Shown: positions 1 to 63,129, counted from the first letter of the whole stretch. The stretch is 63,129 nucleotides of DNA, filler included, from Octopus bimaculoides (GCF_001194135.2; 6 parts of 6 records of this genome joined end to end with filler, not necessarily neighbours in it), one strand, 5' to 3'. Notes: a model not told the origin generated them from the sequence alone. Numbers and translations are program-made.

Positions 1-52
<52 letters not shown>

Positions 53-100
53 TGTGTGCGTGTGTGTGTGAGCGTGTGTGCCTGCTTGTCTGTATTTGTG
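1..100. repeat. (TA)n/(TG)n compound microsatellite, representative of dozens across the window; many N gaps lie inside or beside such tracts
   Basis: Read directly from sequence; the low-complexity YI/CV/HT ORFs in the track derive from these tracts. Confidence 0.98.
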
Positions 101-680
101 TATAAGCGTAGTAATGTGCTGCGGTTTGAACTCGAACCTGAAAACGCAAGACTGCGAAGCGATCCACTACAACCCTTCTCAATTCAGCCTCACCTCCACC
201 AATATTTGTTCATTTTGCTGCCGCATTACATCCCAATCTTTGATGTTCCAACGCTAATCCAATTTCTAGAGGAAAATTTGCTGATTTGATTTACAAATCG
301 ATCGATCTGCTTTAACATTCTTGGGATCAAAGACAACAACAGCCAAAAAACAACAACAGATCTGCAGCAATCGTTCTTGCGAATTCAGAGGTTATTGAGT
401 AACATTAATAAATGGCTTCCTTACCTTTTCTCTGACGCCCAATAAAACGTTGCCACGTTTTCTTCTTCTGATGTGAAGTCGTTCCAAGTCCGATTTATTG
501 TGTAATATGTTGTATAATGAGAAGACTCGTTGTCTTAACATCTATATTATCTGGTAGTGTCGCTATGTTATGTTCCACTGCAACGCTTTGGGAGTGCGGG
601 GTTAGGGTCTTGCTTCGTGTCTTACCTTTCACGCATACACACATAAATACACATGCACAAAAACACACACACTCATATGC

Positions 681-714
<34 letters not shown>

Positions 715-1545
715 NNNNNNNNNNNNNNNNNNNNNNNNNNNNNNNNNNNNNNNNNNNNNNNNNNNNNNNNNNNNNNNNNNNNNNNNNNNNNNNNNNNNNN
801 NNNNNNNNNNNNNNNNNNNNNNNNNNNNNNNNNNNNNNNNNNNNNNNNNNNNNNNNNNNNNNNNNNNNNNNNNNNNNNNNNNNNNNNNNNNNNNNNNNNN
901 NNNNNNNNNNNNNNNNNNNNNNNNNNNNNNNNNNNNNNNNNNNNNNNNNNNNNNNNNNNNNNNNNNNNNNNNNNNNNNNNNNNNNNNNNNNNNNNNNNNN
1001 NNNNNNNNNNNNNNNNNNNNNNNNNNNNNNNNNNNNNNNNNNNNNNNNNNNNNNNNNNNNNNNNNNNNNNNNNNNNNNNNNNNNNNNNNNNNNNNNNNNN
1101 NNNNNNNNNNNNNNNNNNNNNNNNNNNNNNNNNNNNNNNNNNNNNNNNNNNNNNNNNNNNNNNNNNNNNNNNNNNNNNNNNNNNNNNNNNNNNNNNNNNN
1201 NNNNNNNNNNNNNNNNNNNNNNNNNNNNNNNNNNNNNNNNNNNNNNNNNNNNNNNNNNNNNNNNNNNNNNNNNNNNNNNNNNNNNNNNNNNNNNNNNNNN
1301 NNNNNNNNNNNNNNNNNNNNNNNNNNNNNNNNNNNNNNNNNNNNNNNNNNNNNNNNNNNNNNNNNNNNNNNNNNNNNNNNNNNNNNNNNNNNNNNNNNNN
1401 NNNNNNNNNNNNNNNNNNNNNNNNNNNNNNNNNNNNNNNNNNNNNNNNNNNNNNNNNNNNNNNNNNNNNNNNNNNNNNNNNNNNNNNNNNNNNNNNNNNN
1501 NNNNNNNNNNNNNNNNNNNNNNNNNNNNNNNNNNNNNNNNNNNNN

Positions 1546-1593
<48 letters not shown>

Positions 1594-2117
1594 TATGTAA
1601 ATAGATAAATATATATCATATACATTTAGTTATTTCTGAAACCGCGTTGGTGGATGTTCTTCACAAATACGGCTACGATTTCCTTCTTAACTATAAATAG
1701 AGACCCATATTAATGTATAATTATTTACTTCTACAAATTCTAATCATCTGTCCGATGAAACATTAACCGAATATATAATGTTTGATTCTGATTTTGTACT
1801 CAACGAAAGCCACAAAAATTCCATGTAATAACACTTCTCTTCGTTAAAATATTTTTACCATTCTAAAAGAAAAGATGTTGAATGAAGATTATGTATCTTT
1901 TCGCCAACGAGGAATTTCAAACTAGCAATTATTGAAACTAGAGCTTTAATCAACCAACTCTGAGTATAATCGTTTCTAATATTGGAACAAGGCCTGAAAT
2001 TTGTGGGAGAAGGATAGCTAATAGCATCGACACCAGTGCGTAACTGGTACTTATTTTATCGACCCACGAAACGATGACAGGCATCGCCGCTAAGGATTTC
2101 AGTTATATCAGAGCGGA

Positions 2118-2951
2118 GCTAAGCATTTCGTCCAGGGTGCGAGCGATTCCCCCAGCTCGCTGCTTTTCCAAGTTCTGAGTATAATCTTTTCTACTCTAGG
2201 CTCGAGGGCCGAAATATTGAGGGAGGTAGGTGCCAGTCGATTAGATTGACCCCAGTACGCAACTGGTATTTAGTTTATCGAACCCCGAAACGATGAAAGG
2301 CAAAGTCGACCGCGGTGGAATTTGAACTCAGAACTCTCACTGCCAACAGATTAGTAACCACGACCATCACCACCGCCGCGGTGGTGGTGGTGGTGGTGGT
2401 GGTAGTCGTCGTGGTGGTAGTGGTTGTGGTGATGGTGGTCGTGGTGGTGGTAGTCGACGTGGTGGTCGTGGTGTTGTTGTTGGTGCTGGTGGTGCTGGTG
2501 GTGGTGCTGGTGGTTATCGTGGTTTGAATGTNNNNNNNNNNGCTAAGCATTTCGTCCAGGGTGCGAGCGATTCCCCCAGCTCGCTGCTTTTCCAAGTTCT
2601 GAGTATAATCTTTTCTACTCTAGGCTCGAGGGCCGAAATATTGAGGGAGGTAGGTGCCAGTCGATTAGATTGACCCCAGTACGCAACTGGTATTTAGTTT
2701 ATCGAACCCCGAAACGATGAAAGGCAAAGTCGACCGCGGTGGAATTTGAACTCAGAACTCTCACTGCCAACAGATTAGTAACCACGACCATCACCACCGC
2801 CGCGGTGGTGGTGGTGGTGGTGGTGGTAGTCGTCGTGGTGGTAGTGGTTGTGGTGATGGTGGTCGTGGTGGTGGTAGTCGACGTGGTGGTCGTGGTGTTG
2901 TTGTTGGTGCTGGTGGTGCTGGTGGTGGTGCTGGTGGTTATCGTGGTTTGA
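2118..2951. repeat. Exact 424-bp tandem duplication across a 10-N gap (SINE fragment plus (GTG)n tract); probable unmerged contig overlap
   Basis: gctaagcatttcgtccaggg at 2118 and 2542; ORFs 2315..2527 and 2739..2951 are identical and offset by 424. Confidence 0.9.
2186..2335 (-). mobile_element. SINE family B fragment (tRNA-like head; core GTCGACTTTGCCTTTCATCCTTTCGGGGTCGATAAA)
   Basis: Matches the in-window consensus seen at 12463-12640, 44072-44240 and 50795-51000; B-box-like GAGTTCAAATTCC. Confidence 0.85.
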
Positions 2952-3294
2952 ATGTAACGATGATGATGATGGTGGGGGGGGGAGAGGAGGAGGAGGAGGA
3001 TTTTGCTAATCTGTGGCATCTTCATTTTCATCATTATCGCCTCTACCACCACCAGATTACTCGGTGTACCAATCAGTGCTTCCTTCATCAAAAAGATCTA
3101 CTTGCTGCTACTGCTGCTGCTGCTGCTATAGCTTCCACAATTAAATGGAGTTGAGCCGGCGCCATTGAATGTCAACTGATTACATTTGTGTGTAATTCTA
3201 TCAGCTTATTATTGAATCGCCTTGAAATATAAAAGAGAACTACACTTTTCAATACTGCCGGTTCACCAGCTTATGTTGGAGTGGCTAATCCGCG

Positions 3295-3325
<31 letters not shown>

Positions 3326-3526
3326 ACACATACACACACAAAGGAACAGTAGCATCTATATACACGTATTCGAGAACTTGTGCTTGTATGTATGTGTGTA
3401 TATGTATATATATATGTATATATGTATACATTACAGACTCAGCAAACAGCAACTGTGTGTTGAGTTCGTCTTTCCGTAATGACTGTAATTAGAAAAAGAT
3501 CTCTAATGTAGACATGTACACATGCG

Positions 3527-3561
<35 letters not shown>

Positions 3562-3573
3562 ATAAATACATAC

Positions 3574-3650
<77 letters not shown>

Positions 3651-3890
3651 AACATCTATATATGCAGATATATACATGTTTAGATATATATACATGAACA
3701 TATGTATATGTATATTTATATAAACACACATATATAAACATTTTTATACATACATATACATTTATATATATGTGTATATACATATATATNNNNNNNNNNN
3801 NNNNNNNNNNNNNNNNNNNNNNNNNNNNNNNNNNNNNNNNNNNNNNNNNNNNNNNNNNNNNNNNNNNNNNNNNNNNNNNNNNNNNNNNNN

Positions 3891-3923
<33 letters not shown>

Positions 3924-5099
3924 GTTCGCACGTATACCTGTACGTGCCTATGTGTGTGCGTATGTGTGACATTGTGTTTTCTGGCTGTAAAGATATCATT
4001 AATTATTTGACAATAATTATGGATGTCAGCGAAGATATCAACTGAAAATGTTGGAGGCAATATCGATGCTGAACCAATTTTCCAAAATGTCGCTGACGTT
4101 TTAATAACCTGTATGAAGCTCTAAGTAGCAAAAATATCATTAGCCGCTAGATTTTAGATTGGTCAAGATGTATGGTGTATGCGCCGTCTTAGGAAGATCT
4201 TCGTCAGGACACTTAATGTTTGACTTTTACGTAGTTTTGTAGCATTAATTAATGGCTTATTAAAATTCTACGAGAAGTTGGTCAGATCATTTAAGGTGAT
4301 AAATTTAGGAGCTATCTTAATCAGTGTTGCCCTACTTCTGAATTTTAATAAACTAAGATGTTTTATCACTTTAGTTTCGATCCTAGATCAGATTTAATTG
4401 ATAATGCAATTTTTTTTTCATTCTTTTCCTTCACCTGTCGTCTTGCCTGGTAGGTAAGGGCCGCCCACATGACCTAGTACCTTTTTTAAGGGTCAGCGGG
4501 ATGCTGCGGTTGTGGGGCAGAATTTTCCTTGAAACAGAATCCTATTCTATAAACTTGCACATAACATGGCCACAAACGTGACTGTGTGGTAAGAGTCGAG
4601 CTTCCTGCGCATGCGTTGGTCAGTCTTTTCTTTGCAGTGCTAGGAGTCACGTCACTGTGCACCAACGTCGTGAAGCACAACTACCAGGTAAGACATTTGT
4701 TTTTAGGGGGATTCAGTGGGGGTTTGTTGCTCGTGTTTAATTAATTTGTCAAACAAGAAACCTCCACTGGGTTCTGCGCATTTGTCAAACCGATAGAATT
4801 ATGTACCATGTTTTAGAAAGAAAATAATTACTGGGTTACTTGTGTTGATTCATGTCGATTAAAATTTTTCAAGACTCTGCCCCAGTATGGCCGCAGTCGA
4901 ACGATAGGAACAAGAAATACTTCAAAGGAAAGTGATGGAGCATTCAACCCTTTTGATAACAATTCTCAGACTACACCCAATTGTAAAACAAAACTCCCAG
5001 CAACGCCGGGAGTGATCAATAAAGTGACCAGTGGTTTGTCTTTTCAAGATCGGTTGAACTCTGCGATGTTGGGAAAGAATTTCGCCTAAAACAAGAATC

Positions 5100-5525
5100 T
5101 ATTCCTGGATATTCTTTTCCACTCTAGACACAAGGCCCGAAACTTTTTGGCGGAGTGGGTCAGACAAAAGATCGACTCCAGTACGCAACTGGTACTTAAT
5201 TTATCGACCCTGAAAGGATGAAGGCGAAGTCGACTTCCTCGGAATTTCAAATCAGAACGTAAAGACAGACGAAATACCGCTAAGCATTTCGTCCGGCATG
5301 CTAACGAGACTTTTCTAGTCTAGGCACAAGGCCCGAAATTCTGGGGAAGGGGATCCAGTCGATTAGATCGACTCCAGTACGCAACTGTTACTTAATTTAT
5401 CAACCCCGAAAAGAGGAATGACGAAGTCGATCTCGGCGGAATTTGAACTCAGAACATAAAGACAGACGAAATATTGCGAAGCGTTTCGCCGGGATGCTAA
5501 CGATTCTGCCAGCCCGCCACCTTAC
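5100..5525 (-). mobile_element. Two adjacent SINE family B copies
   Basis: Repeated cacaaggcccgaa...gtacgcaactg...gaactcagaac...gacgaaata blocks at ~5130 and ~5325. Confidence 0.85.
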
Positions 5526-5894
5526 CACCAAGTTATGTTAATGACAGAATAACAAAACACAAAACAGTTCATTTCCTTTTCTCTCTTTCACATTCTCTCT
5601 CCTTCAACCTTTCTCTCTCTTTCCCTCTCTCTTACCTGCCCAAAAGGTTCAACTACCAATATAACGAGGTGTTTTACCACTAAACTCTTTCCATTTTTAC
5701 CATTTCTTTCTTGCAGATAATAATTTAAAAGCTAATTACTAACTTCATAAAACTAATTTTTTTTCCAAAACACACACAAAAAAGAGAAAGAAAGAAATAT
5801 ACAATTATTTCATTTTCTTTTTTAAAAGTACAATCGACACGTCTTTCTTTACTGTATTATGTAGCTAATATTTCTGTGTATCTTTTCACCAATC

Positions 5895-5937
<43 letters not shown>

Positions 5938-6071
5938 TGTATGTATATACATATATATGTATGTATGTATGTATATACATATATATGTATGTATATACAT
6001 ATATACATATATATGTATGTATATACATATATATGTATGTATGTATATACATACATATATATCTATCTATG

Positions 6072-6114
<43 letters not shown>

Positions 6115-6712
6115 CAGACAGACAACTGTCAAGTGACGCATTATATACATATGGATATATACATTTATTGTGACTTAAATTTATATATCTTGTGTATATG
6201 TTTGTGTGTTGTTTTATCATCCAGATTGTTGCTGTTCCTCTCATCATCATCATCATCATCATAATCATTGTCATTCTAATCATCATTATCACTGTTGTCA
6301 TCATCATCATCATCTTTGTCATTATTATTATTATCATTATTATTATCATGCTTGTTGTTCTGAAAACTTTCAACGCCTCCATACCTTGAGGGTGAAACTC
6401 CAAATTCATTAATTAAATTATATATTGCAATATATGTATATATATTTTTTGTTTTGTTATTTTATAAAAAAAATTAGTGTATAACACAAACAGTTGTCAC
6501 ACATAACTGTGTGCATACGCGCAGAAACACACAATGATATACATAGACATACATAGACATACATGTATGTGTGTGTGTGTCTATGTGTGTGTCTATGTGT
6601 TGCGGTTATAGTATGTTCTTTGTCATACTTCAATTATTTGTTAGCTTTTCTTGAGTTTCATTTGTCGCTCAATGATAAAGTTAGTAGCAGTAATAACAAC
6701 AGCATTATTATT

Positions 6713-6758
<46 letters not shown>

Positions 6759-6769
6759 TCAAAAATACG

Positions 6770-7003
6770 ATCATAATCGGAACTGCTGAGAAATGGTACA
6801 AACACCACCCTGGGGCTGTAACTGAGAGAGAAAACGTAACTATTCTTTGGGACTTCCCAGTATGTACAGATCTGACCATCAAGGCAAATAAACCAGATAT
6901 TGTTACGAAAGACAAAAGCAATAAAGTCTGTTTATTTATTGACATGAGCATACCCTGTGATTATAATATCTCGACAAAAGAATTTGATATGCTCAGAAAA
7001 TAT
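6770..7003 (+). mobile_element. R4/Dong-like non-LTR retrotransposon fragment, restriction-like endonuclease (PD-(D/E)xK) region
   Basis: KWYKHHPGAVTERENVTILWDFPVCTDLTIKANKPDIVTKDKSNKVCLFIDMSIP matches the ILWDF...RPDI...IDV.IP signature of RLE-clade elements. Confidence 0.85.
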
Positions 7004-7344
7004 GTGAGTATTATCTTCTACTTGTTTCGGTCGCTAGTTTGCGGTCAGGCTGGGATTCATCTTCTCGTGTTTTTTGTCAAACGAATCGACCGCAGTGATT
7101 ACTTTTTTCAAAAGTACGCTGCTTTTCTCACCGGTGTCTTTTGCCGAATCTCAAATTTGCAGGGATTTAAAGAAACCGACAACAGTCCTTCCAAGATAGT
7201 GGGGAATAAATACAAGCACAAGGAATTAACATACATACAGATATGTATTTTACTCTGCATACGTGTGTATGTGTGTATACGATGGCATCTTTCTCTTTTT
7301 GTCTACCAAATCCACCCTAAATGCATTATAGATATGTATATATA

Positions 7345-8034
7345 TACCTGCATACAAAAATCAGAGGAATGACCAGCAAATGTGGACTCCTATATGCTAG
7401 AAATAGATACCGAATCATCTAACTACGAAAAATATATGTTCTCAGTAAAAAATTCAGCGACACAACAGACTGTAAAAGGGCAAGACAAATGAAAAAATAC
7501 TAAATTAAAAAACGATTAACCTACGTACCATGGTTTCACCTGTTAAAATTTACATAAGTAAATATCTGCAGGATCGTCAGCGTAGTCTGTCGATTTGAGA
7601 TATAATTCCCAGAACTAGACACAAGACGTCCACCCGTAAGGGAGCACGTGTAGAGTTCTACAAATTACATTCAGTGTATCCTTTCAATTGTCTTCAATCT
7701 GGCGCGCTAAGTCCGCAAATAATTCTGCAGTTAATAAATTTTTGCAGCTAATTTACCGGTTTGAGAACATCATTATTTAAAATTTATTAATGAGGGTAGA
7801 AATTGATATTAATCAATTAAAACCAGTGGTCTAGCATATTAAAAAAATCCGAAGATTAAAATTATATTACATACAAAAATGTGGACTCCTATATGCTAGA
7901 AATAGATGCCGAATCATCTAACCACGAAAAGAATATGTTCTCAGTAAAAAATTCAGCGACACAACAGACTGTAAAAGGGCAAGACAAATTAAAAAATACT
8001 AAATTAAAAAACGATTAACCTACGTACCTGCATA
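7345..8034 (-). mobile_element. Non-coding hammerhead-bearing retroelement (retrozyme-like or non-autonomous Penelope pLTR-like): ~1.3 head-to-tail monomers with 10-bp TSD TACCTGCATA
   Basis: TSD at 7345-7354 and 8025-8034; direct repeat 7351-7529 vs 7870-8028 (offset 499-519); hammerhead at the monomer junction; no ORF seen. Confidence 0.8.
7521..7585 (-). ncRNA. Type I hammerhead ribozyme (predicted), cleavage after GUA between 7526 and 7525
   Basis: Minus strand: CTACG-CTGACGA-[T CCTG CAGAT ATTTAC TTAT GTAAAT TTTAA CAGG T]-GAAA-CCATGG-TA-CGTAG. Perfect 5-bp stem I, long stem II, palindromic stem III ACCATGGT. Confidence 0.8.
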
Positions 8035-8035
8035 T

Positions 8036-8068
<33 letters not shown>

Positions 8069-8414
8069 NNNNNNNNNNNNNNNNNNNNNNNNNNNNNNNN
8101 NNNNNNNNNNNNNNNNNNNNNNNNNNNNNNNNNNNNNNNNNNNNNNNNNNNNNNNNNNNNNNNNNNNNNNNNNNNNNNNNNNNNNNNNNNNNNNNNNNNN
8201 NNNNNNNNNNNNNNNNNNNNNNNNNNNNNNNNNNNNNNNNNNNNNNNNNNNNNNNNNNNNNNNNNNNNNNNNNNNNNNNNNNNNNNNNNNNNNNNNNNNN
8301 NNNNNNNNNNNNNNNNNNNNNNNNNNNNNNNNNNNNNNNNNNNNNNNNNNNNNNNNNNNNNNNNNNNNNNNNNNNNNNNNNNNNNNNNNNNNNNNNNNNN
8401 NNNNNNNNNNNNNN

Positions 8415-8480
<66 letters not shown>

Positions 8481-9282
8481 GAGCGAGACAGAGAGAGAGA
8501 CAGAGAGAGAGAGACAGAGAGAGTCCGGGCTATAAAAGAAGATAGTCGCCCAAGGTACCGCACAGTGGGACTGAACTCAGAAACACCTAGTTGCAAGGCG
8601 AGCTACATACGCGTCTCGATGTGTACATGCGCGAGTTTGTCTTGTGTGTTTGCGTATTTATTAGTGTTTAGAGAACATGATATAGATTACTCCCTATTTG
8701 GATAAAATTTGCTGAAATGAAAACCTAAAACACTAAACCCAATATTTTATCGTTGTAATATGTGGATTAATACAGTGCCAAAGCAAACAGCATAATAACT
8801 TTATAATTTTTGGTTAGTTGTAATTTAATTTGTGAATTAATCAAACTGTTAAAAACTGTTCCCCTTGATGATCAATGCAATTACGAAATAAATTGCGTCT
8901 CTTTGATCCCTGCTAATATGTGTTTGTTGACTCAACAATACAGCAACAATTTGGAAAGAGGTCAATACACCACTATCCTTCAGTTTCCAGAAATAATGAC
9001 AGAGAGATATGGATGTAATTAAATTGCCAGCATGTCAGATCGGAAGATTAAGCGTTCTCGTAGAGATTCTTGCAGTTTATTTTCGGTAAATATAGGAGAT
9101 GCATTGACGTCATTTTGCGAAGGCACAGGTGTGGCTATGCGGTTGAAGAACCACGCCGTATCTTGGGTTCAATTCCGCTACGTGGCACCTTGAACTAGCG
9201 TCCTCCATAATAGTATAATAGTCCCGGAACAAACAGTTTCTTCCCTTGAGTGGATTTCGTACACAGTAACTCAAATCTGTAC

Positions 9283-9340
<58 letters not shown>

Positions 9341-9959
9341 NNNNNNNNNNNNNNNNNNNNNNNNNNNNNNNNNNNNNNNNNNNNNNNNNNNNNNNNNNNN
9401 NNNNNNNNNNNNNNNNNNNNNNNNNNNNNNNNNNNNNNNNNNNNNNNNNNNNNNNNNNNNNNNNNNNNNNNNNNNNNNNNNNNNNNNNNNNNNNNNNNNN
9501 NNNNNNNNNNNNNNNNNNNNNNNNNNNNNNNNNNNNNNNNNNNNNNNNNNNNNNNNNNNNNNNNNNNNNNNNNNNNNNNNNNNNNNNNNNNNNNNNNNNN
9601 NNNNNNNNNNNNNNNNNNNNNNNNNNNNNNNNNNNNNNNNNNNNNNNNNNNNNNNNNNNNNNNNNNNNNNNNNNNNNNNNNNNNNNNNNNNNNNNNNNNN
9701 NNNNNNNNNNNNNNNNNNNNNNNNNNNNNNNNNNNNNNNNNNNNNNNNNNNNNNNNNNNNNNNNNNNNNNNNNNNNNNNNNNNNNNNNNNNNNNNNNNNN
9801 NNNNNNNNNNNNNNNNNNNNNNNNNNNNNNNNNNNNNNNNNNNNNNNNNNNNNNNNNNNNNNNNNNNNNNNNNNNNNNNNNNNNNNNNNNNNNNNNNNNN
9901 NNNNNNNNNNNNNNNNNNNNNNNNNNNNNNNNNNNNNNNNNNNNNNNNNNNNNNNNNNN

Positions 9960-9989
<30 letters not shown>

Positions 9990-9996
<7 letters not shown>

Positions 9997-10195
9997 GTAT
10001 CTGTGTTTCTCGTTCCACCCCAACATCGCTTGAAAACCAATGCTGGTGTGTTTACGTCCCCGTAACTTAGCGGTTCGGCACAAGAGACGATAGAATAAGT
10101 ATTAGGCTTACAAAGAATAAGTCCTGGGGTCGATTTGCTCCACTAAAAGCAGTGCACCAGCCTGGCCGCAGTCAAATGACTGAAATAAATAAAAC
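9990..10195 (+). mobile_element. SINE family A, 3' module (ends CAGTCAAATGACTGAAA)
   Basis: Matches full copies at 44258-44660, 51063-51530 and 55441-55900. Confidence 0.9.
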
Positions 10196-10399
10196 AATAA
10201 CAGAATATATATACACACGTGTGTGTGTGTGTGTGTGTGTGCCGCGTGTACACATATACATCCATAGATATAGATATAGTAAGTACGTACATGCATGTAC
10301 ATATGCATATAGAAAAGCAGATAGAGAGAGAGATACAGAGAGAGAGATACAGAGAGACAGATACAGAGAGAGGGAGACAGTGAGAGAGAGAGAGAGACA

Positions 10400-10442
<43 letters not shown>

Positions 10443-10645
10443 TCAGCCCTTGTTCAGCGACACCCTATTTATCATTGCCCATCACATCGATAAGTACATT
10501 TACGTATTAACCTGTATTTATTTACCTAAATTTGTCTTTGTTCCCTGTGTTATATTTCTAAGATTATAATTAGGACGCCTAATTATCAATATTTATATTA
10601 GAATAAAGTATGGCGTTAACGATACTTGTTATAAATGGCAATTAC

Positions 10646-10676
<31 letters not shown>

Positions 10677-11046
10677 TACACACATGACTTTGTTCCGCAT
10701 AGTCACACGGATACACACCCACGTATACGGAGAGAGTCATTCAGAGAAGGCGAGAGAATGGAAGATGTATATATGTATATATATATGGAGAGAGAGACGG
10801 AGAATATATATATATACATATATNNNNNNNNNNNNNNNNNNNNNNNNNNNNNNNNNNNNNNNNNNNNNNNNNNNNNNNNNNNNNNNNNNNNNNNNNNNNN
10901 NNNNNNNNNNNNNNNNNNNNNNNNNNNNNNNNNNNNNNNNNNNNNNNNNNNNNNNNNNNNNNNNNNNNNNNNNNNNNNNNNNNNNNNNNNNNNNNNNNNN
11001 NNNNNNNNNNNNNNNNNNNNNNNNNNNNNNNNNNNNNNNNNNNNNN

Positions 11047-11115
<69 letters not shown>

Positions 11116-12462
11116 CGAAAGTGACAGATGAAAGAAGAGCATACTACATAAATGCATAATATATACACTCATAGCATGTGTGTGTGTGTCCATGTCTGTG
11201 TGTTTATATATATATATATTATATTATATGTATATATGTGTGTATATACATATATTAATAGGATACCTCACTAAGATTAAGTGCGCCTATTATCAAAATG
11301 ACGAACTTAAATATTCGACACACGAGATTATTAATTCTTGTTGAATGTCTTGGAAGCGTTCCTAACTATTATCGGCATCTATTAAAACTTCGATCGACCG
11401 TAATTCTTTATTCTTCGCCAGGTAGATTTCGATTCGTATGATTAACTGCGAAATTGAGCGTACAAAGTACTAATTAATTTCTTACTAATACTTTAGAGTT
11501 GTGTCTCATTAAGGTTAAGCTTCAAATGGTAGCAACGTATTCCTTCTCGAAATTTCGACAGAAATATAATTATGTATCTGTGTATTAATGAAAGTATATA
11601 AAACTGGCATATTACCAATACTATTGGTGCTTAATAACATCGGCATTTTCATTTCATTAGCACATTACAAAAATATTGGTCGGTCTACATATTAAATTAT
11701 TATCTTTAATAGAATCTGAAAACAATGCATATGAAATTTTGTCTTACAACAATGGGAAGGTGTTTGCACTGGCTTGTAGTTCGAAACGATTCTTAATATG
11801 TTTGGCAATTTTTCCAAGTCCTGTGTGTCGTGTTTCTATTTTTAATTGAAAGCCAACACGAAAAATCTCACAGCTTAGATACCTTGGTGTTTAATTAGGA
11901 AACCCACGGGAGTTGAGTCAGCCAAAAATCTAAACCACAATTTAGAGAATGGTGGAGTGGTTAGTCTTGGGAATGACAATGGCTCCTTTAACCTTTTCAG
12001 TTACAAGAGGAGCTGCCAGGAGTGAACGCAAAATTTCATTAAGTTTTTGTGATAGAAGAATAAAATAATGCGTGTTAGTATGACTGTTAAATCTTCACGA
12101 ATCTTTATTTAGTCTCCTGCCATTGAGAAGATATCTGTTTTATATGTCGTTGAAATTTTCGTTACCGAGGGCAGGAGTTCTAATACAGTTTGGGCCCACT
12201 GTTTCTTTTATATTTCTTGAGAAGATAAAAGAAAATTCCAGTTATAGACTGCCTAACGATTAATCAATTCATCTATCAAAACTTGACCTTATTTTATTTG
12301 CAAGCGCAGGTATAGCTGTATGATTAAGAAGGTCACCTTGCAACCATGTGATTTTGGGTTCAGTCCCATTGCGCGGCAGCATGTGCGTGTGTCTCCTACT
12401 TTAGCCCCAGGCCAACGAATAGCTTCTGAGAGAATTTGCAAAGCAGAAACTATGTAGATGCT

Positions 12463-12640
12463 TAGGCGGCGAGCTGGCAGAAACGTTAGCACTACGGGCG
12501 AAATGCTTAGCGCTATTTCGTCTGCCGTTTCGTTCTGAGTTCAAATTTCGCCGAGGTCGACTTTGCCTTTCACCATTTCGGAGTCGATAAATCAAGTACC
12601 AGTTACGCACTGGGACGATGTAATCGACTTAATTCCTTTG
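12463..12640 (+). mobile_element. SINE family B near-full copy, preceded by a family A head (~12303-12440)
   Basis: GGCGGCGAGCTGGCAGAA A-box-like start, GAGTTCAAATTTC B-box-like, conserved core. Confidence 0.88.
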
Positions 12641-12740
12641 TCTGTCCTTGTTTGTCCTCTGTGTTTAGCTCCTTGTGGGCAATAAAGAAATAAGAAAATG
12701 TGTAGATGCTAGTCGTATAGATATTTAGATAGATAGACAG

Positions 12741-13020
12741 ATACAAAAATAAGAGGAATGACCAGCAAAAGTGGACTCCTATATGCTAGAAATAGATGCC
12801 GAATCATCTAACCACGAAAAAAATATATATATTCTCATGACAACATTTTTTTTTCGTGGTTAGATGATTCGGCATCTATTTCTAGCATATAGGAGTCCAC
12901 TTTTGCTGGTCATTCCTCTTATTTTTGTATGTAATATAATTTTAATCTTCGGATTTTTTTTAATATGCTAGACCACTGGTTTTAATTGATTAATATCAAT
13001 TTCTACCCTCATTAATAAAT
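12741..13020. mobile_element. Second member of the 7345-8034 family, rearranged into a perfect 83-bp inverted repeat (arms 12741-12823 and 12848-12930) plus a 90-bp extension
   Basis: Arms are exact reverse complements; sequence matches 7351-7430 and ~7780-7930; tttagatagataga on both flanks. Confidence 0.9.
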
Positions 13021-14088
13021 TTTAGATAGATAGATAGGTAGGTAGGTAGAGAGACAGACAGACAGACAGATAGATAGACAAAACTAGGATAAACATGCGT
13101 TATATAAAATAAACTTGTGTTTATCTTTAGTTTTCCTGTATTTGTTCTGTAACTCATAACTAGTAACACTAATCACTATGGATGTTACTTAACAATTAAA
13201 CAGAAAGGAGACTGCGTGATGACAATCTACATGGAACTCTACACATAACTAGCAATTATTTATGTGCTCAATATCTACTATATGTGTGTGTGTCAGTATG
13301 TATATGTGTGCGCCTGTAAAAGATTTAACTGTGTGGAGATAAATATATCAGTCTTAGACTTCTGTTAATTAAAAATTACTTGTTCACGGATACAGTGAAC
13401 TTGCTACATACCCCCAAGCTTTGATCCAATGTTATACCTTTCAAATATTATGATATCCGGACATTGCTGCACCACATAGAATGCATTATTATTCTCCATT
13501 AAACAGCAAAGATTGATAACTATGAAGAGTCAGCTTGTGTTTCGCATCCGTAGTCTTTTGTTTGTTGAAAACTAAAAGCAGTAACAACTGCCTAATTCTA
13601 ACACAAGATTTTATCGACATTCGGGTAGATACAATGCTGGGCTGACCCCAAAATAATTTGCAATGGTTATGTAAAAGCTTCGACTAAATATATCAGGTCT
13701 TTTGTCTAACACACTTGACATTCTTCAACTTTATCCACTGCCACGGAAGGAAGGGCATGTCGATCACTCGGGAACGATTGTAATTTGATACCAGATTCCC
13801 TGATTTTGGCTCGTATTTTCAGATTGTTTTCTGTTTTGTTTTCTTTGACACATTCTGATACAATGAGTCCGCCTATATGTCAGAATACAATTCTATATCC
13901 TGGATTAAGGGTAATAAATCCATACCTACTTTGTATTGAAAATTACTTCTTCCAGTTTTGTTGTCATAGCCATGATTAATGTAGCTTTAATTATATTAAT
14001 CAACTTCTAACTCCTCATCCACACGCCTAAAACAAAAATGCTTCTTTCTTTCCTATTTCAATGAACAGAGATGTGTGATGGAAGTACA

Positions 14089-14185
<97 letters not shown>

Positions 14186-14280
14186 GAGCATATATATATA
14201 TAAATAGATACATAGATAGATAGAGAGAGAGAGGAANNNNNNNNNNNNNNNNNNNNNNNNNNNNNNNNNNNNNNNNNNNN

Positions 14281-14292
14281 TTAATTAATTAA
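14281..14292. other. Artificial scaffold-joining spacer TTAATTAATTAA flanked by N runs
   Basis: The same 12-mer sits inside N runs five times and has stop codons in all six frames. Confidence 0.93.
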
Positions 14293-14337
14293 NNNNNNNN
14301 NNNNNNNNNNNNNNNNNNNNNNNNNNNNNNNNNNNNA

Positions 14338-14447
14338 TTGGAGCCTGGTGTTGCCATCCGGTTTCACCAGTCCTCAGTCAAATCGTCCAACCCATGCTAG
14401 CATGGAAAGCGGACGTTAAACGATGATGATGATGATGATGATGATGA
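14338..14447 (+). mobile_element. RTE-type 3' tail ending in (GAT)n
   Basis: ggagcctggtg...aacccatgctagcatggaaagcggacgttaaacgatgatgatg; simple-repeat tail typical of RTE-clade ends. Confidence 0.6.
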
Positions 14448-14483
14448 TATATATGTATGTATGTATGTATGTATATATATATA

Positions 14484-14790
14484 TTTGTGTGTCTGTGTTT
14501 GTTTCCCCCACCATCACTTGACAACTGATGTTGGTGTGTTTATGTTGCCGTAACTTAGCGGTTCAGCAAAAGAGACCAATAGAATAAGTACTAGGCTTAC
14601 AAAGACAAAGTCCTGGGGTCAATTTGTTCGACTAAAGGTGGTGCTCCAGCATGGCTGCAGTCAAATGACTGAAACATGTAAACATACACTCTGACATACA
14701 CTGGCGTACACACACTCTCACATACACTGACATACATATACTAAGACACACACACACACAGACATAGATTTACATAATGANNNNNNNNNN

Positions 14791-14833
<43 letters not shown>

Positions 14834-14950
14834 GTGCAGGTATGGCTGTGTGGTTAAGCAGTTTGCTTCACAACCACATGATTCTGGTTTCAGACCCATT
14901 GCATGGTACCTTGGGCAAGTGTCTTGACCTGACCAAAGCCTTGTGAGTGA
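14484..14950 (+). mobile_element. SINE family A 3' module (14484-14680) and a separate head (14835-14950)
   Basis: Similarity to the in-window full copies. Confidence 0.85.
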
Positions 14951-15719
14951 CTTTATTAGTGAGTAGGATGTGATTTAAGAGATATTTGGGGTTATTATTT
15001 CTCTCAGATTGAGTGACTGCATGCATGGAAGCTCTCTATGTTGGTTAAGAACTATTTATTTATCTCACCTGGTGTAAATGCTTGTTTCCGTTCCACATTT
15101 CCAGAAATCAAAACATTTTTTGAAGTTCTCTTAATTTTAGTCAATTTTGTTGCATCACCTGGATATGGAGAAGAAAGAACAGGGTTAAAACTGTTGCTGA
15201 TATTTATTTAGTTTGTGTTTAATGACATTGTTGTTTACAGGTTTTACAATGAGTCGATCATCAGTTCATTGCATTTCTGACAGAAAGAGCAACAAGGGAG
15301 TGTTTGTAACACACATGGAACAAATGTCCCAAGAGATTTCATTCATAAAACACTGTTTGCTGGAAATTTCTGAGTGATGTTCATATGTTTCACATTAGTG
15401 AGATAGAAACTTAAAGATACACTGAACAGTCAGATATTTAGAAAAGTTCTAATGAGAGCATTTGACAAACAAAAAGGGGACAGAGATGCATAACAAAAAG
15501 GACAACTGGAAGTTGTTATAGATTAACCTACTGAGGGTTACAGTTCAAATCTCTGGCTGGTACAAAGTTCCAGCCAAACCAACGGTGATGTGGTGCTGGA
15601 ACAGGGAAGTAGACCGAACAATAAAAGCAAAGACAGACTTTGAAGGTTTAGAAGGGTGGGGGTGGCAGAGAATTATACTGCACCAGTATGGACATGCAAT
15701 ATGTATGGAGGATGGGAAT

Positions 15720-16250
15720 AGCCGTATGGAGGATGGGAATAGCCGTATGGAGAAAGTTCAGGGAGCTTTTACCTCTGTTGGCAACCAAAAGTCTCTTTCT
15801 GTGAGTGAAAAGAAGGTAGTATGATACATTTGTAGAAACAGCAATGCTACATGGTAGTGAGACATGGGCTTTGAAATGCTACATGATAGTGAGAGGTGGG
15901 CTTTGAAAGCAGAGAACATGCCAAGACTAGAGAGGAATGAAGTTAGTATGCTCCACTGAGTGTGCAACAGAGTGCTAATGTATTGTGAAAAAAGAGGAAT
16001 TAAAAGCAGTGTGCAAGAGAAAAGACTGTGCTGGTTTGGTCATGTGATGCATATGGATGCGACCAGTTGCATAAAGAAATGCTAATCACTTAAAGTGGGT
16101 GGAACTTGTAGAAGGAGACCCAGGAAGCTATGGTACTAAGAATTGGAAGTTGATTTCAAGATGCTGACCCTTACAAAGCAGATGACAAAGAACTGAGATA
16201 TCTGGTGTCTTGTTGCACTGAAGAAGATCTGCCCACCACAGCAAATTTGG
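15720..16250 (+). mobile_element. Decayed RTE-clade LINE, RT C-terminal region
   Basis: WRKFRELLPLLATKSLFL*VKRR*YDTFVETAMLHGSETWALK...KRLCWFGHVMHMD matches the RTE LHGSETW and RLRW.GHV motifs. Confidence 0.85.
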
Positions 16251-16269
16251 TATTTTGAACCACTTTGGT

Positions 16270-16910
16270 AATGCTTGTCTTTGAGGGGTTCTTTCTCATC
16301 ATTCTTTCCACCCTCCATTTTTCATCTCCTAACATCCATCACTTCTCTATCACCTGGGAGCAGAATAAGCACATACTACATCTTTCTCAGTTACCTCTCT
16401 TCCCCCACCCCAAACAACTTCCATTTCCCGTCATCTTCCCCTGCCAACTCTCTCTACCAATCACCTTTCTGTGCCTTTTCTTCCCTGTATTATTCCCCAT
16501 CATTTGCACCTCACGTATTTCCTATCACCTTTCTTTCTCCCACATACCCACCACAACCCCCACCTCCACACATCTAAGTTTCTCTCCATCATTTACTACA
16601 TCACCACTTTCCTTCGCACTCACCCACTTCAAACTTCTGTATCACCTCACTTATTCTCGCCACCCCTAATGTCCCTTGAGGGCATGTCTTGAAACACCTT
16701 TGCCACCATCTCTCTCCCTATTGCTCTCTTTAACTCGTTTTCCTTTCCTTTCCAACTGGAGTATGCATGTATCTACTCTACATCAAGACACCTATCTCTC
16801 TCCCTCTATATTTTTAATCTCTTAACTGGCACAAAGCCACTCCAACCTCGATACTACTCCCCACTCCCTGTTGAGGGAGTTTTGCCTTTTTTTGTCTTTT
16901 CTTTTGTCTT
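16270..16910 (+). mobile_element. Possible Penelope-like 3' region with a decayed hammerhead remnant at 16671-16697
   Basis: Pyrimidine-rich; HFSSPNIHH resembles a GIY-YIG C-terminus; GAGGGC-AT-GTCTT-GAAAC stem II remnant. Confidence 0.35.
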
Positions 16911-17430
16911 ATAAGATACTTGGTGACCCTGTAAGTGATAGTGCCACACAGAAAACATTGGCGCTGGTGTCACATAAAAAGCACTGGTGCTACATAAAAG
17001 GAACTAGTGCTGGGGCCATGTAAACGGCATCCAGTACACTCTGTAAAGTAACTGGTGTTAGGAAGATCATCCAGCTGTAGAAACTAAGTCAAAACAAACA
17101 AAGGAACCTGGTATGGGTCAATAAAATAAGTATCAGTTGAGCACGGAGGTCAATTAAATTGACTTAGTCCTTCCCTTGAAAAATACTGGCCTTGCGCCAA
17201 AATTTGACGCCAATGTTAAATCTACTTACTGTCACATTTTTCATTAGGAGTTGCTTCCAGCGTCTCTCTATCAACTGTTATCTCTTTACCAGGGGTTGTT
17301 TCTCTGCCAGAGCCTTCAGTTACGTTGGAGGATTCACCTGTTTGAGCTCTCCTGGCTGCATTAAAAATATTAACATGCATATTATTTATTAGCAAAATCT
17401 GGAATCTGAGTTTACTTTTGATACTCACTT

Positions 17431-18000
17431 AAGTGGCAAAACCACAGACCTGATATAATGATTTGGGACAGAGAAGAGAAACTGTCCACAGTTGTGGAAA
17501 TCAGCTGCCCAGCAGATGTTAACATAAAGCTGAAGGTCAGTGAAAAAGAGAACACCTAACTATTGAGAAATCTGCAGTTATTTTATCCAGATTACAAGTT
17601 CAGGTTTATACCTGTAATTGTTGGGGCCCTGGGATATGTAACATACTGCCTAAATGCCAATCTTGAGAAATTAGGTTTCTCAAAACCAGGAAGGAGAAAG
17701 CTGATTTGAAGACGACAGATCCAATCCACCACTGGAACTGTAAAAATTTGTAAAACTTTCCAGAAGTTTATCATTTAAATATTTATGAGCATGTCTAGAT
17801 ATGTAGCTATATGCATGAGAATGCATACATAAAGCAAAACATACGAATCTGCACAAATACATTACATACATACAAAAGTACCCTGTTGATGTTGTTGAAA
17901 TTCCAATGAAGGAGCCTTGGATCTGGGTTAGAAACCAGCTCTTTCTCTATTGGCAAGAAATCTTGAAATAAACTGAATAATGACATACATACATACATAT
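17431..18000 (+). mobile_element. 3' end of an R4/Dong-like RLE retrotransposon (ORF end TAA 17776-17778 plus 3' UTR)
   Basis: NHRPDIMIWDREEKLSTVVEISCPAD...IPVIVGALG...TGTVKICKTFQKFII*. Confidence 0.85.
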
Positions 18001-18774
18001 AATATATAAACGCACATACACGCACACACACATGCACATATAGTTGTAGATGCTTGCATGCACATAGATAAAAAGAAATAAAAGTTCTTCAGAAATTACC
18101 ATCTGCCATGGCATAAACCTTCTTTTTACCTTCTGTTCGTTCCTGAAAAAGAATAAATAAATAATAAATAACTGAGCAAGAACCAGTAATGTTTTGTTTT
18201 GTTTTATTATTTTTATTTTTGTTCCTAGCATGTTTATTTGTTTTGTATCCTATCTTGTTATCTTATTTCAGTCATTAGACTGTGGCCATGCTGGGGCACC
18301 ATGTTGGAGAATTTTAGTTGAACTAATTGTCCCCAGTACTTGTTTTCTTTGTTAGCCTGGTAGTTATTCAATCAGTTTCCTTTGCCAAACTGCTAGGTTA
18401 AAGGGACATAAACATACCTACACTGGTTATCAAGCAGCGGTCGGGGACAAACATGTGACATAGATATCTGTATCGGGTTGAGTAAAAAGTAAGCAACGTT
18501 TTGAACCATAAAGAATTTGTACTGGATTTTTGCAGAGTTTTGAATTTTTTTTGCAATTGTCTGATAATACAGACAAAGACTTGCCCAAATACATCAATAA
18601 ATTAACATTGATTTTTTTTTTCATCGTTGTTACAATCATTTGAAATGGAACTGTTAAAGTGCGATATTCAAGCAATTTCGCTATTCAACTTCAAGAAAAG
18701 GACATTAAGCAGCTGAAACATTTGGTGAAGAAATGACCAGTGAGTGGTCAGCTCGAAAATGGTTTAAATGATTT

Positions 18775-18910
18775 CGCACTGGTATTTATTTTATCAACCC
18801 AGAAAGTATGAAAGGCAAAGTTGATCTTGGTGGAATTTGAACTCAGAACTCACGAAACACTGCTAAGCATTTTGCCTGGCATGCTAACAGTTCTGCCAGT
18901 TCGTCACCTT
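18775..18910 (-). mobile_element. SINE family B, decayed
   Basis: gaaaggcaaagttgatcttggtggaatttgaactcagaac...ctgccagttcgtcacc. Confidence 0.8.
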
Positions 18911-20695
18911 AGACTTTTTAGATATTAGAATCAATAACAAAAGAACGGTCACTAAGTTATCTTCAGTTTTGCAATGGACTGTTAGTATTAACAGGCACCA
19001 GCTCCGTGTGGTTAAGAAGTTTGATTCTCAACCAAATGGGTTGGGGGTTCAGTTTCACTGTGTGCCACTTCAGGCAAGTGTCTTCTGCTATAGGCTCAGA
19101 TCAGTGAAGGCCTTGCAAGTGGATCTGGTGGACGGGAACTGAAAGAAGATCATATTATTTGTAGATATGTGTGTACGCATTAACAATATGAGTGAGAATT
19201 GTATAAGTTGCACATGAATAAGAAAAATATTCTTGTTTAATTAGATGCTTGCTTCTACCACCACCGCTGCCACCACCACAACCATCGCTGCCTTTATCTC
19301 CAACGATGACAAAAACAACTACAACAGCAAGAATATTTTAATTGTTGGTCAGATTATTACTTACATAGTCAAGCGTGTTCTTCAGTTCAGCATTGTTTTC
19401 TTTAAGTGACCGTGAAATAGACCAGAGATAGTAAATAATCATGCTGAAGAGAATCAAAACAGAAACAAAAAATTAATTAATTAAAAAGACATTATAAAAT
19501 GCTTATGTAATATTGTATTATTTGTTTACAAGATAAATATACGATAAAAATATTGTCAACTTTTATTATACTCATTATATATATTGTATCTGGTATAAAT
19601 TAATATTAATAAGAAATATTACCAGTTCCTGGCATATTGGTCAAAAAAAAGACAAAACTGCTGGTATGCCACATCAGATAGTTTGAGAAGCACTGATGTA
19701 CAGGATGTAATATGATTGATAAGAGATTACAGATAACATTTATGAGAACTTGTGCCACAGGCAAAGGTCAGAAAATTAGGTGATGATAGTCATGGTAGGA
19801 TGGGTGTTTGTTGATTGTATGAACCACTGTACTTGACTAGTACTTTATTTTATTGACATTGATGTGTTTACATCCCTGTAACTTAGTGGTTTGGCAAAAG
19901 GGACAGATAGCATAAGTACCAGGCTTAAAAAAGAGTTCTGGAGTCAATTCATCTGACTAAATTCCATTGAGGCAGTACTCCAGCATGGCCACTGCTTAAT
20001 GATTGAAAAAAAATAAAGACAAAAGATAAAAGAAAGTTATTGAAATAAACAGAAAATGAGAAGTAACAGAAAGCAGTATAATGTAGAATGAGAGAATTAA
20101 AGAATTGGTGTGTGGAAGGTTTTGTCAATGTTCTGGATGATGAGAAGCATAAAGTGTGAAATAATTAAAGACAGGAATCAATAAAAGACATGAAGTTAGT
20201 GACCATCACTCCTTCTTTGATTAGTAGATACCCAACATCCAGCAAAGGTGATGTTGAGTTGGGTTTTAATCATGGAGTTCCTCTGTAAACTAAACATTCA
20301 ACAAATGTGAGTCTGGAGAAGGACTATATGTGGTCGCTTGATTGACTAGAAATGGCAGCCAAATTTCTTCAACTTATACCCTATCAATTTCAAAAGAACA
20401 CACTATTATTTTCTTTGTTTTAACTGTGTCATTGGATCACAACCATCCTGGGGCACCAAAGGTTTTTAGTTGATCATATTGTCTCCAGTATTTATTTCTG
20501 TCTGGTACTTATTTTATCAATCTCCTTTTATTGAATGTCTAAGTTAAACCACTTTTTTTTTTTTAAATATAAAGAGACATAACTCAACACACTGACATAT
20601 ACAGCTATATAAAATAAGCCAGGATAGGCATGGCTGGGGTGTTTTTGATTGCAGGTCTACTCAGTCAGTGTTGGCATGTTGGCTGTTCCTCAACA

Positions 20696-20959
20696 ACATT
20701 CGAAGAAAATACGATTGAAAATAATAAAAACGATGAAGTAATAAAACAGATAAAAAAAAAACCCAGTTTGAATGAGTTGGAAGAGATAATACCTGAGAGC
20801 ACCGAGTAATATGAAGGATGTTGCTGGGTTTTTAGCATATTTCATGATGAATGCAAAAAAGGCTGATTGCTTCTCGAGGACATCCATTACATCTTCCTGG
20901 CTCCTAAATTGGTCAAACAGATAAATGGTATGACAAGATTAGGTTTTTATCGTGATTGA
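20696..20959 (+). pseudogene. Candidate decayed coding fragment of unknown origin
   Basis: One frameshift and two stops explicable as CAA>TAA and CGA>TGA; otherwise protein-like: LNELEEIIPESTE*YEGCCWVFSIFHDECKKG*LLLEDIHYIFLAPKLVKQINGMTRLGFYRD. Confidence 0.3.
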
Positions 20960-21032
20960 TTTACAAGTTGTCTGTCTCTCTGCCTCTGNNNNNNNNNNNN
21001 NNNNNNNNNNNNNNNNNNNNNNNNNNNNNNNN

Positions 21033-21044
21033 TTAATTAATTAA
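21033..21044. other. Artificial scaffold-joining spacer
   Basis: TTAATTAATTAA within N run. Confidence 0.93.
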
Positions 21045-21164
21045 NNNNNNNNNNNNNNNNNNNNNNNNNNNNNNNNNNNNNNNNNNNNTTGAATAATAAA
21101 TGTAATAATTAAATTGTACAACTCGTTGTGTTATCTCTGCGAGTCTCCCGAGGGAAATACAACA

Positions 21165-21224
<60 letters not shown>

Positions 21225-21237
21225 GCATGTATATCTA

Positions 21238-21940
21238 CAGTAATGGCCAATGATTTTAGCAAAAGCGTTATTTACACCAAAAATGTATAAATATACCTAT
21301 CTAAAGCAAAAGGTTGATTTGTTTGAGCGCGTACTAGCTTATTAAAGAAGAATAATAACACGCTTGAATTATATGAACAATAATAAAGTGTGATACACAG
21401 TTATTCATCTTCCTCTCAGTATTTGTAGTGGGAAACCCCTATTTTTCGAGACGTTCGTGATTCGTTTAGGCATGTTGGAAACCAATCATTGATTCAGTTC
21501 TATGTTTACAGACCACAATTTTTGCTGTACGAGCGCTTTCAACTGTTCAGTATTTGTTGGTTTTTCTATGTCGACTCGGATTTTAAGGATGGACCACAAA
21601 TTTTCAATAGGATTTAAATCTGGAGAATTTCCCGACCAAGGCTCCAAAATTTCAATACCTTTATCTCCAAGTTACATTTTAATCTTTTTAGCAGTGTGGC
21701 AAGGTGCTCCATCTTGTTGGAAAATGCAAGTTTCTTTACCAAACTGGCTCTCAATGGTTGGAAGGAGATGGTTTTCAAGGATATTTTGGTACCATGTGGA
21801 ATTCACAGAAGTGTTTTTCGGCAATTCTGACAGTGATCCAACGCCCTGGGATGAAAAGCAACTCCACACATGAATGGTTTCTGGATGCTTGACTGTGGAC
21901 ACGATACAGGCTTCATCATAGCGTTCACCTTGTCACCAGC
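21238..21940 (-). mobile_element. Tc1-like transposon: 3' half of the transposase plus one terminus (TA|CAGTAATGGCCAA at 21236)
   Basis: GERYDEACIVSTVKHPETIHVWSCFS...FQQDGAPCHT...WSGNSPDLNPIENLWSILK; TA followed by a CAGT end typical of Tc1. Confidence 0.92.
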
Positions 21941-22134
21941 CCCAATCCACATGCACACACTTACACACTCTCTCACACACACACATGCGCTTTAGTTTTG
22001 GGATTACCACTATTTTATTATCTCCCCTTCTTCCTAGCTCTCCTGTCTGACCACCTCCGTCCAGCCAACCGCCATACTCGACCTCTAGCCACTAAAGCTT
22101 TTTTTATTTTCTCTCTGTTTATTTTTTTGTGTTC

Positions 22135-22170
22135 CTTTCTGTTGAAGAGCGTAGGTTCGGAACATAAAAG
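22135..22170 (+). ncRNA. Decayed minimal hammerhead-like motif in a Penelope-like tail
   Basis: CTTT-CTGTTGA-A-GAGC GTAG GTTC-GGAAC-ATA-AAAG: stems I and II intact, core mutated. Confidence 0.4.
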
Positions 22171-22263
22171 ACTTTCTCCCCTTCCCGAGCGCCAAACTAA
22201 TTCACCTGTTTGTTGTTTATACACCTGTCTTCGTCTTTTGTTGGTTTTTTTTGTAAATTCCAA

Positions 22264-22302
<39 letters not shown>

Positions 22303-22462
22303 AGGTGCAGTGTATATACACTGTACCTTATGAGCAATTCATAGTCTTTGGACTAAACATTTATACGCTAGGCCACTTGGAAGTGAAAACTTTTATTAAT
22401 TTCCATTTCCCTTTGACATGATTAAGTGTATATATTTGCGAAGGCTAAACATGCTTCTTTAA

Positions 22463-22538
22463 CCAGCTGGCAAGCTACTTCAAGCTGATGACGAGCAAAG
22501 ACTCAGAAACATGTCCCTGAATGCTGGCTAAGCTGGGT
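22463..22538 (+). ncRNA. Type I hammerhead ribozyme (predicted, slightly degenerate), cleavage after GUC at 22515
   Basis: TTCAAG-CTGATGA-C GAG CAAAGA CTC A-GAAA-CATG-TC-CCTGAA; palindromic ACATGT stem III; stem I extends (CCAGC/GCTGG) to ~20 bp with internal loops. Confidence 0.68.
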
Positions 22539-22681
22539 GGAGGAGCTTGTCTCCTCCTCGCAAACTTAAGGACACAGTAATTGTGTCAAGGCCGACAGAA
22601 AGCGGTCCAGCTTCCTAGGGCTAAACGGCAGTAGTGTATTCCCTTATTGGGATTGCCACATTAAGTTGACAATATACTACA

Positions 22682-22719
<38 letters not shown>

Positions 22720-22724
<5 letters not shown>

Positions 22725-23330
22725 GTAAGCAGAGTTAGCGGTTTTTTCAGATTTCCCAAACAATTTCAGGTCATCCACAAACAGATGGTTCAATGATGGG
22801 CCTTTCTTCCCACATCGATAACCCATCTTAACTTTCCTAAGTGTCATTGTTATGGGTATTAGTGCAATTACAAAAAGTAACAGAGTAAATGAGTCACCTT
22901 GGAAGATTCCCCTTTTAATATTAACGTCTCCAAGGAATACAATACTTGAGTACAATTTGGTTTTCCATTCTTTCATGCTATGCATCAGAAAATTTGTGAT
23001 GTTGTCAGCAGCACCAAACATCTGCATGCATTCAACGATCTAAGAACGAGGCATCATATCACATGCGTTCTTAAAGTCAATCCAAGCCATAGACATATTT
23101 GTCTGATGCTTTTTACAATGCTTCAAAACTGTTTTATCGATGACCAGGTGATCCTTGGTACCCTGAGAACTCTTCCTACATCCTTTTGTTCCCTTGGTAG
23201 TATTTCTTCCTGTGCCAGGAAAGTGTATGTCTTTGCCGTACATATTCCAGTGAGTATCTTCCAGATTATGTTTAGGCGTGCTATGGGGCGGTAGTTTCCC
23301 CACAATATTCCCATTTCTTCTATCTTTCAT
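22720..23330 (-). mobile_element. R4/Dong-like reverse transcriptase fragment (frameshifted)
   Basis: [55 protein letters not shown] are conserved RT domains. Confidence 0.93.
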
Positions 23331-23361
23331 TAATAAAATAATTCAATAATAATTGTAATGA

Positions 23362-23411
<50 letters not shown>

Positions 23412-24211
23412 GAAAATGAAAAAATTTCTTAATTAGTGATAATATTTGATANNNNNNNNNNNNNNNNNNNNNNNNNNNNNNNNNNNNNNNNNNNNNNNNN
23501 NNNNNNNNNNNNNNNNNNNNNNNNNNNNNNNNNNNNNNNNNNNNNNNNNNNNNNNNNNNNNNNNNNNNNNNNNNNNNNNNNNNNNNNNNNNNNNNNNNNN
23601 NNNNNNNNNNNNNNNNNNNNNNNNNNNNNNNNNNNNNNNNNNNNNNNNNNNNNNNNNNNNNNNNNNNNNNNNNNNNNNNNNNNNNNNNNNNNNNNNNNNN
23701 NNNNNNNNNNNNNNNNNNNNNNNNNNNNNNNNNNNNNNNNNNNNNNNNNNNNNNNNNNNNNNNNNNNNNNNNNNNNNNNNNNNNNNNNNNNNNNNNNNNN
23801 NNNNNNNNNNNNNNNNNNNNNNNNNNNNNNNNNNNNNNNNNNNNNNNNNNNNNNNNNNNNNNNNNNNNNNNNNNNNNNNNNNNNNNNNNNNNNNNNNNNN
23901 NNNNNNNNNNNNNNNNNNNNNNNNNNNNNNNNNNNNNNNNNNNNNNNNNNNNNNNNNNNNNNNNNNNNNNNNNNNNNNNNNNNNNNNNNNNNNNNNNNNN
24001 NNNNNNNNNNNNNNNNNNNNNNNNNNNNNNNNNNNNNNNNNNNNNNNNNNNNNNNNNNNNNNNNNNNNNNNNNNNNNNNNNNNNNNNNNNNNNNNNNNNN
24101 NNNNNNNNNNNNNNNNNNNNNNNNNNNNNNNNNNNNNNNNNNNNNNNNNNNNNNNNNNNNNNNNNNNNNNNNNNNNNNNNNNNNNNNNNNNNNNNNNNNN
24201 NNNNNNNNNNN

Positions 24212-24600
24212 CTTGGTATTGCAAGCAGAGCGGTTGGTGTCTTTCACAACGGCGCCCCACACATTGTAATCCATGGGATTACAATAGGGAGAATTATGTA
24301 GCCAGAAATTCGAATCGGTGAAGTCGTAGAAACCACTTTTGACTCTTTCCAAAGGTACAGCAAGGAAGCAAATTTTTCTGCTTCACATATGGCCTTCCAG
24401 CAGCAACCCCCTCCAGCCATGGTTTGACCACAGTCTCCAGCAGCTTCACACAGCCACCTGAATTAAACCTAAGGACCGTTCGTCAGTTTTCCGATGAATA
24501 CAGGCGTGCGGATGCAATCAGAACGCCTTGTGTCCCTTACTGTTAGCCACGGCTTCGTAGTCTCCGTTGCAGCCGTCCATGTCACATCTTATTGTCTTTA
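24212..24600 (-). mobile_element. Tc1/mariner-superfamily (maT/DD37D-like) transposase remnant
   Basis: LRFNSGGCVKLLETVVKPWLEGVAAGRPYV...NSPYCNPMDYNVWGAVVKDTNR; upstream RRSDCIRTP. Confidence 0.82.
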
Positions 24601-25262
24601 CAGTATTTACAGAGCGTTGGAAATACTACGAATCATCATGATATAGGCAATTCTTTTTCAATATTCAGATGGCTTGCAGTCCTCTGTGGTGTGTAATTTT
24701 GTTCTGTTTTTCTATCTCCTGCGTAGTTTTTAGTGTGGATTCTCGAGAAATATGTTACAGGAATTTGAATGGCAATTCACTATGGATGGATATATTATCT
24801 GATGTTGTAGTGACATGAGATTTGGTGCAAATGTCACTGTTGATACTGGTAATTAGTTTGTATAAAAGTTTTACCGTGAGATTTAAGGTCTGTATTAAAT
24901 ACTACAGAGTTTAGTATTTAGTATTTAGTAGAATATAGCTTATTACTATTTAGTAGACGGCTCAGGTTATGGTCCAGTAAAGATTTTAATCTTGAGTTAA
25001 TATACCTGATTTACAGTTTAATGAATGGTTTACTTAATTAAGGTCTGAATTAAATAAAATGTTTAGGTCATGGATTAAATTATAAGTCAACATATGATTC
25101 CGTTTTCAAGTTAAATAACCGGATTATAGATAACAAAATAATCGTTTTCATTATTGTTTCAAATTGAGTGTAAATTTGTAATTAAAAACCCAACCTGTGC
25201 AGCTTAGCTCAAATGTACAAAATTCCTCTTTTTATTTATTGTTATATTTTTATTTTATGTAA

Positions 25263-25421
25263 TCGCAGGCGTCTGTGTGGTAAGAAGTTTGCTTCCCAAC
25301 CACATGGTTCCGCGTTCAGTCTCATTACGTAACACCTTAGGCAAGTGTCTTCTACCATTGGCTCGGACTGATTCAAGCTTTGTTAGTGGATTTGGTAGAC
25401 TGAAACTGAAATAAGCCTATC

Positions 25422-25513
<92 letters not shown>

Positions 25514-25709
25514 TTGTATTTGTTCCTTGCAACCGACTTTGGTGTGTTTACGTCCCCATAAATTAGCGATTCGATAACAGAGACCAATAGAATTAATACC
25601 ATCTTTAAAAAATAAATACTGGAGTCGATTCGTTCGACAAAATATTATTCAAGGCGTTGCCCCAGTATGGCTGCGGTCTAATGACTGAGACGAGTAAAAG
25701 TTAAAAGAC
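25263..25709 (+). mobile_element. SINE family A, full length, with internal (TG)n
   Basis: tRNA-like head ...GTGTGGTAAGAAG...GTTCAGTCTC, internal microsatellite, 3' module ending GAGTAAAAGTTAAAAG. Confidence 0.88.
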
Positions 25710-25711
25710 AT

Positions 25712-25845
25712 TGGTTTCAAATTTCGGCACAAGGCCAGCAATTTGGAGGAAACGACTAAATCGATTAGATCGACCCCAGTACTCAACTGGTACTTGTTTT
25801 ATGGACCCCGAAAGGATGGAAGGTAAAGTCGACCTCGGCGGAATT
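25712..25845 (-). mobile_element. SINE family B fragment immediately downstream of the orphan ORF
   Basis: cacaaggccagcaa...gaccccgaaaggatggaaggtaaagtcgacctcggcggaatt. Confidence 0.85.
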
Positions 25846-25898
25846 AAAAGATAAAAGATATTAACATACAAGATACGTTATTCATTTTAATTTGGTTT

Positions 25899-27065
25899 TT
25901 ATTCAAATATCTGTCGTTTAATGTCTGGCATTTCACTAATAATCATCTCTTGTTTAAATGGTGGAAGATCGACATTATAAAACACTGGGTCCCACTTTCG
26001 AAACAAAACTTTGTATTTCGCCTTAGCGTCTGCCGTGGATATAGGATCGACTGCAAAACCTTGAAAAGACTCCCCAGTTATGGACATATCAGGCACATGA
26101 CCATACTCTTGGAGATTAGGGGGCTCTGTAAAATGTACAAGTTTTGCACCTGATTCACCCTCAGCAAAAAGACGATTTTTAGGGGACCGTACGGTAAGAG
26201 CACTGGACCTCGGTGTATCTCCAAACATATATCGTGGTTGTGAAGCAGTACGATATTTCCGTGGTTTGGTAAACCTGGTTTGACGTTCATATAAATGATG
26301 TTCAGGTAAAGCGAAGGAATGGGCATGACGTTCCCGTGGTAGCTTTATACGACGTCCTGGCGGTGACACTGAGCGGGTACGACGTTCTAATAAACCTCTC
26401 GGACTGTACGGTATGTCAAGTTCATAGGCACCAGTATACGGGACGTTTTCAACATCATATTCTGGTACCCGCTTCTTTGGAAATCTAGGTTTATAAAACA
26501 TCCGATATATTACAAATGATTCACCGTCCTGATATCTATCCAGATCATTATTGACGCTGTGTGGCCAGGTGTCTGGCATCGTACTTATTTTTCCTCCTTC
26601 GATTGCATATTTCATACTCGTGTCATAATTACCCTCGTCTTTGTTTGGTACAGATTTATCAAATTCTGCCGTTCTACTCTTCAATTTAACTGTAATGTTA
26701 TCCAGACTGATATTCTCGTTTTCATTGTGTGTCTTACTTGCCAATATGTTATTTTCATCTCCGTTCTCATCGTCTGCTACTTCACACACACATATCTCAG
26801 TTTCCTCGTCTTTTGGATAGTCATCTTCTGCTGAGAAATCTTCCTTTAACTGGTCGTTGTTTTGACTTTCCTTCACATCACCAATGTCATCCTCATCAGT
26901 TATTTCACAATTGTCGTCTTCAGAAAACATATCATTATTATCTCCTGCAGTTTGGTATGATTCTTCATTTAGGTTGTTTTGATATTGATTATGGTCAGCC
27001 ATTTGATGAGGTTGGGAGCAGAGGTGTTCATAACTCGAAAAACTATCATTCTCTGTGGTATTCAT
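25899..27065 (-). CDS. Uncharacterised 388-aa protein: acidic D/E/N-rich N-half, basic R/P/S-rich middle (RRTRSVSPPGRR), non-repetitive C-terminal ~90 aa
   Basis: 1167-nt stop-free non-repetitive ORF in AT-rich DNA; first ATG at 27065 with an in-frame TAA upstream; AATAAA overlaps the stop, with ATTAAA just downstream; no family recognised. Confidence 0.8.
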   Translation of the reverse strand: MNTTENDSFSSYEHLCSQPHQMADHNQYQNNLNEESYQTAGDNNDMFSEDDNCEITDEDDIGDVKESQNNDQLKEDFSAEDDYPKDEETEICVCEVADDENGDENNILASKTHNENENISLDNITVKLKSRTAEFDKSVPNKDEGNYDTSMKYAIEGGKISTMPDTWPHSVNNDLDRYQDGESFVIYRMFYKPRFPKKRVPEYDVENVPYTGAYELDIPYSPRGLLERRTRSVSPPGRRIKLPRERHAHSFALPEHHLYERQTRFTKPRKYRTASQPRYMFGDTPRSSALTVRSPKNRLFAEGESGAKLVHFTEPPNLQEYGHVPDMSITGESFQGFAVDPISTADAKAKYKVLFRKWDPVFYNVDLPPFKQEMIISEMPDIKRQIFE

Positions 27066-27136
27066 GCTGGTCACCTCAAATTGATTTTCAATGGACAGAA
27101 ATTATACTAAATGATTTATTATTTTACTTTCAACTG

Positions 27137-27144
27137 TGACGTCA
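27137..27144. promoter_or_regulatory. Perfect CRE palindrome TGACGTCA ~70 bp upstream of the orphan ATG; TATAAT at 27101-27106 (minus)
   Basis: Motif match and position only. Confidence 0.3.
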
Positions 27145-27334
27145 TCAATAAATGCGACAATCATCTCGGCATCATGCAGTAGTAGTAGTAGTAGTGTTAT
27201 ACATATAATAGACTCTCCCGTCGAAGGTGACGTATGAGTGTTCAGCTTTTTTGAAGAACGGCCTGCACAAATGATTTGTTTATAGTGATCAAATGTTTGT
27301 GCTGTACATCAGCTAATTCTCTTCATCAAATCAA

Positions 27335-27500
27335 CATTGACTGAACAGGTGTACAGTGCGCTACACATCAGTTGGCGAAGTAATTGCAGAGCAACGTGAG
27401 ATGATGTCTTTTGCTCTAGAACACAACGCACCACCTAGTCGAGGGACTGAAACCACGATCTCGAAATCGTGAGTGCAACACTTTAACCACTAGGCCATGA
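27335..27500 (-). mobile_element. SINE family C head, decayed
   Basis: Similar to 52285-52650 and 50015-50310 (GGCCTAGTGGTTAAAG...GTGGTTTCAGTCCC). Confidence 0.7.
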
Positions 27501-27899
27501 GTCAATAGCGCTTAATAGCACAACCAGTGAAACAATAAACAAAATGCTTAACAGTTTTTAATTACATATATTTCCGTTCTGAGTTCTAATTCTTCTGGGG
27601 CTCGTAAAATAAGTAGCATTCAAATACTGAAGTAGATTTTAATCAACTTGTTCTTTATAAAGTTGCACTTTTGTAGCAGCTATGTTAAAAATCTCTACTC
27701 GATTTTACCACTGAAAGGCAAGCCAATGAGGGAGACTTCGCGCTACAAATAACAATTGAATCTCAACTCACACCCTACTATATTGTGTTGTACAGAGCCG
27801 AACTTTGGGATACATAGCAGTCGCTGAAACCTGTGTCTTGAAGTATCTATCATTTTAGCTTCTTATGAAGATCTTTGCATAGTTTTGCCCTTTATAGAA

Positions 27900-29184
27900 T
27901 CTAAGAATTTGTAATGTTCATGGCAATGACAGTTGTAGCAACGGTGAAATTTTACCTTCTGAAAAATTTGTCTTCATGACTGATGTTGGGGAATTGGTCA
28001 CCGACACTATGAACAAATATAAGTCAAGACTGTCTCTAGATAAACTTTAAAGTTATGGGGGTGTCATAACAATACAGCGTCAATATTGATAACTACCAGT
28101 AAATGGTCCCTAGCAAATAATCTAAGAATCGCAAATAAGTTTATATTTCGTGCCACGCTGGAGGATTACGAAATGATAAGAGAATCATTCATTAACCAAG
28201 TCGTATTGTAACTCAGTACCTGGAAAAATAAGTTTGTGTTAGCCTGCTTTTCTAGCTTGATCAAGGTCCAGTTAAATTACATGGAGCTTGGATAGGATCC
28301 GAAGCCCCGTGCAGAACAGAGAAGCTAATTTCTCTGGGAATTACTCTGAGAGGAAGCAATCCCTGAAAGTTCGAATAGGGTTGGTACATATCTGCAAAAC
28401 GTCGATGGTTTATTAATACGTTGCCATTTGGTTTTATAATTAGTTTGAAACAGTTACAACCAACTACTACTAATAATTAGTCTGAAACATCTGCAACCAA
28501 CTACGACTAAACAGGGTCTTGGTATGTTTGATCGTTACAACAAGTTTTCCCGAAGCCCATGAGTTTGAATAAGTGGTAATCTTGGTTGATGTGTAGAGTG
28601 AGGAAAGGTGCTTGGCATCAGGATTACTGCCAAAAACTGACATATTTCTCTCAGCTAGACAACATGTTCAATGAGTTTTTTTTTCATTCTCTAAATAATA
28701 TAGTGTGCGAGTGACAATGATTGAAGTAGTGACACTCTCATTATTGATGAGGATTCTTTAAGAAATATTTAACTGCATAAAGTAGCTTTTGTTGCCTGAC
28801 CTCATGAGTGTGAGTAAATATGCAAGTATGTATGCATATATACATACAAATATTCTTGCATAGGTCAACGAGCATATGCAAAAAAGGACAAGGTACTTGA
28901 GTCATTCATTTTAAACGTCTTCACAAAGGAATTACGTTTCCCGTTCAAAGTATATTTAGCAAAAGACGAGTAGGTTTAAGTGTAGTTACGTTGCAAGCTA
29001 TCTGATAATAAATGAAAAAATTGCAATTTATGGTTGATACAAAAATATTGCTTTTTAAACCATTTTATGTCAACAAGGAGCAGAGAGAGTCATTGCTAAT
29101 GTCAATTTGCAGGCCCAATGAAAGTTTTCTTAGCTCTATTAGGAACTACAGGTACAATGAGGATGATGTCATGCACGCTTATAT

Positions 29185-29230
<46 letters not shown>

Positions 29231-31480
29231 ATATCGACTTTATTCAAGTGAAGCCGCAAAATTTGACAAAACTAGCGATAATCTTTATCAGCAAGTAGTA
29301 AAGGCAATCATTTCAAGTAGTGGAAAAAGTTAGCGTGTCACGAGTATGAGATGTCTGATATTTCGGACATGACTCTCCGTCAGAGAATAAAAGATCCTTC
29401 GATGAAAGACTACGTTCAAAATTTTACCTTACAACCAACTAACAGATCAGTTTTATATACCTTTATATTCATTTTGTTTGCGGAAAATTAACTTTCATGT
29501 TGTTGAGTTGACGGTGCTTTGAGAAAGTGACACGGAATGATCACATGAAAGAAAAAGTGGGATGTGGTGTGCTTGTAGTTAGATCGATGATGTCCTGTTT
29601 GACTGACATTGAACTTAGGAAGAATGGCGAAGTAGTGACTGGTGGACTGTAGAATAAGCAGAGACTGAATCATTTGGAAATGGCAAATGCATGTGAGAAA
29701 AATACCATCGCTGACAACGATCCTCAGATACTTGACGAGTCATTAAACGAATAATCACCGAGTTAGTTGAAGTAATTACAATCGTCCTTCGTTTCATGTA
29801 GAGACATTAAAAATGACAGGAAAATGTAGAAAGAGAATAGTAAGTTGAAGGACGAAAGAAGCAGGGTATTTTCTGGTAATATCAATACTATTTGGAACTG
29901 TTGGTGAGAGCGATAGTGTCGAAATGTATTTGTGCTACTCGAAATATATGGCAAATGATGACTTCCATGTTGCCAGAATAATTTACGATGTGTTAGCCTC
30001 TCTACTCATGGCATTTACTAGTATCGCTCTTGTCCATCGTCTAATACTGGCTGGAATGAAAGGATATCATATATGGATTTCGTTTGCTTTTACTCTTCAA
30101 TACAGCAGGTTCCTCTGCCAACTACATACAGCCTGCCCTTATTATTCTGGCAGGATATTCATTTACGTTGTATCTCTCTTTGTCAAGCAATATTCTTTTT
30201 CATGGTTTAGTCATTAGAAATTAGCCATTTCTATGACATTCCCGGTCAGTCCTTACAACTGGTTATTTTAGAGAAGATAGTCCATTTTTAGTAGTAACAA
30301 AATAGGGTTCAAGGTTCAGACGAGTTTACTGACATACATACATACATACATACATACATATTTTCTCTCTCTTTCATTCTATGGATATATCGCTACTTCT
30401 GACCGAGCATTCTTCATTTCCAACGTCTTAAAACTGATGGGGACAGCCATTAACAATAACCTGCTATACATTGAATATATTTCTCTTCACAATAACCACC
30501 AATATGACATTTGGTGAGGCAGATCAACATCATTTGTAAAGCTGTCAACCGTGTCTGGCATGCAAATCTCCGGGCAATACTTCCCTCTTACGGGTACAAT
30601 CCATCTCTTGAATCAATGGCTTCAGGTAAGATCAGATCATCGGAACGAGTGTTGACACACTTATTCTGACTAGGGCACAATTAAGTCAGGTGTGCCCCAT
30701 CATACGGCTTGGTCCCACACAATTTTCCTTTTATATACTAACGACCTTTTTGTCATCATCTCGAAGAATACCTATTCCTGTGTAGACGTTACCGGCTTTT
30801 ATTACTTACTAATCTTTTGCGCCCAAGCAACCAATACACCTTACAACAAACATGCTTTGACACAATAAACAGGAACCTTGGAGGCAATTTTCAATGTAGC
30901 CATGCTAATCTTGTCACCTTTCTCAGTACAAAAACGCAACTATTAAATATATCTTGAAAACATCATGGCAACACACAAACAACATGATACTAGAATACTC
31001 CTAAATCGCGAGAAATGCCGCGTTTCACTCTCACCAAGGAACCCTCCCGGTAAATGCATAACTTAACATATCAAATACTGCATGATAAATGTCCTTCCAA
31101 TTCAGAGCCAAAGAATACTTCGACCCCGTCAACTATCGAGATAAGATGAGAGCTATAAAGGAAAAGATTCTGTTGCTATACACAGACATTCTCAGCCGAA
31201 TCTGAATAGACACCTTTTCAACTAATTGGCACGAAGTCGCCTAGCAACATATTATGCGCCTGATCTTCATGTGTAATGTCTTCTCTCTCATCTCCTAATA
31301 GTGACTTTGGTTCCTTGAACTTGGGTAGTCTCATTCCATCTTCAATAACGCCATCTAGACTCACCCGTCTCAACGTCTCTTGTCAGTCACATTGTATCCA
31401 CCACCCCACACTTCCCACTAACTATTACCCTGTTTGGTTGTTTCTAGAACGTCAGACTACAAGTTTGTCTTCGCCGTAGT
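27900..31480 (+). mobile_element. Highly decayed APE-type LINE: ORF1-like (~27900-28430), endonuclease-like (~29520-29970) and RT/C-terminal (~30529-31480) remnants
   Basis: RT: KAVNRVWHANLRAILPSYGYNPSL, SGVP, FLLYTNDL at 30529-30750. EN-like: EKVGCGVLVVRS and DDFH. ORF1-like: NNLRI...EDYEMIRESFINQV. RT part is firm; ORF1/EN are tentative. Confidence 0.6.
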
Positions 31481-31699
31481 ATTGAGTTTAAGTTACGGTT
31501 TAATATAAACTTTAAAATATAGAGTTGACAGTTGATTGTAAGAATATTGTCTGGTGATACGTTTACTTTTATTTTACTTTCTGTCAAACACCGTTCTCTT
31601 CATTTCATCCAGAGTTACTGAACTGCAGCAAATATTGTACCAAGGTTTTGAAGTCAAAACACAAACTAAAAATGTAGCGGACTGTAACAATAAATGGTT

Positions 31700-31870
31700 T
31701 AAAAATTTAGCACAAGGCCAGCAATTTCGGTGGAGTAGGTAAGTCGTTTACATCGACTTCAGTATTCGATTTGTACTTATTTTCTCTGCCGAAAGGATTA
31801 AAGAAAGACGGACGAAATGCCATTAAGCATTTCGCCCAGTGCGGTAACGATTCTGACAACTCGCCACTTT
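31700..31870 (-). mobile_element. SINE family B, internally deleted
   Basis: cacaaggccagcaatttcgg...gacggacgaaatgcc...acgattctgacaactcgccac. Confidence 0.8.
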
Positions 31871-32684
31871 GTAGGTTGTTGTAATATTGCCTAGACCAAC
31901 ATTTAGCAGATTGATTCTTCCAGGAGCATTAGTAACAAAATTATCCTTTTCATTACTGTTAAATTGTGTGTAAAATTTCGATTGCAGAGCTAATGTGTTC
32001 ATCCAATTAATATTTCGAATAGGATTGATGCTTGTCATATAACAAGTAACTCTTGTAATATACTTTTACTACAATCGGTAATTTCAAGAAATATGCCATA
32101 ATATACAATAATAACTAGCGGGATCGGTGAATATTTTATGGAATTAATGGTAAACTTATTGGGTTATTTCTGAAAACTTTATCCAAAAAACCTGAAAGTG
32201 TAGTCTGTGCTGTGTCTGTACGAAAAGATAGTCATTCATCTGCTAATTATTAAAAAATGAAGGAAACTGGACTACAATGATTACTTAATGCACTTTATAT
32301 ACTTTATAACAATTTCATAGACTTAATACACAGCACTCTCCCGCTTTCTCTCTCACTTTACGTCATACTTTCTTGTTCTCTCTCCTTATTCTTTCACTCT
32401 TCGCCGTTCTCTTCAAGTAACCACGCGAATACGTTACAGATGGGCTAAGTAACATAGAAAAAAACTTGGTGAAAAAAATTATACATTTCACACCACAACC
32501 TCTCCCTCCCCTCCACCCCCCACCTTCCAGTATGTGTGTGTAGTGTTCCTTTACTTGTTGTCTGCAACTATTAAGCCTAGTAAGTGGACGCATCCTGCAC
32601 CTCATATGTTGACACAAACACACATACACACATTCCCTCTTTCTCCCTTTCACTTTATCTCCTTTTCACTCTATCTCCCTTTCT

Positions 32685-32720
<36 letters not shown>

Positions 32721-33026
32721 TTACTCTTCCCTCCCTCATTCCTTTATTCTCCCCTCCTCTTTTTCGAAATGGTGTAATGCGTGACTGGAGAATTCAACCC
32801 ACCAATCAACTTATGGTTATTATTATGTACAGATAATTTCAGAAGTATTTGACTTTTCTGGAATTAAAATACAATGTAAATTTTTTCAGCTTTATTGTAT
32901 TAAAATTGTTCATCGAATTCAAATAGACATTGTTCAACGTTTAGCATTTGAGGTCTAATTCACGAATCTCCTGGAGTCTGGACAATGTCAAGCCCTGTTT
33001 AAGGACTGAAAGTCTATCTCGTCTGC

Positions 33027-33717
33027 TCACATAGAATCTGGTTCAACGTTATAAGATGAACTGCTGCCATCTAAAGTTCGTGACCTAGATGATGACGATG
33101 TTCTTCGCCGAGGGCTCGAAATGCGACTACGATCAAACGATGTTTCTGGCTCCAATAAACTGCTGCTATCTAAAATTCGTGACCTGGATGATGATGATGT
33201 TCTTCGCCCAGGGCTCGAAATGCGACTAAAATCAAACGATGTTTCTGGCTCCAATAAACTGCTGCTATCTAAAGTTCGANNNNNNNNNNNNNNNNNNNNN
33301 NNNNNNNNNNNNNNNNNNNNNNNGAAATGCGACTAAAATCAAACGATGTTTCTGGCTCCAATAAACTGCTGCTATCTAAAGTTCGAGACCTTAAGTCTAT
33401 CTCGTTTGCTAATATAGAATCTGGTTCAACGATATAAGATGAACTGCTGCCATCTATAGAATCTGGTTCAACGATATAATATGAACTGCTGATATCTAAA
33501 GTTCGTGGCCTGGATGATGACGATGTTCGCCCAATGCTCGAAATGCGACTACGATCAAACGATGTTTCTGGCTCAAATAAACTGCTGCTATCTAAACTTC
33601 GTGACCTGGATGATGACGATGTTCTTCGCCGAGGGCTCCAAATGCGACTAAAATCAAACGATGTTTCTGGCTCCAATAAACTGCTGCCATCTATAGAATC
33701 TGGTTCAAGGATATAAT
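33027..33717 (-). repeat. Composite minisatellite (99-bp, 96-bp and 42-bp units), open on the minus strand as a Ser/Arg-rich repeat (SSPRRRTSSSSRSRTLDSSSLLEPETSFDRSRI; IDGSSSSYIVEPDS); candidate exon
   Basis: Period 99 (33101 vs 33200) and 42 (33415 vs 33457); all unit lengths are multiples of 3; the plus-strand register has TAA in the 42-bp unit. Confidence 0.85.
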
Positions 33718-33761
33718 NNNNNNNNNNNNNNNNNNNNNNNNNNNNNNNNNNNNNNNNNNNN

Positions 33762-33773
33762 TTAATTAATTAA
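33762..33773. other. Artificial scaffold-joining spacer
   Basis: TTAATTAATTAA within N run. Confidence 0.93.
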
Positions 33774-33924
33774 NNNNNNNNNNNNNNNNNNNNNNNNNNN
33801 NNNNNNNNNNNNNNNNNTATATATATATATATACACACAAATAAAAGTGCATGTATATGTATATGTGTACACACATATATATGTGTGTGTATGTATGTAT
33901 ATGGATGAATGTATGTACATATAC

Positions 33925-33969
<45 letters not shown>

Positions 33970-34789
33970 GTATCTATGTATTATATGTACATGTGTGTAC
34001 GTATCAGTCACCATAACGATGCACCTGCTTTTGCGGCAGATTAGGCAGTTTGGCAGTAAATACACGAGAAAACTACGTAATACTCCGTAGAGCATATGAT
34101 TTATTCATGATTTATAATCAATTCATCTGCTCTATGATATTCTCTATGATATATAACGTAATTTCCTTTAACTAATGAGGTGTTTAAATCAGTAAGATAA
34201 TTAAAATGTAATATTAATTATTATGTTTTTAGCACTAGTTACCTTCCAGAACATTCTTGACGTAAAATAAATGATGAAAACCGCGAAGGAAAGCGGAATA
34301 AAATATTATTCTTGCCAAGAATAAGTGTTTATAAAGATTTTAAAAACTACAGAGCTAGCGACTTGCTTCATCGTTCTGTATTCTTATATGATTAGTTCTT
34401 ATTTATTTATCTAGTATTCTAGATTTTGCTTCCTATGTCTGAAACTAAGAATACTTTGGTATTTAGAAGTCGCCGATAAGAAACCAAGAGGCCCTCAAAT
34501 CGCATCATATCACTGATCAAAACACTAAAATCTCGCTTCGCAGTTAGGGGACCCATGACATTTTGTGTAAATTACCTTTATGATGGCCGCAGGCAAACAT
34601 AAGGCTTTCCGTTGTAATTAGGTTGACGAAAACAGCGCGGAAATCCTTCAGGCTGATTGAGCTTGTAATTTAAAGCCTTCTATTTATTATTCTATATGTG
34701 TTGAGTGCTAGTCTATGGTTGTGTGTGAATTTTGCAATTTATAGCTATATATGTGTTCAGTTACAAAATATATAAAGATTAACTTCTTT

Positions 34790-34990
34790 TTATCTTTTGA
34801 TTGTTTTAGTTTTCGGACTACAGCCATACTGGGGCACCATCTGAAATGGGGTTTTAATGTAACAAATCAATCCCAGTACTTATTTTCATTGAAGCCTGGT
34901 AATTATTCTGTTAGTTTCTTAAGCCAAATTACAGGGACATAGACAAACCAACACTGGTCGTCAAGCGTTAGCAATTGGGAGACACACACA
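34790..34990 (-). mobile_element. SINE family A 3' module, decayed
   Basis: cagccatactggggcacc...cccagtacttatt...aagcctggta. Confidence 0.7.
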
Positions 34991-34998
34991 TACACCCC

Positions 34999-35113
<115 letters not shown>

Positions 35114-35591
35114 TGGTTCTTCCTCCGTGATCGGTGCTTGGCCAAGTATGATCTTTCTCGTTTGGCCTGACCGCCACTCGCACTACACCTTATTTTCCTG
35201 TCTCCTGACTTTTACTAATGTTTGTTGCCGCAAGGTTTCCACATCACACGCCAGCTTAACTTAGCTTGTCCTTTTAGTCGAAAGACACCTATTTGTATTT
35301 GTAATCAAGTAACATTTTTCTCCGTTTTCTCGCTTTTTTGTCTGTGTTGTCGCACATGCTCGCTTTCTTCCAAAAGTTTAATGCTCTTAGCTTGGATTTT
35401 TGAGGCCTACCAATTTTTAACAGTCTCAAGTGTAACAGGCCGAAACTGTAATGATGATTGGTAGCTTGACTGAAGTATAGAAAGCCACGAATGTTCCGTC
35501 CTGGTCTTTTTGTCCGTCTTTGTATCGTCCTTCTGTCTGTATGTTTTCTTTGTCATCCGTTACGTTCTTGTTTCCTCTATTGGATATATAT

Positions 35592-35895
<304 letters not shown>

Positions 35896-36335
35896 CCCCT
35901 TGTCTTGTTAGAAACAAATATTTTATATTTTATATCTTCGTTCCTTAAAGACAAAGAATCTGATCTTCGCGAATGATTTGCTATCATAATTTCTATTGAG
36001 TGATACTCAGCACTGTATCATTTAGAATTCCATTCCTCCTCTCTCTAAATACGTCTTTTCCACAGACACTGATTTGAAAAGTATAAGCTGTAGGAATATT
36101 TCTATCGATCATACCAATGTTGAGGTGTAGGATCAGAAAAAATTTTAACACCACTTCTTTTCCTTGGAATATATTTTAAAACGAAATGTACTTGATGTTG
36201 TATTTGTTGAAGCGTAAAGTGCTAAAGGATATATATTCGTTACTACAGCTTTACATCACTGTTAGAATATTGGAGCAGCTAGGAATATTGGTACAACCTT
36301 AATAATATTTTTCTTATTTTTAATATCGCTTTCAG

Positions 36336-36460
36336 ATATGGTACCATCGCAGTTTGAAATCCGATATTTTAACGATGAGATGTCTAGTCGCGCAATATTC
36401 ATGCCGGTGCATAACTTCTCCACGCTTGATGAATTAAAAACGAACTTACAATCGGGATAG
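36336..36460 (+). CDS. Putative terminal coding exon (MVPSQFEIRYFNDEMSSRAIFMPVHNFSTLDELKTNLQSG*)
   Basis: Strong acceptor ttttcttatttttaatatcgctttcag|; open for 40 codons to TAG; partner exons not identified. Confidence 0.3.
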
Positions 36461-36506
36461 GAGTTTCATACAAAATCTACTCTGACAGCGCGCACACACA
36501 CGCACG

Positions 36507-36537
<31 letters not shown>

Positions 36538-36691
36538 TCGCACACACGCACACACACGCACACACACTCACACACACACACACACACACACACATTTAAA
36601 AACCTCAGGCAAACATCGATCGGAATACATACATACATGTGTGTGTGTGTGTGTGTATGTGTGAGCGTCTATATGCCTATACTCATATTTG

Positions 36692-36723
<32 letters not shown>

Positions 36724-38959
36724 TGTACATGTATAACATTTGTGTATGTATTCATGTATGTATGGGTGTGTGTTCCCCTCTTTCCCTGCGTCTATTTCTT
36801 TTTGTGCAACAGTTATTTAGTTAAATAACAACACTCAATCTCTAACGAAATCACTCAATGGTGGTGGTAGTGGCAACAGTGGTGCTGGCTGCGGCGAATG
36901 CGGGGGAGTAGTAGCAGTAGTAATAGTAGTAGTCCAGTTTATTATACATATATGGTTAACTTGATGCTTCTCTCCTCGGGGCTTATTAAAGCACTGATCA
37001 AGACTACAGTGTTTCGTATTATGTATTTCAGGTGATAAATTGGCCAAGAGAAAGTAGTGAGACTGGAAGATAAATACAATACATCGGCTGTTGCTACTTC
37101 AAACGTTAAACGTACAAATTTCACCATTAACCAACCTTGCCCTTCTTTCCCGGTCGAAACTAAACAAAAGTACCCGGTGCCGCAGATAGACTGAATAGTA
37201 AAAATCATACCGAAACCATACTATTTTCTCAATTTCTTTCTTTCGTTTCGTTCTTTGTTTTTGTTTTGTTTTTTTTTTCTCTCTTGTGTTCTGAGTTCAA
37301 GCTCTGCAATGAATTACTTCGGTAAAAGACTAAATTTAATTCTCGGACTCAACTGTTTCGCAAGAATTCAGACCAAAGTCTCAGATTTGAGAATATATCC
37401 TTCTCACCAGTCGCAGAGACCCTGGAATGGTCCATGGTCACTGTCTTTCTTTCCTAACTGATAAATACAAACAGCTTTTCAACAAATGCCATCGAGGTGA
37501 ATGTGGGTTTACTTTTATGAGAACCTAGTAAACTTGATTTATATTCAGTTATTAGTAATGTACTAATTTTAATTTATGGAATTAATCAATTAAAGATACA
37601 TTAAGCAGCGGTGATTAAAGTTACGCTATGTACATTCGTGTACGTAGAAGTGCGAAAACTGTCTCGAGAGAGAAATATTGCCTGCCAGATAATGTACATT
37701 GTCTATAAGGAGAATTTCTCTCTCGAGACGAATGTTGTGGTGAAGGTTTTTCATTGCGAAATTTATGGAGATGTAAAGGGCTTTATAGGTGTTAAGGGGG
37801 GAAGGAAGAGGAAGTGAAAAATAATGTATTTATGGTAAATATGGATTATTGTTCATAACTGAAACCTAAAGGTTATATAAAATTAAAACTTAATGAGCAG
37901 TGAAGTTGAAAAGAGCAAATGGATAGTTTGGTTGCTGGATGAAGGTCAACATGGTGTATGTGCGTGGGTCTTATTTGTATATACTAATTACTTCCTGAAA
38001 GTTGTGGTGGTGGTGGTGGTAGTGGTGGTGGTGATAGACTTCATTTCCAGTTAGACTCGGAGGAGCGCCGACTTGAGTTATGGAGTACTTTGGTCACGCC
38101 AAAATTGGTGGAGCTATATCACGTCAATCTGGACATAGTTAAGATTTTATCGAAAGTGCATGTGCTTATGTGCGAGTGAGAGAGAGAGGGGGAGTGACGA
38201 AGAAGGAGAAAAAGAAGAGGAACAAAAACTTGTATTTGCTGACATTTTATTTATCGGCTCAAAAAGAAGGAAAATGATAAACTGACAACAGCAAGGTTTG
38301 AACTCCGAGAATTGAGATCCAGTATGAACATTACGCTGGACCCAATCCACTGCTCTAACTATTCAATGAGTTAAACGAACAAGAAATTGGTATCTTTATA
38401 ATCTCTATATCAAAAGATTTTCGCTGAGATACTGACACAATGAATTAGCTATGTACGTCAGGATGATAACAGGAATTTGTAGATTTTCAGTACTGTATGC
38501 TACGAATGCAAAACATACAAATAAATGAACAAATGAACAAATGAATGAAAGAATAAATAAATAAATAAATAAATAAATAAGGAATAAACAAAGCGAATCC
38601 GAAGTGGCTAGATCGAAAGTTAAAAGTCGAAAGTAAAATAACTGAATTGGTTCGTTCATCAAATATGAAGAGAAATAAAAAAAAAAGCAGAAAGTAAAAT
38701 TCAATCAATAAACTAGTAATCTCCGTGAATATAGACATGGATAAACACATTACATATATGCATATATATGCATATATATATATATATATANNNNNNNNNN
38801 NNNNNNNNNNNNNNNNNNNNNNNNNNNNNNNNNNNNNNNNNNNNNNNNNNNNNNNNNNNNNNNNNNNNNNNNNNNNNNNNNNNNNNNNNNNNNNNNNNNN
38901 NNNNNNNNNNNNNNNNNNNNNNNNNNNNNNNNNNNNNNNNNNNNNNNNNNNNNNNNNNN

Positions 38960-39029
<70 letters not shown>

Positions 39030-39345
39030 ACAAACACACACACGCACACACACGTGTATATTCAAATGGTGAGAGAGAAATGAGGAAGGTGAATGAGAGG
39101 AAGAGATTAATTAAGTGTAAATAAGATGTACGGGTAAGGCGTCTGGTGTTTGTTGCATGAGCGCTAATTAATATAAGCAATGTAATTCACCGACCGTAGA
39201 CAAATTGATAACATCAACAACACCAGCAACTCAATTAATCATAATACAGAGTAAATAGTGAAAAGCGCTGCTTATTGCAAAATATATTTTCACACTTTTA
39301 TTATCATCATATCACTAAATAAGATATATATATATATACATACAT

Positions 39346-39402
<57 letters not shown>

Positions 39403-40724
39403 NNNNNNNNNNNNNNNNNNNNNNNNNNNNNNNNNNNNNNNNNNNNNNNNNNNNNNNNNNNNNNNNNNNNNNNNNNNNNNNNNNNNNNNNNNNNNNNNNN
39501 NNNNNNNNNNNNNNNNNNNNNNNNNNNNNNNNNNNNNNNNNNNNNNNNNNNNNNNNNNNNNNNNNNNNNNNNNNNNNNNNNNNNNNNNNNNNNNNNNNNN
39601 NNNNNNNNNNNNNNNNNNNNNNNNNNNNNNNNNNNNNNNNNNNNNNNNNNNNNNNNNNNNNNNNNNNNNNNNNNNNNNNNNNNNNNNNNNNNNNNNNNNN
39701 NNNNNNNNNNNNNNNNNNNNNNNNNNNNNNNNNNNNNNNNNNNNNNNNNNNNNNNNNNNNNNNNNNNNNNNNNNNNNNNNNNNNNNNNNNNNNNNNNNNN
39801 NNNNNNNNNNNNNNNNNNNNNNNNNNNNNNNNNNNNNNNNNNNNNNNNNNNNNNNNNNNNNNNNNNNNNNNNNNNNNNNNNNNNNNNNNNNNNNNNNNNN
39901 NNNNNNNNNNNNNNNNNNNNNNNNNNNNNNNNNNNNNNNNNNNNNNNNNNNNNNNNNNNNNNNNNNNNNNNNNNNNNNNNNNNNNNNNNNNNNNNNNNNN
40001 NNNNNNNNNNNNNNNNNNNNNNNNNNNNNNNNNNNNNNNNNNNNNNNNNNNNNNNNNNNNNNNNNNNNNNNNNNNNNNNNNNNNNNNNNNNNNNNNNNNN
40101 NNNNNNNNNNNNNNNNNNNNNNNNNNNNNNNNNNNNNNNNNNNNNNNNNNNNNNNNNNNNNNNNNNNNNNNNNNNNNNNNNNNNNNNNNNNNNNNNNNNN
40201 NNNNNNNNNNNNNNNNNNNNNNNNNNNNNNNNNNNNNNNNNNNNNNNNNNNNNNNNNNNNNNNNNNNNNNNNNNNNNNNNNNNNNNNNNNNNNNNNNNNN
40301 NNATATATATATATATATATATATATACACACGTGTGTATGTGTGTGTGTGTGTGTTTGTTTGTATACACTTACACACAGAGACACAACAGCAGAGTAAG
40401 AGAAGGAGACGCATCAGTGTGTTGACGTAGAACTGTAAGCTCACGTGACAATAGGTTTACGAACTCAAACTGATTACCTAAAGGTGTGCAGACAGCATTG
40501 TCTGGCCGACTGTATTCATTAGCTGTTTGTAAAGAATAATTTGTTTAGCAATCACTGAAGTTGTCCAGGCAAGTTGGCTTCGTGAATCTTTAGCTATAAA
40601 CCTATAATATGGATTGTAAACCTACACTCTTCTCATATAAGTGTATATTAAGTACTTTGTCACTTATTGGTGAGCAAACTATACCTGAAAGAAACGCCAC
40701 CTCCAATGTATACACACGATGTTT

Positions 40725-40787
<63 letters not shown>

Positions 40788-40995
40788 TATATATATATAT
40801 ATGTATGTATATATGTATATATATACATATACGTTAACAGAGAATGGGGAAGAGAGAAATTTATATCTAAATTGCTTATCCCTTCAATTTCTCTGTTGAA
40901 TCTGTCTATCTATTTACCTGCTAGCCTATCAACACGGTATTATCAACATCACTATTCTCTACCTATCTACCTACCTATCTATCTGTCTGTCTATC

Positions 40996-41028
<33 letters not shown>

Positions 41029-42669
41029 AACTGATAAGTGTCGCTTCATTTCCGTCAGCATATTTTCAGAACCAATTAGAGCATGAGACAAAACGTCTTA
41101 CGATATTTACTCTGACTCCCTGCACTTTGATTTCAAATCTTGTCGATGCCAGTTTTGACGTTCATACTGTCAGGGATCGATAACTAAAGCACCATGTTCG
41201 ATCTCTTCGTATTCTATTTTCCAATGTAGCAGAATTAATCCATAGCCCAATTACGACTGGTTAATCTTTCAGTGCCTTTATGTCTTTAATATTTAAACCA
41301 GCCATACCAGGCTCAAATATTTTTCCTGTTCTATGTTCAAACTGGACAGATCAGGCCCCGCATACTAACCCTACGATGTCATTCTAAAAATAGACAATCA
41401 CATCATTAAAATACCAAAGCTACGAATAAATAAACATTACATTTAAAAGAGTAATCCGAATGCTTCATGTTTAAAGGTGCCCATACTGTTGCAAGTCCAG
41501 TCCAGTCCAGTTCTTCTATTTGAGGATGAATCTCAATTTCCCAATATATTTCCAACTCAATGAGTGTGAAAAATAAAATATCAAGGGTGTTATCCCTCAA
41601 TAAAGAATTTTAAAAAAAGTAAGAAATATAAGTCCTTATGAAACCGTTAAAACAAGAATAAATTCTACTTTGCTTATGAATCATCTTGTCGCTGATCTGC
41701 GGATAATTGATAAACTCTCAAGTGCCATTGAATGATAATTCTTCCTATGAAAAGTCCGACACAATTCACTACTCAAGTGCAACGATGAAATGTTCTATAA
41801 AATGAATACAAAACGAAGAAGGGAAACGATTCTTTGTTCCCTCCTTCTCAAAATTGCTCATAGATTATTAAACTACTAAAAACCTCGTATATAATAATTG
41901 TTTTTTTTTATATATATAGCTTATTTGATTGATTGCTTTAGTATCACCTTTGATATCAAGCTAGGAAGATTATTATTTTTTTTAATCAATTATTTTCTGA
42001 ACAAAAAAAAATATAAATATATACTTCTTCTTAAAGATCTTTCAAAATGGTTTCTTTTCCGATTCTTTTTTGTAGTTTATTTATTTATTTATTTATTATT
42101 CATTTATTTGCATATTATTTGAATATCAATTATGTAGCTTGCAACAAATAACACGTCAAATGCTGTCCCGGTTACAGATTATATGAAACATGAAATTAGC
42201 TATTAAAAGTTTTAAAATAACAACGATAAAAAATACTCAACAGAAATAGGTTCACGCTTTATATGTGAACAAATTATACATGAGCAGAGCAGCAAAAACA
42301 GTTTATTTATGATAATACAGTTAATAAAGTAAAAATACATTCTTAGTGTTCACAAAATATTACAAATAGATGTTACCCTTGTTTTCATTCATTAAATAAA
42401 CTTGTGGCTAGTATCATGTCAAACATTTCTTCCTGTTATATAGTATTGAATTGAAATTAAGTTGCGCATTGAATCATTTTTAATATTATTGCTTTTATTC
42501 CTTCTAGGTTAAATTCTGACGAGGCCGACTTTGTCTCTCATCTTTTCAGGATCGATAAAATAAGTAACATTTGAGCACTGGGGTCAATGTAATCGACTAG
42601 GACCCCCTCTCACTAAAATTCTAGGCTTTTTAACGATAGTAGGAAGGATTATTTGTAAGTAGCTTTTGA

Positions 42670-42935
42670 AATCTTTTTGTTGAACCGCTAAGTTACGGGA
42701 ACGTAAACACACCAATGTCGGTTGCCAAGCGATGGGGGTGGGGGTCAAACACATACATATATATACATATATACGACGGGCTTCTTTCAGTTTCCGTCTA
42801 CCAAATCCACTCACAAGGCTTTGGTCGGCCCGAGACTATAGTAGAAGACATTTGCTCAAGGTGCCACGTGCTGGAACTGAACCCTGAACCATTGTGGCTG
42901 GAAAGCAACCTTCTTACCACACAGCCACGCTTGAG
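42670..42935 (-). mobile_element. SINE family A, 3'-truncated
   Basis: Near-consensus head and short internal (TA)n. Confidence 0.9.
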
Positions 42936-43517
42936 TCTGCATATGTTTATTCGTTTTTATTCAAATTGTATTTTTACTGTTATATAGAATAGGATGTTTT
43001 TTTTGTTTTTTTGTTTTAACCCGTTGTATTTTTAGCTTCAAATCGTTTGCATTTTACATAGTTTAGTGGGTATAAAAATAGATATACAAATATGCAATTA
43101 CTGACAGTTGAAACTAGATTCCTCACCTTTGAAATATTCCGAATGCTCCAAGTGATTTAATGTGCAATTTGTATAGTAAGACATATTTCCTGCAGCATCT
43201 GATATTTTCAACATAACTCAGTTATACAGAGTGCTGACAATTCCATACAAAAAGACTACAAACTTTAACCAAATCAGACGATGAGACATCCTCTACCTTG
43301 TCATCCGACATACAAGAAATAGCAGCGAAATTTCCTCTAATATGACATAATGTTTTTGGTATAAAGGACAGCCACATCGACTGATGTATTCCTTTGAATA
43401 AAGATAAAGGTAAGGCCACACCGTAGGTCTGATCGATAAAAACTGTCCATGGTGAAGGCAAATACGACAGTGAAACATGATCTAACACATTGAATAGGAG
43501 AAAATACTAGTGGAAGC

Positions 43518-43569
<52 letters not shown>

Positions 43570-43749
43570 GTTCAGTAGTTTTAGTTTTATAACGTGATTT
43601 CACTTCACAACCGAGCTCTGTGTGCCTTGGGTATGTGCTGTGGTTTGCTGTGATGCTCTTATGGTTACTGTATTGAAAATGTTTTGCGTAGGATGTGTGC
43701 AGTGCCCAGTAGTGCAATTTTCTGTTATTATTATTATTATTATTATTGC

Positions 43750-44240
43750 CAAGGTCGACTGTGTCTTTCATCCTTTCGGGGTCGATAAGTTAAGTAACAG
43801 TGAAACTCTAGGAACGACTACCTCCTTCCTCAAATTTCAGGCCTTGTGCCTTTAGTAGCAAAGATTAGTATTATTACTATTATTATTTATCATTATTATT
43901 ATTATTATTATTATTATTAGGCAGCAAATCGTTTACGCGCCGGGCAAAATGCTTAGCAGTACTTCGTCCGCCTTTATGTTCCGAGTTTAAATTGCGCCGA
44001 GGGACTTAGCATTTCATCCGTTCGGTGTCGATAAAATAAAAATAATCCAAAATTTGAAACCAATATTATTAGGTGGCGAGCTGGCAGAATCATTAGCGCG
44101 TCAGACAAAATGCTTAGTAGCGGCTCTTTACGCTCTGAGTTCGAATACCGCCGAAATCAACTTTGCCTTCCATTCTTTCGGAGTCGATAAAATAATGTAC
44201 CAGTCAAGTATCATGGCCGAGGTAATCAACTTGTCCTTCT
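43750..44240 (+). mobile_element. Three successive SINE family B copies separated by (ATT)n
   Basis: Core GTCGA...TTTCATCC.TTCGG.GTCGATAA at ~43750, ~44010 and ~44160. Confidence 0.85.
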
Positions 44241-44257
44241 CCTTAAATTCCATACAT

Positions 44258-44420
44258 AGGCGTAGGGGTGACTGTGTGGTAAGTACCTTGCTTACCAACC
44301 ACATGGTTCAATGTTCATTTCCACTGCGTGGTACCTTGGACAAGTGTCTTCTACTATAGCCTCGGGCCGACCAAAGCCTTGTGAGTGGATTTGATAGACG
44401 GAAACTGAAAGAAGCCCGTC

Positions 44421-44486
<66 letters not shown>

Positions 44487-44660
44487 TTGTGTGTCTGTCT
44501 TTGTCCCCCCCCCCAACATCGCTTGACACCCGATGGAGGTGTGTTTACTTTCCCGTAATTTAGTGGTCCGGCAAAAAGAGACTGACAGAATAAGTACTAG
44601 GCTTACAAAGAATAAGTCCTGGGGTCGATTTGCTCGACTAAAGGCGGTGCTCCAGCATGG
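44258..44660 (+). mobile_element. SINE family A, near full length, with internal (TA)n(TG)n
   Basis: Head, internal microsatellite and 3' module contiguous without a gap. Confidence 0.92.
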
Positions 44661-46309
44661 AGTATAAGAGCATAGGAAAAAGCACGAAGGAAACATAATG
44701 TGAGAACACCCGAATGCGAACTGGAAGCCTCTGCATAAAAAACATAAATAGACATACTTTTTAATGGAATTTAAGTTAATAATCTATTACCAATAGCTTC
44801 ATGCTAACGAATTAGTCAGCGATTATAGATATGTCTGTATACATATATTTACTTATACATACCATAGTATACGTATTTGCTTATGCATACGATAAATTCA
44901 AAAAAACCATTTGATCATTTTGTTCTCTACTATGCTGCATGAATAACACAAGCAAGCAAGAACAAAAGAGAAGAAAGGAATGTTTCATTAATAAACTATT
45001 TAGGTTTAATATCCGATGGGTCTTTTTAATGATTATGATTTAGTTTTTTACTAATTAACTCAAGACTATACTTCTAATTAGTTATCAATATATTTTTCCG
45101 TATTTTATATAATTTTTCTTCAATGCTCTGTATCTCTATATTTTTGCTTTTCATATATTTTCGCATCTTTTGAAGATTTATCTACAATTTAATAAAACTC
45201 ACACGCATACACATAAACACTCACAATTAAACACACATATTAATACATATTTATACACATATACAGACAAGCAATTCTATACACAGTCATATGTGTATAA
45301 AGCATAGTTGATATATACTATGGTTCATTGATATATGTATCATATATATATAGATATAAAATTACAGACACACATATGCACACACATGCACTGAGATAGA
45401 GGGAAAGAAAGAGAGCTACTGAAAATCAGAAATGTGTGAGTTTTGTAGATATATGTAACAGAGTTCCAACTTATCTCGGAGAATTTGCAAGGTTTTATTT
45501 ATTGATTCATTTATATATTTCAAAAGAACAAAATGAATATAGATTTTAAAATGTCTGATAATGTTAATGATCGAATTTTCTGGAAATACGAAATGGAAAT
45601 CCACAATGGAAATCTATTCGTTCTAAATCTAAACCCAAAATTAAAATATGCTCGATTTATTATTAACGATATCTGTAGCTAAGACACAAAGCCAAATGTT
45701 GAATTCGCTTATTTATTGTCTTATTTTGTATAAATCACAGCTAATCCTCTTTCGGAAATCTCAAAGTTCAATACAGTCAACGGTTTAATACGGTTTACAT
45801 AGCATTAAACGGATGAGAATGTAATATCCCTACAAACAGAGCACAATTATCGTTCAAGGAATTCTCTCCAATGATCTGGTGTTACCTTAATATGATGATA
45901 ATTGTACCCACTTCCGGTGTCGTAGCGTTAAGCGGGCCCATGTAAAACATTTTCGGCATTGTCTTATTTATCTTCATTCCATTATGTTAATTCTGTTCCT
46001 CTTCGCCTCCTTGTTTTTTGAATTTATGCCTCTACTAAAAAATAATATCATCTCGTTATTCCCTCATTTCCACACATTCACTCTAACTAAATACTTCCTT
46101 CTCTCTACGAACATACATATATTCTTTTCATTTCCCTTTTTGTATGTATATTTTCGTAGGGTCCCTTCTGCTTTCGTGTTAGAGTGTAGCTTTTCTATGA
46201 CTTAGTTCTCTTTTAAAAATACCCCTCTGTCACACTCTCCTTCTTTTTCACTTAGTCTCTCAGCCAAAAGATTACTCTCTCTGTTTCTCCCCTCTCTGTC
46301 TGTCTGCCC

Positions 46310-46348
<39 letters not shown>

Positions 46349-46389
46349 TTAGTCTGTCTACAAAAACCCAAATCACTCTCCCTTTCAGC

Positions 46390-46481
46390 ATATATGTCAA
46401 TATTTGTGGATCCTTTACCAAAATGTTCAACTTTGTTTCTCTATATATGCTTTTTTCACATACTCTCTCCACAAAAACAAC

Positions 46482-46549
<68 letters not shown>

Positions 46550-46670
46550 CCTTTCTATCACACACACTATCTCTATACATATGGCTGACTTTTATTTGGA
46601 TTTTCTACCAAAATGTACTTCTTTCGCCGTCTCTTTCTTATTCGTCCTCTCTCACTTTCTCCCTCTCTCC

Positions 46671-46709
<39 letters not shown>

Positions 46710-46860
46710 CCTTTCTATCACACACACCATCTCTATACATATGGCTGACTTTTATTTAGACTTTCTACCAAAATGTACTTCTTTCGCCTTCTCTTTCTTA
46801 TTCGTTCTCTCTCACTTTCTCCCTCTCTCCCCCTCTCTCTCTCTTTCTTTCTCTCTCTCT
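46390..46860. repeat. ~160-bp tandem repeat (about 3 units) with embedded (CT)n
   Basis: atggctgact at 46581 and 46741; diverged first unit near 46391. Confidence 0.88.
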
Positions 46861-47080
46861 CAGAGCTTTTACAAAAAAGACCTCCGTCTCTTATCATATG
46901 TCTATATACATTTATCTTTCACATCATGATTCTTTACTGAAACACTCTTCTCTTTCGCACTCTCTCTCTCTTCCTGTATCGAAATATAGTTCTCGCCAGC
47001 CATTACTTACATCACTTGTATTTAAACATATCTCTCNNNNNNNNNNNNNNNNNNNNNNNNNNNNNNNNNNNNNNNNNNNN

Positions 47081-47092
47081 TTAATTAATTAA
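47081..47092. other. Artificial scaffold-joining spacer
   Basis: TTAATTAATTAA within N run. Confidence 0.93.
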
Positions 47093-47136
47093 NNNNNNNN
47101 NNNNNNNNNNNNNNNNNNNNNNNNNNNNNNNNNNNN

Positions 47137-47177
<41 letters not shown>

Positions 47178-47789
47178 CCTATACATATATATCAAATGGA
47201 TGTGTTATAAAACTATTCCACACATACAATAACAGCCATACCAACAATCCAACATACCTCCATCATCAGATGCTCGACGGATACCACTATGGTTTCGACA
47301 CCTGGGCAGTACCATTCAATCCAGTGGTGTCAACAGCACTAAAATAAGTGTTGTTTGAGAACAAACATACCTTAGATATCACCACATTCATTCTATCTCA
47401 ATTCTAGGAAGGATTGAACGCTAGCATTATCAGTTAAACTACAACGCTCTTTGGGGATTCGTTGTGGTTGATCTTCTATGTACATTTGGAATATTTATTG
47501 CAGAGCTCTAAATAACCATAATGGCGAGACGCGCGTAGGAACTTTAATATAAACCAGTTCTTATCCTTTATTTTCCTACGCTTGCTCTGTAGCTCATAAC
47601 TACTCAGTATAGTAGTTAATGATTAACAATATAGAAAGCAAACTGGAAAATGAAACATTACCTGGAGCTTCTAACATAACAGTAGAAGTTGTACATCTAG
47701 TCTACTTTATATTTAAATTATATAAATAATATGTAATGCAATTGTTGCATACAGCGCTCAAGTGCACTACAACTAAAAAAAAGGCATTA

Positions 47790-48355
47790 GGGGAACTATT
47801 GGCGAATTCAGGAAGCATGGAATTTGTGAAGAATGTAGTGTCTTGACAGCTAACAACTAATACGGGTAGTTTATTCCATGCCTCAGCAAATCTGAGCATG
47901 AAAAAAATGTTTCTGAAAGTAATGGGTGATGTGTTGCTTTTTGATTTTGTAAACATGTCTATGAGTGTTAGACATATGGAATTCAAAAAGGTGCCAAAAG
48001 TTGTTGGCTGGTAAAATGATGAATATTCTTGGGGGTATCTCCAAGTCAGTTGCCAGACGTCTGCGCTTTATTGTGTCCGTGCCCAGGGAAGTAAGACGTT
48101 CAGAACATGGTAGATGCCTGATGGCGAGTATTCGTATGGTTGCACGTTTCTGAACAGCTTCCAGAAGATTGTTATGCTGAGCAAGATAGGGGTTCCAGAC
48201 TGGTGATGCATATACAGTTTCAAATATAGCTGGAGAACGGCTGACATAGTTCTTACTAAGTGATGCTAAGACACCCTCAGCCTCCTTGATAGTCTTAGAG
48301 ATGTGGTTTGTCCAGCGAATATCCCTGTTTACAATAATACCCGGATTACGGAGAT
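47790..48355 (-). mobile_element. CR1/L2-like LINE 3' end (RT C-terminal region)
   Basis: RNPGIIVNRDIRWTNHI...YASPVWNPYLAQHNNLLEAVQKRAT...ERLTSLGTDTIKRRRLATDL...AEAWNKLP. Confidence 0.88.
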
Positions 48356-48784
48356 GGGGTGTATTTATACTTATATTTATATGTATGCTTGTATTTATAT
48401 TAGAATAAATTATTCCATGTCCACAAAAGTCACATATTCAATAAGAAAGCTGTAATCTGGTTTTCTTCAAAAAAATTTATTAATTGATCATTGTTCGTAT
48501 TTTCCACATGAATTTTCTACTAAAATCAAATGAAAAAATTACATGCAATGTGGGGTGAAAACGAAGAAATGTAAAAAACAATTTCTTTAAAAGCTGGACT
48601 AAATACTATTCAATTTCGTCCTTACAAGGTAAGTCCAAATCCAATCAAGGTAACACATGTGAATTAAACGCTGGAGTTAATTTCACGTTGAGAGGTAGGG
48701 AAGACGTCTGACATTTCGGACACTTAACCTTCTTTGGAGAGGGAGAGAAGAGAGAGAAGGAGAGAGAGACAGAGAGAGAGAGAC

Positions 48785-48819
<35 letters not shown>

Positions 48820-49639
48820 GGCGCAGAAATTATAGAACTCTTGTTATTTAAGTTCAAAATTTCTGATGCGAAAGCGAATAAAATAGAGGAGGTAACGCAG
48901 CGAGAGAAAGGGGTAAACAAGTGAGAGGCGGTGTGAGTTGTTAGCGAGCTGAATGGTGAGGGAGGAAGTAGAGTGTGAAAGAAGAGTGATAGAACTTGTA
49001 ACAAAAAGTCGATTGAAATATGAGGGAGTTGTGAGGGGATAGTTAAATGAGATGAGAGAAGTAATCAGGCAAGTTAAGATATGGGCCAAAAGGTTATGTA
49101 TATAATGACACATACGCACACACAGCCAACCAATTCAGGTGGGAAGAAAGGGGATAGAGCAAGCAACTAGCAGAAGAAAGCGATCTTCAATGCAGGATCA
49201 AAATGTAAAGAATTCAATGAATTAAAAGTTTTTAAGGATTGGTAGGAATTACAAAGGCAAAATTGATATCTGCGGACGATGAAGATCCTAAAGTAAATAT
49301 TAAGTTTTTCTCTCTGTGTCTACAGGAGATTGTTGAGCAATGATGTAAGATAATTCCAAACACAGTGAGTTAACTGAAGGAATGGCCTGGCAAATTAAAA
49401 TGTCTAGTTACCGGTTTAAAAACTGCTTTGGTATTATTCCAAACATCATGAAGATACTCGGGAAACAATCACCTAGACCAGTGTTTCTTTTAGGGAAAGG
49501 AGGCCTGTTAAAATTGAAAAAATAAATGTAAGAGGGTTGCCATGCTTAACAAAATTAAGATCCGTTATGTACAACAGTAGCAGCATTAGATTAAAATGGT
49601 TCCCTGTGTATCATACTAAATGCAGATACATCGCAATAA

Positions 49640-49723
49640 ACCAAATTAACTGTGCTATTCGTCACGAAAAACCAAATTAACTGTGCTATTCGTCACGAAA
49701 AGCCAAATTAACTGTGTATTCGT
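49640..49723. repeat. 31-bp tandem repeat, ~3 units (accaaattaactgtgctattcgtcacgaaaa)
   Basis: ccaaattaactgtg at 49641, 49672 and 49703. Confidence 0.9.
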
Positions 49724-50014
49724 GTGGAAGTTACGGAAATAATATGTTAAATAACACAAATATATCAGTAACAGGCGGAAATCGTCCAGCAGCAGCCAGT
49801 GATAATGTTAGATGCACATTCCTGCCTCGTTGGGCTTTGTATGTACTCGGAAACCGCATGCTGACACAAAATCTATAGTACTGACATATGAAAACAGTGT
49901 TTGAAAAATCACTGGAGTTGTAATTAACAACTTGGCTGTATAAAGATCCGTTGCATGCAAAAGATTAGATTAAAACAGCCTTCTATATATAATATAAGAT
50001 GGTGTAGTGAAAGC

Positions 50015-50310
50015 ATGTGGCTAGGTGGTTAGGGTTCACGATTGTAGCATCGTGGTTCGATATCCAGCGGTACGTTGTGTCCTTGAGCAAGACACTTTAT
50101 TTCAGTTGCTCCAGCTGGCAAAAATGAGTTGTGCTTGTAATTCAAAGTGCCATCCTTGTCACATTCTGTGTTACACTGAATCTTCCTAAAAGCTATGTTA
50201 AGGGTACGTGTGTTTGGGGAGTGTTCAGCCACTTGGATGTTAATTTCACGAGAAGGCTATTCCGTTGATCGAATCAACTGGAACCCTTGTCGTCGTAACC
50301 GACAGTGTCA
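50015..50310 (+). mobile_element. SINE family C
   Basis: GTGGCTAGGTGGTTAGGG head; tail gatcgaatcaactggaacccttgtcgtcgtaaccgac shared with 52285-52650. Confidence 0.85.
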
Positions 50311-50599
50311 GTTCCTTAATGAAGATGGGTTGTTTTTTTTATAATTTTTAAAAACTTGAACAACACTAGCGAAACTTTTATTTTGTCTTTTCGTGTTGAG
50401 GGGTTACGAGGGAGAGGCAAAATATTTCGCTCATTTTTGTTGTGGAGTGACCTGGTATTTGTCAATCCACTGACCGTGACGACGTCCAGTAGCACCCACT
50501 TATATAGAGATTTACAGTTTACATTTAATACAATGTCAAGGTCGATGAATATACAACCAAAATAATCAGTAATATGGAGCTAATGTTCGGTTCAACCTT

Positions 50600-51060
50600 A
50601 GCACAAGACCAGCAATTTAGGGGAGGGGGCGAGTCGATTACATCGACCCCAGTGATCAACTGGTACTTATTTTATGGACCCCGAAAGGATGAAAGACAAA
50701 GTCAACCTCGACGGAATTTGAACGCTAGGCATTTTGCCTGGCGTGTTAACGACTCCGCCAGCTCGCCGCTTTGAGCATATCACTAATATTAATCCAAATG
50801 GTGGCAAGCAGTCAGAATCGTTAGCACGCTGGGCGAAATGCTTAACGACATTTCATTCGTCTCCATGTACTGAGTTCAAATTCCGCCTAGGTCGACTTTT
50901 CCTTTCATCCTCTCAGAGTCAATAAAATGAGTACCAGTAGATCACTGAGGTCGATGTAATCAACTTACCCCCTCTCTCGAAATTATTGGCCTTTTGCCAG
51001 AATTTGAAAATAATGCAGAATCGTTAGCACGCTGGGCAAAATGCTTAGCAGTATTTCGCC
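50600..51060. mobile_element. Cluster of SINE family B copies in both orientations
   Basis: Minus copy ~50610-50770; plus copies ~50795-51000 and ~51017-51060. Confidence 0.85.
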
Positions 51061-51062
51061 TA

Positions 51063-51278
51063 TACTCTTTTACTTGTTTCAGTCATTTGACTGCGGCCAT
51101 GCTGGAGCACCGCTTTTAGTCGAGCAAATCGACCCCAGGACTTATTCTTTGTAAGCCTAGTACTTATTCTATCGGTCACTTTTTGCCGAACCGCTAAGTT
51201 ACGGGGGCGTAAACACACAGCATCGGTTGTCAAGCGATGGTGGGGGGACAAACACAGACACACAAGCATATACACACG

Positions 51279-51324
<46 letters not shown>

Positions 51325-51530
51325 NNNNNNNNNNNNNNNNNNNNNNNNNNNNNNNNNNNNNNNNNNNNNNNNNNNNNNNNNNNNNNNNNNNNNNNNNNNN
51401 NNNNNNNCAAGGCTTTGGTCGGCCCGATGCTATAGTAGAAGACACTTGCCCAAGGTGCCACGCAGTGGGACTGAACCCGGAACCATGTGGTTGGTAAACG
51501 AACTACTTACCACACAGCCACTCCTACGCC
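51063..51530 (-). mobile_element. SINE family A, full length (gap inside the internal (TA)n)
   Basis: Near-consensus head and tail. Confidence 0.92.
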
Positions 51531-52284
51531 TGTATACTGCCGGTATATTCTTTTTTTTTTTTTTTGTAGGATCTGAAAGAAGTGGGCAGTGCCCGTGGTT
51601 TTTGCAAGCCTTCCTACACCGGTGAGATGCCATTAATGTTCCTTTTGAACTCTTGTAAGTCAAAACCTGCGGTAAAGAGGTAAACAAAGATGGAGTTCCG
51701 TGGAGCCGACGTTCTGGGAAGAAATAACTGAACGAAGTGGTTTGTGCGGAGCCTAGTTGAGGAGGATACAATTACTAATATAGTTATTAATATTTTTTTT
51801 AATGAGAGGCTGTTAGATCAGCAAGTTTCATACCATTCCACCTGATATCCAACATTACCCTGGCTCTTCTTATCTCGTAGTCTTTACTATGTCCATACTC
51901 CTTGAACATCTTTCTCAAAATATTTCATTTCCTTTGAAGTTCCTTTTTAGCTTACATTTTCTCTAAAAATATCAGTATGCAACCGTGATTATCAATCCTC
52001 TGGACCTTTTCAGTGTTTTAGAACCTGCAAAAATCTTAGGCTCCCGCTTCTCTCTTCTTTATTCTTCAAAATAATAAAGAAACGTTTTCTGTCTTTATAA
52101 CAATAAATGAGTACATTCAAGCTGAACCAATTATTTCTAATTTCATATATTCCGTAAATTACGCCGAGGAGATCTAATAGTACTGAAACATGTCCCGAGT
52201 TGTCTCCTATACGTGTTAAATAATTAAAGTATAATTCTCTCGTCACCATCACATAATTATTTATAATTACTGCTTCTTACTCCA

Positions 52285-52650
52285 TTGTTGTTGGCACTCC
52301 GTCGCTTACGACGACGAGGGTTCCAGTTGATCCGATCATCGGAACAGCCTGCTCGTGAAATTAACGTGCAAGTGGCTGAGTACTGACACGTGTACCCTTA
52401 ACGTATTTTCGGGGAGATTCAGCGTGACACAGTGTGACAAGGCTGACCTTTTGAATTACAGGTACAACAGAAACAGGAAGAAAGAGTGAGAGAAAGTTGT
52501 GGTGAAAGAGTACAGCAGGGTTCACCACCATCCCCTGCCGGAGCCTCGTGGAGCTTTAAGTGTTTGCGTTCAATAAACACTCACAATGGGAATCGAAACC
52601 GCGATCTTATGACCGCGAGTCCGCTGCCCTAACCACTGGGCCATTGCGCC
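52285..52650 (-). mobile_element. SINE family C, full length, tRNA-derived head (GGCGCAATGGCCCAGTGGTTAGGGCAGCGGACTCGCGG...GGTTTCGATTCC)
   Basis: A- and B-box-like motifs followed by a non-tRNA body and (ACA)n tail. Confidence 0.9.
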
Positions 52651-54239
52651 TCCACACGACGAAGTATATGCTTTGCTAATGTGGACATAAAAATGAAACA
52701 TGTCAAGAGTTGTACTTGCTAGAATAATTAAAACAATATCATTCATTGACTTATGGTGTGTGTGTTTTCTTTTTTTTTTTGCTATTTTGTTTTTGTCTTT
52801 TTTTTTTGTCTTTTGTTTCTCTCACTGCATGACTATTTCTCATTTGATTTTTTCCATGCTCTCTACATTGAATATGTTAACACTAACTTAACTATTGAAA
52901 AAATTTCAGTTAATTGCTGAAACCGCTTCACTTACATTAATTAATATCCAACTATCGCGAGATCATTTCTATAAAATCCAGGCTTCATTGCTATGCATAC
53001 AAAATTTTATTATTTACTGAGAATTTTGCTATATTTTGCTATGTGAATGTGGTAATTAGATCCCCTTGTCACTGTGAAAGTGGTTAGAATGCTTTCTTCT
53101 CCAGCGAGCGTATTAAGCCACCCTAGCGTCCAGTAACACCATATCCGTATCACGTCCTCGCGTTGTTGTTTTTTTTTTTTTTGTCGTTTTTTTCTTTTTT
53201 GAACTCACTAATTTCAATAACCCTTGTAAGACCACTTATTTGGCGAGCATGGTAAACAAGCTTATTTCTCTGCAGCAATCCAATCCTGCCCTACGGTTTC
53301 GATTTACTGTTCAATCTAATTCAGTTAGCTTTCGTGCTGTTAATACTTTTTAGAAACGGGGACCGACAATTATTCCATCATATATTGCTTTGCATAATAC
53401 TTTTTTTTTTAAGTTCTAACACATGGCAGGTTTCAAAACTTGTAGGGGTTTATCAAAAGACGTTTTTACTACCAATCTCGTGGCAGACTACAAACCAGAG
53501 TTGCAACCCACGTACTCAGTCTTGACATTTACATTCTTTCAATAATCTTCACCTGAAATCGTTGTTATTGCTTTTTATTTATTCTACCTTTGCATATGCG
53601 TGTCTGTATGTGTGTATGTGTATTTATGTATGCGCACGTGTGCGTCTGTTTGTGCGTGTGTTTAATTTGACCTTAAATCTCCATGTAACCTTTAAATGAA
53701 TAATTAAATGAGAAATACCTTGAATTCCAAAATGAATCCTAATTAGATGGTAAAGAATTTGGATATTGCTTTACATTTTATCCTTTATTTCTTTAACTGC
53801 TTCGATTCCGCAAGCGATGCGAATACTTGTGAAGAAATGAAATGATCGGCCAAAATAGATCCTTTTTATATTGGTGTTACTTATTTTAATAACTTAGGAA
53901 GAGAGGAAACAGCTAAGATATGAACGCGGAATCTAGAAAATATACACAAAAACAGAATGTTTATTCCGGCATACTACGTTCTTGACCATCTTGCGCAGAT
54001 ATAGCTCAGCCTTTAGCTTACAAATTGTACAATGTTGTTGGTTTTTTGTTTGTTTGTCATTTTAGCAATACTGATGAAAATTTATTTATTAAGCCAACTG
54101 ATCACATTTTAAATTATAGCATTTAAACACAAAGATACGGTAAAAATCTGTAAAACTACAGGGTGTCCACAAGGTCTGGGTACATGGAGTAAATAAAATC
54201 ATAACAGACAAAGAAAAAACAATGAAAAAATGGGGGATT

Positions 54240-54437
54240 AAGCAGCAGAAGATGGAGGAGAGGGGACAATTGGCCACACACCCCAGAACCAATGGTGTAC
54301 TCAGCTAGGTCCCGAGGTCATGATCACGATGGTGTTGCCGCGGAGAAGGGCTAGCGACAACCGCTGCAGCAGCCACTTAAATTTGCAGGACTCATTTTTC
54401 AGACGGGCCGCAGTTATCCAGATTTTGCCTGGAGGAA
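54240..54437 (-). mobile_element. CRE-clade-like non-LTR retrotransposon 3' end
   Basis: KWLLQRLSLALLRGNTIVIMTSGPS* resembles the FQRLS.A..RGNA C-terminal motif of CRE-type RLE elements. Confidence 0.6.
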
Positions 54438-54447
54438 NNNNNNNNNN

Positions 54448-54871
54448 CCGGATTAAGACCCATCGAGGCCTTAAGCACTTATAAGATTTTGATGCCCTCC
54501 ATAAAAGATTATGTAATTCAAAATATAAACAATAACAAACCATAAAATAAATTTTAATTTTTCAAAACGAAACAAAACAGTAAAAGGGAAAATAATGTTT
54601 ATTTTTGTATACTTCCACTTTATTTATATTTGAAAAGTTTCCCCCTACATTTTTGAATTGCAAAGTCTTTGATCAGATCCTCAAAATTAATCTTAGGTAA
54701 CACATCTGCATCTATACTTAGTAGAGATAAAGGAATCTAGAATATTGTTTTAGCAAGTTTAAAGTGATTTCTTTTTGTGTCGTAAACCATTTACCATTTC
54801 TGTGGTGCCCCCTTCCTTCCCTTGATGCCCTAAGCACGTGCTTATTTTGCTTAATGGTTAATCCGGCGCTG
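54448..54871 (-). mobile_element. Non-autonomous hAT element with TIRs and a dimerisation-domain remnant (54651-54740)
   Basis: ccggattaa at 54448 and ttaatccgg at 54858-54866; minus-strand LSLLSIDADVLPKINFEDLIKDFAIQK. Confidence 0.78.
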
Positions 54872-55440
54872 GGTGATACCCAGGTTTGTAATTAATTGCA
54901 AGTAATAAGTTAATATATTTCTTTTTCCCGTTTTAATCATGAATAAAATCAAATATTTTTCGAGGCAGATTCGCAACTACTTCTAGCTGGACGAGCAGAT
55001 ACCGAGAAGCACTTTGTTGGATCGGTTTGAGAGTATTAGTATTTTTTCATGCAAGAAGTAAACACCCGCCCAGTTGGAACCATACACAATTTCAATTCAC
55101 GGTTGAAGCTTCATCGTTTACGCTATTTCAGTCAAATACGCTCTAAAAAAAATCGTTAAGACGGTACTAATATTATTAAAGTATCGTATTTGTGACGTAT
55201 AGGATACATCCTGGCATAAAACGCACCCAATTTTTACAAGAATATTTTGCGGAAGGAAATAAAACAAATTTAGTACGAATTTTTTTCATTTAGACAACGA
55301 AAAAATATTTCTTAAATATGAAATAATACGTTAAATAATGAAAGACATATGTAAGTAATGTATGCTGGGGAAAAAGGTATAATGAGATAATATGAGTTCC
55401 CTATATAACTGCCGACGTAGAGTAAATATGTCTTCCTAAA

Positions 55441-55658
55441 TTTACTCTTTTACTCGTTTCAGTCATTTGACTGCGGCCATGCTGGAGCACCGCCTTTAGT
55501 CGAGCAAATCGACCCCGGGACTTATTCTTTGTAAGCCTAGTGCTTATTCTATTGGTCTTTTTTGCCGAACCGCTAAGTGACGGGGACATAAACACACCAG
55601 CATCGGTTGTCAAGAATGCTAGGGGGACAAACACAGACACACAAATACAGACACACAA

Positions 55659-55711
<53 letters not shown>

Positions 55712-55900
55712 CATATACATATATATATACCCATATACGACGGATTTCTTTCAGTTTCCGTCTACCACATCCACTCACAAGGCTTTGGTCGACCCGAGGC
55801 TATAGTAGAAGACACTTGCCCAAGATGCCACGCAGTGGGACTGAACCCGGAACCATGTGGTTGGTAAGCAAGCTACTTACAACACAGCCACTCCTGCGCC
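55441..55900 (-). mobile_element. SINE family A, full length, ungapped
   Basis: Complete head, internal (TG)/(TA) tract and tail. Confidence 0.93.
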
Positions 55901-55979
55901 TATATTTTGTTCAACATTTCTTAATTAATAACAGTTTTTGTACCTAGCCAGCTTATGCTTATCCACCTCCCTCTACGAA

Positions 55980-56290
55980 AGCGCGTGGCTTAGTGGTTAA
56001 GGTATTTGGAACACAGTCGTAGGATTGTGGGTTCGATTCGCGGCAGCGCGTTATGTCCTTAAGGAAGACACTGTATTTCACGTTACAAAAATGCTGACAA
56101 AAGTGAGTTGTACCTGTAATTCCAGTCTTGTCACTTTCTGCGTCACGCTGAATCACCCTAAGAACTATGTGTAGAAGACCCGTGTCTATGGAGGAGTGCT
56201 CAATCACTTGCCCGTTAATTTCGAGAGCAGGCTGTTCCGTTTATCAGATCAACTGAAACACTCGTCGTTGCAACAAGCAGTGCCAGTATC
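55980..56290 (+). mobile_element. SINE family C
   Basis: GCGCGTGGCTTAGTGGTTAAGG...GGGTTCGATTCG head; shared body. Confidence 0.85.
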
Positions 56291-56596
56291 TTGCTCCCTA
56301 ACATATGGTGCTCGGTTTCTTGTCTATAATACGGTCGCATTAGACGCAAGGCAATCTTGGGGTACAGTTTTCAAATAGAAAGCACGTCTTAAACATCCGT
56401 CAATACGGTAATTAAAATTACAACCGCAGCGACGAAAAAAAAAATCAACTTAGTGGAGGCAACTCCAAAATCTAAAATTTTTTAAAAAGGAGAGTTGCTT
56501 CCCCTATTTTTTTTTTTTTTTTTTGAAAACACACACACACCCATACACTTTCTCTCTCTCTCTCTCTCCGCACACAAAAATTTTGGTGAATTACTC

Positions 56597-56734
56597 TTTT
56601 TATATTCTTTTAGTTGTTTCAGTCATTTGACTGCGGCCATGCTGGGGCACTGCCTTTAGTCGAGCAAATCGACCCCAGGACTTATTCTTTGTAAGCCTAG
56701 TACTTATTCTATCGGTCTCTTTTTGCCGAACCGC
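56597..56734 (-). mobile_element. SINE family A 3' module running into a gap
   Basis: Near-identical to the corresponding 3' module at 51063-51195. Confidence 0.9.
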
Positions 56735-57444
56735 NNNNNNNNNNNNNNNNNNNNNNNNNNNNNNNNNNNNNNNNNNNNNNNNNNNNNNNNNNNNNNNNNN
56801 NNNNNNNNNNNNNNNNNNNNNNNNNNNNNNNNNNNNNNNNNNNNNNNNNNNNNNNNNNNNNNNNNNNNNNNNNNNNNNNNNNNNNNNNNNNNNNNNNNNN
56901 NNNNNNNNNNNNNNNNNNNNNNNNNNNNNNNNNNNNNNNNNNNNNNNNNNNNNNNNNNNNNNNNNNNNNNNNNNNNNNNNNNNNNNNNNNNNNNNNNNNN
57001 NNNNNNNNNNNNNNNNNNNNNNNNNNNNNNNNNNNNNNNNNNNNNNNNNNNNNNNNNNNNNNNNNNNNNNNNNNNNNNNNNNNNNNNNNNNNNNNNNNNN
57101 NNNNNNNNNNNNNNNNNNNNNNNNNNNNNNNNNNNNNNNNNNNNNNNNNNNNNNNNNNNNNNNNNNNNNNNNNNNNNNNNNNNNNNNNNNNNNNNNNNNN
57201 NNNNNNNNNNNNNNNNNNNNNNNNNNNNNNNNNNNNNNNNNNNNNNNNNNNNNNNNNNNNNNNNNNNNNNNNNNNNNNNNNNNNNNNNNNNNNNNNNNNN
57301 NNNTGTTTTCCTTGTTTTTCTGTTTTTGTAAGAATTCTAAAACGTAAAAAGGCTCGGCGTGATTAAAGTTAATAGTCTGGAAAACTTTAATTAATGTCAC
57401 GGTTACTGACCCCTAACGTCTAGGTATCTAATTCCAGCTGCTCT

Positions 57445-57493
57445 GAAGAAGAAGAAGAAGAAGAAGAAGAAGAAGAAGAAGAAGAAGAAGAAG

Positions 57494-57524
<31 letters not shown>

Positions 57525-57878
57525 TCAAGAAGAAGAAGAAGAAGTTCAAGAAGAAGAAGAAGAAGAAGTTCAAGAAGAAGAAGAAGAAGAAAAAGAAGAA
57601 GAATTGTTGGTGTGGTTGTTACGACTGCTGCTGCTTCTACTACTGCTGTTGTTGATCTTTTACCTGGTGATGGTGGTGGTAGTGGCTACTACTACTACTG
57701 TGTCATTGTCGCTGCTGCTGCTGTTGTTGTTGTTGTTGTTGATCTTTTCCCTGGTGATGGTGGTGGTGGTAGTTACTACTACTACTACTACTACTATTAC
57801 TACTACTACTACCACTACTGCTGCTGCTGCTGCTACTACTACTACCACCACTACTACTACTACTACTACTATTACTAT

Positions 57879-57939
<61 letters not shown>

Positions 57940-58105
57940 ACTACTACTGTTTCTATTGTCGTTGTTGTCATTGTTGTTCTTGGTGGTGGTCATGGTAATG
58001 GTGATGGTTACTACTACTACTGCTGTTGTTTCCTTCGCAGTGGAGATAGCGGCGGCGGCGGCTATTACTGTTGTTTTTCTGATTGTTGTTGTTGTTGTTC
58101 CACTA
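57445..58105. repeat. (GAA)n tract (to ~57603) followed by a mixed CTA/CTG/GTT/GGT triplet tract with an internal duplication
   Basis: Read directly; gttgttgatcttt.c.ctggtgatggtggtggt occurs twice. Confidence 0.95.
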
Positions 58106-58149
58106 CTTAACCAGATCGACCCGAATTCAGCACTTCTGTGATCAAAGGC

Positions 58150-58280
58150 GTTCCAACCACTCCAAACACCATGATGTTGACTGGATGTTTGATTTTTATC
58201 ACTCTCGGTACATCTCCTCAGATTGACACCCCAAACACTCTGAAATGTTCGTATTGAAGCTTTTGGTGCGAATGCCAAAC
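58150..58280 (-). mobile_element. maT/DD37D-like transposase fragment
   Basis: VPRVIKIKHPVNIMVFGVVG resembles the KHP..IMVFGVV motif of this group. Confidence 0.6.
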
Positions 58281-58695
58281 AGTACAGTATGTCGTTTCCA
58301 AATTTCTGGCAGAGTGAATTGCTTCATGATGGTGTTTTTCTTGCAGACGGTGCCCAACTGACCCTACCATATCGTGTAGTCGACAAAATCAAAAACAATG
58401 CACATGAACGAGATTAAAAACATAAAATGGTGACAATTTACCCATCGCACCCTGTATATACATATATAGGAAATTGGTCATACACCATTAGGTGTATACC
58501 CGCTTTCCTATATTAAATTCTAAATAATAACGGAACGCAGAACTCTGAACTATCAACACAACGATATTTATTTATGGAGGAAATAGGCATGGTTGCTGAG
58601 ACGCCGGAATGTTGTTGTGAGCTGTCCCCAGAGTTGGAATGTTGGAGAGACNNNNNNNNNNNNNNNNNNNNNNNNNNNNNNNNNNNNNNNNNNNN

Positions 58696-58707
58696 TTAAT
58701 TAATTAA
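58696..58707. other. Artificial scaffold-joining spacer
   Basis: TTAATTAATTAA within N run. Confidence 0.93.
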
Positions 58708-58751
58708 NNNNNNNNNNNNNNNNNNNNNNNNNNNNNNNNNNNNNNNNNNNN

Positions 58752-58914
58752 AATCATGTGAAATTCTGGTAAGGCGGTTTTGGTAGCATTATATTTATTA
58801 CCACCGAAACACATGCCTACTTGTGAAGTTAAAACATATTTTAGGATATTTTCTTTCATTTATTACTACCATCATCATGTTTTCCTACAACATATCCCTT
58901 GCTGTCATTTATGA
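58752..58914 (+). repeat. 163-bp exact direct repeat, copy 1 (scaffold start)
   Basis: Identical to 62967-63129. Confidence 0.95.
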
Positions 58915-59656
58915 AATAAGAAATTACCATTCAATATTTATATATGCCGATATTTTAAAGATGGCAAGGCAATTTTTACTGAAGAACAACGTTCCCAACA
59001 CGCATGAGAATTTCATATATTTTTTCAAATGATTAAAAAGGAAAAAAAAAAAAAAAACAAGATGTTGGAGCTTGATTTTTGTAATGTTTCAATAATTAGG
59101 CAATAAGGGTTAGATTTTATTTATAAAGTACAGTATTGATTCCTGTTTATTAAACACCAATATTGAAATTATTAAGTATTCAGTTCGAATATTGAAATAT
59201 TTCAACGAGTCATAATGTAACTAGTTTAAGGAAAATACTTTACAATCAACGAATTCATTTCATACGAATTATAATCATAAAACCCACCGAAACCCGANNN
59301 NNNNNNNNNNNNNNNNNNNNNNNNNNNNNNNNNNNNNNNNNNNNNNNNNNNNNNNNNNNNNTTTTTTTTTTTTTTTTTTTTCTTAGCTTATAAGCATATT
59401 ACTAGACAAAAAGTAACCTTCCAGTGTGGCCAACCATGACACACTGCTTCACATCTGAGACGTTCCTGCAGCTGCATACACGGACACTCTGGTCTGAGTC
59501 CAGAGTAGGGCTCCCTTAGAGTGTAAGAAGTTAAGGGCCAAAGAATGTGAGTGGGANNNNNNNNNNNNNNNNNNNNNNNNNNNNNNNNNNNNNNNNNNNN
59601 NNNNNNNNNNNNNNNNNNNNNNNNNNNNNNNNNNNNNNNNNNNNNNNNNNNNNNNN

Positions 59657-59699
<43 letters not shown>

Positions 59700-59949
59700 T
59701 CATACCATTGAATAATTATTTTTATTTACTTTAGATGTATTTCGTTTAGAGTGTCCACTTTCATTCTTTGAGTTATATGAACCTATACGAATCAGTTTTC
59801 GCTTACACTCTTCAAAAGTGATTCCTCTGTTCTAGAAATCAGATGGTGTATCCATGAGTGAATGACAAGTTCAATAACGACTGACGTTCTAGGAAATCAG
59901 TGTGAAATATGCTAGTGACACTGGACAATCTTACTTATACGACTATTCA

Positions 59950-60440
59950 TTATAACAAATCCTGGCTCAGTTTCTTTTCTCAGATTTCTTCATCAGGCTA
60001 CACCAGACCCAGCACCCCGCTCTAAGAGCAGAATCAAAAAAGATTGGTATTAGTCTGCGTTAACAAGCCTTGAATTATATGGTAAAATCAATGAAAAGGT
60101 TAAAGTAAACTTGCCCTGGGAACCGAAAATCCAACGTTTCGGACAAAATCGTTTTTCAAGGAAAAATTGAAAGGCGAGAAATGAAAGAGTCATAACAGAG
60201 TTTTACATTCTCTCAGCTAAAACAAANNNNNNNNNNNNNNNNNNNNNNNNNNNNNNCCACGTGACCTTGAACAGGAAGTCGCGAGGAAGAGAAACGGTTT
60301 GGGAAAGATTGACGGAAAGAGGAATTGAAGGAAGAGTTGGAGGCAAAGTTGAGAGTGATGTGAAGGGAAAAGATGAGGTGAGAGTTGAAAGATAATCAAG
60401 GGTTTAATGATCTAAGAGGAGGTATAGGATTAGAAGGAAA
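59950..60440 (-). mobile_element. Penelope-like fragments with two decayed hammerhead remnants
   Basis: IFPKP...LPRDFLFK linker-like peptide at ~60258-60320; CTTGAAAAA..GTCC GAAAC GTT at 60131-60161; CTGATGAA GAAATC TGA..GAAAC at 59970-59996. Confidence 0.45.
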
Positions 60441-62966
60441 AGCGTCCGTTTAAGCCTGTCAATGACATGTTGCCAAATTCAAATACGAAACATTGTCATT
60501 TTCGTTTCTCTGGGAATGTAGAAATCGATGGTGAACAGCGATGCTACACACTGATAATTGAGTGATAGAATGGCCAGTGCAATTGATGTGGATGGTGACA
60601 AGTTGGCCTGGTATACGCAGTGGTATGTTTTATACTTGCTCTCGAAAAAGATTGTCAAGGCGTCAGCCTGTTTCCTTAAATGTAAAGGGTGTCACAATGA
60701 ACCCATATGATACAATATATAATATATAAAGTTTGACGATGTATTAAATAGTGACCTCCCACAAAAATTAACACCTAAACCTATAAGATACACGCGTCTT
60801 ATCTTTTTGTATTATGTTGAAAATAATTAATGGGTTGAATTAATATAACTGCTATTTCTTTTGGTTTTTCACTCTCTGTGTTGTCGCCGATAAATATTTC
60901 ATCGCTGTCATACTTACTGCCTTATTGATATCGCTTGTGAAGCTGATGCCTCCCCCTTCGCAAGTTTTATTCTCTTTTAATCTTATTTCATGAACGTCTA
61001 AAACCGCTTCAAATTTTTTCTTTTTTGTGGAAGAGGTTTTGCTTATTGTATGTTGCTAAGAGTCATATTATGCGTATGCTCAGCTGTGTTTGTGTGCTTG
61101 TGTCCAATATACAAACACACATACCGCAGAGTGAGTGAGAGAGAGAGAAAAGGGAGAGAGAGAATGACAAAGAGACACAGACATAGAGGGAGAAATAGCG
61201 GGGAAGAGAGAAGAAGAGAGGTGGAGAGAGGGGAGAGAGAGAAAGAGAAAGAAACAAAGAAAGCTAAACATTAAGGAAAGAAAAATAAATGTGAAGGAGT
61301 GGAAGATATGGAAAGTTTTGCTTTGTGCTCTGTGAAATATTTACTTTTTTTTCATTTCCACTTTTGTCCGTTCAGGTTTACTGGGTTCTCATAATTTTCG
61401 TGGTTTATTAAGATCGATGGGAACATTTTCTTATATCCTAAGTCATCAACTTCTTAATAAAAGAGTTTACTGATATTTCTCATAATTCTGATTTCTAAAA
61501 TTTTATAAACTTTTTAATTATCAAAATTAAAAAGCACATCAGAAAAACATACGTAGAGACTCAAAACACATGCACACTCACGCATACATAGAATCAAAGC
61601 CCATACACATCACACACATAAATATATGCATCAACATATATATACATACACACATACTTTTATGCATTCATACGTATATTGAAAATACATACAAACACAA
61701 ATACACACAAACACACATAAGTGAACGATGACCACCACATACATACAACTACAGAGTCACACATATATATTAACACGCGCGTACAAACCAAAATGCTTCG
61801 CAACACAATAAACAAAAATTCTTACAAAAGTCAATTGAATAAGAAGAGCTTATTTGAAGAGGTGGTAGGGGTGCAATGGAGGGGTTTATAAAAAAAGGAC
61901 TTCAATGAAATTTAAAAAAAAAAATCCTTGTATTGTTATCAATGAGACGATACTCGACGCTACGTAAACATTTACTTATCGATCTCGGGAGATGGGTGGA
62001 GGGCAACAAAAAGGAATACGTTCTAATATGATGAAATATNNNNNNNNNNNNNNNNNNNNNNNNNNNNNNNNNNNNNNNNNNNNNNNNNNTTTCAAACAGT
62101 TATAATAAGAATGGAAAGACTACACGATGTGTTGTAAATTTTGATATCTTAATGCAATAAATGTCCGAATGTTTTGGGGATAGACATTTGTCATTTGTAG
62201 AGTTATTTATTTTCAAATGTGACATCAAAATTTGCGAATAAACCATAAAATGATATTCAAATCTGATAATTAAAAACAAGAAATCTGCAGAAAAGCTGCG
62301 TGATAGTAGTGTCAGACGATCATATAACTTGTTTGACATTGCGTTTCTTTTCTTCTCTTCCGCTTTTACGAATTCGGTGTGTATATGCGCATTGCCTGTT
62401 CAAAGTTCTTTTTCTGGTTCCAACACGAAACTGTACAGATCACAGCCACTTAACGAACCGGCATTCGTGAGGAGCGCCTCGCGCGCAGATGGTTATGAAA
62501 TAAACCTTTCTTACAATATTTGTAAAACTGTCTGAAATTTCCTTTTTGAAGACTTATAAAAAAATAAAAAAAAGGAGAGTTACTTCCCTTGACAGAATGA
62601 TATTTTGTTGAAGTTTTCGAATATTTCTTAGAAAATTATTTTAATATTTCTCTTGTGCATGCAGTTATTCACTGAAAAATAGTCTATTATGACATCATGG
62701 AAATTAGCATTATCCTTAAGCCTGTTTTATATTCTAAACAAACAAATGGGGTTTCAAATTATTTCTTTTGAAATGTTTCAACAAAAAGCAATCCAACTTT
62801 GCTATTATTTCCTACCTTCACTCATTCAACAAGCATCAATGAATTTCATATTAATTGTGTTTAATATATTAATCACGATAGAACATTGTGATATGTTATC
62901 GTCTGTTGAAGGAGATAATATAATGGAGATATTTTACAATCACCAAATCCAGTTTTGACATTTTCT

Positions 62967-63129
62967 AATCATGTGAAATTCTGGTAAGGCGGTTTTGGTA
63001 GCATTATATTTATTACCACCGAAACACATGCCTACTTGTGAAGTTAAAACATATTTTAGGATATTTTCTTTCATTTATTACTACCATCATCATGTTTTCC
63101 TACAACATATCCCTTGCTGTCATTTATGA
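62967..63129 (+). repeat. 163-bp exact direct repeat, copy 2 (runs to window end)
   Basis: Identical to 58752-58914. Confidence 0.95.

What the first reader, a model, noticed from the sequence alone, without database searches (positions are those of the whole stretch)
7521..7585. Complete type I hammerhead ribozyme fold on the minus strand with a palindromic stem III
Seen: the minus strand reads CTACG CTGACGA TCCTGCAGATATTTAC TTAT GTAAATTTTAACAGGT GAAA CCATGG TA CGTAG. All conserved core bases are present (CUGANGA, GAAA, GUA). Stem I is a perfect 5 bp and stem II is a symmetric 16+4+16 hairpin. Stem III is the 8-nt palindrome ACCATGGT, too short to be a stable hairpin by itself. Established: type I hammerheads with short palindromic helix III occur in Penelope-like elements and animal non-LTR retrozymes and can cleave as dimers. 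Inference: this is a recently active self-cleaving RNA. The long stem II and the U-U pair at 10.1-11.1 are atypical.
Basis: partly seen in the sequence, partly recalled or inferred. Interest (0 to 1): 0.85.

Follow-up and report, generated by a model that had tools for sequence, protein, structure and literature searches.

The report
Hammerhead ribozyme in a small retroelement
The motif is real and is most likely the self-cleaving hammerhead ribozyme of a roughly 500-base non-coding retroelement related to Penelope-like elements, which is a known kind of animal mobile DNA and not a new one.

Summary
The described sequence is present on the minus strand at 7585-7521. It has the full hammerhead core (CUGACGA / GAAAC / GUA), a perfect 5-bp helix I, a long imperfect helix II, and the 8-nt palindrome ACCAUGGU as helix III.

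The motif evidence alone is moderate:
- A descriptor scan finds this site only, against about 0.003 expected per shuffled window.
- Rfam reports no hammerhead, even at E<=10.
- A model built from four experimentally validated retrozyme hammerheads ranks the site first in the window, but at only 10.8 bits (E~0.2).

The context decides it:
- The motif ends a 499-nt ORF-free unit, present as 1.35 head-to-tail copies on the sense strand.
- The insertion lies in a (TA)n/(TATG)n microsatellite, flanked by a 10-nt duplication (TATGCAGGTA).
- The insertion begins at the nucleotide 3' of the predicted cleavage site.
- Two 5'-truncated copies lie head-to-head in a (GATA)n microsatellite at 12741-13022.

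These are hallmarks of Penelope-like elements and non-LTR retrozymes. The "atypical" U-U pair, GUA triplet and 8-nt palindrome also occur in the validated axolotl HHR_Amex2.

Verdict: a new member of a known kind. Recent activity of this copy is not shown.

The parts
7521..7585 (-). Type I hammerhead motif. Helix I 7585-7581/7525-7521; core CUGACGA 7580-7574; helix II hairpin 7573-7538; GAA 7537-7535; palindromic helix III ACCAUGGU 7534-7527; A17 at 7526; predicted cleavage between 7526 and 7525.
   Evidence: Read directly. Only descriptor hit in the window. 0.0033 expected per shuffled window. Best hit of custom model R1, 10.8 bits. No Rfam hit.
7526..8024 (-). One complete 499-nt unit of the element, from the nucleotide after the cleavage-equivalent site (C at 8024) to A17 of the hammerhead (7526). 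It has 33% GC and no ORF above 45 aa. It carries a 20-nt deletion relative to the other copies.
   Evidence: Self-BLAST and alignments. ORF lists. Folded as a circle, MFE -127.4 kcal/mol, z = -5.1 against dinucleotide shuffles.
7355..7525 (-). Partial second unit (pseudo-LTR-like repeat of the first ~175 nt), ending at ...GATTTTTG(TAT). 96.7% identical to 8028-7877 over 152 nt.
   Evidence: Copy D shares the same 3' terminus.
8025..8034 (-). 5' copy of the putative target-site duplication TATGCAGGTA. Its last 4 nt (GGTA) are also identical to the last 4 nt of the unit.
   Evidence: Read; alignment.
7345..7354 (-). 3' copy of the putative target-site duplication TATGCAGGTA, followed by a (TA)n microsatellite.
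   Evidence: Read; alignment.
12741..12830 (-). Copy D. A 5'-truncated copy of the unit (about positions 90-195) in the same orientation as the hammerhead locus, ending at the same ...ATTTTTG(TAT) terminus next to a (GATA)n microsatellite. It lacks the ribozyme part.
12831..13022 (+). Copy C. A 5'-truncated copy in the opposite orientation, head-to-head with D. It reads through the usual 3' terminus into the unit's middle and ends at a (GATA)n/(GGTA)n/(GACA)n microsatellite. It lacks the ribozyme part.

Best explanation
What it is. The motif is the hammerhead ribozyme of a small (499-519 nt), AT-rich, non-coding retroelement. The element is of the animal non-LTR retrozyme / non-autonomous Penelope-like kind, and the ribozyme lies on its sense strand.

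Shown:
- The full catalytic consensus and the three helices are present.
- The ribozyme sits at the 3' end of a repeat unit that is present as 1.35 head-to-tail copies.
- The insertion is bounded by a 10-nt duplication inside a TA-rich microsatellite.
- The insertion begins at the nucleotide immediately 3' of the predicted cleavage site, or 4 nt upstream if GGTA is counted as element.

Inferred mechanism:
- Transcripts from multi-copy source loci fold two ribozymes into a double hammerhead through the palindrome ACCAUGGU.
- Cleavage follows GUA and leaves a 5'-OH at C1.1.
- A reverse transcriptase supplied in trans, most likely by an autonomous Penelope-like element, primes at a nick in a microsatellite. 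Priming uses short homology to an internal site (...UUUUUG UAUG).
- It copies more than one unit, either from an RNA in which the internal ribozyme site is intact or religated, or by jumping from the 5' end of one monomer to the 3' end of another.
- It runs off at the ribozyme-made 5' end. This gives the observed A-B-A structure.

Status of this copy. The locus has a single ribozyme. It is probably a dead-end copy that could cleave only with a partner RNA.
For: - Core, helices and coordinates were read directly. The site is the only descriptor hit in the window, against 0.0033 expected per shuffled window.
- It meets the consensus used in the field, CUGANGA / GAAAY / RUH (PMC7229834 supplement).
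- Helix III is 2 bp plus a palindromic tetraloop, an 8-nt palindrome as in mussel Mg353 (ACGCGCGU) and axolotl Ax353 (ACACGUGU). U-U at the base of helix II and GUA match Ax353/HHR_Amex2, which cleaves 22% as a monomer and efficiently as a dimer.
- The dimer MFE is the double hammerhead, -37.0 against 2 x -13.3 kcal/mol. Only about 0.1% of monomers are in the active fold. The validated coral and Ax353 ribozymes behave the same way.
- Partial tandem of a 499-nt unit, 96.7% identical over 152 nt.
- Homology between the outer and inner copies starts at GGTA|CGTAGG. TATGCAGGTA lies at both junctions. A boundary within 4 nt of the cleavage site has p of about 0.01-0.02 under random truncation.
- Copy D shares the 3' terminus. 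The copies are 5'-truncated, so the ribozyme strand is the element's sense strand.
- The head-to-head copies C/D and the microsatellite targets match published hallmarks of Penelope-like elements (PMC8557442).
- Retrozyme units of 51-972 bp with frequent monomers are reported, together with derivation from Penelope-like pLTRs (bioRxiv 10.64898/2026.07.22.740005).
- The unit is unusually structured as a circle, z = -5.1.
- It is the top hit of a model trained on four validated retrozyme hammerheads.
Against: - Rfam hammerhead models do not report the site even at E<=10.
- The custom model scores only 10.8 bits, E~0.23.
- G10.1-C11.1 is highly conserved and listed as a hallmark of Penelope-like hammerheads (PMC4209133). 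Here it is replaced by U-U.
- Helix II (36 nt, with internal mismatches) is far longer than the 3-8 bp reported.
- Only one ribozyme-bearing copy is available, so conservation, covariation and the generality of the 5'-end coincidence are untested (n = 1).
- GGTA is shared by the target duplication and the unit's end, so the 5' junction could reflect microhomology joining and not a cleaved end.
- No reverse transcriptase or GIY-YIG ORF is in the window.
- The two arms differ by 3.3% plus a 20-nt indel, so the insertion is not very young, or it came from heterogeneous templates.
Confidence: 0.72

Rival explanations
1. The motif descends from a real hammerhead but no longer cleaves, and perhaps never cleaved efficiently. 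On this reading, the 5' boundary at GGTA|CGTAGG arose from microhomology-mediated joining of a cDNA copied from a circular or multimeric template. It would not then mark a ribozyme-made RNA end.
For: - U-U replaces G10.1-C11.1 (conservation stated in PMC4209133).
- Metazoan Penelope-like hammerheads cleave poorly in vitro.
- GGTA occurs both in the duplicated target and at the end of the unit.
- The arms have diverged 3.3%, so about one post-insertion change is expected in 65 nt.
- Covariance-model scores are weak.
Against: - The same U-U/GUA/palindrome architecture cleaves in axolotl HHR_Amex2.
- No core position is mutated.
- The 10-nt duplication is explained most simply if the element starts exactly at C1.1.
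- The dimer fold is the MFE.
Confidence: 0.18
2. The motif is a chance match to the hammerhead consensus inside an AT-rich repeat that has nothing to do with ribozymes.
For: - The descriptor expectation of 0.003 per 14-kb window implies hundreds of chance hits in a gigabase genome.
- Rfam gives no hit.
- The custom model gives E~0.23.
- No second ribozyme copy was seen.
Against: Several independent coincidences would all be needed:
- The motif lies on the sense strand of a retroelement.
- Its predicted cleavage site falls within 0-4 nt of the insertion's 5' end (p about 0.002-0.02).
- Helix II pairs well beyond the required 4 bp.
- Helix III has the palindrome typical of the family.
- The element shows the insertion hallmarks of Penelope-like elements.
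Confidence: 0.07
3. The 1.35-unit structure is the remnant of an autonomous Penelope-like element whose coding region was deleted, leaving two pseudo-LTRs. On this reading it is not a dedicated non-autonomous retrozyme family.
For: - The A-B-A layout resembles pLTR-body-pLTR.
- Penelope-like elements carry hammerheads near their 3' ends in pLTRs and form inverted truncated copies (PMC8557442).
- Retrozymes are reported to derive from pLTRs.
Against: - There is no trace of a reverse transcriptase or GIY-YIG frame in the 325-nt middle region or elsewhere in the window.
- Copy C carries the same short middle region contiguous with region A, so the short form itself transposed.
Confidence: 0.15

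Closest known systems
Axolotl non-LTR retrozyme hammerhead HHR_Amex2 (construct Ax353; Cervera and de la Pena 2020, PMC7229834)
   Same: - Type I topology.
- U-U mismatch at the base of helix II.
- Helix III of 2 bp plus a palindromic tetraloop, an 8-nt palindrome (ACACGUGU there, ACCAUGGU here).
- GUA cleavage triplet.
- Predicted double-hammerhead dimer as MFE, with nearly the same gain over two monomers (-10.5 there, -10.4 kcal/mol here).
   Different: - Helix II is 3 bp plus a 5-nt loop there, against a 36-nt imperfect hairpin here.
- Helix I is 6 bp there, 5 bp here.
- The unit is 350 nt in long tandem arrays there, 499-519 nt in 1.35 copies here.
- There is no sequence similarity outside the core.
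Mussel (Mytilus galloprovincialis) retrozyme hammerhead (construct Mg353; PMC7229834)
   Same: - Mollusc-type retrozyme ribozyme with an 8-nt palindromic helix III (ACGCGCGU).
- AT-rich, ORF-free unit of a few hundred nt.
- Self-paired circular RNA.
   Different: - G10.1-C11.1 and GUC there, against U-U and GUA here.
- Short helix II there.
- Unit of 350-390 nt in tandem arrays there.
Minimal hammerheads of metazoan Penelope-like elements (Cervera and de la Pena 2014, PMC4209133)
   Same: - Short helix I (4-5 bp).
- Helix II larger than usual.
- An extra nucleotide after A9.
- Palindromic 15.2-16.2/loop 3 and dimer-dependent activity.
- Location in direct terminal repeats of a retroelement that inserts as partial tandems.
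   Different: - Those motifs keep G10.1-C11.1 and mostly lack a loop 3.
- They flank a reverse transcriptase/GIY-YIG ORF, which is absent here.
Plant LTR retrozymes (Cervera et al. 2016, PMC4918200)
   Same: Non-autonomous retroelement whose repeats carry hammerheads and whose RNA is thought to be cut out and circularised.
   Different: - Type III ribozymes there.
- True LTRs with a primer binding site and polypurine tract.
- GC-rich.
- Mobilised by Ty3/gypsy elements.

Membership tests
Hammerhead ribozyme, type I | Conserved catalytic centre CUGANGA / GAAAY / RUH, in the order helix I 5' strand - core - helix II - GAA - helix III - H17 - helix I 3' strand | tested here: met
   CUGACGA / GAAAC / GUA in the correct order, with helix I open. 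The consensus is as stated in the PMC7229834 supplement.
Hammerhead ribozyme, type I | A15.1-U16.1 pair and H17 not G | tested here: met
   A at 7534, U at 7527, A17 at 7526.
Hammerhead ribozyme, type I | G10.1-C11.1 pair at the base of helix II (highly conserved, not absolute) | tested here: not met
   U-U at 7573/7538. A validated natural exception with U-U exists: HHR_Amex2.
Hammerhead ribozyme, type I | Score at or above the Rfam gathering threshold for a hammerhead model | tested here: not met
   No hammerhead family is listed at E<=10 in the window or in 7480-7630. The custom model from four validated ribozymes gives its best hit here, but at 10.8 bits, E~0.23.
Hammerhead ribozyme, type I | Conservation of the core and compensatory changes in the helices across related copies | not testable with these tools
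   The window holds only one ribozyme-bearing copy. Protein-index and DNA-pattern searches of all collections found no further copies.
Hammerhead ribozyme, type I | Site-specific self-cleavage after H17 | not testable with these tools
   This needs transcription and cleavage assays. There is indirect support only: the insertion starts at C1.1.
Metazoan non-LTR retrozyme | Type I hammerhead with a short helix III capped by a palindromic loop, predicted to act as a dimer | tested here: met
   ACCAUGGU. The dimer MFE is the double hammerhead.
Metazoan non-LTR retrozyme | Head-to-tail repeats of a few hundred bp, each carrying a ribozyme | tested here: inconclusive
   1.35 units of 499 nt with one complete ribozyme. 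TRF reports no array. Monomeric and low-copy loci are reported for this class.
Metazoan non-LTR retrozyme | Low GC (<45%), no coding capacity | tested here: met
   33% GC. The longest ORF in the unit is 45 aa and has no relatives.
Metazoan non-LTR retrozyme | Unit RNA highly self-paired; expressed as circular RNA | tested here: inconclusive
   In silico, the circular MFE is -127.4 kcal/mol, z = -5.1, with 63% of bases paired. Expression and circularity cannot be tested here.
Penelope-like element (autonomous) | ORF with reverse transcriptase and GIY-YIG endonuclease | tested here: not met
   No such ORF exists in any frame of the window. The only protein-like piece (6770-7020, + strand) has no Pfam match.
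Penelope-like element (insertion hallmarks) | Partial tandems forming pseudo-LTRs, adjacent inverted 5'-truncated copies, and a bias for microsatellite targets | tested here: met
   A-B-A structure at 8024-7355. Head-to-head copies D/C at 12741-13022. The flanks are (TA)n/(TATG)n and (GATA)n. The hallmarks are as described in PMC8557442.

The most novel reading that the evidence does not exclude
This insertion would record how such elements make their pseudo-LTRs. The cDNA started at a fixed internal site next to a microsatellite nick. It passed one intact (or religated, or template-jumped) ribozyme site and ended exactly at the 5'-OH made by hammerhead cleavage. If most genomic copies share this C1.1 start, the transposing template is a ribozyme-cut linear RNA and not the circular RNA currently favoured. 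The hammerhead would then define the element's 5' end in vivo. The long helix II would be a lineage-specific variant of the ribozyme.
Probability: 0.3. Interest if true: 0.55.

Novelty: new member of a known kind. Interest (0 to 1): 0.35.

Why it matters
- Hammerheads in animal genomes are known by the tens of thousands, and their link to Penelope-like elements and retrozymes is published. One more family is not a surprise.
- The locus is still a clean, single-insertion example. A target-site duplication fixes the element's first nucleotide at the predicted cleavage site. That is indirect genomic evidence that the ribozyme cuts in vivo and that a cleaved RNA end was copied.
- It also shows that Rfam models miss this class of hammerhead, with its long helix II and U-U at 10.1/11.1. 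This matters for anyone counting ribozymes by covariance model alone.
- The host could not be identified with the tools. The repeats recall cephalopod sequence, but that rests on memory only and is unverified. If the host is a cephalopod, the searchable literature describes no hammerhead in that group.

Tried and rejected
- Rfam at E<=10, on the whole window and on 151 nt around the site, gave no hammerhead. The only hits there (PinT, mir-499) are noise.
- I tried to fetch further family copies. The protein index was searched with the unit's 45-aa ORF and found no candidate. The neighbouring retrotransposon-like ORF found two short ENA contigs from another organism, which were useless for the ribozyme.
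- Exact-pattern scans with two conserved 25-27-mers of the unit found nothing: JGI metagenomes twice, IMG/VR once, GTDB genomes once. Covariation could therefore not be tested.
- The custom covariance model from four validated retrozyme hammerheads ranks the site first but is not significant.
- TRF does not report the 499-nt partial tandem, because there are too few copies and the period is at its limit.
- I considered that the 20 nt GCTGGTCATTCCTCTGATTT in the second arm was a Penelope-type 'tail'. I rejected this because copies C and D carry it too, so the first arm has a deletion.
- I considered that the miRNA-like Rfam hits at 12742-12929 were a real hairpin gene. I rejected this because they are the head-to-head copies D/C.
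- I looked for a reverse transcriptase or GIY-YIG frame in the window and found none.
- A literature search for a diagnostic repeat string, meant to identify the host, found nothing.

Full report
**1. Observation**

In hammerhead numbering the positions are:
- Helix I: 7585-7581 with 7525-7521, five Watson-Crick pairs.
- C3-A9: 7580-7574.
- Helix II: 7573-7538.
- G12-A14: 7537-7535.
- A15.1 to U16.1: 7534-7527.
- A17: 7526.
- Predicted cleavage: between 7526 and 7525.

Helix II is symmetric in length but imperfect, with 12 of 16 positions paired. It has U-U at its base, a C-A/A-A internal loop and one more U-U.

**2. Is it more than chance?**

- A descriptor of my own required CUGANGA, a closed helix II with one mismatch allowed at 10.1/11.1, GAAA, A15.1...U16.1, H17 and helix I. 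It finds this site and nothing else on either strand.
- In 3000 Markov shuffles of the window, the expectation was 0.020 hits per window at relaxed settings. It was 0.0033 at the observed stringency and 0.0003 if the 4-bp palindrome is required.
- That is unlikely for one window. Over a gigabase genome it would still give hundreds of chance hits.
- Rfam lists no hammerhead family at E<=10, in the whole window or in a 151-nt slice.
- I built a covariance model from four ribozymes that were shown to cleave: coral Amil224, mussel Mg353, and axolotl Ax353 and Ax330. The sequences came from Supplementary Table 2 of PMC7229834.
- With filters off, that model ranks this site first in the window and aligns it end to end. 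The score is only 10.8 bits, E about 0.23, because of the 28-nt insertion in loop 2 and the different helix I.
- Taken alone, the motif is suggestive but not conclusive.

**3. Context**

The decisive evidence is around the motif.

*The hammerhead locus.*
- On the minus strand, 8028-7877 and 7529-7378 are 96.7% identical over 152 nt.
- The similarity begins at GGTA|CGTAGG, which is at the cleavage-equivalent position.
- The locus is therefore one full 499-nt unit (8024-7526) that ends in the hammerhead. It is followed by the first ~175 nt of a second unit (7525-7355).
- After a 20-nt indel the second arm continues as TTGTATG and then breaks into (TA)n.
- The 10-mer TATGCAGGTA lies immediately 5' of the first unit (8034-8025) and immediately 3' of the last element base (7354-7345). 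Both outer flanks are (TA)n/(TATG)n.
- I read this as a target-site duplication. On that reading the inserted element starts exactly at C1.1, the first nucleotide after the predicted cleavage site.
- If the shared GGTA is assigned to the element instead, the start is 4 nt upstream.
- Under random 5' truncation of a 499-nt unit, this coincidence has a probability of roughly 0.002 to 0.02. It is independent of the motif match.

*The second locus.*
- Copy D (12741-12830, same orientation) is 5'-truncated and ends at the same ...ATTTTTG(TAT) terminus.
- Copy C (12831-13022, opposite orientation) joins D head-to-head and reads on into the middle of the unit.
- Both are embedded in (GATA)n-type microsatellites.
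- C and D both carry the 20 nt that the first arm lacks, so the consensus unit is about 519 nt.
- The 5' truncations and the shared 3' end fix the polarity of the element. The hammerhead lies on its sense strand.

*Other properties of the unit.*
- No ORF is longer than 45 aa, and that ORF has no relatives.
- GC content is 33%.
- Folded as a circle, the MFE is -127.4 kcal/mol. Dinucleotide shuffles give -95.5 +/- 6.2, so z = -5.1. Neighbouring segments of 31-37% GC give -82 to -113 kcal/mol.

**4. How it most likely works**

*Folding.*
- The monomer does not favour the active fold: -10.0 kcal/mol against an ensemble energy of -14.1, which is about 0.1% occupancy.
- Two copies have the double hammerhead as their MFE, at -37.0 kcal/mol against 2 x -13.3. 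In that fold, helix III is an 8-bp intermolecular duplex of the palindrome, helices I are swapped between the copies, and both cores are unpaired.
- The validated coral and axolotl Ax353 ribozymes behave the same way in the same calculation.

*Inferred steps.*
- Multi-copy source transcripts dimerise through ACCAUGGU and cleave after GUA.
- A reverse transcriptase supplied in trans primes at a nicked microsatellite, on the internal ...UUUUUG UAUG site. Short homology to (TATG)n or (TATC)n is visible at both independent 3' junctions.
- It copies more than one unit and stops at the ribozyme-made 5' end.
- This gives the A-B-A pseudo-LTR structure.

*What is shown and what is not.* The anatomy is shown. 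The cleavage, the priming and the identity of the reverse transcriptase are inferred. This locus holds a single ribozyme, so it could not release a unit-length RNA by itself.

**5. Comparison with what is known**

- Cervera and de la Pena (2014, PMC4209133) describe hammerheads of Penelope-like elements. These have a short helix I (4-5 bp), a helix II larger than usual, an extra nucleotide after A9, palindromic 15.2-16.2/loop 3, dimer-dependent and weak cleavage, and a conserved G10.1-C11.1.
- Cervera and de la Pena (2020, PMC7229834) describe non-LTR retrozymes. These are AT-rich, ORF-free tandem units of 170-400 nt, expressed as self-paired circular RNAs.
- The axolotl HHR_Amex2 family in that paper has a U-U mismatch at the base of helix II and a 2-bp helix III with a tetraloop. 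It cleaves 22% as a monomer and efficiently as a dimer. Its sequence...CUGAUGA-U-GCC...GGC-U-GAA-ACACGUGU-A|UGGGG, has the same architecture as the candidate, including GUA.
- Craig et al. (2021, PMC8557442) list partial tandems forming pLTRs, adjacent inverted 5'-truncated copies and a bias for (TA)n targets as hallmarks of Penelope-like insertions.
- A 2026 preprint (10.64898/2026.07.22.740005) reports retrozyme consensus lengths of 51-972 bp, frequent monomers, and derivation of animal retrozymes from Penelope-like pLTRs.
- The candidate matches these descriptions in nearly every respect. It differs in three ways:
  - Helix II is 36 nt.
  - G10.1-C11.1 is absent. This departs from the Penelope-like consensus, but a validated retrozyme shares the same U-U.
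  - The unit is somewhat long and the copy number at this locus is low.
- No reverse transcriptase or GIY-YIG frame is in the window. This is not an autonomous Penelope-like element.

**6. What could not be done**

- No collection available here holds the source genome.
- The protein index found nothing for the unit's ORF. It found only two short foreign contigs for the neighbouring ORF.
- Four exact-pattern scans of metagenome, viral and prokaryotic collections found nothing.
- Conservation and covariation of the ribozyme, and the generality of the C1.1 start, therefore remain untested.
- The host organism is unknown. From memory the SINE-like repeats and microsatellite load recall cephalopod sequence, but I could not verify this.
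- Octopus genomes are reported to hold Penelope-like elements (PMC13282606). I found no paper describing hammerheads in cephalopods.

**7. Verdict**

- The interpretation as a Penelope-like/retrozyme-type dimeric type I hammerhead is well supported by context. The claim of recent activity for this copy is not.
- This is a new member of a known kind.
- Its most interesting aspect is the single clean insertion whose first base coincides with the predicted cleavage site. That would be worth checking genome-wide.
- Confidence that this is a genuine hammerhead-family motif of such an element is about 0.9.
- Confidence in the full mechanism as stated is about 0.7.
- Interest is 0.35.

Noticed in passing
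window 2118-2531 and 2542-2955: 414 nt are 100% identical on either side of the 10-N gap at 2532-2541. This looks like a scaffolding or gap-closing duplicate and not a biological repeat.
   Followed up: partly
window 1959-2083, 2174-2334, 2598-2758, 5109-5258, 5310-5522, 12464-12629 (-): A SINE-like dispersed repeat family, 77-84% identical, with two adjacent copies at 5109-5522. ARAGORN finds no tRNA gene in the window.
   Followed up: partly
window 6770-7020 (+), within ORF 6563-7372: A protein-like fragment (GTAEKWYKHHPGAV...KPDIVTKDKSNKVCLFIDMSIPCDYNISTKEFDMLRKY). It has only two relatives, 79% and 66% identical, on short ENA metagenome contigs. It has no Pfam match. From memory it resembles the C-terminal tail of invertebrate non-LTR retrotransposon proteins. 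It lies on the strand opposite to the hammerhead element and is separate from it.
   Followed up: partly
window 12742-12929: The Rfam hits to MIR1878, MIR159 and mir-4536, all below gathering score, are caused by the head-to-head copies D and C of the hammerhead element. Those copies form a 94% complementary 190-nt palindrome.
   Followed up: yes
window 1-100, 3300-3790, 5890-6125, 6510-6600, 10200-10450, 11050-11260, 14070-14236: Dense TA/TG/GA/GATA microsatellites generate all the mir-297, mir-3149, mir-1277 and mir-466 Rfam hits, none of which reaches gathering score. There are six N gaps (715-1545, 2532-2541, 3790-3890, 8069-8414, 9341-9959, 10824-11046). Most abut microsatellites, which is typical of a short-read draft assembly.
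   Followed up: partly
window 7378-7355 vs 7876 (minus strand): A 20-nt indel (GCTGGTCATTCCTCTGATTT) is flanked by the direct repeat ATTT. It is present in the second arm and in copies C and D, and absent from the first arm. This is probably a slippage deletion in the first arm.
   Followed up: yes

What the first reader, a model, noticed from the sequence alone, without database searches (positions are those of the whole stretch)
7345..8034. Non-coding retroelement whose 5' end coincides with its own ribozyme cleavage site, flanked by a 10-bp TSD
Seen: TACCTGCATA flanks the insert (7345-7354 and 8025-8034). In minus orientation the insert starts at 8024 with CGTAGG, exactly the sequence 3' of the predicted cut (4-nt GGTA microhomology makes the boundary slightly ambiguous). 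It then runs a 499-nt monomer to the intact hammerhead at 7526 and continues ~170 nt into a second monomer. The two repeats differ by about 5 substitutions and a 20-bp microhomology deletion. No ORF was seen. Inference: a self-cleaved, terminally redundant RNA was reinserted by target-primed reverse transcription using a trans-acting RT. This is retrozyme or mini-Penelope logic, and ~500-520-nt linear or circular RNAs are predicted. I cannot tell from sequence whether this family is already catalogued in cephalopods.
Basis: partly seen in the sequence, partly recalled or inferred. Interest (0 to 1): 0.85.

Follow-up and report, generated by a model that had tools for sequence, protein, structure and literature searches.

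The report
Non-coding hammerhead retroelement of Penelope type
This is a 670-base insertion of a small non-coding mobile element that carries a hammerhead-type self-cutting RNA motif. It looks like a dependent relative of Penelope-like retrotransposons, a kind already described in other animals, so it is a new example and not a new kind.

Summary
TACCTGCATA occurs only at 7345-7354 and 8025-8034 and brackets a 670-nt insert (7355-8024, sense on the minus strand). The insert is one 499-nt unit plus 171 nt of a second, differing by 5 substitutions and a 20-bp deletion. A second copy in the window (12741-13028) shows that the deletion lies in the first unit.

At 7585-7521(-) there is one hammerhead-like motif: CUGACGA, a long helix II, GAAA, the palindrome ACCAUGGU and a 5-bp helix I. 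Random sequence of this size gives such a motif about 3 times in 10,000. Two copies are predicted to fold into a double hammerhead. Rfam does not call it, and helix II closes atypically.

The insert starts at the predicted cut, within a 4-nt microhomology. Both copies in the window end within 1 nt of the same internal position, both sit in microsatellites with TSDs, and the second is a head-to-head inverted pair. These are Penelope-like (PLE) hallmarks.

Best reading: a non-autonomous PLE-type element, or non-LTR retrozyme, copied by target-primed reverse transcription from a fixed start site. That ribozyme cleavage made the 5' end rests on one copy. No further copies, no partner element and no organism identity could be obtained. 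It is a new member of a known kind.

The parts
8025..8034 (.). Target-site duplication on the element's 5' side (TATGCAGGTA in element orientation). Its last 4 nt, GGTA, equal the 4 nt that precede the ribozyme cut.
7345..7354 (.). Target-site duplication on the element's 3' side. Its first 4 nt, TATG (7354-7351), also continue the family consensus, which is microhomology at the priming junction.
7526..8024 (-). Complete unit of 499 nt, from the first base after the predicted cut (CGTAGG at 8024) to the cut-site A at 7526. It carries a 20-bp deletion relative to the family, so the ancestral unit is 519 nt. GC content is 33%.
7870..8024 (-). 5' copy of the terminal repeat R (consensus positions 1-175 minus the 20-bp deletion).
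7521..7585 (-). Hammerhead-like motif, type I topology: helix I CUACG/CGUAG; core CUGACGA; an unpaired U; helix II CCUG/CAGG extended by AUUUAC/GUAAAU with loop UUAU; GAAA; helix III ACC-AU-GGU (an 8-nt palindrome). The predicted cut lies after A7526. It is the only copy in the window.
   Evidence: no Rfam hit
7355..7525 (-). 3' copy of the terminal repeat R (171 nt, or 175 with the TATG microhomology). It ends at ...GATTTTTG(TATG), the family's shared 3' terminus.
7358..7377 (-). 20-bp segment GCTGGTCATTCCTCTGATTT. It is present here and in both arms of copy 2 but is missing from unit 1, where the deletion lies between two ATTT repeats.
12741..12837 (-). Second family copy, left arm (consensus about 76-174). 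Its outer end, ...TATTTTTGTAT, is the same 3' terminus as in copy 1, within 1 nt, and shows no microhomology to the flank.
12838..13028 (+). Second family copy, right arm in inverted orientation (consensus about 77-267). It runs through the canonical 3' site and ends at ...AAATTTTA. It joins the left arm head-to-head at a CATG centre.
12724..12740 (.). Left copy of the 17-bp flanking duplication of copy 2 (TTTAGATAGATAGACAG).
13021..13037 (.). Right copy of the 17-bp flanking duplication of copy 2 (TTTAGATAGATAGATAG, 1 mismatch). Its first 4 nt overlap element homology. The context is a (GATA)n microsatellite.

Best explanation
The insert is a copy of a short non-coding retroelement with a consensus unit of about 519 nt. 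It is best described as a non-autonomous Penelope-like element, which is the same thing as an animal 'non-LTR retrozyme'.

The proposed sequence of events is inferred, not shown:
1. A source locus with more than one unit is transcribed.
2. A PLE reverse transcriptase and GIY-YIG endonuclease supplied in trans nicks a microsatellite or AT-rich target.
3. cDNA synthesis starts at a fixed internal site of the RNA, consensus position 174-175, about 175 nt downstream of a hammerhead cut site.
4. Synthesis runs back through the hammerhead and one whole unit and stops at the RNA's 5' end.
5. That 5' end lies at the cut site of the preceding hammerhead.

Because the start lies 175 nt past one cut and the stop lies at the previous cut, the copy carries a 155-175-nt direct terminal repeat (a pseudo-LTR) and one internal hammerhead. 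Staggered nicks give the 10-bp TSD.

The hammerhead is a minimal type-I motif whose helix III is an 8-nt palindrome. It should cut only when paired with a second copy as a double hammerhead. That would explain why one site was cut and the next was not.

Shown here: the anatomy, the TSDs, the shared 3' end and the motif statistics. Inferred: the enzyme, the cleavage and the order of events.
For: - **TSD:** the 10-bp duplication is unique in the window and abuts both homology breakpoints.
- **Unit structure:** 1.34 units with a 97%-identical terminal repeat.
- **Hammerhead motif:** one hit in the window, against 3e-4 expected per random window.
- **Match to PLE min-HHRs (PMC4209133):** a short helix I, an unpaired nucleotide after A9, a long helix II and a palindromic helix III.
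- **Double hammerhead:** two copies cofold into it, with an 8-bp intermolecular helix III, at -40.2 kcal/mol against 2 x -14.9 for separate monomers.
- **Start of the insert:** it begins at CGTAGG, directly after the predicted cut.
- **Shared 3' end:** two independent insertions end at ...TTTTTGTAT(G), within 1 nt of each other, and one shows no target microhomology. This matches the internal, homology-independent RT start described for a PLE (PMC11167929).
- **Copy 2 layout:** a head-to-head inverted pair with a 17-bp TSD in (GATA)n. Copy 1 sits in (TA/TATG)n. PLEs typically show partial tandems, inverted 5'-truncated copies and a microsatellite bias (PMC8557442).
- **Strand-specific structure:** the sense-strand unit folds far better than shuffles (z = -5.5 to -6.7), while the antisense gives z = -2.0.
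- **Retrozyme traits:** 33% GC and no ORF, as described for non-LTR retrozymes (PMC7229834).
- **Link to PLEs:** animal retrozymes have been tied to PLE pseudo-LTRs (bioRxiv 10.64898/2026.07.22.740005).
Against: - Only one hammerhead copy and one informative 5' end exist in the data, so covariation and 5'-end pile-up cannot be tested.
- Rfam hammerhead models do not score the motif.
- Helix II closes with C-G and an extra U on each side, not the highly conserved G10.1-C11.1 pair (PMC4209133).
- The GGTA and TATG microhomologies blur both junctions by 4 nt.
- For the one PLE studied biochemically, hammerhead cleavage was not needed for insertion in vitro, and no RNA-seq reads began at the cut site (PMC11167929).
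- There is no RT or endonuclease ORF in the window, and no autonomous partner with matching termini could be sought.
- The right arm of copy 2 starts at a different site (consensus 267), so the 3' start site is preferred and not absolute.
Confidence: 0.72

Rival explanations
1. Same element and same enzyme, but the 5' end is an ordinary 5' truncation or a microhomology join. The cDNA was joined to the target through the shared GGTA, and its position at the ribozyme cut is coincidence. The hammerhead then plays no part in defining the copy.
For: - Most PLE insertions are 5'-truncated at variable points, with a truncated upstream copy forming the pseudo-LTR (PMC8557442; bioRxiv 2026).
- The junction carries a 4-nt microhomology.
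- HHR cleavage is dispensable for PLE insertion in vitro.
- The finding was picked out because of the coincidence, which is a selection effect.
Against: A junction within 0-4 nt of the cut has a chance of only about 5 in 519 (about 1%) for a random truncation point. The 10/10 TSD is most simply read as wholly target-derived, which puts the first element base exactly at the cut.
Confidence: 0.4
2. Circular-RNA route, the classical retrozyme model. A self-cleaved 519-nt monomer was ligated into a circle, and reverse transcription went round it more than once. It stopped when the circle opened at its own hammerhead, giving a copy longer than one unit.
For: - Non-LTR retrozymes accumulate as circRNAs, and more-than-unit cDNA from circles is the published model (PMC7229834, PMC7761336).
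- The sense unit is strongly structured as a circle too (z = -5.8).
- The product (175 nt plus one unit, ending at the junction) fits this route.
Against: - Nothing in the DNA distinguishes a circle from a linear multimer.
- The two repeats differ by 5 substitutions and a 20-bp indel, and on a single circle both would come from the same template. These changes would then have to be later mutations or RT errors.
- It is unexplained why synthesis passes the junction once and stops the second time.
Confidence: 0.25
3. The 5' end is the element's transcription start. An internal promoter in the terminal repeat starts RNA at CGTAGG, so a full-length copy begins there without any cleavage. The hammerhead just upstream is then incidental or serves another purpose.
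For: - PLE pseudo-LTRs are thought to hold the promoter (PMC11167929).
- A fixed 5' end and a fixed 3' start would give the same repeat-unique-repeat layout.
Against: - It needs the start site to coincide with the predicted cut by chance.
- No promoter evidence was gathered.
- The sense strand has many T runs, which argues only against Pol III.
Confidence: 0.12
4. Not a mobile element insertion: a fragment of a satellite or tandem array, or a local duplication or assembly artefact, with a chance flanking repeat.
For: - The window is a gapped draft with many microsatellites. An N gap starts 44 bp from the insert.
- Retrozyme-like repeats do form satellites.
Against: - The unique 10-bp repeat sits exactly at both homology breakpoints (p < 0.004).
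- A second, dispersed copy 5 kb away has its own flanking duplication and the same 3' end.
- The insert lies within one gap-free contig stretch, 3891-8068.
Confidence: 0.04

Closest known systems
Metazoan non-LTR retrozymes (Cervera & de la Pena 2020, PMC7229834; review PMC7761336)
   Same: - Non-coding and low in GC (33%).
- Type-I hammerhead with a weak, palindromic helix III.
- More-than-unit copies with a TSD longer than 4 bp.
- A strongly self-paired sense RNA.
- The unit length of 519 nt lies inside the 51-972 bp range reported for vertebrate families.
   Different: - Described retrozymes are usually 170-400-nt units in arrays with at least two hammerheads. Here there are 1.34 units and one hammerhead.
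- The hammerhead lacks the G10.1-C11.1 pair and is not recognised by Rfam.
- Expression and circularity are untested.
Penelope-like elements and their pseudo-LTR min-hammerheads (Cervera & de la Pena 2014, PMC4209133; Craig et al. 2021, PMC8557442)
   Same: - Partial-tandem insertion giving a terminal direct repeat.
- A head-to-head inverted variant (copy 2).
- Microsatellite or AT-rich targets.
- A hammerhead placed in the repeat region with a 5-bp helix I, an unpaired base after A9 and a long helix II, built to work as a dimer.
   Different: - No RT/GIY-YIG ORF: the whole unit is 519 nt.
- Sequence similarity to the termini of an autonomous PLE could not be tested.
[quoted passage not shown] 2024, PMC11167929)
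   Same: The 3' end of the copies is a fixed internal RNA position downstream of the hammerhead cut: about 85-92 nt in PAc and 174-175 nt here. It is used without homology to the nicked target (copy 2, left arm).
   Different: - In PAc, hammerhead cleavage was not required in vitro and no transcripts starting at the cut were seen. Here one copy starts at the cut.
- Only two 3' ends are available here.
5'-end processing ribozymes of non-LTR retrotransposons (HDV-like in R2 and L1Tc; cited in PMC4209133 and PMC7761336)
   Same: The logic is the same: a self-cleaving RNA trims the upstream transcript so that the element RNA has a defined 5' end.
   Different: - HDV-like ribozymes cut at their own 5' edge and travel with the element's 5' end.
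- A type-I hammerhead cuts near its 3' edge, so it stays on the upstream unit. A new copy therefore lacks a ribozyme ahead of its 5' end.

Membership tests
Hammerhead ribozyme (type I, PLE-type minimal or dimeric) | Conserved core CUGANGA ... GAAA ... UH, cut after H17, with helices I, II and III in type-I order | tested here: met
   CUACG-CUGACGA-U-CCUG...CAGG-U-GAAA-CCAUGG-UA|CGUAG at 7585-7521(-). It is the single hit in the window, with a null rate of 1 in 3000 random windows.
Hammerhead ribozyme (type I, PLE-type minimal or dimeric) | G10.1-C11.1 pair closing helix II (highly conserved, PMC4209133) | tested here: not met
   Helix II closes with C-G. It is flanked by a U after A9 (usual in PLE min-HHRs) and a second U before G12 (unusual). 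The alternative reading is a U.U pair at 10.1/11.1.
Hammerhead ribozyme (type I, PLE-type minimal or dimeric) | Short palindromic helix III or loop 3 that allows a double hammerhead | tested here: met
   ACCAUGGU is an 8-nt palindrome. The cofold of two copies gives an intermolecular helix III and trans helix I at -40.2 kcal/mol, against -29.8 for two separate monomers.
Hammerhead ribozyme (type I, PLE-type minimal or dimeric) | Match to curated covariance models (Rfam Hammerhead families) | tested here: not met
   No hammerhead hit at E<=1 on the window or at E<=10 on 7480-7640. The 26-nt helix II insert and near-absent helix III may explain this, but that was not tested.
Hammerhead ribozyme (type I, PLE-type minimal or dimeric) | Compensatory changes in the helices across copies, and self-cleavage activity | not testable with these tools
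   Only one hammerhead copy is available, no further copies were found, and there is no wet assay.
Non-LTR retrozyme | Non-coding; no LTR, PBS or PPT; low GC; TSD longer than 4 bp | tested here: met
   Longest stop-free frame 52 codons; the one frame searched (52 aa, 7860-8015) has no protein relative. GC is 33%. The TSD is 10 bp. PBS and PPT were judged by eye only.
Non-LTR retrozyme | Tandem units, each with a hammerhead (at least two ribozymes per locus), so that monomers can be released | tested here: not met
   This locus holds 1.34 units and one hammerhead. The family may have such loci elsewhere, but this is unknown.
Non-LTR retrozyme | Highly self-paired unit RNA | tested here: met
   Sense unit z = -5.5 to -6.7 as linear or circular RNA, 62% of bases paired; antisense z = -2.0. 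This is prediction only.
Non-LTR retrozyme | Expressed as linear and circular monomer RNAs | not testable with these tools
   No transcript data.
Penelope-like element (non-autonomous derivative) | Partial-tandem insertion forming a pseudo-LTR, and/or an adjacent inverted 5'-truncated copy | tested here: met
   Copy 1 is a partial tandem. Copy 2 is a head-to-head inverted pair that is 93% identical.
Penelope-like element (non-autonomous derivative) | Fixed internal RT start site defining the 3' end, independent of target homology | tested here: met
   Copy 1 and the left arm of copy 2 end at consensus positions 175 and 174. With n = 2, a third end (the right arm of copy 2) lies at 267.
Penelope-like element (non-autonomous derivative) | Insertion bias for AT-rich or microsatellite DNA, with variable TSDs | tested here: met
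   The targets are (TA/TATG)n and (GATA)n edges, with TSDs of 10 and 17 bp. n = 2.
Penelope-like element (non-autonomous derivative) | Termini shared with an autonomous RT + GIY-YIG element in the same genome | not testable with these tools
   No RT or EN frame in the window.

The most novel reading that the evidence does not exclude
In this family the hammerhead really does set the 5' end of the retrotransposition template, while a PLE-type internal start site sets the 3' end. Two RNA-encoded landmarks, not LTR machinery, would then create a repeat-unique-repeat non-coding element. A genome-wide pile-up of 5' ends at the cut would be the first in-vivo footprint of a function for the 'mystery' hammerheads of PLEs and retrozymes.
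Probability: 0.35. Interest if true: 0.6.

Novelty: new member of a known kind. Interest (0 to 1): 0.4.

Why it matters
The role of hammerheads in Penelope-like elements and animal retrozymes is still called unknown. See PMC8557442 and PMC7761336. In the one in-vitro system studied, cleavage was not needed (PMC11167929).

A family whose copies start at the cut and end at a fixed start site would let that question be answered by simply tabulating genomic copy ends. It would also extend retrozymes to a further animal lineage; the library search found no paper describing them in cephalopods.

By itself this single copy is an anecdote. The element class, its PLE link and its dimeric ribozyme design are already published.

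Tried and rejected
**Searches that found nothing**
- Rfam on the whole piece and on 7480-7640 gave no hammerhead. All listed hits are microsatellite or palindrome artefacts below gathering scores.
- To fish for more copies, I searched the 52-aa stop-free frame of the repeat against 5.8 billion proteins. No candidate turned up.
- An exact 27-mer of the repeat was scanned in metagenome and viral contigs, with no hits. A degenerate hammerhead pattern in metagenome contigs also gave no hits.
- To reach the source genome through the neighbouring LINE-like fragment, I found only one 1.3-kb ENA contig at 66% identity. It holds no copy of the element.
Instead I scanned five selected ORFs, which gave nothing above threshold, and read the listed stop-free frames of 45 codons or more (entropy-filtered, no N) by eye; no RT or endonuclease was recognised.
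- nhmmer with the 519-nt unit found no further fragments in the window.

**Ideas rejected**
- The 20 bp is not an insertion in the 3' repeat, because copy 2 has it in both arms.
- The 3' end is not an arbitrary run-on point, because copy 2 shares it.
- Simple snap-back does not explain copy 2, because its right arm is 92-97 nt longer than the left (about 92 nt by consensus end points 267 vs 174-175; 94-97 nt by arm lengths) and runs past the left arm's end point.

**Not available**
- Lunse et al. 2017 on dimeric PLE hammerheads is not held in the library.

Full report
**1. The observation**

The piece is a gapped, microsatellite-rich draft sequence. Its N runs are at 715-1545, 2532-2541, 3790-3890, 8069-8414, 9341-9959 and 10824-11046.

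TACCTGCATA occurs only twice, at 7345 and 8025. Even in this low-complexity window, a 10-mer direct repeat within +-4 nt of two random positions is found for only 0.2-0.4% of position pairs.

Between the two 10-mers lie 670 nt. On the minus strand they begin CGTAGG at 8024 and run 499 nt to ...CCATGGTA at 7526. They then repeat CGTAGG... for another 171 nt, to 7355. The two repeat copies differ by 5 substitutions in 148 nt and by a 20-bp indel flanked by ATTT.

The longest stop-free frame in the insert is 52 codons. The one frame that was searched (52 aa, 7860-8015) has no protein relative.

**2. The ribozyme motif**

At 7585-7521(-) the sequence reads CUACG-CUGACGA-U-CCUG-(internal loop, AUUUAC-UUAU-GUAAAU)-CAGG-U-GAAA-CCAUGG-UA|CGUAG.

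A deliberately relaxed type-I hammerhead descriptor was applied. It required a 5-bp helix I, the two core boxes, a 4-bp helix II with up to one unpaired base on each side, a minimal helix III, and a cut after UH. It finds this site and nothing else in the window. It hit 1 of 3000 random sequences of the same length and dinucleotide content.

Several details match the 'min-HHRs' described in PLE pseudo-LTRs (PMC4209133):
- a short helix I;
- an unpaired base after A9;
- a long helix II;
- a palindromic helix III.

ACCAUGGU is an 8-nt palindrome. Two copies of the motif are predicted to fold into the classical double hammerhead, with helix III and helix I formed between molecules. The energy is -40.2 kcal/mol, against -14.9 for each monomer, whose own best fold is not the hammerhead.

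Two things count against the motif:
- Rfam's models do not report it at any threshold tried.
- Helix II closes with C-G plus a second unpaired U, in place of the conserved G10.1-C11.1 pair.

With one copy only, covariation cannot be tested. I treat the motif as a credible but unproven hammerhead.

**3. A second copy in the same window changes the picture**

BLAST and nhmmer with the unit find one more member at 12741-13028. It is a head-to-head inverted pair:
- The left arm is sense on the minus strand and covers consensus positions about 76-174.
- The right arm is sense on the plus strand and covers consensus positions about 77-267.
- The arms join at a CATG centre and are 93% identical over the shared part.

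This copy provides three pieces of information.

(a) Both arms contain the 20 bp. The ancestral unit is therefore 519 nt, and unit 1 of the flagged insert carries a microhomology deletion.

(b) The right arm runs through ...TTTTTGTATG into TAATATAATTTT..., so that point is internal to the unit. Even so, the left arm ends at ...TTTTTGTAT, and the flagged insert ends at ...TTTTTG(TATG). These are the same position within 1 nt. Two independent insertions sharing a 3' end has a chance of roughly 1% if ends were random, and it points to a defined start site for reverse transcription. In the left arm of copy 2 there is no homology between that end and the target.

(c) Copy 2 is flanked by TTTAGATAGATAGA[C/T]AG, which is 17 bp with one mismatch, at the edge of a (GATA)n tract. 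Copy 1 sits at the edge of a (TA/TATG)n tract.

**4. What this resembles mechanistically**

These features are described for Penelope-like elements (PMC8557442):
- partial tandems that create pseudo-LTRs;
- adjacent inverted 5'-truncated copies;
- insertion into microsatellite or AT-rich DNA;
- hammerheads in the repeat region.

For the Anolis element PAc, purified protein nicks both strands of AT-rich DNA. It starts reverse transcription at a fixed internal RNA site, about 85-92 nt downstream of the hammerhead cut, and that site is not homologous to the target (PMC11167929). The present family has the same layout, with the start site 174-175 nt past the cut.

The rest of the profile fits animal non-LTR retrozymes (PMC7229834, PMC7761336):
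- The unit is non-coding and has 33% GC.
- Its sense strand folds much better than shuffled controls, with z = -5.5 to -6.7. The antisense gives z = -2.0.

A 2026 preprint links vertebrate retrozymes to PLE pseudo-LTRs.

**5. Most likely mechanism**

A multi-unit transcript serves as template. A PLE enzyme supplied in trans nicks the target. The freed 3' end CATA-3' can pair with UAUG at the start site, which accounts for the TATG microhomology. cDNA synthesis then runs through 175 nt, across the hammerhead and through one full unit, and stops at the RNA 5' end.

That stop lies at the cut of the preceding hammerhead. The fixed start and the stop at the cut together create the terminal repeat.

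A dimer-only ribozyme that cuts inefficiently would leave the internal site intact. This locus has one hammerhead only, so it cannot release a monomer. Unit-length linear or circular RNAs of about 519 nt are expected only from loci with at least two units.

**6. What remains uncertain**

The link between the 5' end and cleavage rests on one copy, and it is blurred by the GGTA shared between the target and the element. A random truncation would land there about 1% of the time. The finding was also selected because of this coincidence. In PAc, cleavage is not needed for insertion in vitro.

The rivals are:
- a chance or microhomology-guided truncation;
- a circular template;
- a transcription start at CGTAGG;
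- a non-mobile duplication, which is very unlikely.

Copy 2 gives no second 5' end, because its arms meet each other at consensus positions 77-80.

No more copies could be retrieved. The element's frames have no protein hits, and DNA scans of the metagenome and viral collections were empty. The neighbouring LINE-like fragment led only to one short ENA contig. No RT or endonuclease frame is in the window.

The organism is not verified. If it is right, a partner is plausible, because Penelope elements are abundant and recently active in Octopus vulgaris (PMC13282606) and in other coleoids (PMC8967140). My library search found no paper describing hammerheads or retrozymes in cephalopods. That is not proof that Dfam or Repbase lack the family.

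**8. Verdict**

This is a real feature, correctly described, and a new member of a known kind: a PLE-type non-autonomous hammerhead element, or non-LTR retrozyme.

Its added value is a testable lead. The fixed 3' start site is supported by two copies. The 5' end at the cut is supported by one copy. Tabulating copy ends in the source genome would settle whether the hammerhead defines the template's 5' end.

Noticed in passing
window 12741-13028: Second copy of the same family, arranged as a head-to-head inverted pair around a CATG centre and flanked by a 17-bp duplication. Rfam's below-threshold 'MIR1878', 'MIR159' and 'mir-4536' hits at 12742-12929 are simply this palindrome.
   Followed up: yes
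window 7318-7326 and 12716-12724 (+ strand TATAGATAT): Both insertion sites carry the same 9-mer (ATATCTATA in element orientation) 15-16 nt beyond the element's 3' end. It could reflect a target preference of the endonuclease, or chance in TA-rich DNA.
   Followed up: partly
window 6780-7000 (+): Stop-free frame ...AEKWYKHHPGAVTERENVTILWDFPVCTDLTIKANKPDIVTKDKSNKVCLFIDMSIPCDYNISTKEFDMLRKY. From memory it looks like the conserved C-terminal part of a non-LTR retrotransposon ORF. There is no Pfam hit, and the only relative found is an unnamed 88-aa ENA metagenome protein at 66% identity.
   Followed up: partly
window 2118-2531 and 2542-2955: A 414-bp segment is repeated at 100% identity on either side of a 10-N gap. 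This may be an assembly or scaffolding artefact and not a true tandem duplication.
   Followed up: no
window 1959-2083, 2174-2334, 2598-2758, 5109-5307, 5310-5522, 12464-12629: Several 75-84% identical copies of a short dispersed repeat, in both orientations, that looks like a SINE (recurring ...GTCGATAAATCAAGTACCAGTTACGCACTGGG...). One copy ends about 100 bp from copy 2 of the hammerhead element.
   Followed up: no
window 3300-3760, 5890-6125, 6510-6600, 10200-10300: All Rfam miRNA 'hits' here (mir-297, mir-3149, mir-466, mir-1277 and others) lie in TA/TG microsatellites and are well below gathering scores. They are artefacts of low complexity.
   Followed up: yes
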